From the NCBI GenBank assembly GCA_001949185.1, contig BDGG01000006.1, forward strand, positions 540,827 to 604,826: a stretch of DNA of 64,000 nucleotides, given 5' to 3'. How positions within the stretch are numbered: position 1 is the first letter of the stretch; every line of letters starts with the position of its first letter. Source of the DNA: Ramazzottius varieornatus (taxonomy: Eukaryota > Animalia > Tardigrada). The notes under the pieces were generated by a model, which worked only from the letters and a program-made list of their open reading frames with translations, did not search any database and was not told where the DNA came from. Position numbers and translations under genes: made by a program. This document shows positions 1-64,000 of this stretch, one piece after another.

Positions 1-13
1 AGTCCTTGTAGCT

Positions 14-649
14 GTGCCCATCGATGTTTCAGTCAATCAAGCAGAGGTGGTCGTTGTGAACCCCGTCCGACCCGACAACACTGCAGCTGCCTTCGCTGCT
101 CACCTCGAAGAGCATCTGTATGAAGGCAAGCCTGGTCCGGAGATAGTGAGCATCAAGTCCAGAGTCCTGGATCTGGAAGGTAACCGTGAGCTGTGGTTGG
201 TCGAATGGAAGGACGAGAAGATCGGGCGACGCATCGTAACGGATGACTTCCTGCAGAGTAACGCTGCTTACCAGTTCAAAATGGTCGACTACTTCTCGGT
301 ATTGGACCCTCCTGTTCCTGGGGACTTCGCGGCGTTAGCTGAAGGTATGACTGTTTATAGGGAAGGTAGAAGGGAAAAGGTGGAAGAACTGACGGCGGAA
401 GTGGTGCCGAAGCTTCTGCTCGTGAAAGAGAAAGTGACCGTTGGCGATCCGTTGGACTTCCTCTCTCGTGATGGTGCCAAAGAGAAAAAACGGGTTCGTA
501 GCAGGCCTGCGCCTATTGATAGCTTCGGGCTCTTTCCTCCGTCGAGCTACGTGTTGGAGGATCGAATGCTGAGTGAGGCGAGCTTGTGGAACGCTGGTAA
601 GGTATTTTTGAGCTCGGCAAACAAACTCTTAGACCTGGCAAAAGTGTGA
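14..649 (+). CDS. Uncharacterised open frame (probably 5'-truncated by the window edge) with a weak chromodomain-like segment
   Basis: 211 open codons; EIVSIKSRVLDLEGNRELWLVEWKD loosely resembles the chromo-fold pattern (V/I-x-x-I...YLVKWK). No ATG at the ORF start. Confidence 0.3.
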   Translation: MPIDVSVNQAEVVVVNPVRPDNTAAAFAAHLEEHLYEGKPGPEIVSIKSRVLDLEGNRELWLVEWKDEKIGRRIVTDDFLQSNAAYQFKMVDYFSVLDPPVPGDFAALAEGMTVYREGRREKVEELTAEVVPKLLLVKEKVTVGDPLDFLSRDGAKEKKRVRSRPAPIDSFGLFPPSSYVLEDRMLSEASLWNAGKVFLSSANKLLDLAKV

Positions 650-650
650 T

Positions 651-822
651 TAAGTGTGGTGTGGTGTTTTTTCGGTTTGGTGTTCTTCCACACCGAAACT
701 AATTTTTCGGTGCGAAAGCCACACCACTTTTTTCAGTGTGGTGTGAATCGGACACCACTCTTTCGGTGCACCACACCAAACCGAAAAAGCGAAACCTGTA
801 TGTGGTATGTGGTAACCGCTAG
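651..822. repeat. Cluster of CACACC/GGTGTG motifs in both orientations, probably a decayed MITE or transposon end
   Basis: TTTTCGGTTTGGTG (~669) and its reverse complement CACCAAACCGAAAA (~774); many (C)ACACCA units in between. Confidence 0.45.
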
Positions 823-2193
823 GAAGCAAAAATAGGCGTAACAAAGATGTACAGACAGGAACGGAATACTGGTAATGCACACGCCGAAGCAAAACCCGAC
901 GTCAGCATGCCTAATTCTGCTGGTGCTGCAGGTTTTCCCTGCGTGTTTGGCCGATAGAGCGCACCATGATTCGCCCTGACCCACAATTATCCCAGTGGTG
1001 TTCGGAGAGGTCACCAAACGGCATAAAAATACGCAAGGTCAAGGTCAGGTGCCCTACTATAGGTCCAGCCCTTGTTCAGCCTCAGGCCATACCTCCCGTA
1101 CGCTGACTAGATGTCTTCTGAACTGTAATAAAACATCGAGACCAGAAAGTGTAGTTTTTTTGGTGTGGATTGGTGAAACCACACCATTGCCAGGTCTACA
1201 AACTCTGCAGGATCGTTTCCCAAGTTGCGCACGCAGTCAGTGTTGTTCATTGCAAGGTTGCGCCACTTGGGAAAATTCGACAAGTTTATTCTGCAAAGTG
1301 GCGCAATCCGATAGCTAATGTCACGGGAGAGGTGCGCCGCTTGGACGAACGAACTAGACCAGTTTGTTCGCCCACGTTTCACTTTGTCCAACTCTGGAAA
1401 AGATTATCATTTCTCCTTCTTTGAATAATCATGTTCCGACTTTTGTAGAAGGCGAAGCGAATGCGATGTCTGGGGAAACCTTAGAAAGATCGCGGCGATC
1501 GCGACGCTTGGAGGACCCGGACTTTCTGCGGTTGTTCTCCTCTAGTCCCGATGACTTCTTGGGGTTCTTGCACGAAGTGTCCAGCTAAGCAAACCTAGCG
1601 TCCGGCTGTTTAAGTTGAATCTCTCTTACTAAATTGTAAGCTGATTGCTTCGTCTTCTGTACATTGACCAAAGATCGGTTTTCTGTGTCGATGCTTTCAC
1701 GAGTATATTACTGTTTTGATTTGTTATTCCAATATGTACTGATACCGAAGTTCTTTATGAGTTTATCCCCTTTAGCTTACCTTTTACTGATGCAGGAGCG
1801 TTCTCTGGATTTCTGTTACTAACCTGCTTTCTAGAAAGCTTTCTTTCATCTTTATGCTGCAACAAATGTCAGTCAGTGCTCCAGCCGGTGTCTCAATTTT
1901 TTTCGCCCATCCTAAAAGACTGCTAGAACCGATGATCCTTAGGAACAAGAACAGCTAGAACTAACGGAGATACTTTAAGTCCCGAAACACCGCCCGGACG
2001 ATGAGCCGGGCTTTGCACCTTAAGGCTCAAGGTCTTGATTGAATGTGATCATCTCTTGATTGACCGAGATGCTTGGACTTTAGGACGTATTAAGGGGGAG
2101 CAACTCTGCAATTGCGGAACTTTTCGGTTTTAAAAATGGGTGATAAATCTAATCAATATTGGAAATTTCCAGCTTGGGATTCTTAATTTCGAG

Positions 2194-3407
2194 GGAAATG
2201 GCTATAGGCACCCTATCACATCCCGTTTAGCTATAGGCACCCTGATTCAGTTCATTAATTCAAACATACCTTTAATGCGATACCTGCTATCACGGAGGGC
2301 AAGCACTTAAGGAAGAATACGACACCTATGACGAGTTCGAAAGGGATCTACAGGGCTACCAGCAGGACACGCATCAGTCATTTGTGATCACGAGACGCGA
2401 TGCGCTGAAGAACCACAAGCATACTGACGCAAAGTGCACTTTGAGTGTGTCCATCGTATAACGGGTACGTGGCCAAATCCACGGGTGTGCGCGTATTCAC
2501 ACACAGCCGGCTTGCAGGGTGCGAAGCTGAGATTAAGCTCTGTTGCACGAACCCCGTACTTTTAAATCTCGTTCACCAGAGTTCAGGGAAGTATCCAATC
2601 ACGCTTAAATCTTCTCCGCAACTATATTTGTCCATCATGGGGGTCAATTGACATCAGCCATTTCTTGCCGAAGTGTCCCGGAAGTCCAGGTATGACTCGG
2701 GACTAACTGAGCATTGTGACAGGGTCGATGGCGAAGCGCGTGACGTTTAGCACCTGGTGACTCCGCCTGCGCACGCCCCATTCTATCGAAATGTGACGTC
2801 ACTGCGGTAGAGTCAGCCGCCTCTAAATGCGCGAATGAAACGGGGAATTTTTCCTGAGAAGTATCTACTAGACTGAGAATCCCTGATCCTTTCCGCCACC
2901 AAATGATCCCCATGATGGATAAATACGTACGCAGAACGAGGTTCGAGGCTAGGAGTGCACTCGCACTCTTGCCACCTGCAATGGCGAAAAGTAAGGAGTT
3001 CGTGAAACGGAGCTTAGAGTGGGTAAACGTCTACGCCAAGATGGCAAGATCATCATCAACAAAAAATACGTGTTCCATAACCACGAGATTGCTAAAGAAC
3101 GCTGGAAAGCGGAGAGAGAAAACCGCCGCTTGGGCATGCATAAACGAAAGTAGTCTCCCTTCAGAAGGTGCATGCACCTGCTAAAGTCGTTGTCCGCGAA
3201 ATGCAGAAGCTCACCGTAAAACTATCAGAAAGATCCGAATGTATGGTTTCTGCCTCTCAGTAAAATTCGGGGTCTATTTGCCGGCTTAGGTGTTTCCTAA
3301 TTAGTGAATTAAGTAGGGGTGCCTTTAGCAAAAGAGGAATCAAATAGGGGTGCGATAAGGGAGCCTATATCCAAACGGGGATTTTAGGGGTGCCTATAGC
3401 CATTTCC
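2194..3407 (+). mobile_element. MULE/Mutator-like non-autonomous or deleted element
   Basis: Perfect 20-bp TIR GGAAATGGCTATAGGCACCC (2194) / GGGTGCCTATAGCCATTTCC (3388-3407), extending imperfectly to ~55 bp. Frameshifted internal frame EEYDTYDEFERDLQGYQQDTHQSFVITRR...CPSYNGYVAKSTGVRVFTHSRLAGCEAEIKL resembles the FAR1-type DNA-binding domain of MULE transposases. No TSD resolved. Confidence 0.6.
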
Positions 3408-3409
3408 TT

Positions 3410-6400
3410 TTAAGATGGGCTTTGAGAAAATTGCAGATCTGCAATTCCGGAGAAGGTGTTTTTCAGAAACGGCGGACCTGCAATTTTTGGAATTTTTTGA
3501 AATTACAGGAGGCGCGGGTGGTTCCAAGCTGACTTTGAAGGGGTGACAGAGCTGAATTTGCGGCACGCTCATCCGCAAAGTACAGTACGAAAAGTACTTA
3601 CGGTACTGTACCTCGTAATGCTTTGCTTCTTGAATATAGGCCATCGTTGAATTTCTAAGCTGAATTCTTGACTGGTCGCTTAAAACGCGACGTTTCAGCA
3701 CGCTTCGTCAGTATGAGAATTGACGTCAGCAAGACCATATCTAACCGCAGTACCATGCCCTTGACCGGCCTAATGTTGTAAGGATGGGGGTTCCTATCGA
3801 CTAGCTCCCCGGAACTGGAACTGGAACTGGAACTGGAACTGGATGGAACTCCGAAGAGTTCCTAAATTCCTGTATTCCAGTTTCCAAATCAAACAGGTTA
3901 AAAATCAGAATTCCAAAAAGTTAATCAAAAGCTTAGGAAACAGTAGGAACAGCAATTTACTGCCGAAAATCAGGTCCAAATACTGTAACACAAATAGTCT
4001 ATCATAGTAAACATGTTCTGTTCAACCGGCGGTTTGTACCCAAACAAATCGTTCAACGTGAAGAAATCTACAGTCACTGAATCACTGACTAGCTCAGCCG
4101 CATCTTCAAAGCCAGCTTCCAAGAAAACATCAATAAAGTCTGAAAACTCACTAACAATACTTTGCTGGTTAGTCAACGTGCTTCCAGCGTCAGTAGGTGC
4201 ACACCCCGTCGGCTCGACCAAGTCGATCAAATTCACCTCTCCTACTTCCTTTTCGAGATCCTCCAGTCGACGTTTCTTTGAGGGTCGTCCACGGCGTAGC
4301 TCCATCCTAATGGTAGAAAGTCCAGTTGCAAGCTCCACTCGCATGCGGTTCTTTTCTGTATTGTGTACTCCACCCATCGTACTCCAAAATCTTTCCACAC
4401 CTGCGGAACGAAGTATTACGATTAAAAAACAGTCTATTTGGGTGGAGAACCATGGCACAAACCATCAGCTCAGGATCGAAGAACTTTGCCCATCGACTTT
4501 CTAACGCAGCGAGCACGATCTTCCTTACACCTTCATCCAACATCTTCTCGAAAGATTCGTAGATGTCACCGAAGCAAACACCAATGTTGACAAGGTGCAA
4601 TCATCGGACTCTGCCGTTGCCTGAGCTTTCACTATTGGTCCGAGAACATGGAGAACCTGTCTTAAAATTGACCAGAATGCATCGTTCTCAAAAGTTTTCC
4701 GGTGGTTTTCTGGAAGTGCGTCTTTTCCGAAGTCTTTTGTACCTTGAAACCTCTCGGCAAACGCCTGCGAATAAAAGCAGCTGTGATGAAAATATGCGGT
4801 GGTGCACCACCTGATATTTACTGCACAAAAATTTATTACGATAGCGTCTAGTAACTATGCAAAACCACTTACGAGAAAAGCGGTTTTGCATTTTTGAATT
4901 TTCTGCAGACTGAAGTAATACGACTACCAGCGAGTATCGGTAGGCTTTGGTTTGACAAACGGCTTTCCATAAAGACTTTTCTGGATGGAGGTAAGGCGAC
5001 CACGAGACAAACCACTTTCATTGAGCCAAGAGATGACGGCTAGTGAACTTGATATCACCTCTTTGAATTCCGGTTTTACGTCTTGAGATTGACCTGGTGG
5101 GCACTACAAGCTAGGATCAGCATGTGTTCGTACTTTGCAGACAACAGTCAACGAGCCTTGATGTGAGCGCCATCTGAACCGCATGTAACAGCACGAAACG
5201 TACTTCCGTACTTGTGCTCCATCGTCTCGAGACCATTGATATCTTTCACGCTTTCGAAGACATGACTATTCGTTCCATTCTCGTCACGGACAATCGCCAC
5301 GAAACCTGCGAGAACAACCATCAGTGTCAAACGGTAAGAAGACGTAACCAACCGGTGGTGCACCACCGGTTGGAGTAACATCAAGAGAAAAAAGTTATTA
5401 CCCAAGAGTTTGTTCTGAGAAAGAACGACAAAATGAAGAACAACAAAGAACGACAAGATGAACAATACAGTAGATGCACCCACTGTATTGTTTAAAGTAA
5501 TCTGCTAGCGCGGTATCGCAAATACCGTACTAAAAAGGCGAGAAACTCCCAAAAATTCAATTGGTGGAAGCTTTCGCAGTCCCACTGCGCCAAGTCAGCT
5601 ACATTAGATCGCAACTGGAATTCCAGATCAGTTCCTGGTTTCCAAACAGGAACTCCAGTTCACCACGTTGATTGACAGAGCTGGAATTCCCAATCGCGTC
5701 TAGTTTTCCAAATAGGAATTCCAGTGCTCCAAATCGAGTTCAGCTGGAACTGGAAGGAATTCCTATGCTCCTATAGGAATTGGAATGGAACGGAACTTGG
5801 AACCCCCATCCTCATAACGTTGGCCGGTGGCCATGTGCGCTGTTGTACCGCGCACAGGCGATGCTAATCTATCGTACAGCACTCGTACGATACAGCCGAC
5901 GTACATGCAATCGACACTACAAAGTCTAAGAAATGCTGTACACCGGACGGCTATATTCTGGAACTTCGCGAACTGACGTCACAGTACGCGTGGGTCATGG
6001 CGCATGCAGCACACGCTCATTATGACGCAATTCGCACAGTACAGTGACTGTACAGGTGGGACGCGACCTAGCGACGTCGCCATTTTTCTGTGTATTTGCT
6101 GTGTACACTGTGCAGATGCCCGTTTTTGATCTGAATTTCTCCTAACTTTCTGCCATGTATTTGATTTTCTTCACGTTTGTATCCATCAAAATACCCAGCT
6201 ATCACCTCTGAACTCCCGAAATTCAGGGTACCGCAACCGTATGCTTATTCCGAACAAGGCCGCATAGGACTTTCTCGTCAAATTATCATCTTAACACGAA
6301 TAAATATGATTTCAGAATTACGGGAAATTGCCCCCCAGCAATGTCAAGAAATTCAGTAAAAAAATATTGCAGATCTGCAATTTTCTAACTTTTCGACAAA

Positions 6401-6470
6401 ATTCATTGCGGATCTGCAATCTTAAGCAGTACCTTAGAAAAAACTTGCAGATCTGCAAAAATTGCGATAG
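3410..6470. mobile_element. Older outer element with palindromic TTGCAGATCTGCAA subterminal repeats, interrupted by the hAT at 3779-5814
   Basis: TTGCAGATCTGCAA at 3431, 6367 and 6445, with variants at ~3471 and ~6406, flanking the hAT on both sides. Exact ends are not resolved. Confidence 0.4.
3779..5814 (-). mobile_element. hAT DNA transposon with decayed transposase
   Basis: TIR TAAGGATGGGGGTTCC / GGAACCCCCATCCTCA; 8-bp TSD TAATGTTG (3771-3778) / TAACGTTG (5815-5822), one mismatch; (GGAACT)n subterminal repeats; minus-strand fragments ESRWAKFF...AMVLHP and SAGVERFWSTMG (hAT C-terminal SAxxERxFS motif), broken by frameshifts. Confidence 0.88.
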
Positions 6471-6989
6471 TGTTCCGCCAACCTCAAAACATCCTTGGTT
6501 TGGACCAACGGTTTCAAGTTCTACCTTCAATACAGCAAACGTATTTGTCAGACATCGTTTCACTTCTGATACGATTTCCAGCATTCTGTAGCTCGAAGTA
6601 TTTCTTGTTTTCGATTTCGTGGCACTTCCGCTGGTCAGAACCTTTGCTCACACTACCCGAAAGTGTCCTCCTTCGATTTTCCTGACGGAATAATTTGGCC
6701 GGCTGTTTGCTACGGTGAAACTTCTGTGACAATGGCCTACCGCAGTATCCCGGAGATGGTTTTCGAGGAAATCATTAAACATTTTATAACGGACGTGAAA
6801 AGCTGGAAGCTGTGCAGGTAAGCTTTCGAGGTCCACAAAATATCTCCTGCAAATTATAATGAAGCTACTGTATGCTTATCAGTTGAAAATTAAAAGAGCC
6901 CGTATGTTTTAGTTTTCTACTTTCGAAAAAGTAAAACAAAAACGAAGCCTAGCACAAGCTAGACTTCCTGGTTCCGAGTATCCAAAATA

Positions 6990-7950
6990 TAAAAGATTTC
7001 TTCAAGACCACGAGAGAAAGGAAAAGTTCCCAAAAACACAGGCAGAATTTCCTCTCCGAATGTCTACACTAAAACGCTGCCTAAGAGATTCTGACGATCT
7101 ACTTTGTCCCGTGTGATCTGCAACTCTCTTCCCGGCTTCTCCGAGCAGACTCGCCGTCGAACGACCGAAACTTCCGTAGGTCTCGACACCAACTGGACAG
7201 AAAAAGTACCGACCTTCTAGGTTTCGATACTTCGTCCGCTTCAGATCTGCGGCTTTGTTGGCTGCATAACCGCGTTCTGCGCCGATCCACCAACATGACT
7301 GTTGCACAGCATGCAAGTTATCAACTCCTCAATTCTCCATTCCAAAAGTCGTTATTGCTGTTCCGGGTGCGTTTTAAAAGATGGTGGGTGAAATATTTGG
7401 TCAACGTGTATCGATCAGCTGATCGCTACGACATAACACATAACAGCCAAAACGGCGCGTACCGGGGGGATTCTTTACGCTGACCCGGACCAGTCTTGTC
7501 CCGCTTCATTGGCACTTTAAACTATGATTTCGATCCTTTGACGCGCTCCTTAAAGTAGAAGATTCTTCTCTAAGCGGCATCGTGACTTTTCTTGCAAATG
7601 ATCTATCAATATGATGCTGAAATTAGTGTCCAAAAGTCGGTAACGGAAAAGGCGGATCCGATAGTCCTTATAATTTCCCAGTCTTGTGCCACTACATTGG
7701 CTGGTACAAGAGAAACAAGCAATCCAAGGTGTCCACTTCTGTCCGCCTAAAAGTCATCTGACCTTTAATGTCCATCTCGCGAAGACTGCTTGGTTGTTGG
7801 TATGAGGTCGAATGAGGTTCATAGCGTTCATCTCCTGTGCGAGCCACTTTCTACAGGGATAAGAGCCGGCAACCTCTGTAAATAAAGCAGACGTCAGAGC
7901 CAGCTGGGGAACTTGAACATGGGTTTCCACCATGCTGGCCAGGTAGCGGA
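6990..7950 (-). mobile_element. Decayed CRE-clade non-LTR retrotransposon remnant
   Basis: C-terminal restriction-like endonuclease segment AANKAADLKRTKYRNLEGRYFFCPVGVETYGSFG...LRQRFSVDIRRGNSACVFG (7002-7280); degenerate upstream motifs SSPAGS (~7900) and KDYRIR (~7660) resemble CRE RT-proximal motifs. The 5' boundary is approximate. Confidence 0.7.
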
Positions 7951-10900
7951 TCTCTTTTGCGTCTATATCAGCGCTTCCTTAGCCGGTGGAAGTCTTGTAA
8001 GCACTTCTTAAAATTCGACCGGGATATAGTTAATTAGCATAACTGCATGCACCGCCGGAATCCAACAGAAGATTTTCGCCGTCAGCGTCGATACATCGTT
8101 GCAGTTGAAACGCTGGTTGCCGAAAACCAGGGTTTTCGGGACCTTCTGGTCAAGGGGCCAGTCGGGTCGTCAGTGAGAAAGATGTTGGTCGATTAACTGG
8201 CGCATGCCAAGGAACGTTCCCGGACCTGGCCATCCGCTGAAGACGAAATGAGTTACCCGGCCATTATACGGAGGAACGACAGCTTCTTTCGGGACCTTCA
8301 GCCACCAGCTCATCAGCATCCGTGCCACGCATAGCCGCCAGTCGACAAAGAGAACGCCCTTTCTGACCGTGGGAATTCTGACCATTATAATTATCCAGCT
8401 TGTGATCATGAGAGACTCTGCAATCACGAAAATCTGCATCTGGCCAGTCACATGTAACGTGCATTGTCTCCACCGAGTCGCGTTCGCCCTGTACTTCACC
8501 ATGCAAAACATCGCTGTTCCCGTACAGTAAACCGAAGTCAATTCGTTAAATTCTGTTTGGAGGTACGAGGTAAATTAGCGGACTTGTCCATGTGAAATCA
8601 GATGGTGAAGTTGTCCACCCTGAAAACTTTGCACAGGTATGTGAATCGTAACTTGATTGATAAAAATCAGCGGATTTTTCGAGAACAGGCTTTTTAACAT
8701 TGTGCTGACTGTACCTCTTCCCAGCGGATGTTTTTCACGAAATCCGCTTTTCTTTCTTGTCTACCATGTTTGAAGAATAGATGGGGGGTTTTTTCTTATC
8801 GATTAAACCGAAAAGTAACAAAATCTGATCAGCAGATGAGGGGATCTGGGGTGGACAAGTACCACATGCGATTTTACATGGACAGTCCGCTACTTTTACC
8901 TCGTAGAGGATCTGTTCTATGCGGTCGCTTGACGGGTTTCAGGTACCTGTATGAGTAACAACTTGAGGTTTGAAGGTGACCAGGGGTGTGTCCGGTGCAC
9001 CCTCGCGTGACCTGCGCATCACAAAACATAACGTCCGGGACGGAGAAAAATACTGTAGAACAAATACTCGGCAGGGAAAAGTAAGTCGATCGGCGATTTC
9101 GCCGAAAAGCGTCACGCGGCGACCTTACCGCCGTCTTCACACAAACATCCGTCTCTGGTTTTCATTGATAAAATTCCTCCAAAGATAAACATGTGTAAAA
9201 TTATTGAGTCGGGTCGTCCAACTGACATGAATTTATACGACAGAAAACAGAAATATGAATTTCACGATCTTAAATTCAAGATGGGAAGCTTTCGTTTGTA
9301 CATCTTCTGTGTATACCGTTGGACAGTCTTCCGTTGTTTTGTACACCTTTCGAAATTCTAAAATTCAGTTACAATAGTAGGAAAGAAGAAATCTTTCAAG
9401 CAGAACCGCCGGGATGTGGGCGAAAGAACCCATGGTGGAGTCGAGCAGGGAGCGCGGGAGGCTGCCGTCGAGACTGGTTGCAGCATCATTCTAGCTCATT
9501 CTGCCCCCTGGTTTGTAGGTCGCAATTCTCGTTCCAGGTCTTGGAAGCAGTCACCAGCGTGTTATGACATCACCCATACCGCAGTGGTTTTCCATCCCAC
9601 TGCTGGCCATGGCCTTAACATTGCTTGTCCGCTTTGTCAACGGAGGCCTCTGTACAGGTGCCACATCTCCGAAACATGGACGTTGCCTGCCACACTATTA
9701 TGAACGACTGCGAGCAGGACGTTCTGAGCTGCCAACGCTTTTTCCAGAAGTCTGTGACAACTTGGTTTAGGTGACCTTTGTGCAGCCCTGTCCCTTTTCT
9801 TCGGCCAGCAGACTAAAGCTAGAACTTCCTTCTGCTCTTTCCGTTTTATTTCGTCTTAGTGCTCAATCGTGTTGTCAATCCGGTTACTTTACGTCCCGCG
9901 ACGAAGACTATTCTTGCTGGTGCGTCCTGAAACTTCTACGACGGAATCTTGACGACGGCCCACTATAGACAACGAAAAATGCGTGCTGCTCGAAATGATC
10001 TGCAAGATCACAATCAAATCCGCCACTTCTTGAAGATGCTTTGGAAAAAAGACCCCATGTGAATATTTTATCACACCGCATGACCGTATACAAGACCTGC
10101 AACGGAAACGTCTAACAGCTAAGTTTTGAGGATTTTCGGGTTCATGTTGGATAATTGAGTCATGCAACAAATGATTGCATGTCGCCTTGAATTATACTCT
10201 CATCACGATGTCAATGAGTTCCCTGGACAATGTTTACAAAGGAGAAGGAAAATACTCTCACTGGTTTCGATTTTTTGTCAGGCGATCGAATAGCCTGTTT
10301 ACTCGGGTTACATTTCTTCGATCGAGTCTCCGTTGCATGCATTGCTTTTTGGCATGCATGTTCAACATGGCTGATCGCATTTCAGCCCAGTCGGTGCACG
10401 TGTTCAAGACACCTACCGGTTCCGAGTTCAACCCGTTTTCTTTTCACTTTCACCTGTTATATTGATGTTGTTTTTTCCTCAGAAAGTGGGTATGGGAAGT
10501 TATCGTTCTTTGCGAACTTTGCTGGTTGTTGTTTCGTTTGAAATGTCTCGTTTAAAATTTGAACTGCGCGGAACATTTGTGCGAGACATCGGATATATCT
10601 TCTCAAGCACCCCGCATATACCCTTTCTGCATCTCGACTGACACTGGTATTTGTCTAGGACTGAAATGCAAACGTCATTCTGGAACGATTCAATTACAGC
10701 TTGTCCATTGTCCCTAATTAGGAATGTTACTGCACAGTCAACAGACTTAGAATACGCGTACCGCCTTCACTGAATCATCTCCTTCCCATGTTTTCTACAC
10801 GACAAGTCACTCAACAAAGGACGCCAAATTCCTAGGTCAAGAACGTGCAGTGACGTCACATCCTCCTCCTTCCAGAAGATCAGACATTCATTATCCTTTA

Positions 10901-12074
10901 ATCAGCAATCAACTGAATGTTTAACCAGAAAGCTTTGACGTGTGTGCAAATCTTCATTGCCGTTTTTCTAGCAGCGTCTGAGCGCAATGACAGAGGTGAA
11001 GTAGTCTAGGTTCGCTTCAAATCATGATGATATGTTGGCAGAAAAGAGATGGATGATTTTGTAGGCTTGGCTGACCAGTGATGCGTGCATGTGAAGGCAA
11101 TTCGTGCTAGTACGGACTGTAAAATGGAGGACTATTCTTGAGAGCTGTGCAATGTGCCTTTTAGTCAGGCTGGATGGTAGCTCCCCGCTGTTTTTTTGGG
11201 GCAGGCAAAGGAGGATCTCCGCTTGGCCCTCCACACACTGTGCAAACTTTCAATATTAGGCATTCATCATTGGCACATGATTGTCAGCATTTGCTCGCTT
11301 GATAGGCCGACGACCATCAAGGCGCACTTTATCTCTTGCGGACTGCCTTGGCTGCTGTTGTGGCAGCCAGCAACCCATCGCATCACTATGTAAACAGACA
11401 AAGTCGCCCACCCTCCCTCCCTCCGCTTCACTCATCCACAACCATAGTGTTGATTGCATTTTCCAGCTGGACTTTATGATGTTATTACCCATGTAAAACT
11501 CCCTGTTTTGACATGTGATTAGCTATGCCCAATCCTTTCCACAGCGGAATACAAATTCATCCCGTAATCGCGTTACTCCAGGAAAGTTCGTCCCAGTCGG
11601 TCTCACCAGCCGCCAACGCCGCCACTAATGGAGTTTTCGGCAAAAGGTCTGCACTCTATTGGATTGTAACTTTTGAATGACTGGAATAATTTCCGCCCAT
11701 CTCACAGGTACTCAACTGCTGCACTTTGACACCAACGCTTTCTTCTACTAATATCACACTGGCCATCTTAGTTTCGCAGTTCCGACCTCACACTAGAACT
11801 TTCTCGACGAAGATGCCAGAAATGTTTAGCGAAGTGTGAGTCATGACGTGCATTGTAGGGCTTTGCCAACGTTAATTGGCGGTACGAAGGCTGTTTCACT
11901 CAATCAACAGTGTTTTTAATGATCACGCGATGGTCGTGAAATGAGTCGGAGAATTCTAGTGTGTGGTAATTTGATAGGTCATAGAAATTAATTTGACGAT
12001 ATCTGCTCATTGTGTTCATTTTACAGCCGGACGAATGCTACGGGGTGTCATGAGTATAAGGAGGAGTCGTCGAC

Positions 12075-15000
12075 ATGAAATCGACTAAAGTCGGGGAAAT
12101 GAAAGGATACTTATCGGTATTATTCTGGATTTCCATCTTGTCCTCCTTTTCACCTGGATTAACTGTCCTCAACCACACATTGCGCGGCAACCATTCGACG
12201 TCGTCCTCCCAATTAGTGCGGTACATGGCCCATCAAGATGGGCAGGAGAAGAAGGCGGAGAAGCGCAGCGCGGCAAATTGGGAGACGGTGGAGACGTTGA
12301 GCGGCCAACTGGTCAACATCTCCTGGCCGGTCAAGCGGGTGGCCAGCCTGGATGGCGACATCATCCTGGGCGGCTTGATGATGATCCACGAGCGGGAGGA
12401 GAAGAGCACCTGTGGCAAGATTATGCGCCAAGGCGGCATCCAAGCCATGGAAGTGATGCTCTACACCATCGATTATGTCAATCGACACTACAATGTCCCC
12501 GGTCGGCTGCCCGGCATCACTTTGGGCGCCTACATTTTGGACGACTGTGATAAGGATACCTACGGTCTGGAAATGGCCGTCGATTTCATTAAAGGTAGGT
12601 GGCCAACGGGATGAAATGGGGGGCTCATGGGTTACTTCCTGCATCAACGAGCAGACGCTCACTTGATGTCAGAAACATAACCCTATCACCTGTAAGCATC
12701 TACTGCTGACAGGTTCGGTAAGTTAGTGATCGATGCGCGTATGTATTGTATCCCCAAATATGCCAAGTGGATTTTAATGTCTAGAAGCCAGCCTGCATCC
12801 ACTTGAAAAACACACAATATTGTCGCAACAGATAGAAACAATACAAAATATTTTTGGGGTCTGTTGACGAATTCAGTTTGTATGGTTTCTTCGCTCGATA
12901 TTTGGATCTGAACATTGTACACATCTGAGCTTTGGTGCTTTTCTACGAGACACTACCGAATTTTAGGGATGGTTTCTATCAAGCGAGCAAGACGGCGACT
13001 TCCAGCTCACGAACTTGACATTTCCGCCTCCATGTCCGGAGCGGTGAAATGTTGTGGACCCGAAGGAGTTAATGCATTATAGGACGCATGGGTAATTCGA
13101 TCATGCTCTGTAAGGAGGAACCTCTCGCTTGAAATATTGAATTTCAAAACTGCCAACCTGTCAAAATCTCGTCGCGAAAAAGACGGTGCTACGGATCGTA
13201 GTAATAGACTGCCAGTGTTATGAGCCGATAGCCCGGATGTGAAGCTGACCCTTATTGAGATCGATACTTTACTTTGATTAGATTTTTAGCCAAGCAGAAG
13301 TCAGGCTTTCTTTTGGATGAAAGAAAACTGAGTGCTGCACTCCACTCCAGTCCAATGCAGGTCAAGTTTATTTGCACAGTTTTTTGCCCGACATTGCAAT
13401 CATGCCCAGCGAGTTTTTTTCCGTCGGGTCTGTCAACAGTGGAGCATGTGGTAGTCTCCAGGGAAGATTTTTTCCAGACGTGAGGACAAACGTGAGGACG
13501 TGTGGAGCGGCGGGTTTGTTGTGGGTCGCCGGATGGGCTGGTGAAAAGCAAAGTGATTGACTCTGTCCTCGGCAAATAAACGCGGCAGGCATCCCTCTCA
13601 ACTTTCGCCTTCCCACAAGTTTTGACAGTTCAAAAATGACACCCCGAATACAAATAGCTACTCTGCCTTGCTTTCCTGTGCCACTGCCCAACCAATATAT
13701 CCAGACTCTTTGAAGACTGACAGGCATGCATAGTCAGGCTAGACAAACGTGACGTCAGGACCCATAAAATCTTTCGTCGTGGGCAGTACATGGATCCATG
13801 ACGTTAGGCTGGAAGGACAGTTGCCGCTAGCAGACATCTTGAAGGAAGTGCCATCAATGAGCTCACGGGGTGCTGGCGCACAAATGATCTGTCATTATGA
13901 CGGACATTGCACCCGACATGATCGGGCCTACCATCCGGAACGTATTCAACGTCTCCCAACCTTTCTTTCGCGCATCAAGCTGCAACCAGCCCGCGGACCC
14001 TAGAGCTGATGCTTAAAGAAATGTCTGCACGCTTTAACGGCTGACGTCATCTTATTATTCATTTGTTTTACTTTGAATTGGGTTTTTATTTCCGATCTAA
14101 TTTTGACATAAATTTTCTGACCAGTTCTACGGGACAATCTGGTTCAATGTCGTTTCAGCAACGCACAAAAAACTGTCAAGATGTTAATGTTCGGTGCAGC
14201 AGTGATCCACCAGGAAGATTATTGTACTGGAATATGGAAGACTAGTACTCGTACGTGTCAAATCGCACCTATTGGTTCAGCATTTTTACGATCGACCGGG
14301 AATCCTTGAGATATGTTTGTATATTTGCTGCGTAGCGAGCGATTTCAGATGCGGTGGTAAAACTGTCTATCAATAGGATAGTACGGGGGAAAGATGATTT
14401 GACGGCTGTAGACAAGTTGAAGGAGCTGTTGAACGGGGACGGGTCGACAAGATATTGTATTATGGTGGCCGGAAGTAGGACAGCATGTGTTGATGATACC
14501 CTTGGGATCAAGCTATTAAGCAGTCGATCGTGCAGCTCACAAGCGATATCGGCTGCATACTGAATGCCTGAGCTGTGTGAAGAGGTAATCCCGTCCTTTT
14601 GGGGCGACCTGATGTTTATTTGGTCTAGGGCATACTGTATAGGAAGCTGGCAAGCGACCGATCGAAGTGATGAGAGAAACTTCTGCCATGCAGAGAATAC
14701 TCTTGTGTATAGTCATGAAAGGACGAGTGGCTGCATTAGGAAGGTCACATGGACAGCACAATGTGGGAAATGTGAGGGGAGGTTGAGGACGTTGATGGAG
14801 GGCCGACTTGTGACGCCGAATGGGACGACACATATCGTGACATACACAAAGCCCTTCTTTGTCTGCCTGCCTTGTAAAGTATCGTAAGTAGCCATGGTGT
14901 GTCATCGATTATTAAGGGGAGATCCATAGACTAAAGTTGCGCCAAGAGTAGCATCACAAAGTGCCCTTAATTCCTAATCAGATCCACTACGCAATGCGCC

Positions 15001-18000
15001 CAGGCACCACAGCAGCCATTTCTTCCCCATCAACCAGCCAGATCAATCCCCTCTATGTACCCCGTATCAAGTTTCTCGCTTCTCTTTTTCTTTCCATATA
15101 TCCAGCCTTCCCTACTTCAGACATTTCCGGTCAAATTCTTACTTTGAAAAACTGAAACAATAGGTTCAGCATATATCTCACTTTGATATTCGGCTGTAAA
15201 AATTCCATTGATAACCAAGCTGCAAAAAGGCTCATTTCATGGACACTTGAGGCAATATTCTGGGCTTTTTGAGAGCCTTTTAAAAATGGCAGCGTCAGGA
15301 GACGATGGCGTTAGGTGCCTTGTTAAATGTCTTTGTTTCTTTAGGCTCAATATCCAGTCTGGACAAAGACTATAAATGTCCGGACGGGAGTACGCCCACT
15401 GCGCCTTTCAAGGTCATCGCCGGCGTGTTGGGAGCGGCCAGCAGCGTCACCTCCATCCAGGTGGCCAACTTGCTCAGGTTGTTCCGCATTCCGCAAATCA
15501 GCTTCTTCTCTTCGGCTGCCGAGCTGAGCAACAAGGATCGCTTCGAATATTTCTCACGAACGGTACCATCGGATGCCAATCAGACCAGAGCCATGGTCGA
15601 CATGGTGCAACTCTTCAACTGGACTTACATTTCCATCGTTTACGAAGAATCGGCCTACGGCATACAGGTACAACTGCCTCATCATCTGTATCGGTTATAC
15701 TCTGGACTTCTAACTGCCCAACCCGAAACAGCCGATTCCTAAATTCTATACAATCTTAGATCTGAATCACGATGTCACAAAAAAGATTTAGAACCTTTTG
15801 AAGAGTTTGTTCACGAGTTTGTATTTTCTTTGATAAAACCTTTCCTTTGAACAATCTTTGTGAAATTTCTTGCGTGACTTTTTAGGCTTTCAGTGCTCTT
15901 CAGCAGCTTTTGGAAGACAAGAAAATTTGCATCGCCGTCCGTGAGAAACTACCCAAAGATTCGGGCAAAGCCGGCGAGCAACACTACGACGCTTTGGTGG
16001 ACCGCCTCAAAGGCAAGCCCCAAGCCAAAGGTGTCATAGTCTACGGTTCAGACCAGGAAGTGGTCGAACTGATGCGATCCGTCCGACGCCGCAACGCCAC
16101 GGGCATGTTCACCTGGATCGGCTCGGACGGCTGGAGCGCTCGTCGTATCGTCTCCGACCACAACGAGCCACAAGTCGAAGGGACGCTGTCATTCCAACCC
16201 CTCGCTCACACTGTCGGCGACTTTGAGCGCTACTTTCGGCAGTTGACTGTCTATGAGAACAGCCGGAATCCGTGGTTCATTGAATACTGGGAGGACATGT
16301 TCCAGTGTAAGTTCCCGGGGGCGCCACTGACGCCGTATAATGTCCAGTGGGCCAACGAGTGCTCCGCTGAGGAAAGCTATGAACGGACTGGGGCTTTTTC
16401 GCTGGATATGGAAGGCCAGCTGCAGTTTGTCAGTGATGCCGTCATGGCCTTTGTCCATGCACTGATTCTGATGCATCAGGACAAGTGTGGGGGGAAACCC
16501 GGTATATGTGAGGACATGAACCCCAATGATGGGCCCTTGCTCTTGCGATACCTGCGACGGGTAAAGTTCACAGGTACACAGTCGGCAAACGCCTTACGAC
16601 AAATCATGTTGCGATAACTAGACATATTAGAAATTATTTCTGTTTCAGGCATAACGGGGGACGAGTTCGAGTTTGATCAAAATGGCGACGGACCAGCGCG
16701 GTATAACATTTTACACTTTCGGAAAGTCAGTGTTTATCCACCAAGTTACGACTGGGTAAGTCTTCCCTAAGCCATCATCATCTGCAGGTTAATTGTCAGT
16801 GGGTTATATTGATGCTCTATGCTCTGTCAGGTGTCGGTGGGGCAGTACAACAAGTCGGGCTTGATGCTGGACTGGTCGCAGATTCACTTTGCCGACCGTG
16901 ACACCGGCAACGAACGAGTGCCCGAATCCGTCTGTGGCCGTCCCTGTGGCTTTGGCCAAGCCAAGAGTATCAACCCTGAAGAGAAATGCTGCTGGACGTG
17001 CGCGGTAAGCTTTTGATGCTTTTGTATTTCAAGTGTACACTCGACAGGATATTTGTCAAATTACAGAACTGTACCGTCTATCAGTATCTGGCCTCGGAGT
17101 TTGAGTGCCTTGATTGCCCGCTGGGCTGGCTGCCCTACCCCAACAAGACGGCCTGTTACGAAGTGGCCATCACCTACCTGGGCATGGACTCTTACTGGGC
17201 CGTCGGTGTCCTGTCTTTGGCCTGTCTGGGTATGGCCTTGACCGCACTGGTCCTCGTCGTCTTTCTCAAGTATTCAGAGACCAACGTGGTCAAAGCCGCC
17301 GGTCGCGAGCTGAGTTACGTTTTGTTGGTTGGCATCATGTCCTGCTACGCCATGACCGGCCTTTTATTGCTCAAGCCTATGGACGTCATTTGTGGCTTCC
17401 AGATGTTCAGTATTGGAGTGTGCTTCGCCGTCTGCTATGCCGCATTGATGACCAAGACCAACCGCATATCCAGGATATTTGAGGCCGCTAAGCACACCGC
17501 CAAGAGGCCCACGTTTATCAGTCCCAGATCTCAGCTCATTATATGCTTTGGACTGGTCATCGTCCAGGTAAAGCAATAAACTGACAAATTGACTGTACTG
17601 CACAGACTCCAAACGATCGACAAATCAATGTCCCATGAGTCCTGACCGCTGAGACCTTGTCCGTTATATTGTAACCGTACACGCACGACGGGAAATTATG
17701 GGGCCAGTGAAAATTATGGGAACCAGGCCTTTGCGCTACTGCGGTACGGAAGCATGTATTAACACATACGCGACCGATTCACAGTAATACACTTTTCTAC
17801 ATTTGAATTTCCATTTTGCCATCTTTTCCGCCTGGCCCCATAATTTCCCGTCGTGCGTGTATTCAGAGTTATCTTTCATAACGATCAAGGCTTGGCTAAT
17901 GTAATGCCTGTGAACAAAGCGTGCCACGACGCTGCCATTTCTCTTGTGATATGTCCCTGTTCCTAATATGCACCCAACTTACAGTACAGACTTGTGACAG

Positions 18001-19084
18001 GTCATCATCATGGTGCTGTACATGGCTTATAGTCCGCCCATCGCTGAGTTTTACTACCCCAGCCGGGAAGAACGAATGCTAGTTTGTCGGTCGCACGTTG
18101 ACGCTTCCTACATGGTCTCCTTCGCCTATCCCATCCTTCTCGTCATCATATGCACCATCTACGCCGTCAAAACCCGCAAGATCCCCGAGGCCTTCAACGA
18201 GTCGCAATACATCGGTTTCACCATGTACACCACCTGCATTATCTGGCTGGCCTTTGTCCCAATTTTCTTCAGTACGGCCACCAACATCCCTCTTCGTATC
18301 ACCACCCTCTGTGCCTCCATCAGTCTGAGCGGCACTGTCTCCCTCGTCTGCCTTTTCGCTCCCAAACTGTATATTATTTTGCTGAGGCCGGAGAGAAACG
18401 TCCGGCCTTCCTTAATGCCGGCCAAGTACCTGGTCAAGACCAACACCACCTCCATGACCTCGGGAACTAGTGATTCCAACTCACAAACTAGTGCCCCGCT
18501 GAACCTCCACTCCACACCCGTCATCGCACCAAAGATTGAGAAGAACAATATCAATGCCAACAGCAAAGCGCTAACCAACTTGAGCAAAAATCTGCAAACA
18601 GGCAACCACAATTCTTCGCCAGCTGCAAATAAACTGCCAGAAGGTACTGTACACAACAAAGGCCGAGTCTGAACCAGACGGAAAAGTCGGCAACGTACAG
18701 TCCTACCTCCGAGATGTGACAATTGCTTCTTCCGCCACCGCGTGGAACTGAATGCACTTTCCAACAGTTTTCTACGGTTGAATCTTACGGTGCCGTCTTT
18801 TACGCTTAGTCCAGACTTTTCCTTCCTGCGTGTACATGATCTGCAGGAAGGTGCAACTGAACAGGTTTCAACAGATGTTCTGTGTTTCAGAGAAGAAAAT
18901 GCCGCTGCAGAAGAAAACTGATGACAAGGAGGAAGCAGCAAATTCCGGTCTTCGACATTTAGGGTCTTTCAGCAGTAATGTCAGCCGCGTCAGTATTGGT
19001 AGTAATGTCAGCAGCAATCTAAGTTATAGCGTTGATTCTCTACCTAGTATTGACAAAGAATCGCTAGACGATGTGCAGCTATGA
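12075..19084 (+). CDS. mtt: Class C GPCR, metabotropic glutamate receptor family, mXR/mangetout type
   Basis: Exons 12075-12594, 15345-15667, 15886-16573, 16649-16755, 16831-17004, 17067-17567, 18001-18643, 18891-19084, all GT-AG with consistent phase. Venus flytrap (GDIILGGLMMIH, LDDCDKDTYGLEMAVDFIKGSIS, WIGSDGWSAR, RNPWF), cysteine-rich domain (PESVC...CCWTC), 7TM (GRELSY, TKTNRI, RKIPEAFNES, PKLYIILLRPERNVR). From memory these motifs match Drosophila mangetout/DmXR far better than group I-III mGluRs. Confidence 0.92.
17680..17858. mobile_element. Tc1/mariner-type MITE in a GPCR intron
   Basis: 23-bp perfect TIR CACGCACGACGGGAAATTATGGG, flanked by TA on both sides. Confidence 0.85.
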
Positions 19085-19236
19085 ACGTTTTGAGACCACT
19101 TTTAACGAGCAGTTCAACCATGAACGGAACACAATGAAAATTGTTTTGGAACCGCTAATGAACGCAATTGCGAACAATGTGTAATGGTATCACCTCAAAG
19201 CTCAACAGTTTGGGGGGACGGGGGTCAGTACATTGA

Positions 19237-20330
19237 CTACTGGGGGCGTTGGTTGAAAGAATCTAACCGATCGTGTGTCTCAAAAAATGTGCCGCGACAG
19301 TTGCGGGTTACATCTCTGTCAAAGATAAACTTGGACCCTTGGGATTCCTCTGGCTTAGTATCGGAGAGCCCAAAAGTCCCATCTTCGTAGACGACGCTCA
19401 GGGCGCCCTTCTTGCTGTCAATGAATTTTTCTGCTGCGATCTGCACTTTGTTCAGTAGTAACACGTGGATGGCATGCAGTAATTTCTCTCATCTGAATGT
19501 ACCGTCGACAGAGAGCTGCAGTGAAATGTTGTCTACGAGGTCCGTCTTTGTGTTGGACATTGCGACACTTCCAGAAACGCAGTTAACTTGGAGAGGTGGG
19601 GTCACCGACACGCATGTCCCACAAGACGCTGCTGCCGCCTAGATCGAGCTTTTCACTGGATCGTAGAACAGTTCGTCCGGTCGGCGGTGCTACGTAACAG
19701 AGTAAGATGACACAAATATCCAAGTTTTGTCTAATTGTGCGCGAAACCAGGAAACGTTACAGTAGCTACAGTGCATTGTAAGTTAAGCTTGGCTCAGCTT
19801 GACGGTCTTCAAGGTACGAAACCAACGAACGGGAATTCTTCCCTGGTTGCCACAAAATATTTGGCCGATCAGCGCTGGAGGTCATATTGATCCATTCAAC
19901 CGCAGCCTTCATCCCGCAACATCCACAGTCTGGATGAATCTCGCAGGTGGGATTGTAGCCCATCCTCCAAAGTTTTCAAGGTTGTAGCGTTCAGAATATC
20001 CAGTACTGTAATGCTTCATGAACTTATCGAAGTGAGTCATCATACGAGCACGGTTGAACCCCGGTCCGAAAATTTTGCCCTACCAGCCCCTAAGGGATGT
20101 TTCGCGCGTATGATGACTCACTTCGCCAAGTTCATGAAGCATTACAGTAGACGTCGTGGCATGTGGTTTAGTCTGTTATCGTACAGCTTCCAATACTCCA
20201 GCTTGTGCAGTCTCACTTGGGGGTTCAATACGTGTGCCTGAAGGTGATCAGCAGTCAGCCTGTTCGCCTGTAGATCTAAAGTCTAAATCGACAAAGCCAA
20301 CTCCAAGCATTCAAGCTCAAAACATGGTGC
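19237..20330 (-). pseudogene. Decayed unidentified coding sequence interrupted by a MITE
   Basis: Long minus-strand frames with scattered stops (HRRPDELFYDPVKSSI*...FR*EKLLHAIHVLLLNKVQIAAEKFID...); a frame reads through once the 20006-20147 MITE is removed. No family recognised. Confidence 0.3.
20006..20147. mobile_element. MITE family A, copy 1
   Basis: ~40-bp TIR CTGTAATGCTTCATGAACTT..CGAAGTGAGTCATCATACG; TA TSD; related copy at 37385-37525. Confidence 0.85.
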
Positions 20331-20664
20331 ACAAATATTACAAAGTTGTGGCTCAGTCACGGTATTTCAAAAGTTGGTTATAATACAGTAACGAGGACGT
20401 GTCATGAATCTTTCCTTACCTTCAACCACTTACAGTCACGGTCATGGGTCATCGTACGGCCTGTATAATTCCCTGTATAAAACTCAAACCTCTGGACAGA
20501 ATTGCCCAGTTGGTTTTTCTCCTAACTCATAAAACATCGTTCTCTGGAAAATTAATATCTTCACGATGATTTCGCCGCTGACGTTTATTTGCCAGATGTG
20601 AACATGAGGAGACATAAAACCTTCTGCACGTCCGATGCAGGAAAACTCACGCCTATTATAATAT

Positions 20665-21154
20665 AGGTAGCTGCGGCCCATTCCCAGCACAACCGATCTC
20701 TGACCAAATTGTTCAGGAAACCAGTTTTAAGTATTAGGACCCCAAGGGCAAAGTTGAACTGCCAACGCTCTTACGTAGCAGATATCGCGGAAGACGACGA
20801 TGAAGTCCATTTGGCCGTCTGACCAGTGGTCAGATGGCTACGTCGGAAAAGTCTGAAGGGGTTCGAATTTTTCACTCAGAAAGTTTTGAAGTTAGGATGA
20901 CGTCATGTAGCATGAAAATGCGTAGGTAGTCGTTCTGGCATCCAACCCCCTGGAAGGGGTTTCATTTTGTGGTTACTCCTGAAATTTTCCAGAGTGTCTT
21001 CCCAGAAGGGCGAACATTTTTCAGAGACTTTGAACCACGGCGATGTACGGCAAAATTACCACACGATACCCCTCCATATTCTCAACAACTTCAAGTCAAA
21101 AAACGCTACTTCAGAAGCAAAATTGATTGTACTGGGAATGGGCCGCAGCTACGC
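20665..21154. mobile_element. ~490-bp non-autonomous DNA transposon, family B, copy 1
   Basis: TIR GTAGCTGCGGCCCATTCCCAG / CTGGGAATGGGCCGCAGCTAC; AATAT on both flanks; shares internal blocks (CGTCTGACCAGTGGTCAGAT.GCTAC.TCGG.AAAGTCTGAAGGGG, ATGCGTAGGT.GTCGTT) with 58983-59480. Confidence 0.8.
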
Positions 21155-24100
21155 AATATTTCCTATCGACTAAGGTTCTAGGATAATCAGGCCAAATAAC
21201 GGTGGACATCATCACTAGTTTTGGTTGATTCATGTCGGAAGGCAGCAAGTTACCCGCCGGAACTCCCTGTTATTTAGTACTACGATTTCAATGAAAGGCA
21301 CAGCAAACAAGAGAGCACACCTCGCCGGTCCGAGTTAAGGCGACACTAGCCTTTGGAAGGGTTCGCGGAAGGCCTTTTCACATACGACAATAATGGTAGA
21401 TCGAGATGCGAACTAAATGATGCAAAAACTAGCAGTTCAATATCAACGCCCACTAATAAACCGCGATTGTTTTAACGTCGTCCTTCAAATCGAATATTTT
21501 GCATCTTTCCGGCACCAGGAAAGAGTGACCAGCCACGTTTAGTTGCCGCCTTCCTGGTCTTTGTCTTCAAGAAGGAGAACAGGTAACAGCGCGTAGACGA
21601 ACACCGGTCAGGCAGGCGGTTGCTGGCTACTGGTCTAGCCTATTTCTGATTGTGACCACTCGCTGACACAAACCTTTCCTGAACAATGCACTGATTCTGG
21701 GGCACCTGCTGTATTAGCTCTCAAAATTCACGTACATCACAGCCATCACTTCCGTTACAGAGTTTGCGAATCAACGGCAGGCATACCCAACTACGTCAGC
21801 GTATTACGTCATCTCGGACTTTAATATTTCCAAGATGGTTTAACATTTGCCGCCGATTCTAATTCATCGGACGGTTTTTCGTCTTTCTAATCTTTCAAAC
21901 CACCAGGCGGAAAAAAACAAAGATAGGGAAAATTAAAAAAAACTGTTTCGTGCACAGAATCTGGATTTTGGAGGACGTATTCGGCCGAACAGCTGATTTT
22001 CTACTGACGCAAGTGACGTCAAGGCCTTCCACGTCGGCAGGTAATCGCAAACGCAGCATATGCGTCCTAACAGAAATAGTGCATGTGACATACGTGAATT
22101 TTTGGGAGGTAATACAGTAGTTTATTTTGAAGTTGGGATCATGCTAACTTTTTTCTGAAACGGCCAGTCGACACAAGGATGTTTGAGGTGAGTCTGCCAG
22201 AAGCGATTGTGGATACGTGACTTCGTTGTCCAGTTACGGCCCTTTAAAATTGTTTGTGGACATATTTCTGGATGTAGCTTTCGTAAGCGTAACTCGAAAA
22301 CTCTAAAAAAACTAGCAGATTCTTTGTCTTGCTGAGATCTATCAGGTGCGGAAGTATGACTTGTTACTTCCCCGATGAAGATTTTCAAAAACTTCCTGAC
22401 TGCCAATCTCCGTATTTTTGATCAGGTTATCCACCCATCCTAGCACGGTACGTCACTCAGTTTTTCGGCAGTGGATGCATGCCTTTACTGTAGGAGCATA
22501 GGGGAAGAGAAAAGATAAAATCGCCACAGCCATTTTCGCAGCCTCTCTGGAGGAAATTGTTAGACTTTAAAATAGTAACCAGACAGTAGCCACAATTTTC
22601 CTTTGGTGCCGCTCACGATTCGAAATTTTCCGCGCTGCTTCCGTACTTTTGAAACATTGCGAGTTTTGCTTCAGACCGTTCTACAGAGCCCACTTACCGT
22701 GGCTGGCAACAATGTGATCTGAGATCGGTTCGCTCTCGTTTTGAACCGAGAGGGCAATTAAAGGCAAAACCGTGCGTTATTTGTAAGGTGCGCGAGGTAA
22801 ACGGGGTATCCGATTCTCTAATTCTATTGGCTTCCCGTTTTGTCTAAATGTACAGCCAGGATTTAATAAGATACCTTGAAGTCTCGTAAGGGTTCTACAA
22901 CAATTCTGGAAGAATCGGATTCAATAAACTCCCCGAGCACGTTGTTGTCCACCTTTAGTTACGGTCTTCCGTAGGAGTGAATTCCGAGCAAGAAATCTCC
23001 AGAGCGGAGGAGAATTACCCAACCTCCCAGGGCATGCTGCTTACCTGCTTTGCTCCTGAACATGGAGCATATCTTCCTGTCCGTGTCAGATGCGCTGACG
23101 CCTCGAAAAAACTCATAGTGTTCAATGACCCAAAATTTAGATTCTCCACGATTCAGGCATAACTATTCCTGCGTTTCTGCCGAGCTGAGGAACTCAGAAC
23201 AGTAGAATACCAAACGATGGCCAGGAGTTGGCAAAGTGAGAAAAAAAAGACGTCAGGACAAAAGAACAAGGGGGAGCGTAACCATGATTTTCTGAAGTGA
23301 ACGTGTTCCCAGGGGTAACAAGTCATGCTTCCGCACCTGATACGTATTTGGTGCTTAGTGGCTCCTCGTAGGGCCAACCGGTGATGATGAAACCGTGGTA
23401 CAACAAATTCGTGTTTATGCCAACACAGCAGGGCAGTAAACCCATTTTGACCAACGCGACAGCCTGCATTGTTTAGTTTCATCATCCCTGCGCATTCTTG
23501 TACTATTGTCAAATGGCTGAACGCCACTAGAAATTGGAAACTTGACAGGCCATTCGCCCAAAAACTGCAACGGGCGGAGTTCGATGCCGATAGAAAATAG
23601 ATTTCTGCACCACGCTCTTTGCAAACCAACTTTGAATATCTTCCGATATTCTCTTGCGGTTTCAGCGAATGAAATTCAAAAGATACAAAAGAGCTCATTC
23701 TTCAGACCGAACATAGTTTTAGTCTGTAAGGTTTATACAGGACAGAGGAAAGAAACGACTCTGTCTAATTGTCCGCAAAAGTGGGCTGTAGTTCCCATAC
23801 GGGAAAATTCTGCAGGAAAATTTTGCTAGAGATCTCTTTTTGTCTTAACAGTAGAGCAATGTTTGTAATACATTTTGGTCATTTAAGTATTGCCATGAGC
23901 CCGTCACGGTCAAAAATGGCCTATATTTTCTTGTCTTAACCATTAATCCTTACCGGATGATTGATTGAGCTAGCGACTTGCCTGTCACGCGCCCAAAAGT
24001 CGAGAGTGTGTACTTCCTAGTAGTGTTTGAATTATGAAAATCGGACGATAGGTTCAAAAAATACGATTAATCAAATGGAGACCATGACGTCAGACTGCGC

Positions 24101-26703
24101 GCTGTAACACAAGGTGCACTGAACAACGTCACGTGTTTTGAGATTTTGCAGTGTTTCGTCACGCTGCTTCACGAACCTCAGTTGCAAAACGCGGAAGGCA
24201 GTACTAAGCGTTTTGGCTGGTCAAACAATCCTTGAGCCACCAATTAGTTGCAGCGGGAATCTGGCATCACCGCCGGCGCCGGCACGGCTGTGATGGATTC
24301 TTCTACATTTTCTTTTCTGACTCCCCCTGAGGAAGTTCCGTTTTTCTTCTAGCGCATGCACATGTTACACTTCTGCGTTACTGACAGAAGTGCTCCCTGT
24401 GGGTACTGAACTTCTGGTGAGTGCCGCCTGTCAGATTGGGACTGTTACGTGACTGCTCTGAATGTCGGCTTGCGTTTTGTACAAAATTACTACCGTAACG
24501 CCGTCTGTTTCCGTAGGAATCGAGCGGAGCCATTGGAAACAGCAAGAGTTGAACATCGCTGGGACGGTAGACCATTCAGGGACCTACCGCTTCGATAAAT
24601 CGCGGGTAAGCAAGACGTCAACTCTCTCGGCTGGCGGAGAAGACATATGTGCCCTGAATATCGTGCTCAAAGAATGGATTTGTACGCTACTCCCTCACCG
24701 TGTGACTCCGCACTAGCTCCGTACTTGATCTCTGTGTTTGCTAGGTCGGCGAAGGACTTGATGCAACTGGAACGAAAGGAAATACAGCGCATGCGCTACC
24801 TTTCTTCCGATCCTGGTGATCTTTCGGTGGCTTCAGTCTTTCTTTTGCTGTCTTCTCTCCCTCATTTGATTTCAAATCTGAATTCAGTTTTCGTTGCCGT
24901 TTATTTTTCTGTTTTCAGGTCTCAAAATAAGTTTAAAGATCTTTTTTCCCCGTTGAAATAAGCTTTTCTGTGCGAGTCCGGTCGAAGTAGTAAATTCGTG
25001 GTCCTTTCTTGGTTTCCCGGTTGCTTCATAGAAAGTGCACGGTTTCCCGGTACCTAAGTCAGTCCATGGTTGAGCCAAGGTCAGAAGTTTTTCTGACCCA
25101 TAGACCATGGCACATGAGCTACAGTGGGCAGGTTACGGTCCTATGCGCTCAGTTCCTTACGTCACGCTCAGCTGGTCGGTGAACCAAGGTAGTAATGTGG
25201 CAGTGCCACTCATCCACCGTACACCACACAGTTATACGGGGTGACGTATTGACGAAAGAGAAATTCGACAAAATGCAACCTTCCCACTGTGGCCCATGTG
25301 CCATGGCCAATGGGACAGGAAAACCTGCCAATATTCAGTAAACAGAACTGGACACCGGAGCCCGGTACTAATGTTTTATAAATTTGAAACTAGGGTCCTT
25401 TTTTTATTATTATTAAGATGTTTATCACCCGAATTAAAATATATTTTAATACCAGTAACGCTACCGCTGATTCGAAGAATTCTGCGTGTGCGCTGATTAT
25501 GTGGCGTACGACCACGCCTCACGAAGTGCACCAGGTCCTAATGATGGCTTGTGATGCTACCACACCAGCACGGAAGGACTAATGCAGATGCACACGCGTA
25601 CACCATGCAGCTACACATAGCGCGACACACTAAACCGCCATATCGCAGAGTGCAGGTGCACGGTGCAAGCTGTATATAGGGAATTGATACTGCTTACGAC
25701 AAAATACACTGAGCCCCAAAGCATCTGTCCACCCTTCTCAACGCTACTTCGCGGCAAATATCTTCCATTCTAAGCGTTCAAAACCGAAGCACATACAGTC
25801 CAAATGAAGCTTGAGAACTGCTCGTTCACTTAATGCAAATATTGATAAGATTCATCTGAGACTAAATTCTCAAACAGTTTTTTAACACGAGACGGTAGAA
25901 AATGATCATCTGTTGCGCATCGTAACCTGTTCGGGGAAAAAATGTTGCCAACAAACTTTTGCTCATACCTTTCAACGTTCAATAGCTCGATGAAAAGCTG
26001 TTGTCCTCCTTCACCTCCGCAATATGTCTCAGTATCGAATGAACGAGTTTTCGGCAATCCTCAAGCTCAATTCCGAACCACACTTCTTCGATAGCTTCTT
26101 CGAGCTGGCCGATGTTCTTTTAGATGTTTTCCCCTCAGTTTTCTTTCAAATTGTGCCCAAATGCTCTATAGGATTCAAGTCTGGACTGTACGGAGCCAAG
26201 AACAGCAGTTCCGGATGGTTCTTTTTGAACCAGTCGTTTGCAAGAATTGAATCATGTTTAGGATAATGATCGTGCTGGAACAGCCATCCATGCTGCAACT
26301 TCAGTATCTTCGCCGACTGCTTCAAATTGTTCTTCAGAGTGTATCTGTACTGGAACCTGTCCATGTTTCCCCTCACAATAACAAGATTTCCGACACCTGC
26401 GGACGAAAAGCAACTGCATACCATGAAGTTCCCGCCACCATGCTTGACCGGCCGGTAAGCTTCACCTGGCTTTCTCCAATCCATAACCTTCCCACCCGTT
26501 CCCAAGTTGAACTTGGATTTGTTCGACCATAAGACGTTGTCCCAAAAAGAAACTGGCATTTCCCCGTACCTTTTGCAGAAGTCGACGCTTTTGTCGAGCA
26601 TGCTCTTTAAAAAACGGTTTCTTCAGAGCTAGTCTTCCGTTCAGGCCTTTCTCCCGACTCCGGCGACGAACTGTTTCCTTTGAAATCGACATCAATAAGC
26701 CCG

Positions 26704-27206
26704 ACACTGCAAACACAGAAATCAACACATCAATCACTGACCAAAGTGACGACCCAATCAATGAGACGAGGAATCCACTGAGGTAAAAGAGCCGGCTCTT
26801 ACCTTGGACAGTGTTGACGTGAGGACAGCGTGGTTGGAAATAGGTTTGCTTGATGGCAGGAACCAGGAACTCTCCACAACATTGGGTCTGGATGGCAATG
26901 AGGGTGGTGTGCGAGCGGATGTGGTCCAGGATGTTTTCCGCCTTCTTCTGATTCTTGCTGGTGACGGGGAGAGCTACTTCGAACTCCGGCCCACACACGG
27001 AACACTGGAGGGTACCGATGTCAGGATGCTGCAAAAAACAACACAGAAATCAGAAACTGGAGTACCAGGAAGTAAAACTGTAGAATACACAAATGAGGTA
27101 CCAGAATGCTCACCATTTGAGGACCTCTGATGAAATTCATCGTGAATACGCTAGCACAACTACGAAAGCAAGAGAGATTTCAAGTGAAGAACCACAATGG
27201 CGAGCT
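26704..27206. repeat. 503-bp direct repeat, copy 1 (left end of the insertion in Tc1)
   Basis: Identical to 30367-30869 (offset 3663) apart from one difference seen (27129 G vs 30792 A). Confidence 0.95.
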
Positions 27207-27827
27207 GACCACTCAACAGTCGGCTTTCATACTCAAATCTCGTAGGCGTGGCTCCAGCCAACGTACTTCATGATTGGTTGGAAACCCACCAGCGGAATAA
27301 CGAAAAAAATCTGCGAGCAGACCTGACGTGTAGTCGAATTTGGTCGTATAGTTCGATCGACTCGATTATTTTTGAAAATCCGTGAACAAACACACTGTGA
27401 ACAACGGTACCTGCTCAAATTATCTTTCGACCATAATGCCGACCACGAATATCGCCTGACCGAATACTGACCGACATTCATGTGTAAAAAGATATTCTTG
27501 ACAGTTAGTTTTGCGGTTATTTGATATTCAAAGTTAGTCAAAGTGCCGGTTAATATTCTACCCAAACGATATTCCGGTATAGTACCGTAAACAAAGGTCT
27601 GAGTCGCCCTATTGCTGTGCCATGCACCGCCCACTTCGTTCCGAGGTAACGCTGTGGATTATTCCCCATCTGCAGTTCTTGCAGCGCTGCTTTTGTTCCA
27701 ATTCTTAAGGTGCCTGGATTTTTGTATTTCAAAAGATTGCATGAACTCTAGTGATCGTTATCAGAGTTCAACTCTACCAGTAGCAATAGACCTTCACATT
27801 GTCTGTGTTTGGTCTTTGTCTTCCAGC

Positions 27828-29431
27828 ATGGCTTATTCAGGATAACCCGGAAGCAACATGCAACGGCGCTCCATGCGTCGTGTGGACGCAGGGTGTAGCA
27901 AGCGGTTGCATGTGGTTTCCGGGTCATCCTGAATAACAGAATAAGTCTGATCCAGGATGTGGTTCACAGAACATGAACGGCAAGCCAGTTTCCGTCCAGA
28001 ACCTGATGAACAGCCAGCAGGGCGGACAGCAGCGTGGAGGTGGACAGCAGCGCTGTTTCCCCGGTGGAAATCGGGGCGGAAACAGCAACGGCAGCAGCAA
28101 CGTCTACTCGTCCTGAGGAGGAAACTGGAACCGAGGCTACAACCGAGGTGGATAGACCGGCGGACAAGGATAAGGTAAGACTTCCGGTTCAGTTTGCACT
28201 TCCTCCTTCGTTCTAAGGCAAAGTTGGAAACTTCACTCGTCTCTTTCTAGTCTACTCTCCGTTGTTTTCGGTCTATGCTTTTCGCTTGTCTTAGGTTTCA
28301 ACGAGGGAATGCAGAGCCGAAGTCGATTTGGCATTGAGGAAGCCCGCAAAGCGACTCGACGTAGAAGCTGCCAGTTCTGCCAGTGAAGAGTTCCGCAAGT
28401 TGGAAATCAGCAAAGGTACTTCACAGCTTTTCTTCGGCTTTCAATAGTTTCGTTGCTCACTTTTCTCTTCCTATACTTCCTGCTTGAGGGTACGGTATAT
28501 CCAATCAATCTTTCTGGTTGCAGGAGACGCAGTCTGGTAACAAGTCCGAAGGCGGAAACCAGCAGACCGAAGTTAAGCCTGGCTACAACCCCGATCAGCT
28601 CTTCGACAACACCAGCTGCGATGCCATCGAGAAGGAACAGCAGAATAAGCAACGTGAACAGTGAGCCACGTTTCCCGTTCATTGTTTATCCTGGAATTCT
28701 TCGCGAAGGTTTCTACCCTGCTTCCAGATGAACTCAAATACAATGAATCATTTGGGAGGCCGTTACCTTAAGCGGCGCACGTTTCTGTTGTTACTGGCTG
28801 GTAGCGTGCGCCACTGGAATAAACGATCTCATGTTTTATGTTTAGCGGCCTCTCATTAGTGCTTTTTCCGGGGAAAAATTCTTTCTAGATTGGGTTGGAA
28901 TGTTTCCTGATGTTTGGTTCTTCTTTGCAGGATGAACAACCTGGATACGAGCAACCAATGGCAGGATCTGCGGCAGAAAGGGCGTCAGTACAACGCGGAA
29001 ACCTTCGGTATCACTTCCCGGACCTTCAACCGAGGAGGTCGCGGCGGACGAGGCGGCTGCCGTGGCGGTTATCAGAGCCAGAACCAGAATGGTGGCGGTG
29101 GATGGGGCAACTCTGGTGGCATGAACCGTGGAGGCCGCGGTGGTTTGTTCGTTGCTCACTGTTTATTTACCTAAATCGAATATGAAAGGTTTGGCTCATG
29201 ACTTGCTTTGTTTCACAACAGGTGACGGTCGTGGTGACGGTAGGCGTGCCAGTGGTGGTGGTAGTGGTGACCAGAATGGCGGCTCGAACCAACAGCAGGC
29301 CAGACAGCCCACTTTGTACTATGTATTTGCAGACGGATGGTAGGACTTACGCTGTGGCTCAACCAAGCAATGGTGGCGGTGCTGGACGCAACGGTGGTGG
29401 TCGTGGCGGTGGTGGTTACAACGGTGGGGAG
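27828..29431 (+). pseudogene. LSM14/Trailer hitch/CAR-1-like pseudogene (FDF-like, FFD and TFG boxes plus RGG tail; no LSm domain seen)
   Basis: Exons approximately 27828-28174, 28295-28415, 28524-28660, 28931-29142 and 29222 onward. FFD-box-like GYNPDQLFDNTSCDA; TFG box RQYNAETFG followed by NRGGRGGRGG; frameshifted FDF-like SD(F)DVEAA. Several in-frame stops and a MITE in codon 3. Confidence 0.75.
27836..27933. mobile_element. ~100-bp hairpin MITE inserted just after the ATG of the LSM14-like gene
   Basis: ~32-bp imperfect TIR TTCAGGAT(A/G)ACCCGGAA.C.ACATGCAAC.GC with TA on both sides; removing it restores the frame ATG GCT TAA CAG AAT AAG TCT GAT CCA GGA. Confidence 0.8.
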
Positions 29432-29660
29432 CACTATTCCCTCCACAACAAAATCCCGGGACGAGATCCCGGGTATATCAGATCCCGGGGACCCCCAATC
29501 CCGTGCTACATATACCCCGCGATCGACAAATCCCGTGATTTGTACAAAAAACCCGGGAGCATAAAATGTCGGGAAACCCTAATCCCGTGCTACGTATATT
29601 CCGCGATCGACAAATCCCGGGGTATGTACAAAAACCCCGGGAGGATGAGATCCCGGAGGA
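29432..29660. repeat. Transposon-terminus-like block of ATCCCG(G) motifs with an imperfect 84-bp tandem duplication
   Basis: Begins CACTATTCCC; about ten (AT)CCCG(G) motifs; AATCCCGTGCTAC...CGCGATCGACAAATCCCG...TGTACAAAAA(A)CCC at 29497 and 29581. Confidence 0.7.
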
Positions 29661-30244
29661 GTTTTATTTAGGCTTCAGTTGATATTACCTCCCAGATCCA
29701 TAAAGTTCATTTGAATTTTGAACGCATTCACTTTGATTTATGTCAGCTGTGTGAGTTCGTGCGGGACTTGACGGTTTGAACTCCCTCTACCTGTCATGTT
29801 CACCAATTCACACCGACGTGTTTCGAACCAGCGCGCTAATTGCTCTTGTGCTGAATGCGACTGTTGTAGATCGAATTTGTCGCTCATATGGATTTCCTTC
29901 GTTCTACCTCATCGTGTGTCTTCAAAACGTTTCTGCAGTTTCCCAATCGTTCTCTGTTTGTAACTCTCTGCTAAGTACTCTGTTGGAATTTTCTGTGCAA
30001 TTGTTGTAGTATATTTACGATGGCTGACGATGATGGACCTGTTTTGCAAGTCATGTTTTCGACCAAAATTGTATAAAATCATATGATTTTATGATGGAAG
30101 GCGAGCGAAATTTCACGTCTGCGCACGTCGCTTTTCATGTTACTGCATTTAGATACGATATGGAAAACAATGAAAAACACGGTCGATTTTAAAGGGTACA
30201 ACGAAAACCAATTCTCAAATCAAGATGTCCCATAAGGCAGTCAA

Positions 30245-30803
30245 CTAATGAAAAGTAGGGAAATCTTCGGGAAGCTGGTTGGCTCCGCCTCCTTCTCCAA
30301 CGAAAGGACCGACCAGTGCTGGATCCCGTTCGATCCCGATCTCTTCCTGCACGGTACCACCCACCAACACTGCAAACACAGAAATCAACACATCAATCAC
30401 TGACCAAAGTGACGACCCAATCAATGAGACGAGGAATCCACTGAGGTAAAAGAGCCGGCTCTTACCTTGGACAGTGTTGACGTGAGGACAGCGTGGTTGG
30501 AAATAGGTTTGCTTGATGGCAGGAACCAGGAACTCTCCACAACATTGGGTCTGGATGGCAATGAGGGTGGTGTGCGAGCGGATGTGGTCCAGGATGTTTT
30601 CCGCCTTCTTCTGATTCTTGCTGGTGACGGGGAGAGCTACTTCGAACTCCGGCCCACACACGGAACACTGGAGGGTACCGATGTCAGGATGCTGCAAAAA
30701 ACAACACAGAAATCAGAAACTGGAGTACCAGGAAGTAAAACTGTAGAATACACAAATGAGGTACCAGAATGCTCACCATTTGAGGACCTCTAATGAAATT
30801 CAT
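30245..30803 (-). CDS. Small (125 aa) Cys/His zinc-finger-like protein of unknown family
   Basis: Exons 30803-30777, 30691-30466, 30369-30245; GT-AG, 378 nt, no internal stop. MNFIRGPQMHPDIGTLQCSVC-x23-HIRSH...CCGE...CPH. A 3'-truncated second copy lies at 26704-27140. Confidence 0.6.
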
Positions 30804-30869
30804 CGTGAATACGCTAGCACAACTACGAAAGCAAGAGAGATTTCAAGTGAAGAACCACAATGGCGAGCT
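30367..30869. repeat. 503-bp direct repeat, copy 2 (right end of the insertion in Tc1)
   Basis: Matches 26704-27206; the ORF track gives identical peptides for both copies. Confidence 0.95.
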
Positions 30870-32027
30870 CCTCTTTGATCTCTGGAGCAGAAATGCGTCG
30901 ATCTTTCAGGGCTCTTCGCACAATAAGTCTGTCCGTCATCAGGGTAGTGATTAGCTCTCTTGCACACCGAGGTTTGTTCTGGACGCTGCCGGTCTCCTTA
31001 TACTTCTTGATCATGGAGTTGACGCTGGAGTGTGGAAGAAGCATCGGCTGAGCGATCTCCCTGTTTGAAACTTTATCCAGGTGCTTATTGATGACACGAT
31101 TTCGGATATCGTCGCTGTACTCCTTCAGCTTGCGACCCATTTTGAAGCAATTTTACGAGAACTTCTGAGACAATGAAATCAGCTGACTGCTTGTTGATTT
31201 CAATACCCCTAGCATTAATCTACACCCGTGAATTTGTAACAGCGAAACTAGTTTGGGATAGCGGAGAAAATAGTTTTTTCATGAAGTCGGTCTGCTAAAG
31301 TCAGATTTACGTTTTGTGTCGCGTTTTAGGTCTTCGTGTTTTACCACCACGACAGTCAGCTCTAGTTACAGTCCACTGTGACCGAAACCTTGCTGAAGTT
31401 TTCTTCTGTTCACGTAAGAAAACTAGAAACGATTTGGGCTGACGCGACGGGAGAAAAAGAAAATTTTGTGCTTGCGACAGTGGTGGACAGATACTAATGG
31501 GACTCAGTGTATCTCACCTGTCCTACGGCATGTCAGAGAATTTCCGGGCCGCCGCCGCGAGCAAAACCTACAGTTTTTTCTGAGCAGTTTTGATTCTCCG
31601 AGTAAATATTTAGTAGGGCTTCTGCTGACACAGATGCTTGTGATACCGTGTGGTGAGATCTACTGATAAGCTCTCGGTTACTAAAATATATTTTAGTACG
31701 AAACCCACAGGAGTTCAACTATAGTAATATTTTATTAAGACATGCAGAGGTTTTACTATAGTAATTGCAAGTTATTTAGACTTTAGTGGACGACGGATAT
31801 CTATTTTTATTGTAGTAAATGCCATAATCACATATTAGAACATCACTAGTCTGGGAGCTGTGTAGCACGGTAGTATCGGAACAGTGGAAACACGGCTTAT
31901 TTCCTGATTGGAGAAGGCGAAAATACACTGACACACCCATCAAAACCGATGACGTCACAATTTACTAAAAATACAGTGTAAAACTAGAACAGAATAACAG
32001 GAGCATAAGTCAGTTGGTAGACGCAAC

Positions 32028-34702
32028 TAGAGCCCTGCAACATGCCGTACGTTCTGCACTGCACTGCATTTTACTGCATTGCAGTGCAGTTGCAGTCGCC
32101 GCAACGATGAAAAAATGCAGATGCAGTGCAGTTGCAGTTTCGGGAAACCGGATGCAGTGCAGATGCAGCACGGGTTTTCGCTACTGCTGCAGGGCTCTGA
32201 TTCAGACAGAAAGGTTTGCATCGCTATCACACGATTACAACAGGCTGCATAATTTGATGAATTCACATCAGAGCTCTAATTCCGTTTTCTTCACCGGTCT
32301 AACAGTGTGCTCTTCGCTTGATACTCCGTATATTGGAGCTCCTACTTTGATAAGAGCAGTGAGGATGAGTGCTGAAGGTATTGAGGAGGATCTCGAGAGG
32401 GACGAAGCTGAGAGAGGGTCGCTCGCTGATGGTGAGAACAGCGCTGCAGAATCGAAAACTGATAATGACAACCCGGATCGTGTTCGACAGACTGCTGTCC
32501 AGTCGGAAGCAAGGTAACACTGCCAATCCCATATGTCAGAGTATATTGAAGTACGCGAAAGAATCAGAGCTTTAATAAAACTTTGCAGTAAAATGTCCAT
32601 CAAAGATGTAGAAAGAGCTGTGAAGGAAAAGCGTTTTGTTGCTGCTGATGCTGGTCCGTCTAAAAGAAGGAATGGAGCTAAGTTCTGGAGCCACTTCAGG
32701 AAGCTGTAAGATAAAGCCTTGGGATGCCCTTTGGGCTACATCATCTGCCTACGATGCCGCCAGATCTTCGAGCATTCGCGAACATCGGGTACCGTGGTGT
32801 ACAAGCGTCATATCAGCGCTTGTGGCAAGGCAAACAATCAACCCCTTATCACTGGCTTTGCTGTCAGTACGCTGCCCAACTTCATTCCCGAAGCGACGAA
32901 GCAGAAGGTGTCGCAAGCTTGTGCCCGATACTGCGCCCGAGTCAACAGAAGCTTTGAAGAAATCAAGGGCAAAGGCTTCAAGGACCTGATCAACGAAGTT
33001 ACAGACGTTGCCTTCAAGTACAACTCCTCCGGTAAATTTACAGCTGAAGAACTCTTGCCCGCTCCGGCTACTGTCAGGAGATACGTGGGCAAGGAAGCGG
33101 AAAGACTGCGTCAGAAGTTGCTAGCTAAAACGAAGCCAATTCCGACTGTGCAGGGAGGTGGGATAACTTTGGATTTTTGGGAAGAGGACTACACCAAAAC
33201 TTCCTACCTAGGTGATTTTAACTCTATGGCTTACCATTTCGCTTTCATATAGCATTTTATTGCGCATGTTACTGCTAGATCTTTTGCTGCTGTTGCAGGT
33301 GTAACCGCACATTACTTCAAAGGATGGGTGCTTCGAGAAAAGTTGCTGTTATGTTCTGAATGGGACACGATGGACCGGAAAACAGCGGAGATAGTTGGCG
33401 CGTTTCTGTTTCACAAGCTGGCCACGATCAAGCTACTGGAATCTGAGCTTAACAATGTCATCTACGTTACCGATGCAGGCTCCAATGTCAAAGCAGCTTT
33501 TAATCTACGGAACAAGCCAATCCTAAGTCGCATTACATGTGCTGGCCACCAGCTGAACACGAGTATCAGGAACTGTTTCAACACTAACCCAAAGTCCGGT
33601 TTCGTGATACTTGCCGCCGGCCTTCCTGTCTTGGACCTCCGGAATGAAGCAAAGAGCCTTGTAGATCACTGCAAAAGAGCAGCCATTGTCAAGCACCTGA
33701 AGACCACGCTGAAACAAGAGATTGAGACGAGGTGAGTGCATGCTATAGGAGCGCCGATAAAATGTTTGACAGAAATAAGTATGCTGATTTCAGATTTTGC
33801 AGGTGGCATTCGATGATCGACAAGTTAGCTTCAGTACTTAGTGCGTATGACGAGCTGGTAGTAGTGCTCTTGGAAAGAGAAGAGGCTGATCTGCTTCCGG
33901 ACCGAGAAAGGATCCAAGAGATGCACGACTTGTTCGCGCCTGTAAAGTCCGCGCCGGAAACACTTTCCGCTTCGAAAAAGCCAACTATCCATCTGGTGAT
34001 TCCTGTCTACCATAACCTTATCCAGCACTTCGAGCATATCCACCCATCGGACCACGACGACATCAGAGCTCTCCAAGTCCACGCTTTGAATGTCTTCAAA
34101 GCAAAGCTTCAACCAGCTGGCATACATAAGATGGCAGTGTTTCTGAGTCCTTCGATGAAACGTTTCTTGCCCGAATCAGATCGTGTGAAAGTTATTGCAA
34201 CTGTGATGAAGCACGTGCGGCAAATTGGGGTACCACAAGATGAGAGAGCTCTGATGCCGAGTGCCGATATTGGAGCTCCAAGACCCAAAAGCATCTTCGA
34301 ATTTTCGAATCTGTGTAAGTTGTCGAACGAACCAGCTGCCCAAAACGGATTCGAAAAGTGCATTCGAATGCGGAATCCTATTCGCTAAGCTCATACTTGC
34401 TGTGCCAGCTTTTAGTACCCCTTCTGAACGACTTTTTAGCCATAACGGTGATGCTCTCAACAGTAAGCGAACTATGCTGCCTGAAACTCTGAGTGATCTG
34501 ATGATTATTCGGTGGAACCATCTCGTAGAAGAATAAATAATTATCGATAATAATTTATGCAGTATCGATGCAGTAAAATGCAGCTAGACGTTCATGGATG
34601 CAGTGCAGTTGCAGTTTCCCTCGGTCAGAATCGGTTGCAGTTTGGAAGAACTGGATGCAGAGCAGTTGCAGAACGGATGTCGCGTGCTGCTGCAGGGCTC
34701 TA
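32028..34702 (+). mobile_element. hAT (hobo/Hermes-like) transposon, near full-length, with an inactivated intron-containing transposase
   Basis: TIR TAGAGCCCTGCA; perfect 8-bp TSD GACGCAAC (32020-32027, 34703-34710); TGCAG subterminal repeats; BED finger WSHF...CLRC...KRHISAC, ITLDFW, VTDAGSNV, CAGHQLN, ETR/WHSM, STPSERLFS. In-frame TAA at ~32707 and a C-terminal frameshift. Confidence 0.95.
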
Positions 34703-35017
34703 GACGCAACACGGTGGATTCTGTCTTAGGGTTTTCTAGGCTTATAGACCTTGTCAGCTTTTGGTTTTGGGAGTTCCCCTACTTGAGTACGGCATTTCGA
34801 GTAAAAATAGAAGCGACACTTGAAGAATATCCGAGCAATGCCGGAAATAATTTCTATGAAACAGCAAGAACATTCTGCAGAGCCGAAAGGTTTTTCTTGC
34901 CAAATTGTCAGGAGACTTTCGGATGCGGCAGAGGAGAAGACAGCAAGCGGGTGTTCTAACATTTGCTGCATCGAACTTGAAGGCGAATTCAAATTTTCTC
35001 ACAGTCGAAAGTCTTGA

Positions 35018-35548
35018 TTAGCGTTTCCGGTTGATTAAAGGCATTGATTCTCTTAATTGTTGTCTTGATTCACAGATATAATCCACCCATGGTCCAAGGG
35101 TCTCCAGACCACCAGGGCAGAACAGAAACTGACTTCCGATGTCTCGATACTTAGAAATCTTTCTCTTTTCGGCAGCATCAGCAGCTGATCCGGCTTCGAT
35201 AATTGACATGGCATAGTTGGTCAGGGTCAGGGTATCGACTACTGTGACAACCCACACGAGCTCCGTACCATTCTTCCAAGGAACTTGCGTCATGCCGTCT
35301 GGGCGTCTCTTGTCGGTCCTAGAGATCCTTGAGGTTCGAGGATAGCAGGGATCTGGGCTGGAGTCTGCGCACGTTTGAGCGACTCGTTTAGCGCGCTGTG
35401 TCGGCTGTAACGACCGCCACCAAACTTGCAACTCAAACCATGCCGACCATACTCGTCTACACTGGTACCGCGGCGACCGATGTGAGGACGACACAGCTTG
35501 GCGAAATCCAACTGCAGTACAGTACAATGGCCTCTGTGATAACTTCAA
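35018..35548 (-). mobile_element. CRE-clade non-LTR retrotransposon 3' fragment (CCHC-like knuckle plus restriction-like endonuclease)
   Basis: VDEYGRHGLSCKFGGGRYSRHSALNESLKRA...ILEP, frameshifted to RRPDGMTQVPWKNG..LVW.VTVVDTL...GSAADAAEKRKISKY...FCPGGLETLGPW. Confidence 0.85.
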
Positions 35549-36083
35549 TACATCACAGCTCTTGTTTTAACACCTTGAGCACGACGCGGTTTCGTGCTTT
35601 CAGAACACGATGCGGGAAAATCACTTTGAAATCGGAGGGGGGGCTAAATCGGACCAATTTTCACCCTCTCGATTGGCCAAAATTTGAGAATTTGATGTGC
35701 AGTGCGCCACTTACCAACTCGAAACAGCCAAGATTTTCGACTTTCTCTTGGCCACTGGGCAGATCTTTTCACAAATCTGAAACTGTCGCGAGATAAAAGA
35801 ATGTTTCGACTTGGGCTACAATTTTTTTGGAGACCCTGGAGTAGCGGAGAGCCTGGCTGAAAAATAATTTGTTAGGTACGGCGAAATTCCATCGGAAACA
35901 GAAATAATTCCACAGAGTTTCGCAGATCCACTGTCCAGTGACCGTTAGTTGTGGTTTGAAGAGAAATTAATCCTTCAGGCAAATAAAAAAGAACGCACAG
36001 CAAAAATTGAAGTGGAATCTCGCTACGCACAACTGAGTGCGTGCCAGGAAAGTGAGTTTCCAGCCCCGTGCTCAAGGTGTTAA

Positions 36084-36609
36084 CACCCTGATTACCACCG
36101 TACTCATTGTGAGTACAATACGGCACTTTCTCGCTTCCCATAATTTCCATCTTGCCAGGTTTGAATCAAATTGTTTTCTTTGCCTGGTCTGCGGTGTTAT
36201 CACCGAAACGTAGCTGATGACCACTGGTCAATACAACTTCCGCAGGCTGGAAAAATCCTTACGATTTCGGGCAGTTTCGGGGGTATTTCAGGTTTCATGT
36301 CTTTGCTCGAGATACATACCTACCATCTGTTTGGAAACAAAATTGAAACACTAAGGAGAGCTTCCTCTACCGATACTAGGCTTGGGACAAACTTGGGGTC
36401 ATCGGTGCGTCCAGAAAAAAATCAAAACGGCCAGGGCTATCTTTCCCACGTTGGCCTTTACGGCCTGTCAATCTCCACAATTTCATAATTCTGAAAGTTG
36501 TCTATTTGTTAATTTGGGTTACGCCTTCCAATTTCCTCCAGTTAAAGTTCTGTGCTCCCTGTGAGTACGCTGGTAATCTGCCGACACAAAAAGTTTGGTA
36601 TTCAGGGTG
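36084..36609. mobile_element. piggyBac-like non-autonomous element
   Basis: TTAA on both flanks (36080-36083, 36610-36613); TIR CACCCTGA(T/A)TACCA; asymmetric subterminal inverted repeat GATTACCA.CGTACTCA. Confidence 0.75.
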
Positions 36610-37384
36610 TTAACTTACGAGAACAGGATAAGGAGGGGCGTGCGGTTGCCTCACGAAGGACAGAGCGTCACGCACAGTAAATACTAAGCCGGACTTAGTA
36701 TTCTCTGCACGAAAGTCTCGACGGTTTCTTACGGCTGCGGCTTTTCTGGAGTTCTGTTTGATCTCTGACACATCAAAAGATCACGAACGCCTGGTAAATG
36801 TTTTTTTGCCGGCTCGAGTACATACCGCACTGAGAAATATTCGAATTTTGAATACTTGCAGGCCAAGTACTCGGTACTTTGCGACCGTACTTTGTACTTC
36901 TTATGTCAGTTGCTTGAAATATATATTTACGCAAACTCCCTAACACGATCGACGGGCTGTGACGTATTGAAGTTATCATAGGGGCCAGTGTACCACAAAA
37001 GCTCATTGAACCCAATAGCTCTGGTCAGTCCAAACATGCACTACGAGCGTACATCTTACTTGTGAGAATTTTGAACAAACGGTACGGTTTAATAAACATG
37101 AATTACTTCATTGAATTATCGACCGGAAATGTCAGTGGTTTGTCTTGGTTGCCGCCTTCTTTGCCAGACTCCATGCGGTGTGTACCGTGTTGACGTATGA
37201 TACAATGTGTGCTGTACTGCTTGCTGAAACTGGCACGGTACGTCATTCTACACGTAAAGTTGAAGGCCGGTCCGTATTCGCTGCCCTGGCAGCTCCCGTG
37301 AGGCCTTGGTACCTGAACTTCTGATGCTGCGCGGCTTTCACCAGCAAGTACAGTATGTTTGGAGGACTCGTTCACATAAGAGTA

Positions 37385-37525
37385 CTGTAATGCTTCTTGA
37401 ACTTCGCGAATCACGTGATCAAACGCGTGGAGCTAAACCCCGTTCCGGTGACTATACTCTAACAACCCCGGGGGATGTTCCGCGCGTATTATGACGTGTT
37501 TCGCGAAGTTGAAGAAGCATTACAG
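37385..37525. mobile_element. MITE family A, copy 2
   Basis: TIR CTGTAATGCTTCTT.AACTTCGCGAA; TA TSD; same size and termini as 20006-20147. Confidence 0.85.
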
Positions 37526-39252
37526 TAGTTTAACGGGAAACCGGAAAAAGCATAAACGCTGCTCCGAATTTCAGTGTGCTTTTTCGTACAGAGCGTAGGT
37601 TGGTATTGTCCAAGATCATTTGTCAAGGTGGGACTACTAACCAGCTGTGGTGAGGGCCGGCCATGCTCGATGGTGGCTCCATCTATTCGTGTCGAACCTT
37701 GCGCGTCTACTTTCCGCGGTGATTACAGAAACTATGCGATGCGAGCGTAGAGCTGCTTCTATCTCACTGCGGTGCTGCCGTAGACTGGAGGGTATATTAC
37801 AGCTGATCGTACGTCGACCAGGAGTTTTCTCAGTACAAGTGCCTAAATAAAGTATCTTCGGCGGATCGATCGATACCATGCAGTCGATGCCAGATGATCT
37901 TGCTCGGCAACTACGAAGAAACGTGCGGCCCGTTGACGGTCTCGTGGACGGTATTTCAGAGTATACAAGCCATGGCCTGGCTTTTTGATACGGTGTCAAG
38001 TTTTCAGATGATCAGTAACGTTCTCGATCTCTTCCTGTGAACAGAAGGGAAAAGCCTGTGAGAAGGTCTTTCGCTGGGTCCGCCACCACGGTAGAAAGGA
38101 AGCGATAAGTTGATGAGAGATCATAAATCAGTCAGAATATATTTGAGACGACCATTTTACAAGTTTTTGTTACAACTACCGCTGGCTGATTTGTTGTTGT
38201 TTTTCCAAAAAAAGTGGGCTAGCACTACTGCACGTTCTCACAACTACATTGGAAAATTTCTACAAAAAACTTCTCCGCACAATAATCCCGTAAAGAAATA
38301 TTCTGTCTAAGAAGCCAAGATTCGCGTTCTTCGAAATTTTCAGAGACTGGTAAAATATCTTAGAAAAAACTGCTCTTTTGTTTTTCCGGGTTCGTTCGTC
38401 TTTGATGTCCAATGGAGGAAAGTTTGCTTGTAGACGTTTTGTCGAAGGTGGTGCATGATTCGGGGCGCACAGTGTGCAGTGGATGAGCATGAGCAAAGGA
38501 GGAAAAAGAATGGTTATAACAAATCAGTCCAGAGAGAATATTCGGTTGGTTGTTGTACAAGAATATTCATACGTAATAATGCAAAAAGAGAAGAGAGAAG
38601 AAAAAAACGAGAAATAGTCTGCGCCCACAATATAAAAACAATGTCGATAAGAAGATTAGAGATGTAAACGGATAATATTCATTCACCCATTTCCAAAAAA
38701 CTTCAGAGTGAATGATACTGCATGCCGCAAGAAATACACTAGCATCATGTCTTTCAGCTTCCTCGTCAGTCGTAGCAATAAAAATTAAAATATGTAACAG
38801 AAGCGCATGAGACAAAAATTATGTAAAATAATAAATTTCAAAAAACGACGACGACGAAGCGATGATTGACGTGAAGAAGAAGAATATGTGTGTTGCACCG
38901 TTTTGTGACGATTGACACCAACACTGGTCGACTAGACGATTTCTCCCGAAGTAGGATGAAGGTACGCTTGTGTGTGTTTGTGTGTGTGTGTCGATCTTCG
39001 GGAGGAAAGAAAACACGACGACGACGAACGACGAACAAAATGCATAAAAACGACCACCCAATCTGTGTCTGTGTGGTTGGATTAGAAAAAGAAAACACAT
39101 TGGAGGCCAGAAGAGGAGAGAAACAACATGATCGGGAAAACGCGGGCACACAGATCTTCGTCTCTTCTTCCTGATCGGTCGAAGAGTGGAGATTGCGGTG
39201 TATTCTGTGTATGTTTGAGAAAAGGGGGGAAAGTCGATTATTGTCTGTGTGT

Positions 39253-40847
<1,595 letters not shown>

Positions 40848-43800
40848 GGCCAAGCAGGGATTGAGCGGAGCCAGTGCGGCAAATCACCGTAATGCGTAAT
40901 GGAAGGAACCTCCTCTGCACAACAAACACAAGATTACATTGGACTTTTTCTGCGCTGTAATGCTTCCCTATCTTATCATGAGTCAACTGAAAGCTTTGAA
41001 GAAACCAACAAAAAAATCAGTATAACTGTACAGGCAAGTGGTTGAAGTGAAGCAATTTCTTCGGAAGTTGATGACGACAGCCAATCAAGCCCGTAAGCAA
41101 GGAGCGCAATCAATCGACAAGGACAATCATGGAAATTTGCTACGATGATTTGAAGCTTGGCGGTTCTTTTACCTTGGAAAGGAGTTAACAGCGAGGTCTT
41201 TGGTATGTTATACGTTGCCGGAAATGTCCTCGTAGCCTTGGTGGCCTGTTGGGGTCCGAATATATTCCGTCAGGTATAGAAGAGGAAAGAAGAACGATGG
41301 GTGTAATGTTGGCCGATCGCCGCGCCGGAATCACACTTGACTTGTGCTGCAAGACATAAAAGGCAGGTCAAGGTACATGTGGTAGTCGCTCATAAACCAA
41401 GTCGCATCTCCATGACGGTAATGGACGATGATTACAGTCCTTTCCTCAATTTGGCAAAGCAGGCAGCTGTTCCTATGATTCGGGAATATTCTGCATAAAA
41501 AGTATGTGCGTCTATTCAGCGCATCTCGATAATACTAGACTCACTACATATTGTATAAAAGTCGCACCAGGGACCGAAAAACTTGGTTTGCGGTGATATA
41601 TCATTCCTGCGGCTGGCGAGATAACCGAAGCTCTTTCGAGTTTTATGGCTGCAGGCACAATTCCAGCCACTTCACAGCGGCCTACCTGCAGACGTCGTGG
41701 CTCGAAAAAATACATATAATTAATCAAGGAAAGACGGCCTGCAGTTACTCTTCTCTTCTCATCAAGGTTCCTCACTGTATGGTCACTTTGATGGTCTAGC
41801 AATGGATATCTTCATTGACCAGAGCCATAAAGCCGTTGCATCAATGGATCAATCGTTGCACACAGTTCATCCATTCAGCCATTCATCGGTGCGATATTGA
41901 CACACATTCGAGGTTTGTCCTTTCGCTATCTAATCTACAACATTTCAACACGGTGACTACTCAAAATACGCCGAACTTTCGACTTCTCACTGTCGCGTCC
42001 TCTATGGTCGACACGAAGGTTCAGTTGAAGTTGAAAAGTGAGCATATCCAGCGTGGGACATGTAGACGAGATGGTCGTTCAACAAAGGCACTTCTCGGCT
42101 AATTTCCACCACGTTGGAAAGACATACCCGTTTCAGATGGGACACACGCGGTACTCATTCATAAATCCACCAGGACCATTCCGAGAACGAAGACCAGCAC
42201 AGCAAATTAGCATCGTAGCATTTGTTGGAGGAAATCTACATGGAACATTGGAAAAACAAGCGTCGGTATAGAGGATGCATTGACAATCAAGGCATAAGGA
42301 GTCAACATACAGTATGGCTGACTAGCCTTGATCGGGCAGAATGAAATCAAATGGACTTACAGCTAAGGGAGACGCAATACGGGATATGTCGTGACCATCT
42401 ACTCCCCTCGTCGTCTAGCCGTGCAGCCATCAGCACATTCCAAGCATGGCACAATTGGGAAGCATAGGACAGACGAACAATTCCACAATATCTCGCGAAA
42501 TATAAAACGTATTCAAGATCCAACATCGACGGTACACAGGTTCCTGAAGCACAGACAAGAACCAGTCTACCCCACGCTATCCTACCCACCAGTGTATCAA
42601 ATATACAGGGGCTGTATGTAAGCAACAGCATGGACAAGTTGGCATGCGCCGATTATGCAGATGCTGCTGCTACGACGCAGACGAGGCAGTATACTGTGTG
42701 TGACATGCGACTACGTGCCTCTGATACTGCATGTAACCCCATAGAGAAGGCGCCAGGCAATTTCGCGTTAGGCTTTAAAGTTGCAAACAGGACGCCACTG
42801 TGTCGATGGTTGCCAGCAGTAGCTTGTCTTGCATAGCAGCTTATCCATTCATTTCTCACTGTACTACTGGATTGTGGAAACCATTGGCATGTACGACGGC
42901 TACTGTTCCGATCGGCGATCGGGAGGAGCGCATGCATGCCCTAGTCATGTAGGAAGAGGAGCAGCAGACCGCGCATGTGTCAAAACATTACCCTACCCAT
43001 ATTATCCGCTTCCATCCCGGTGTAAGCGACGCAAAAAAAACCCGTTATGAATACTTCGAATCAAGCATTCTGTAGGGTCAGTGTTAACCTTTCGGGGCCT
43101 GAGAATACAAGAACCCTCCCACTTCTGGGTCCGGAAGAGTAGACACGATCAGAAGCATATCAGCTGAATCCCCATCCCATACAGTGTTAATTAGACGATA
43201 GTCTATACGTTGACCGGATAGCGCTGGTACGATTACTGGACCGTGGTCAATTCGGGACCTACGCCTTGAGTTTTCAACTGGCGAGAACTGATTATTTTTT
43301 AGCTTGTGTGGGGACTTTGCAAAGCCCACGGAGTCCAAAATTCTACTGGTGTACATGAATTCAGACAAAAGGTTTGAGTCGTTTGACATTAAACAAGAGC
43401 GCCACACCCTCCGACAAACTCTTCCCGGCTCTTCGCATCTCGTTACTGCGCACATAAACTATGCGCCTGACGTCATCGCAAGTCAACGCGAGACGTCACT
43501 GCGGCTGACTCATCACGGCAAATAAAGGATTACGCCCAGGCCAAAGCCAGGCACCCGGCCCATGGCCCAGACTCCACGGAACAAAGCGGGCCCAGTCGCC
43601 AGCTAGCCATGCGAGGTGGGCCATCTTTTGCGGTTTCTTTGAACGCAAATATGTGTAAACGTACTTTACCGTACAGTTTGCCACCGGGCGAGATCTACTA
43701 TCATGATGGTAAGCCGAACTACGCACGGCTTTGATATCCTGTTAAAGTGTTTGCACGAGGCAAATCAGCAGGCAGATGCACGTTTTTCATAACAAACTGT

Positions 43801-44353
43801 CTTCAAGTCTCGGGTTGTTGTGTGCCAGATTCCCTTCGTTTATCAGATTTGACCTCTGACTCCTTAGCTCGTCTCCAAGAAGGCTTCTACGTCGAAATAA
43901 TCCGTATTCCAGCAACACAGGACAACCTGTGATCATGGAAGGTGAGCTTATTGTCGCTCTGTTGCAGATCCCTTTATCTGGAAAAGGCTGCGCAGTGCGG
44001 TAAAATTTCTAGAGCGCATAGGAGAAGGTGGGATCTCATTTGGGGCATTTGTGACATAGTCTTGTGCGGAGTGCGGTTCGTGGTTTGGCGTCGCTCCGGG
44101 GGTTAGTGATTGGCTGTTACTACTGTACTGGCTAATCAGGAAGGTCTGGCAGTTGTATGGCATAACTGTGTATGCTGAAAGCCGCATATGTATCATTGAA
44201 TTGAAGAATCAAGCGGTGTGGGTTGTTCCATGGATTGTGCATTTCGAAAGACTAAGTGCACTGGTGCATTTTGCAGATTGCGCACGCTGTTCATGATGAC
44301 TTGAACATTGGGAAGAAAGGGAGAAAACCTGGCTGGACTGCCCTTGGCCGTCG

Positions 44354-47300
44354 ATGAAGATGATGGAGTCGTACGGTCGTCAAGAAGAGCGTCGTCAACA
44401 AAAGGCCATGCGGGACGCCGAGCTAGCCAAAGCAGCCTTGCTGGAAGCGGAAGCCAGCAAGGCGACGGTGATGGCCTGGTCGTCGTCGTCCACCAACAAG
44501 TTGCCACAATCAACAAGTCTCGAAGCCAGCTCTGTCCACGACAACGAGATCCTCAAGCTGCTGCCCGACTTCCACAAGCTCAAGCATGGCCATGGCTCAG
44601 TCCCCACTTTCAACGGACATGCTCCGCGCAAGACTCTGGACGAAGCAGATGCCTCGCAGGCCAGGAGGGAAGATAAGAGGATACGGGAACTGGCGACGTC
44701 TTCCATGCGCAGATCCTCGTCCGACCAGCTGCTCAACGGACATGCACACGCGCAAAACGGATCCTCAAAGCCAAACATGTTCAGTCAGTACCTGAAGAAT
44801 CCGCAAAACAAAATTGGCCAACTGGAAGAGCCCAGAAAAAATGGTACGAATTTTTCCACGTGAAAAGATTGCATAATATCAGTATTTCGCTCAATCAACC
44901 TCATTCAATCAATCGTAACACTGCTCTGTTTTTCGTGTTTTATTTCTGGAACTTTGTTTTCAGGCTTGAATGGCCACAACCGATCTTCCAAGCACGATAC
45001 CCGAGAGGACGAGCCTTCTAACGACGTTCCCGCACTTCACGAATTGAAGCAAATGATTCGCGAAATCACTTCCATGTCAGCTTCCAATCCCGAGTTGATC
45101 ACTCCGTTAAACAGTCCAATCTGCATGCGTTCCACCCGTTTGTCTTCTCAGTCGCGTTCACCTTCCCCCGTCGAAACCTCTCAGGCTGCTGGGCAAGTGG
45201 AGGACGATCTAGCTCTCAGTGAAAGCTCGGAGGATGAAGAAGGCGAGATCGAGACAAGCATACCCCCACCCGATGAACACCTTCGCTCCGACCAGTCCGC
45301 TTCCAGCGGGATCGGAAGTGATCCTCAGGCCATGTCGAATACAGAGTCCGTTGACCATCACACTGAACCTACCAGTGACGAAGACCAGGGTTTCAACTTC
45401 AACCTGCACGAATGGCACCAGAAGATCAACGATAAGTTGACGCCTGTGAACCGTGAAACTCCTTCGCCTGTCGTCCGACCTGCCTCTGCCGTCTCAGGTC
45501 ACAATCCACTCACTCCTGCCACCGGCAAAGTAAACCATAACCTTCCTCAGTATTGTCGTCAGTGTTACCTGTTTTCTTCTTCCGAAAAATTTCTAAAACG
45601 TTCGAGAAAATAGTTTATTGAAACTACCATGGCAAGCCGTCCGGCCGAGTGTTCAGCGCGCCACGTGGTTGTGTAATATGACGGCACGGCCCTGCATGCT
45701 GTCGATATGTTGAGGCACAGCCTTGACTGTAAAATGTTTTATTTTCGCGCAGATTTTCTTTTGTTCTCTGCAGGAATCCTGCAGCAGGATTCTTCAATGG
45801 TTCGAATTCAGCTTCTAGTTCTGTTCTTTGTTTTTTCCCAGGCCCTGACGTCGTCGGAGAGAAGTGCGAAGTCAGTCTACGATGAGACATCCAATTCTTC
45901 GCCGCAGTCGCCGATGCCGGAAATCCAGCTCCATTCCGTACCCGCGTTGCCCATGTCACCTCCTCCGCCTTCCCCACGGCTACCGTCACCTGAGAGAACC
46001 TTCGAAGAAGAACAGCAGGAAGACCAAGTGGAAGAGACCGGTTACAACCAGAAGCGCATTTCGCTCAAGCCGAGAGCCAAAAGAAAAGACGGAAATGCCC
46101 GAAACGATTTCACAGTCACGTTTACCTTGTCGATGATCGACCGTCTGCCTTCTCTATCCAAATATGGCCACAAGATAAACGAACAGAAAACATCCAAGAA
46201 CAAGGTAAGTCAAACATTACTCTGAATTTTTCTCTTATTTCTTTCGTATTTTTCATTTTTACTTTTTTCCAGGTTGAAAAATCGAAGAAGCGGAATGGAC
46301 CAAAGCAGTCTTCCAGCTCGAACCTCGCCAATGAAGTCCTCCGGGATGCCATCAGGACTGTGGATAAGGAAATGACCAGTGAGCCGAAGAAGACAGAGGA
46401 AGTGAAGAAACAACCGATCAAGATCAAGCTGCGAAAGCCCACGGTAACTTCACCATCGGATCTCTTCTCCCACACCACGACTTCCCAACCCTCTCCTGCC
46501 GACATCACCGAACCTTCAACCTTTCCTGAACCTGTAGAAGGGTTGAAAGTCTCTTCCGAAGTGACGACAAAGAGCAACAACGTCGAGAAGACGAAGGATA
46601 GCAAGAAGCGGAAGTCGTCCGTCGACGAGGGCCGAAAGAAGAAAGAGAACGCTCTAGGTGGACTCTTCACCCCCGACATTCCCTCTCCAAAACCTGAGAA
46701 GAGCAAAGCGAAGAAGAACGAAGAGAATGGTGGCAAGAGGAACGGAAAGAAAGAGAAGACGGGGAAGATAGCGGCTGGTTTGTCCGTTCCGTCTGCGGAG
46801 GCGAATCGTAGACGAACGCCGTCGCCGCTTTCGAACGATCTGGGAATGCCGTCTCCGCTTCACATCCCCGCTTCCGCACAGCACATGCCGTCTCCGCTCA
46901 ATTTGTCCGTCACGGGCGGATCCGCTTCCCAACGGATGCCGTCGCCGTTGATTGTCGATCGACTGGAAGGCTCGACGTCGCCTGCTGATGAGCCTGACAG
47001 CTCTCTCCCCGTTGATCTGTCCTTCTCCCGCAGAGAAACAGAAGCTATAGCTGTAGCAGAAGAAGTAGTACCAACGAAAGAACCAAGGAAAGAGAAGGCA
47101 AGATATCCCGATGTCAAACAGAGAAAAGAATCCCCCTTGAATGATGCCATCGAAGAGGAAAATGCTGAACCGGTGAATGAAGTGGAAGATGTAAGAGAGA
47201 AAGAGCAGCAAAGGAAGAGGGATGAGCAGGAAAAACAGCACAAGGAACGAGAAGAGAAGGAAAAGGCTGAAAAGTTGGAGAGAGAGAGACTGGAGAAAAA

Positions 47301-49371
47301 GAGGCAAGAAGAATTGGAAAGAGAGAAGCTTTCGTTGAGTCATTCCAAGGCTGAACCTCCTGCAGAGAAGGAAAAATCCAAAGACAAGGAGCGTAAGTCC
47401 GGTCGTTCCTCGCACAACAAGTCCGGGAGAGATTCGGAGGAAGAACGCGACCGAAGACGATCAAGTCGTGATCGTGAACGAGGGCAAAGGAGAAAGCGTG
47501 AGCGAAGTCGCAGTCGCGATCGACGAAGCCGAAGCCGTAGTCGCGATGTCCGACGACGAAAGGAGTCTTCTCCGTCAGAGAAGGCTGGTAAAGCTAGCAG
47601 TCGGAAGAGAAGTCGGGAGGATGAAGATGACGCCAAAGTGGTCGCCAGTGACACCTCGAAGAAAACAGAGATAATCAAGCCAAAGAAGCCCTCTGTCTCG
47701 TCGGAAAGCGTCTTGGACAATCTGATGATGGCTGACCGACGCATCCCCAGTCCTGATCAGAAGGAAGACGAAAGCACGAAGAAACCTCCTGTCGAGAAGA
47801 ACGCATCTAGCAAGACCGTAAAGGAAGCGGAGAAGACGAAGGAGGAAGCTCCGATAACGACTGTAACGAACGGTAAGTGCAAGGTCAATCAACTTCCGGT
47901 TTCAATCAACGGTGGTTTCAATGGCTGTCAGCCGTTGATTGAAACCGAAAGTTGATCAGTCGGTTTGTCGTCAAGGCTGTGCCGGATGCCTGGCACCGTG
48001 GCACGGCCTTGTTCGGAAGTTTAGTGCAGTACGCTTGAATAGAAATACGGGTTCTCGTCTATTGGCTGTGCGTTGCTGGACACTTGGTTTCTACGTTACA
48101 TTCCTAGTTGACTTTAACCATGTCTCTTATCGTAGGTAATGACGATGGAGCATCCCAAACAGCGAAGTGGGATGTGGAACACGCGGCCTTGAAGCCTCTC
48201 GACATGAGACTGGACCAAGAGCATCAGAAGATGTTAGGAAAGATATTTAAGGACGAAGCTGGACTGCTCAGTCAAAGTGACAAGACGCAGATGGACATGC
48301 GCGCCGTCCTCTTCCTCCAGTCCGTCGTCCACTTTGTCCTGATGGCTCGAGCCATGGAGAAGGTCTCGCCGGCCAACTCCAGGTCGCTTTATGACGCTAC
48401 AGTACTCTTCTCCAACCAGCCCATCAACAAGGAACCAGCGACGTTGCTGATGAAGATGACTCGAGTGCTGCAGCTAAGAACTCAAGCCATCTTCTCGCTA
48501 AAGAGCTTTAAGCTGATCGAAGACAAGGTCGTGACAGCACAGCGAAGCTGTGAGAAGTTCAAGAAGATGTCGAACGCCGAAGCGGCCAGAGCTAGAACAC
48601 CCGCACAAGCCAAAGTTTCAACAGGAGCCGTCAATGGAAAGTCACCTGGGTCGCCGGGGAAGGTGGCCTCGCCCTTCTCCGTGGGCTCCTCCGGATCTCA
48701 AGGTACGATCGAATATTTCCTTTTCCAGTTTCATTCATCGAAATGTATTATCTATATCTTTTTTAAAAATATTTTATGATGTTTGGGAGCTTGACAAAGC
48801 AACTCGACCAGACTGCTTTCCCAAGTGGCGCACGCAGGCGTTGTTATTGGCTGAAGTGTGCGTCAACTGGTAGAACATTGTTGATGAATTTGCTCTGTCA
48901 ACTGGCGCACGTTGGCACGCTTCCCGCCAGTGAGAGTGAAAATGTGCGCCATTTATAAATACTGTACTATATTGTGGAGTTTTGTGGCAATGCTCAAGTC
49001 GCATTGCCGATACTTTTTTGAAAGCTTGGCTACTGTATATTTCAGGTTCGGCGGATATGCCGCGGTCGTCGCAGGTGCCACCTTCCACCGAGAGTCCCGT
49101 TAGCGCCGTTTCCACCGTCCCGACTTCCAACGAAGTGACTCTTCCCTCCTCGTACCGCGACCACTACGACCTGACGCAGCCACTGCACCACGCCTGGAAC
49201 ATGTGGCGCAGGAGTAACCACACATTGGAAGACTTTCGCAAGCTCAATCCACAGGTCGGGCAGTTCGACACGTGGCTGCAGGGCAAAGCCCCCTTGACGT
49301 TCGACTCCAGTATTGAACAGCTGTCTTTGCATCTTTACGTGGCGCTGTGGGTACTCAGGAAGTTAGGTTGA
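44354..49371 (+). CDS. lilli: AF4/FMR2 family transcription elongation scaffold (lilliputian/AFF)
   Basis: Exons 44354-44843, 44964-45529, 45842-46204, 46273-47872, 48136-48702, 49046-49371 in phase. AFF-like motifs: LKQMIREIT...LITPLNSP, VEDDLALSESSEDE, FNLHEWHQKI, VTFTLSMIDRLP, and a C-terminal homology domain (FLQSVVHFV..ARAMEK, LRTQAIFSLKSFKL, WNMW...PLTFDSSIEQL..H...ALWVLR). Confidence 0.85.
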
Positions 49372-49574
49372 CCGAGTGAATGCTCAGAAGATTGTCGTTT
49401 GCACAAAGAAGAGAATGAATCGAGTTGGAAGTTGATCATTTTGATTTCCCTTTCTCTCTCCGAAAAAATAGTTTAATATATTTGTAGTTGTGTTTTTATT
49501 CAATAAGTTGTATGATTATTCGCCTTGGAATGGAATGCGTCTACCTCGACAGATACATGTTTTCTTTCTTTATA

Positions 49575-49743
49575 CAGTGTACCAAAAAATTAACCGTCGA
49601 AAATGGGTGTTAGAAGGAGCCAGATGGAAATGGCCAATGAAATTTGCGCATGCGGCGGACTAAGACCGTTATTGGTCACAAAATGATTAAGCTCCCGATT
49701 AATTGTCACACCCATTATCGACGGTTAAACTTTTGGTGCACTG
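49575..49743. mobile_element. Tc1/mariner-type MITE
   Basis: ~36-bp TIR CAGTG(T/C)ACCAAAA..TTAACCGTCGA.AATGGGTGT; TA TSD. Confidence 0.85.
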
Positions 49744-52062
49744 TACATTCTTGTTTTATTACCTCATGTTCTCGGCTGTGGTGGATGGATAGACAGCCTT
49801 TGTACTCTTTAACACTAACCCTGTTTACGAAAGCGGTTTTTTTCTTTTCTCCGTTGGGGAAGAGTGGAACCCTTTCGCTTCTCATCTGTGTTAACAAATG
49901 GTCCGACCAGAAGGTTTCTTCCTCAGAATTTCTAGGAATTACTGTGGAACTGAATGACGCTAGATTTGTTTTCTGGTCGGATGTTTAGAGATTTCTATTT
50001 CTGTACGCTATGTGTTTTTTATTACTCGAAATTCTGAACCGAGTGTTTGGACCTTCTGTTAGTTTTCCAGAAAAGTGTTTACGTAAAACTCATGAGACGA
50101 CGAGTTTGGTTGTGGACAGTACAACTTCTTCCGTGAAACTCGCGCAGTGCAATATTTCCATGGAGGGCAAAAATGGAGGTCCGCAAACAGTCTCGGGATG
50201 ATCGTTATTTCAAGCGGCGCATCTCTCTTTATCGTTGGCCGGATAGGTGCGCCACTGAGAGTCGGAATCGTCCCGAGACAGCTTGCTCGCCTGTCAGACG
50301 AACCCGCATGTTTGAGATACATTTCTATGAGAAGTGCGACTGAAGCAGGCATTTATCGTGCGTGAGAAAAAGTCTCATGGGGGAAGAGATCAGTTGTCCG
50401 ATATACAGGCCGTTCAAGCTAACTTGTTTTTCAAAGCACTTTTAAGAATCACTATCAGTACTGTATTAATTTTCGTAATTCTTCCGCTCATTGAGCATGG
50501 TTACCCCTTCACCTTGACTACAAATATCACCCAAAAGCAGATCGTTCTGATGTTTGCTTGTACGGCTGGGATATTTTGACTGAGAGTGGGTGGTCAACCG
50601 AGCGAGTTCCAACTTGTTTTTCTTGAACTAGTCGTTTTGGAAAGCCCTTCCTGACTTGACTCATGCCACTCAGAGATGACATCTGATTCTGCATAAGAGC
50701 TATCCAGTCAGACCCGGGATATCTTACGCTTTCCTGGTTTACACGAACTCTTCCTGACTTCTTTGAAGTAAAAGTAGGTCTCGGCTTAACTGGGAGAGAG
50801 ACGAAAGAGATTGTAAAAGATGCTGTTCCAATTTAGTCGAAGAAACCATGGCATTGCCACTGCTGAGTTTCCCTATTGCAGCGGGGCAACAGATCTTGAA
50901 AAAGTTGGTAGGGTGGATTGGGCAGTGCCGAGATACAGAGGGCGGATTGAGATCCTGAGGATGGGTGAGGCTGAGAAAACTGAGTTCTTGAGCCCCGAGG
51001 CAAGCAAAAATCGCGAGCGAGCCTCACAACGCTCGAAAACTCAGACAAAATGCATGGGACATCTAGATAGATATTAAGGTGCTCTGACACAAACCGTCAT
51101 GTGAAACTGCGCCGGTTACTATTTGGTATTGGTATAAGACTTGGCGATTGTGATTTAGACTATTGTAGATACAAAAACCTGTGAAAATCGATTGAAACCG
51201 GTCAAAAAATGAACATTTTTAGACAATGTTAGACCTGCTCCACGACGCTTCCGTTTCCTCTTTCTTGTTCGGCGTGAAATTCTCAGCCTCTAGAGGCTGG
51301 GATTTTTGACTTTGAGACAGGCTAAACCTCGCCAGCCTTATGGATCAATCCGCCCCTGCCGAGATGATGTTGAAAACACCGGTGAAGAATGCGCAGTCGA
51401 GAACGTCCAGCTCGCCTTTCTTCCAACTCCATCCCATCTTCTTTGTCTTTAACATAATAACCAGAAAAAACTTGGTCGGGTCGGAGTAGTACTACACGCG
51501 CAGACTACATTTGATTAGATCGACCACTGTCTCTACACGGAAAGCACGAAGTTAACTAAATGTCACCAATCCAGACAGTCACCGAAACCAACCTGTTTTT
51601 GCCGTTGGGGCCGCCCACAGACCTGATCCGATAAAAATACGAACAGCAAGCAGCTCCAGAGGCGTTCCACACACTTTACAGATACAGTCCTGACGGAAGT
51701 AAGTCACAATCAGCTGTTTTCCCAACCGAAAGTCACTTGCGCTTCGAAACATCGGTCTACGAAAAGCAAGGACAGTTCAGCTTGTTTTGTAACACAGTAG
51801 ACCGATGCCCGCGGTTTCTCTCGTATTTTCACAAGAAAAAAACAACCAAGAGCTGCAAACAGTGTGAAGTTTGGAGTAGAAGCAAGGAAAAGAAGGTGTG
51901 GCACGGTGAGAAGCCAGGGGTCAGCACACGTTACCCAAAATTTAACTGGATTGAATTTTGAATGAAATTACAGTTTTCATAAACGAACAGATCAACAGAA
52001 TACAAAATTAGCACAGCGTTTTCTAATGTGCACTTCACACTTCGTTTAGAATGTGCATAATG

Positions 52063-53096
52063 CTAACTTGAAGGACCAGTAAGAGATGCGTTAAACCCTT
52101 CAACCAAGTTCAAAAAGTCCTGGGGCGGGGGCTTGTTGCATTTTGGGAGGTCGTCGCGGAAAATCACCTTCTGCAGATCGACCTTACTGAAACAGTAGGG
52201 TTTCAGTATGCGATCGATAGTCTTGTCTATCGACAGTATCTCTTTAGCAGTCAGCGAATTGGGATGGATGCGTGTATCCACGTAGACCGAAGGGTCTTCA
52301 CAGATGCCCGTCACGTAGTTGGGAAGATCGCAAGAGTAAATGATCTCAAATCCTCGCGGTCCAGGGGCTTCATAAAGGTAATAGTAGACAGATATAACTG
52401 TAATTAGAGTGAACTGATTGACTTTATGTCTTTAGATTGTTGCAAGACGGGTGATTAACAGCTCTTACAAGGCCGAGCGGTGCTGTTGGAGGAACTAAAC
52501 ATTGTGTAGTAATTGACGCCATCAAATCGGCTGAGAATGTCGATGAAGCTATTACGGCATGGCTCTGGTGCAGACTGCTCCGGATCCGAGTAGCTGTAGC
52601 TTTCGGTTAAGTGAACGGCGAGGGTCCTTGTACCAAGGAGATAGACCACATTACTGGTGACCAGTGTGTTGGTGTACATGGCGTCGTAGATCTGCTCAGA
52701 CGCTCCCTGGCTTCGATACTCATAATAAGTCCCCACACGCTACGAAAAGGCAGATTATTCGTGCCCAGTCGTAGGCATCTAATAAGGCATCATTTAATTT
52801 TACCGCCGAAGGATCTCCAGGAACTGGATTTGGGATGTCGTTGGGAAAACAGCCGGGGTTGGACGTGGGGAACGTTGGGGGTGCCTCGGTGACAGTGCTG
52901 GTCGAGTAACTTCTCTCGCAAGCCCCGGGACTCTGATGAATTCGAGCAAATTGTCCGCTACCTGGTAGCGTACAAATGACTGTCCGACATGCTAGCCTCC
53001 AAATTGAGCTCGGCGAAATTGGTAAATAAAACTTGACTTACGGGATGCGGCATTTCGAAGACATAGCAGAAGTCCCAGAGCAGGAAGTAAATGCAT
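52063..53096 (-). CDS. Secreted lipocalin-like protein (272 aa)
   Basis: Exons 53096-53042, 52961-52804, 52739-52469, 52397-52063; 819 nt, in frame. Signal peptide MHLLPALGLLLCLRNAAS; SCR1-like GTYYEY; SCR2-like FEIIYSC; SCR3-like VYVDTRIHP; seven Cys after the signal peptide. The fold assignment is inference. Confidence 0.75.
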
Positions 53097-53701
53097 GGTC
53101 AACGGCAGTCGAGTATGCAATGAAGAAACTCGTGTTAAGGGTTTAATGTAGCCGGCGAAGGCGACAAGGGAAAATGGGGGAAAAACTGTGTGGAAGATCC
53201 AACCAATGGGCGCGATATTAGTTTGAAGCCCACCGTTTCTTCTTCAGTCAGAAGAGTACGAGTGTCCGACGCACGTTTTCCGAGTTGCTTCATGTATGGA
53301 TGTGGCGGTCCTGAAGTAACCCTTCTGCATCGTTTCGACTGTCCAACACCTTACGCGTTAATTACGCCCAGGAGCGGCAGCAACAAGCGAACAAAAGTAA
53401 ATGCCGTATGATACTGTTTTGCAACTTTAAGGTCCGACATTTATCGCAACTGAACATAGTTGATTTATGGCCGACATTCGAATTTCGAACATGATACACC
53501 ACCAGACAGAGCAGCGTCGGTACGGTTTTTGGGTGTCATATATAATTCCATGCTGGCCAAACCGTATTGCGCGTGCGTTGGTCAATGAACGGCAATGTGA
53601 CATGCAGAATGATGGACGACCGCATCTGTGCTGTACTGCAGCTAGCTTAACTTTCCTGCATCGTATGGCACACATGTAACTTTCTGTCTCTATTTTGACA
53701 A

Positions 53702-56700
53702 TTAATCTTTGTCATACTGGACAAAAGGATAACCTTCTACCGGCACATACACCAGATCATAGAAGCGCTCGTCGCGGTACTCCCTAATTGCCTTGTCGGT
53801 CCCAGCAGTGTTCACCCGGATCCTTCGCATGGCCTCCGCTACAGCCTCCACCACACTCGGGAAGATATTCCGTTCGGGTATAATTTTGTGAGATTCCAAT
53901 CCACGTAGCTGCTTCCTCAGAGGCCCTGCATCCAAAGAAAGTATATCGAGCATCATCCTTCGGTGACCTCTGATTTTCGGCGTCGGTACACGCGCCTGGC
54001 CTGAATTTGGGCGTGAACAAAACTATGGGCCACCGAGCGAAAGCGGTACGGGACAGGTGAAACTGACCAATCAATGATCAGGTGCGGAAGTATGACTTGC
54101 CGAAGGGGGCTCAAAACGCTTGACTTCAAACATACATAGTTCAGCTTTCCCTCGTCCTTTCGTTCTGAACATTTTTTTCTGTTAGTCCACCAACTGCCAT
54201 CCCTTGTTTGACACTTCATTGATTTTGAGTTTCTTAGCTCTAGAGTACGGCAGACACCATTCTGGCTGAGTTGTGCATAACTAAATTTCGGGGATTTTGA
54301 TATCCGAATTTTATCGAGGCACGAACGCATCTCGCAACGCCGAGAGAATCAAATCCGGGTTTGACGATAAAACACCCAGCAGGTTTACCGTGGGTAATTG
54401 AGTCGATCGGTTTCGTTCTGGAGATTCACCATTCAAAAGTTATCCCTACGGAAGACTGAGATCAAAACTATACACAACAGGCTGACCGATCATGGCAAAC
54501 CCGATCCTTCGTAAAGTTTTGCGTAATTCTTACGGGAATGGGATACCTCCTAGAAGTGTCATGGTAAATTTAGGCGAAACGAGGAGGGCGAAAAAACAAG
54601 ATTTCTGAGCGAGAAATCTGTGGAAGATTTCTAACCGAGGAATGGTATGTCTTGACAAGGGCAAACCACCATAGAAAATTTCGAACCGTGAGCGGCTCCA
54701 AAAGAGAACCTTGATCACATCTTGATGGCCATCTCACGCTCCTGACCGCTACAAATCTCTTTCATCCAGCAATGCGATAACGTTATTCTAGTCCTCTTTG
54801 GAACAGGGATTATTTATGGAAAACCTTCCTGTTCAACAGGCGAAATCAATGCACGGGCTGGACCCACTACTGTTGCAAGGATGTTCCAGAGTGCAAACTG
54901 AACACAGTACTGCCGCAGAACTGCAAGAAATTGAACTTGACCTCCCCACGCACTCTACTCGTAGTAGGATCCTGGCGCTGACAGACTGTCACTTGCTCAA
55001 GAACTTGGACCTTCTCCAGCGAGATAGAAAAATTCTGGAAGTGGGTTTGAGAAGTGCCGTTGCAAAGTTTTCTTTCCCTCTTCCCCATGCTTTTGCAGCA
55101 CTGGAACGAATTGTCTCTCAAAAAAGCCTGGTGAGAGCGTCATGCTACTATGGGTATAAAAGTCGATCGAAAGGTTTGAGATATGGCGTAGGAAAACAGT
55201 TTCACTTCGGCAGAGGACAGGGGGACGAGTCATACTTCCGTACCCGATAAATCAATCAGAGTAGCGCGGCTTTCGCTCTATAGTCACAGTTTTGTCCTTG
55301 GCCACATTTAGGTCAGGTGCGTGTATTTACCTTTAATTTTGGCCAGAAGGACCTCGATCCCCTTGGCTCGCAGGTCGCTTGCTACCTGCTCCAGCGCGCG
55401 TATGCCGACAGCGTCCATGTAACCCATGGTGCCGAGGTCGAGGATAACTCGGAAAGTGCCGACATTCCGGTGATGCGGGCCAACGAGGATAAATTCTCCA
55501 GTTGCCATCTTCGGTGAGTTTTGGGCGTCATCGTCCACACTAGAGTATGGTGTGCTGTCCAGTGAGGATCTTTCTGAAATCGTGGACTCGAGTTCGAGAT
55601 CGCGACTGTGAATGTGTTGCAGATCGTTGTAGCTGGCGCTAATGTTGGCGACTTTCAGGCTACTCTTGCGGAACAAAGGTCTCTGTTTGAAAAACATAAA
55701 GCCCCGTCTTGCAACTCTACAGTCCGAGTTGTAGATTCAGTATACGGTCAAATGTGGCAGGTATCGTACTGGTTTGGAAGTTCGGAGCAAAGCGTTTGTG
55801 GTCAAAGTCGGTTCCTTATTAGTCGCAACTCTGCTAGAACCTGGGGAAATCCTTTTCGCAGTCTGTTGCTCTAGAGCCAGCGACTTGATGTTCTCGATCA
55901 GATATGGTGCGCTGGCATAATGGAAGGGACTTTGAATCTGGATAATGCGAATTCCTTCGATCTCTTCGGCCTACGCGTACGTCAGGTGACAGTCATGCTT
56001 CATGTGGATTCAAATGGTCATATACTGTATTATGGGAAAAGCTGGTTGGTACCTGCTCGTAATACTTGATGGGAACAAATCCGCCGGAATTCTTCAGTTT
56101 GCCAAGAACTCGTAATCGTGGCCTACGAAAGAACGTAGAACCAGCCACAACAGTGGTAAGTACATGCGCCTGCCTAATTGTTGGTCGGGACAAAAGTTTT
56201 GGCAACCGGCCGAAAGCGGCAACGCTTCGGTTGATTGTCAGTTTATCCGCGAGATGCCGCTTTCGGCCCGTGGCCAAAAATTTTGTCCCGGCCAACAAAT
56301 TAGGCCAGGCGCGTGTACTCGTTCTCGTTCTCGTTTGTTTTTACGGAAATGTACGCAACTCACTTCTGGCTCTTCAGGATTAACATGAGAACTGAAATGG
56401 CAATGCCGAAGAATAGTCCGATCTGGACATTCAACGTTATGCAGCAGATAAAAGTGGCCACCCAGACACACTGCAGAACAAAACACGATCTCGGGAGACG
56501 TCAGAGTATGTCTCTCTGGCAGTATGCGTAAACTAAGAACAATGCCTACCGCATCGAAGCGGCTTCCTCTCCAGATCATTGGTAGATCAGCAAAGCCTTT
56601 CAGCGACATACTCAGGAAGAGTACAATGTTTGTCGATACGATACACTAAGCCAAAAGTTGAACGGCGTAAATTTCAAGAATAATCTTGGATGTCTTAAAT

Positions 56701-58964
56701 CTTTGTCTTTACCGTATTCCCTCCAAGGTTGTGCGTAATACAGCATCACGCCGGTGAACTACACCACTATTATCAATAATTTTGCTGTACAACAGACTGA
56801 TTATTTGATTGTCGCCCATCGCGTCACCACTCATTGCTCATTCTTTTGTGAACTTCTGAGCGGAATCGAGTCTTCCTTATTTCGTGTCGTAATGAGTTCT
56901 GATGGATCGTCCTGTGGATTTAGAAGCATCTTTCGAGTCTAGTTTTAGCTCGGTGGAAGATTCTTTCAGAGGAATAAAGCGCTACTGTGTATGGTAATTG
57001 ATTGGCGAATGTCTTTGATTGAAGACAGCGACACTTTTCCATGGCCGTCAGGTAACATTCGTGGGTCTGTCGCGCAAGTGCGCAGAACCTTGGAGGGGAT
57101 ACATGATATTGCGCTCGTACCACTGGGATGTAAGAGATGGCTGGTCCGGCATATCCGATGAGGATGGCCATGAAGATACTAGCAAAGATGGAGGATAGCT
57201 GGGACTTGCTGCCCATCGACTGGTTAATTAATCCTCGCCCCACTCCAGCCGCCATTGTGATACAGCGGAAGAAGGAGCCTAGGACGTGGGCGCTACCCAG
57301 AGCTAAAAGCTCCTGGTTGGGCGAGATATTATCCTTGTTACGGCGAGCAAGTGTTCGAGCCGAGTTTAGTGAGATACTGTAGATAACGATGGAGTTGACG
57401 AAGCCCGGCCAGATCAGTTCTGTCCCACACTCCAAATTGGGAAGTCTGGGTTTCGGTACCCTATGGAAATCATATCGTTGATTACACTCAGTTCTTCAAA
57501 GTGGCAGTTGTAATAAAAAAAGTATCCAGCTTTGGTAGTGTACCCGTAAGTGAAGGATCCTACTGTGCGGATTCCCAGGGTTCCAGCAAAGTCATACTCG
57601 TAGCTGACACCGGTAAATATGATGAATAATAGAAACTCCTGAAAAACAGGACTGTTATGTAGGTCGCACCAGCTGCAAGTCTACAAGCAAACCGTTCTGG
57701 CGAGCAGGAAGACTTACAAAAGGGACAACCAGGCCGATTTTGTTAAACAGTACAGGCTGGAAGTATTGGCGGAACATCATGAGCGAAGTGGCATAGGCAA
57801 TGGATATCAAGGTTTCCCATCCGCCAATGTCGGGAATGTTGGATAAAAAGAGAATAATATCCTGTGCAGCGACAAAGAACATGACATGATGAAAGGCTTC
57901 GACACAGTGAAAGTCCATGTACCCGCAAGTGTTTGCCATAGGTGTAGTGAACCGGGAAAGAATATCCAAACATGGATGGCAGTTGGCTGCAGATCGACTG
58001 CAATAGGCACGCCAGCGAAAATGGGTCCATCACAGTCGGGGAAAGCAAGGCAGAAAGAAAGCCCAGTTTTAGCAATCCAAAGCCCATCTGAAAGAAAAAG
58101 AAATATTCATAAAAGAAAGTGTCTACCAGTTTGCTCGATTAAGAATATGCGAAGGCGTACCAGAAAGCACCCGGAAGTGAAGGTAATGCCCGTGACGATG
58201 GAAGCATGAATGCCATACTGGTTGTCATTGTTCAAGGTGTACGTCTCGTTGTAACGTAGGTCGGGGTAGATATCGCTGACAATTCCGACAAGTGAAACGC
58301 TGACGGAAGCAGCTGTAATGGGAAGTCCACCCAGTGAGTTGTGGGGCGAACTGGACATCAAACCATAAGCGAAGCCAGGGACTATCAACATAAAGAGACC
58401 GATGTGTGGCCGTAGGCTGCCCGTCATGGCCGTGGCGAAAACTGTACACAGAACATCCTGAAGTTGTGAAAAACTGCAAAGGCCTGGACAATGTTGCAAA
58501 AGTCAAATAATTTGTAAATTACCCTGGGTAAAGTGGATCATGGCGACAATCATCCCAGCTACGAAATCTCGCCAAATATCCATAGCGCTATAATTTTTTA
58601 GTAAAGGAACAAGCGGGAATAGGGAACTGAAGAACTCGTTGGGCGACTTATTGAAGCCATACACCCTTCTGTAAATTGTCTTTCTGTACAAAAGAGATAG
58701 CAGGACGTATGGGAGCCATCACCTGCTTAATGTTAAGAAACTCACTAACGTGGCCAGTTGGGTGGCAGCACTGACGCTATAGGACCTCGGCTTGGCTCTC
58801 CGTCCGGCGGCGGGATCAACAGCTGACTCTCGCCCGTTATCCGATTGTATGGTGAAGGGAGAAGGCAAGCTAGGCACATGTTCAAATGCCTCCGAGGCCA
58901 CCGTTGGCTCTTCCGTCTCGGAGGCGGCAGTGGTGAAGCTGACATTACTGGACCTGTCATCCAT
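53702..58964 (-). CDS. SLC26/SulP family anion transporter with STAS domain (divergent)
   Basis: 13 in-phase GT-AG exons: 58964-58750, 58683-58523, 58441-58161, 58087-57923, 57861-57718, 57638-57544, 57461-57121, 56645-56550, 56470-56364, 56122-56053, 55970-55770, 55682-55331, 53925-53702. Motifs: RDFVAGMIVA, LLKLGFLS, NQELLALG, MGSKSQLSS; STAS VILDLGTMGYMDAVGI, IFPSVVEAV. Confidence 0.9.
56163..56315. mobile_element. Hairpin MITE in an SLC26 intron; a related truncated end lies at ~53989-54050
   Basis: ~60-bp TIR CA(C/T)GCGCCTG(G)CCTAATT(T)GTTGG.CGGGACAAAA.TTTTGGC.AC.GGCCGAAAGCGGCA; TA TSD. Confidence 0.85.
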
Positions 58965-58982
58965 CGCTGAGAAAGAAGAAAT

Positions 58983-59480
58983 GGGTATCGGCAGCCCAGC
59001 TTGCATACGACCGATTGCAAGCTAAAATGTTCAGGAAAGGAGTTTGAAGCTTTGGCACCCCAAGGGCAATCTTCAGCTGCTAATGCGATTTAGTGCAATG
59101 AACATTCTGAAATCCATACGGCGTCTGACCAGTGGTCAGATAGCTACATCGGTAAAGTCTGAAGGGGATGAGATTTTGAACTGAAAAAGTTTAACTTTGA
59201 ACTGAAAAAGTGCGATGACGCGATGCCAGCATGAAATGCGTAGGTGGTCGTTTTGCATCAAACATCCTGGCAGGGATATTTCAGTACTTGGTTATCCTAT
59301 AATTTTTTCCCAGAGTATCTTCCCATAAGAGCGAACAGTTTTGTGCGACGTCCATCCGTAGCGAAGCGTAGCGAGGCTACCACTTGATGCCTCTGAATAT
59401 TGCCCACAACTTCATGTCGAAAAATTAGAGGGTCGTTCGGACCGAAATAAGTTCGTATGCAAATTGGGCCGCCGATACCC
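58983..59480. mobile_element. ~500-bp non-autonomous DNA transposon, family B, copy 2
   Basis: TIR GGGTATCGGC(A/G)GCCCA..TTGCATACGA; internal similarity to 20665-21154. Confidence 0.8.
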
Positions 59481-61372
59481 ATATGATGCCTTCAGCTTGG
59501 ATATTAGTGCTAGAGGTTGGTAAACATACCCGGACTAGATCGCAGTAAGCTGTTGGGTGGGGAATCCAAGTAAGCGCCATAATCAGATTGTGATAAGGGA
59601 TTGAGCGGTAGCTGCGGATCACCGTCTAATATCCTGGCAGCCAAGAGCTCAGGTTTTGAAGGGACGGTTTTGGCTTGAACATCGTACGCCTGACGATGAC
59701 CAAAGCCTGCCCATCGAAACTGGCGCAATACTGCCCACATCTGCTCGCTCCACTCCAAAGCCAAGTTTTCCTGAAGATCCGATAGTTTAACGGTATCTCT
59801 GTCCGGAGGAGCAGCACAAGGATATTGGACAACACAAAATGGCCCGACGAGGTGACAATACAAGTGTTGACATGAGCCGATTACGCAGTAGTATGTCTGG
59901 TCTGTTGTGGAAACAGGCTAGGCGTGAGAAACCCTTACTCTGCGTCTACCAAGTGCGCATTTCTTGGTTGGCGCTCAAAGAAGCTGACAGAGATCATGTC
60001 TTGCATAAATATATTCTAAGCGGTTCCTTTTGCTTCTGACTTATCACATTTATTTTCATTAGGCTAAACTTATCGGGATATCCAGCCCTAGCCCTCCAGA
60101 TGCCCGAAGCATGTGCAAATGGTTAACGGAAATGTGGAAAGAAGGATTTCGGAAGCGAAAGTTACGTGTCGTATACGTAGTGTTTTCCCGAAAAGTCCAA
60201 AGTGGACAGCAGCATTCTACATTTCAAATTCATCAATCACCTAAAGATGATGAAATCCCTCAGAAACTCGACCGGCGGAATTTCTACGCTCTTGACTGCG
60301 TTATAATGCTCTGGGTTAGCCACGCAGACAAGAAGCTTTGCTAAGTCAAGAGTTCTTCCGGGGACCTTGGGTTATGGCTCGGTTGTGGGCGAATCGTACT
60401 TCTTTTCGGAACTTTGAGGAAGGCTCGGACACCAGAATGAAACAGCTTTGCAACTGGAAGCTGCACTCGGTGAAGTTGACCCTTTTGATCGAAGGGATGG
60501 AACGCGGCCGTAGCGTACGCGAACTATCCAGGAACAACGAGAGAATGTTCCGTACAGTAGGTTGCTTTCCGCGGCAAAGGATACACCTGAAGGTGAGAGC
60601 CTTCGATCATCTCGCGTGTCAATGTGGTCCAGAACCCTCATTGGAAACCGAAAACAGAGAAATTTCATTTACCAAAAACAGGGCTTACGATCCGCATTGC
60701 GCCGTCTACTGGACACCGTGCATCTTTGATACACGGTTGTGGCTTTATGACGATAAATGAAAGTTGCCTGTAGAGCTCGCCATGGTAATGGCACTCGTGG
60801 CCTACCGCATTGCTTCGAGCACGCGGTATGGGTTAAACACAGTAACTGACTGTTACGATGAAATTTGCACCACAGAATTCGAACGACTTAGTGATCGTGC
60901 TTTCTCTGGCGATATGTGCAGTATTCTCTTGACGATCACTTGTCATCGAGCTCTAAATCTCAGACTGGAGATGTAGCGGAGCTTCTGCTGAGACTGTATC
61001 GTGAGCTGGATAAACTCTGGCGTGCGAGGAGATCGCCGGCATCGACATTTGCTTCTTCGGCAAGCACGTCCAAGAATACGGCTTTTGCTGCTCCACGCTC
61101 AACTCACGACGCATCTGCATTTCCTACCTTGACAGTGTCCACTTCTTCAGCCCCAAATAAGTGCTCACGCAGGTGCACCATGAGACTTTACTGATTTACA
61201 TCGCTTGAGGTGAGAATAATATTTTGGAACATCATAGGGCAGGTGACACATGACGTCAGAGTTACAATATGGCTGTGCAGTGATGTATTGCTTGTGACGA
61301 CATGCGCTGATTTAGGCAATTCAACCGAATAATCAGTTTTTGTTCGAACTGGTTTGACATTATTTTAATGTA

Positions 61373-63800
61373 CGAGGTAAACGACATAATTCGGCCGTAC
61401 CCGTTTTCGGGACATAATTCGGCCGGTGTTGCGGTATAAGGTGGCAGCACGTGGCACTTTACTGTATGCCGAATACCGCACCCATGACCGTACCACACTT
61501 CGGTTTCGCGGTAACGCTGTTTTGCGGTACCGCACTGGCTATCGAGCAAAGCTTCTTCCCCCACGACAACTACTTTTCCGGAAAGCGATCACAACATCTG
61601 ATTATAAAAGAATCACACAAGAAGCAAGTGGAAAACTGGCACAACATCCATGTTCTGGTACCATGAATGAAAAATGAACAGTGAGGTAAAATTCGCGGAA
61701 TCCGCTAAGGAACAATAAGGTTTGTTAAGTTTTTCGTTGATTTTTAACTGAAGTCTTCTTTGCCTGTTTCGCTGGTTGGGAAGGAGGAGTGTTTCGTTTG
61801 GCTGCTGCTGCTGCCACTTTCTTGGCATTCTTTGCAGCTTTATCCTTTTCCAGTTGTTCTACGAAGCTTGGATGAGTAATCAGAGCACCGGCGGACAACG
61901 ACAGCTATTTGTCTCGCGTCGCTGTTTCCTTGGAGCTTCCCCAAACAGATTCTTCTGGATTGAGTTGGCTAATACCGCGCCGGGAGTCACACCTTTCTGC
62001 TTCAGAAGGACCAACTCTTTTACGTCAGCGAGGTCTTTCTCTGTCATCAAGCCGTAATGCGCCTTCAGCAACTCGAAAAGGGGACTGAAGTCCTGCTCTG
62101 GTCCACTGTGAATTCCACGACTGATGACTTCCAGATCGTGATGCGCCTTTACAGTCTTCCTGATTACGTCCGGATTGAACGGAAACAGACCAACCTGTGC
62201 GAAGCCTGACTTCAGGCACTGTTCTCCGTTAAGCGCGTACTTTTCAGGACAGCCTTCGGTTCGATACCAGAGCTTCACGATGTGGCACAGCAGGGTATCT
62301 TTGGTAACCTATAAGACGTAACAACCTGATCACTCTAGAGAAACCGTGCATACAAAAAACGGGAACTCCGCAAACAAACACGACCATATCGGTTTCCAAA
62401 GTGGCGCAGCGTAACGTTAATTTTAGCTGCAAGCGTACGCCATTCGTGAAAGCGATCAGGACGAGTTTAACAACCGAGCAATGAAATGGAAATCGATTAG
62501 GATAAGTTCCACCAACTTACAATTCCCCTTTTACCAGCCGACGATCACGGAGGTACATGCGCCATTTTTCTTGATTCCGCCGAAAACAGACACATCAAAC
62601 GGCTGCAGATGATTTGTCTGGTTTGTCGGAAGGCAGAATATTTCCACCTGCTTGGCAGTTTTCTCGTAAAGTTCTTTGCAGTAACGGACCAGCAGTAAGT
62701 TGTTCACGTGGCTGAAATGACCGTCGACGAAAACAACGTTTTGCAAAAAGAATCGGACTTGAAAAAGAGGATTTCTTGAGAAGACATTGTGACATACCAG
62801 AAGCACTGCTAGTACGCAGAACATTGCTCACTTGAACGAAGAAACAAGGCTGACGTCATAGCCTAGTTACTCGTACCTTGAGTTCCGTGACGGCAGGGAA
62901 AAGTTTCGTCTTGATGTAGTTTGCAAAGTGCACTTGGTCCATGTAACCTGAAGCGTTCACTGCGTGATAGTCCGAAGGTATCACAGTCCGAAGGTATCAT
63001 CCAGGCGAGACTGTACATGGACCTTTCCGGCGTATAAACCCTTAAATTTGAGCTGGACTCCAGCAGCATTACCGCATGGCAGGATAGTCACGTTCTCCTT
63101 CTCGGTTCCGTCGAATTGCGAGGGGATCTGCTTAGCACCCTTTCTGGCAATGACACGACCGTACATTTCTGAAGTAGTGAAGGCCGTCTCGTCGAGGTTC
63201 CACACTTGCTCTGGTCGCTCGAGGAATCCTCTAACATGTAAGTCCTGTAGTTTGGAGATGTACTCTTCGCAGCGTTCCACAGTCCATTCTGTCCTTTTTC
63301 CTGTTCGAAGAGTGAGTGATGCGTAGAGATAGATCGCTGTGACGAGACAAGAAACGTTGAACATAATTATCGTTGACAGTCGTGTTCTTCAGGCCTGAAA
63401 TGAAAACTTAAAATGAGCAAATTAAAATTATTTCGTACCGAGTATTTCCATCGGTTGTTCCAACGTACCCAGACCAATAGCCACCTCGCAGAACAGCTGT
63501 AGACAGTGGTAACGATTCAAAGGGATTCCCTGATCTGAACAATACATCAAAAAGTCGACCAGACGATCCTCCTCCCAGGGTGGAAACTTGGTTGGAGCAC
63601 CGACGCGAGACGGATTTCGCTTTTCCATCCGACTCCTTAACGTGGTACGGGAGACGCCATTCGTTTTAGCAGAGCTGGTCAGACTTTGCCCGTCCTTTAC
63701 TTCACGGAGAGCTGCCTCCATAGACAGCTCCTTGTGCACTTGAGAAGCAGTCTTCAGCTTGCTAAGGCTCAGCATGTTTCAGGGAGAATAAGGCACTCAA
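61373..63800 (-). mobile_element. pogo-family (CENP-B/DDE_1) transposon, frameshifted; the other end is probably beyond the window
   Basis: HTH-psq-like MEAALREVKDGQSLTSSAKTNGVSRTTL; VWNLDETAF; TILPCGNAAG; VFVDGHFSH; TNHLQPFDVSVFG; KSGFAQVGLFPFNPD. Putative terminus TA|CGAGGTAAACGACATAATTCGGCCG with the GACATAATTCGGCCG motif repeated at 61383 and 61411. Confidence 0.88.
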
Positions 63801-64000
63801 GAAAACGTGAAAGAAGACTTTTTTATAAAATTGGCAGTGCGGTATTGCATCAGACCACGGTCACCAAACGGAAATTCGTCAGAGAGTTGTTTCATACCGT
63901 TCACAACGCTCGAAATCTTGAAAACAAGCTGAGTGACGTGTAGGATACTCATGGAAGCGACGACACAAGCGCCTCTCGAGGCCTACTTGATTTTAGTTTC

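Follow-up and report, generated by a model that had tools for sequence, protein, structure and literature searches.

A Tc1 transposase gene of Ramazzottius varieornatus is interrupted by 4,166 bp of host-derived DNA (26704-30869), and this split transposon, with an insert bounded by 503-bp direct repeats, is a confirmed feature of the locus. Positions are those of the window, that is, the whole stretch of 64,000 nt that was analyzed (contig BDGG01000006.1), and C3, C11, and similar names denote other contigs of the assembly. The host blocks are permuted with respect to a colinear parental order, they meet each other and the transposon at three joints with very little homology, and there is no target-site duplication (TSD). 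The explanation we favor, and hold tentatively, is that a double-strand break in an old, inactive Tc1 was repaired from an ectopic template, with a backward jump of 3.66 kb on a linear donor. The features are collected in Table 1.

Table 1. Components of the interrupted Tc1 and its insert, in window positions
Feature	Position	Strand	Basis and details
Tc1 element, 3' part	25705..26703	-	Pfam DDE_3 and HTH_Tnp_Tc3_2; 85-90% matches to uninterrupted relatives L030, L031, L033
Host-derived insert, 4,166 bp	26704..30869	.	Junctions aligned with three Tc1 relatives that carry no interruption
Left R copy	26704..27206	-	Sequence and public model RvY_11210: exon 1 27140-27114, intron 1, exon 2 27028-26803, intron 2, first 3 nt of exon 3 (26706-26704)
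Gene G upstream (promoter-side) DNA	27207..27593	-	Common to the C3 parent locus and C26
Spacer	27594..27952	.	Common only to the C26, C11, and C22 copies; 104-bp palindrome at 27833-27936
LSM14-family pseudogene, 5'-truncated, intron-containing	27953..29427	+	FFD and TFG boxes, RGG repeats; exon-by-exon comparison
B1, 5' part of a dispersed DNA-transposon-like repeat	29419..30031	+	CCCGGG subterminal repeats; at least 10 genomic copies
B2, first ~58 bp of another transposon family	30035..30091	+	True terminus 30035; interior cut at 30091/30092
Illegitimate joint	30091..30092	.	B2 interior to gene G downstream region, 1-bp T overlap
T, last exon of gene G with its 3' flank	30092..30366	-	Exon 3 30369-30245 including stop codon; sequence comparison
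Right R copy	30367..30869	-	Sequence and public model RvY_11213: exon 1 30803-30777, exon 2 30691-30466
Tc1 element, 5' part	30870..31511	-	Sequence, Pfam, and relatives: first transposase HTH (ATG at 31140), TIR ending 31509, TA 31510-31511

The carrier is recognizable on both sides of the insert. Pfam places HTH_SB (31140-30868) on one side, and HTH_Tnp_Tc3_2 (26707-26465) and DDE_3 (26601-26149) on the other, all on the minus strand; DDE_3 lies in a different reading frame, and the transposase frame is broken. The 3' part starts with the TA target duplicate (25705-25706) and contains a TIR, the DDE_3 catalytic region, and the second HTH. Both TIRs are kept on the insert-bearing element, at 25707 and 31509, each adjoined by a TA. 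The nearest relatives match this Tc1 copy at only 85-90% identity, and the repeats of the insert diverge by just 0.2%; the decay of the Tc1 predates the insertion.

An alignment of uninterrupted Tc1 copies, proposed in the first-pass annotation of this DNA, defined the empty site, where the relatives read ...EEIHLGLFMS.... Compared with three of them, the insert, whose ends are ACACTG...GAGCT, overlaps the transposon by 2 bp on each side (AC at 26704-26705, CT at 30868-30869), and ~5 bp of a ~1,640-bp element were lost between two nearly adjacent internal breakpoints. No TSD was found at these aligned junctions, and no reverse transcriptase (RT), integrase, transposase, or helicase domain was detected in nine ORFs of the insert, in line with what had been noticed at first. 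The lack of a TSD, the loss of ~5 bp, and the 2-bp overlaps point to break repair and not to transposition. Entry into a break through microhomology, as first proposed, is supported by the tiny overlaps and the missing TSD, and only the length needs correction, from 6-9 bp to ~2 bp per side. To see whether the same Tc1 family takes up host DNA repeatedly, its interrupted relative on C14 was examined, and this one holds an ordinary multicopy TIR element instead.

What are the repeats? They lie at 26704-27206 and 30367-30869, offset by 3663 bp, with a single mismatch (27129 g / 30792 a), and their identity drops off abruptly beyond both boundaries; the repeat alignment and the Pfam pieces on either side thus bear out the initial description of a split Tc1 with near-identical repeats. 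Equally well founded was the proposal that they are the middle of a spliced gene and not LTRs. At four other loci (C3, C26, C22, and C24) the 503 bp are an internal part of a small orphan gene with three exons, here called gene G, whose blocks are colinear in the order last exon (T), repeat (R), upstream DNA (U), and the homology crosses both repeat boundaries. The window order is R-U...T-R, and hence permuted with respect to T-R-U. Exon 1 (MNFIRGPQM) and exon 2 are present in both R copies; exon 3 follows the right copy only, and the upstream DNA, which has a private 25-bp deletion, adjoins only the left one. Together, T and the right R copy hold the complete 125-codon coding sequence with a native 5' flank of just 66 bp. 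Both R copies carry the private variant catTtg, where the other family copies (4/4) read catAtg, and at the mismatch the derived state lies in the right copy, so that the two R copies come from one source.

The parent of gene G is C3:3787195-3788383 (RvY_07793), and the three-exon model is confirmed by the public proteins RvY_07793 and RvY_18895. Its product is a Cys-rich orphan protein of 125 aa. Homologues were sought with the exons one by one: Pfam gave no match to single exons, a word-based search came back empty, an exhaustive HMMER search returned the species' own paralogues and weak repeats only, and the ESM Atlas offered only weak (0.8) zinc-ribbon/Trm112-like leads. The public gene models RvY_11210 (splice junction 26803 to 26706) and RvY_11213 (30856 to 30691) are predicted reciprocal Tc1/host chimeras (G::Tc1 and Tc1-HTH::G); nothing was found in the literature on the locus tags, or on Tc1 in this species.

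Mosaic in its make-up, the 3,663-bp unit combines DNA from upstream of gene G with an LSM14 pseudogene that lacks its 5' part and with the first portions of two nested transposons. The pseudogene has 77-83% DNA identity to C3:3928964-3931011 and a weak FDF match; a search of the genome for the FDF family gave no match anywhere, controls included. The LSM14 N-terminal domain (PF12701), which lies directly upstream of the matching stretch on C3, is missing from the window copy. The LSM14 parent is C3:3928211-3931011. Copies closer to the captured DNA than the C3 parents of gene G and LSM14 lie on C26, C11, and C22, and none of these parental or closer copies lies within a Tc1. With one premature stop (28114-28116) and at least two frameshifts, the decay of the pseudogene is moderate, and not heavy as first described. 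C11 and C26 carry sister copies with the same stop and one of the frameshifts, which makes this decay older than the copying event, as had been supposed. Introns are kept in both gene G and the LSM14 pseudogene, that is, on both strands, and the insert has no poly(A); with these features and without a TSD, a processed retrocopy was rejected.

Where are the seams of this unit? The first-pass annotation had placed its junction near 29431/29432, which proved to be an ordinary B1 transposon end. The true terminus of B1 (GGTGGGGAGCA...) adjoins the LSM14 pseudogene with a short overlap, and at least 10 genomic copies, with unrelated flanks, begin within 3 bp of one point; the window copy lacks the inverted subterminal repeats borne by fuller copies. 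As for B2, ten other copies have the start GGACCTGTTTCGCAAG and then run on into ...ACAATTCAAATTCT where the window turns into gene G sequence. On the other side, to the left of 30092, four other gene G family copies have a different, common flank. Within the unit, the 30091/30092 joint alone is illegitimate; both remaining internal boundaries are genuine transposon termini, as expected from nested insertions in the donor. At this joint a circle or a tandem repeat may have been closed, or a template switch may have led backward.

The donor itself is elusive. Neither a full linear donor of the unit nor a second insertion with another permutation point, both anticipated by the first-pass annotation, is in the assembly. 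Likewise, the assembly has no linear donor with 28971-30091 at high identity, the 30091/30092 joint occurs nowhere else in its 55.8 Mb, and no donor lies near the insert on the same contig. The nearest family copies are 0.8-2.6% divergent and are themselves truncated at other points. The gene G family resides on small scaffolds or at a contig end (C22, C24, C26, and the end of C11), where Ns occur and joints from rearrangement are numerous.

How could such a product arise? Four routes would yield it, and our preference goes to a backward switch on a linear donor, which would have been a single replicative excursion. A double-strand break in the dead Tc1 would be filled from an ectopic paralogous host segment, a transposition-independent gap-filling of the kind that gives rise to Pack-TIRs. 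The repair strand would exit the Tc1 at ...CCCGAC and prime on 2 bp at the intron-2/exon-3 border of gene G in the donor, from where it would copy 3.39 kb: exons 2 and 1 of gene G, the G upstream DNA, the LSM14 pseudogene, and the two nested-transposon starts. It would then leave the donor 58 bp inside B2, shift back along that donor by 3,663 bp, and re-prime there on 1 bp, to copy 778 bp, or the entire G transcription unit. As this second copying would span the whole unit, the same 503 bp would be copied twice. The strand would finally rejoin the Tc1 on 2 bp, 5 bp away from its exit point, and the reciprocal chimeras, with the frames Tc1-HTH::G and G::Tc1, would be the outcome. If the DNA was copied, its donor should still be in place, and the absence of one from the assembly counts against a linear template. 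Even so, a circle is unnecessary to account for this circle-like break-repair scar.

Would a physical circle nonetheless do better? In this case, 3,663 bp of host DNA, reaching from a point 153 bp past the G stop to one 58 bp inside B2, would have been cut out or copied and then end-joined at 30091/30092, and the Tc1 break would have copied 1.14 turns of it; in a variant, a rolling-circle or dimer product would have been ligated into the break. A single illegitimate joint with a 1-bp overlap is what end-joining closure would give, the order is permuted with respect to the four colinear loci, the R copies share one source, and the absence of both the joint and the 28971-30091 stretch from the rest of the assembly fits a lost episome. 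Permuted duplicates with 1-2-bp junction homologies have been explained by circular intermediates in cattle and human, but those published are exactly one unit long (PMC7450558), and to go beyond one turn requires replicative copying on the circle, an additional assumption. Moreover, no feature of the sequence demands a circle, and an excision scar, in the form of a fifth high-identity downstream flank of gene G joined elsewhere, was not found in the assembly: the only four such flanks are all still attached to the gene. We regard the circle as rather unlikely. The original suggestion of ~1.14 turns of a circular or tandem unit thus survives as a description of the topology, permuted and with a 503-bp redundancy of a 3,663-bp unit; it does not extend to a physical circle, since a linear switch, a tandem, or two fragments give the same product. 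The topology would be identical, for example, if the unit is or was duplicated head to tail at a place where the assembly is poor, and 4.2 kb were copied or ligated from there into the Tc1. Small scaffolds, a contig end, Ns, and rearrangement joints could conceal a collapsed tandem, but with the joint found nowhere else in the 55.8 Mb this is improbable. Two overlapping fragments of one donor (from sister chromatids or homologues), 26704-30091 and 30092-30869, could instead have been end-joined together: the overlaps of only 1-2 bp at the three joints are compatible with NHEJ, the number of breakpoints (four) equals that of the circle models, and about one-quarter of random order and orientation combinations would be expected to resemble a permutation. 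We give this little chance, because both fragments would have to come from one 4.4-kb region, be free simultaneously, and enter one break in one orientation, and the donor is missing here too.

Two further explanations were weighed. In an assembly artefact the true locus would have one 503-bp copy, or none, and the assembler would have looped through the repeat. The gene G family is indeed repetitive and partly misassembled at other loci, but the window has no Ns, the R copies differ at one base, and 503 bp probably fits one Sanger read, if, as we presume, such reads were used for this assembly. Loop-threading would also require reads with the 30091/30092 joint, and thus a cyclic path in the DNA regardless; an artefact is, on these grounds, very unlikely. 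As for a mobile element with 503-bp terminal repeats, be it an LTR/TRIM-like retroelement, a Helitron, or another type, the chance is close to nil. Near-identical terminal direct repeats and further genomic copies of the repeat speak for it, but at 4/4 other loci the homology crosses both repeat boundaries. No copy ends there and no TSD exists, so that the family of copies with shared 503-bp termini and TSDs, which the first-pass annotation had named as fatal to its own proposal, did not materialize. An LTR/TRIM element was rejected, with no TSD, no TG..CA ends, and no RT or integrase in the insert ORFs (PBS and PPT were judged by eye), and so was a Helitron, with no TC..CTRR ends and with termini inside gene G, where other copies run on.

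Returning to repair with a backward switch, the locus illustrates, base by base, how breakage of an inactive transposon may lead at one stroke to the duplication of a whole small gene and to two reciprocal host/transposase chimeras. If it is a template-switch scar only, it is an unusually large and well-resolved case of a known process. The less expected outcome would be that a 3.66-kb circle with a host gene, closed at 30091/30092, existed free and was used as a rolling template for break repair, the insert being the trace that it left in the germline; were this true, it would mean eccDNA-mediated movement of a complete gene, and in tardigrades such a route might have a share in duplicating genes and in forming chimeras. 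This animal is famed for surviving massive DNA breakage, and its biology centers on double-strand-break repair. A permuted structure longer than one unit is rare among described Pack-TIRs, and it offers a concrete locus at which small circles can be set against serial template switches.

Integrations of greater than unit length are known for organelle DNA, for geminivirus-like and hepadnavirus DNA, and for plasmid concatemers: they too are permuted, terminally redundant, and end-joined. Their donors, however, are known replicating circles, while the unit in the window is ordinary chromosomal DNA in which no replication function was detected. The permuted block order relative to the ancestral T-R-U and the single fusion joint at 30091/30092 are also what a circular intermediate would leave. 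In Chicote et al. (2020, PMC7450558), human cSDPs, and the cattle color-sidedness KIT translocations cited there, have permuted blocks, one fusion and two insertion joints, and 1-2 bp microhomology or small indels without homology, as here; they differ in size, from tens to hundreds of kb, and in comprising one unit exactly, against 3.7 kb and 1.14 units in the window, whose full ancestral locus is lacking for comparison. Under a circle model, 1.14 units imply replicative read-round. Serial template switches on 1-2 bp, partial duplication of the template, and return near the origin recall MMBIR/FoSTeS (Hastings et al. 2009, PMC2621351). Such rearrangements are mostly associated with local copy-number variants at stalled forks; in the window the excursion would instead reach a donor on another contig, with the product inside a transposon.

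With Pack-TIRs the locus shares non-TE DNA between the halves of one TIR element, parental copies elsewhere outside Tc1, adjacent breakpoints with short microhomology and no TSD of the cargo, although a full-length donor is lacking. Tardigrades were probably absent from the survey in which such elements were described in 100 animal genomes. That survey found a median microhomology of 2 bp, close internal TE breakpoints, and capture after TE death, with TcMariner as the second commonest carrier and a median capture of 224 bp (Tan et al. 2021, Nat Commun, PMC8277862). Like its single-copy Pack-TIRs, the insert has captured exons, predicted chimeric transcripts, a Tc1/mariner carrier, 2-bp microhomologies, and a date of capture after TE decay; unlike them, it measures 4.2 kb against the 224-bp median, its cargo is a mosaic with TE fragments, and 503 bp were captured twice and permuted (PMC8277862). 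Most single-copy Pack-TIRs, moreover, lie in cis, whereas the donor of this insert is neither in cis nor fully in the assembly. The insert is, all considered, a large and complex animal Pack-TIR.

The Tc1 element that carries the insert (26704-30869) has terminal inverted repeats (TIRs) beginning at 25707 and ending at 31509, each adjoined by TA. Its Pfam domains lie on both flanks of the insert and DDE_3 is out of frame; thus the transposase gene is split by 4,166 bp and broken elsewhere too. The DNA around the Tc1 (25506-25674 and 31669-31848) resembles C24:2703-3105, on another contig of this genome, at 69-78%, so that the element is nested in another dispersed repeat. As the empty-site reference we took the nearest uninterrupted Tc1 relatives (L030, L031 and L033; 85-90% identity), which read ...ATAAGCCC[G/A][G/A][C/A]TGG[G/A]TCTCCTCTTTG and encode ...EEIHLGLFMS... 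across the site. In the window, ...ATAAGCCCG precedes the insert and CCTCTTTG... follows it. With ambiguous bases given to the Tc1, insert and Tc1 overlap by AC at the left joint and CT at the right, and about 5 Tc1 bases (TGGAT-like) are lost; as the relatives are 10-15% diverged, the ancestral sequence is fixed only to within 1-2 bases. Alignment to these three relatives finds no target-site duplication, as the first-pass annotation had stated. The 6-9 bp over which it fitted the junctions to the Tc1 frame are not Tc1 sequence, the overlaps being 2 bp each. A related Tc1 copy (L032/L033, C14:495153-496948) is itself split, at the equivalent of window 26515, by a 1.27-kb element. Host DNA was rejected as the source of that interruption: it is an ordinary multicopy TIR transposon with ∼31-bp TIRs and dozens of genome matches.

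Features of the Tc1 carrier, the 3,663-bp unit and the chimeric gene models, in window positions
Feature	Position	Strand	Description
HTH_SB	31140-30868	minus	Pfam
HTH_Tnp_Tc3_2	26707-26465	minus	Pfam
DDE_3	26601-26149	minus	Pfam; frame differing from other Tc1 domains
R	26704-27206		503-bp repeat
R content		minus	G exon 1 (MNFIRGPQM), intron 1, exon 2, intron 2, 3 bases of exon 3
U	27207-27593		upstream DNA of G, common to C3 parent
spacer	27594-27952		common to C26, C11, C22 only
LSM14 pseudogene	27953-29427		77-83% copy of C3:3928964-3931011, introns included
B1	29419-30031		dispersed repeat, 5' part
B2	30035-30091		another transposon family, first ~58 bp
T	30092-30366		last exon + 3' flank of G
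RvY_11213 (GAV00350.1)	30245-31140	minus	predicted: Tc1 residues 1-95 (HTH) spliced from 30856 to G exon 2, then exon 3
RvY_11210 (GAV00347.1)	26465-27140	minus	predicted: G exons 1-2, then VSGLLMSISKETV... from Tc1 middle

The near-identical direct repeats reported at the insert ends are real: an offset scan gives unbroken identity between 26704-27206 and 30367-30869 at offset 3663, with one mismatch (27129 g / 30792 a), and random-level similarity directly beyond the 503-bp boundaries. They are also, as proposed, the middle of a spliced gene, the small orphan G. This follows from the exon layout and from the public paralogue models RvY_07793 (C3) and RvY_18895 (C22), which have a matching three-exon, 125-aa protein. 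Exon 3 (30369-30245) is present after the right copy only, and the upstream DNA adjoins the left copy only. No Pfam family was found for G; searches with its exons queried singly found no homologue beyond Ramazzottius varieornatus, and the only leads, zinc-ribbon-like, are weak.

The insertion gave rise to two reciprocal chimeric models in the public annotation. On the right, all of G's coding sequence now follows the Tc1 5' end and has a native leader of only 66 bp. On the left, G retains its upstream region and exons 1-2, and its exon-3 acceptor leads into Tc1 instead.

Are the repeats the ends of an element? The window is C6:540827-604826 of a 55.8-Mb, 200-contig assembly. A search of this assembly with the insert returned partial copies of 85-98% identity on C26, C3, C22, C24 and the end of C11. 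Four of these loci have the order T-R-U, colinear across both R boundaries, and no genome match ends at the R termini. None of the insert's 9 ORFs has a reverse transcriptase, integrase or transposase domain, in agreement with the first reading. An LTR/TRIM element, the rival named in the first reading's own refutation test, is rejected on these grounds, and the earlier view that the repeats are not LTRs holds. Introns are retained on both strands, as claimed: in G (minus) and in the LSM14 pseudogene (plus).

Within the 3,663-bp unit, the true terminus of B1 recurs in at least 10 other loci, whose flanks are unrelated; inverted subterminal CCCGGG repeats are found in fuller members of the family and are lacking from the window copy. 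B2 has its true terminus at 30035, and ten other copies run on ...TAT|ACAATTCAAATTCT where the window changes to G sequence. Left of 30092, the four other G loci have a different flank, common to all four. B1 and B2 thus resemble ordinary insertions nested within the donor. The unit holds exactly one illegitimate joint, 30091/30092, overlapping by 1 bp and found nowhere else in the assembly. The closing joint had been expected near 29431; the 29400-29690 stretch was rejected as a candidate circle joint, the point there being the normal B1 end. The 778-bp T+R fragment on the right (30092 to 30869) contains G from start codon to stop, with 66 bp before the start and 153 bp after the stop. It thus coincides with roughly one unspliced transcription unit; an RNA origin was not adopted, as poly(A) is absent. 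The spacer contains a near-palindrome of 104 bp (27833-27936), conserved in the C26, C11 and C22 copies.

Where did the copied DNA come from? Both R copies read catTtg, all four other family members catAtg, and the left copy holds the family state at the single mismatch; the two are each other's closest relatives, with one source for both. The insert differs from C26 by 0.8% (27453-28521), from C3 by about 1-1.7% (T and R) and from C11 by up to 4% (28521-28970), and its U has a private 25-bp deletion. The predicted linear donor locus is absent from the assembly, which has no high-identity match to 28971-30091; the actual donor is therefore missing, was left unassembled or has been rearranged since. 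Family copies in the assembly lie on small scaffolds or a contig end, and each stops at a different point before unrelated sequence, at window equivalents 28521 (L021, C26), 28970 (L026, end of C11), 27960 (L023, C22) and 27154 (L025, C24). An intron/exon border lies 2 bp beyond the C26 break, and the C26 and C11 copies are 99.8% alike. These paralogous G/LSM14-pseudogene segments are either a rearrangement-prone region or else partly misassembled.

The LSM14 copy is 5'-truncated, since its parent's N-terminal domain (PF12701, C3:3928211-3928635) lies just upstream of the copied stretch. Its reading frame is interrupted by a stop at 28114-28116 (CGA to TGA) and by at least two frameshifts. The C11 and C26 copies have this stop and one of the frameshifts as well, and these two lesions are therefore older than the insertion. 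The claim that copying was recent compared with cargo decay stands in a relative sense only: a single mismatch in 503 bp leaves a wide confidence interval, and the R copies could be kept alike by gene conversion.

How, then, was the insert made? The assembled bases attest to a break within a decayed Tc1, joints overlapping by 2, 1 and 2 bp, no target-site duplication and no mobility genes. The proposed circular permutation is upheld, with R-U...T-R in the window against T-R-U at four loci, and as assembled the product runs a closed path through donor sequence 1.14 times. Our preference, held tentatively, is for a backward jump on a linear donor, since the commonly documented outcome of such repair is a series of microhomology-guided switches with partial reduplication. 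A repair strand would visit the donor from the broken Tc1, jump 3,663 bp back, recopying 778 bp, and re-enter the Tc1 5 bp from its departure point. The re-integrated circle first suggested is supported in part: its topology is right, but topology alone does not demonstrate a circle. Copying around a real circle closed at 30091/30092 would suit a unit with one closing joint and an absent donor; it is nevertheless doubtful, as an excision scar was looked for and none seen, and published duplications via circular intermediates are exactly one unit in length (PMC7450558), unlike the 1.14 turns here.

A chromosomal tandem copied or ligated into the break is improbable, and two overlapping fragments ligated together equally so. 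The four routes each need four breakpoints and three joints, and therefore parsimony picks none. An assembly artefact we rate slightly lower still: the window has no Ns, the R copies differ by one base, and a loop could be threaded only with the 30091/30092 joint in the reads. Pure artefact is thus unlikely, and the 1.14 turns are those of the assembled sequence.

Animal Pack-TIRs arise by transposition-independent gap filling; their microhomology has a median of 2 bp, their breakpoints lie next to each other inside the transposon, and the host DNA was captured once the transposon was dead (PMC8277862). Like them, the insert has 2-bp joints with Tc1, near-adjacent Tc1 breakpoints and a decayed carrier, and it bears the same signature. 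Together, the insert and its Tc1 are a large, complex Pack-Tc1 from break repair.
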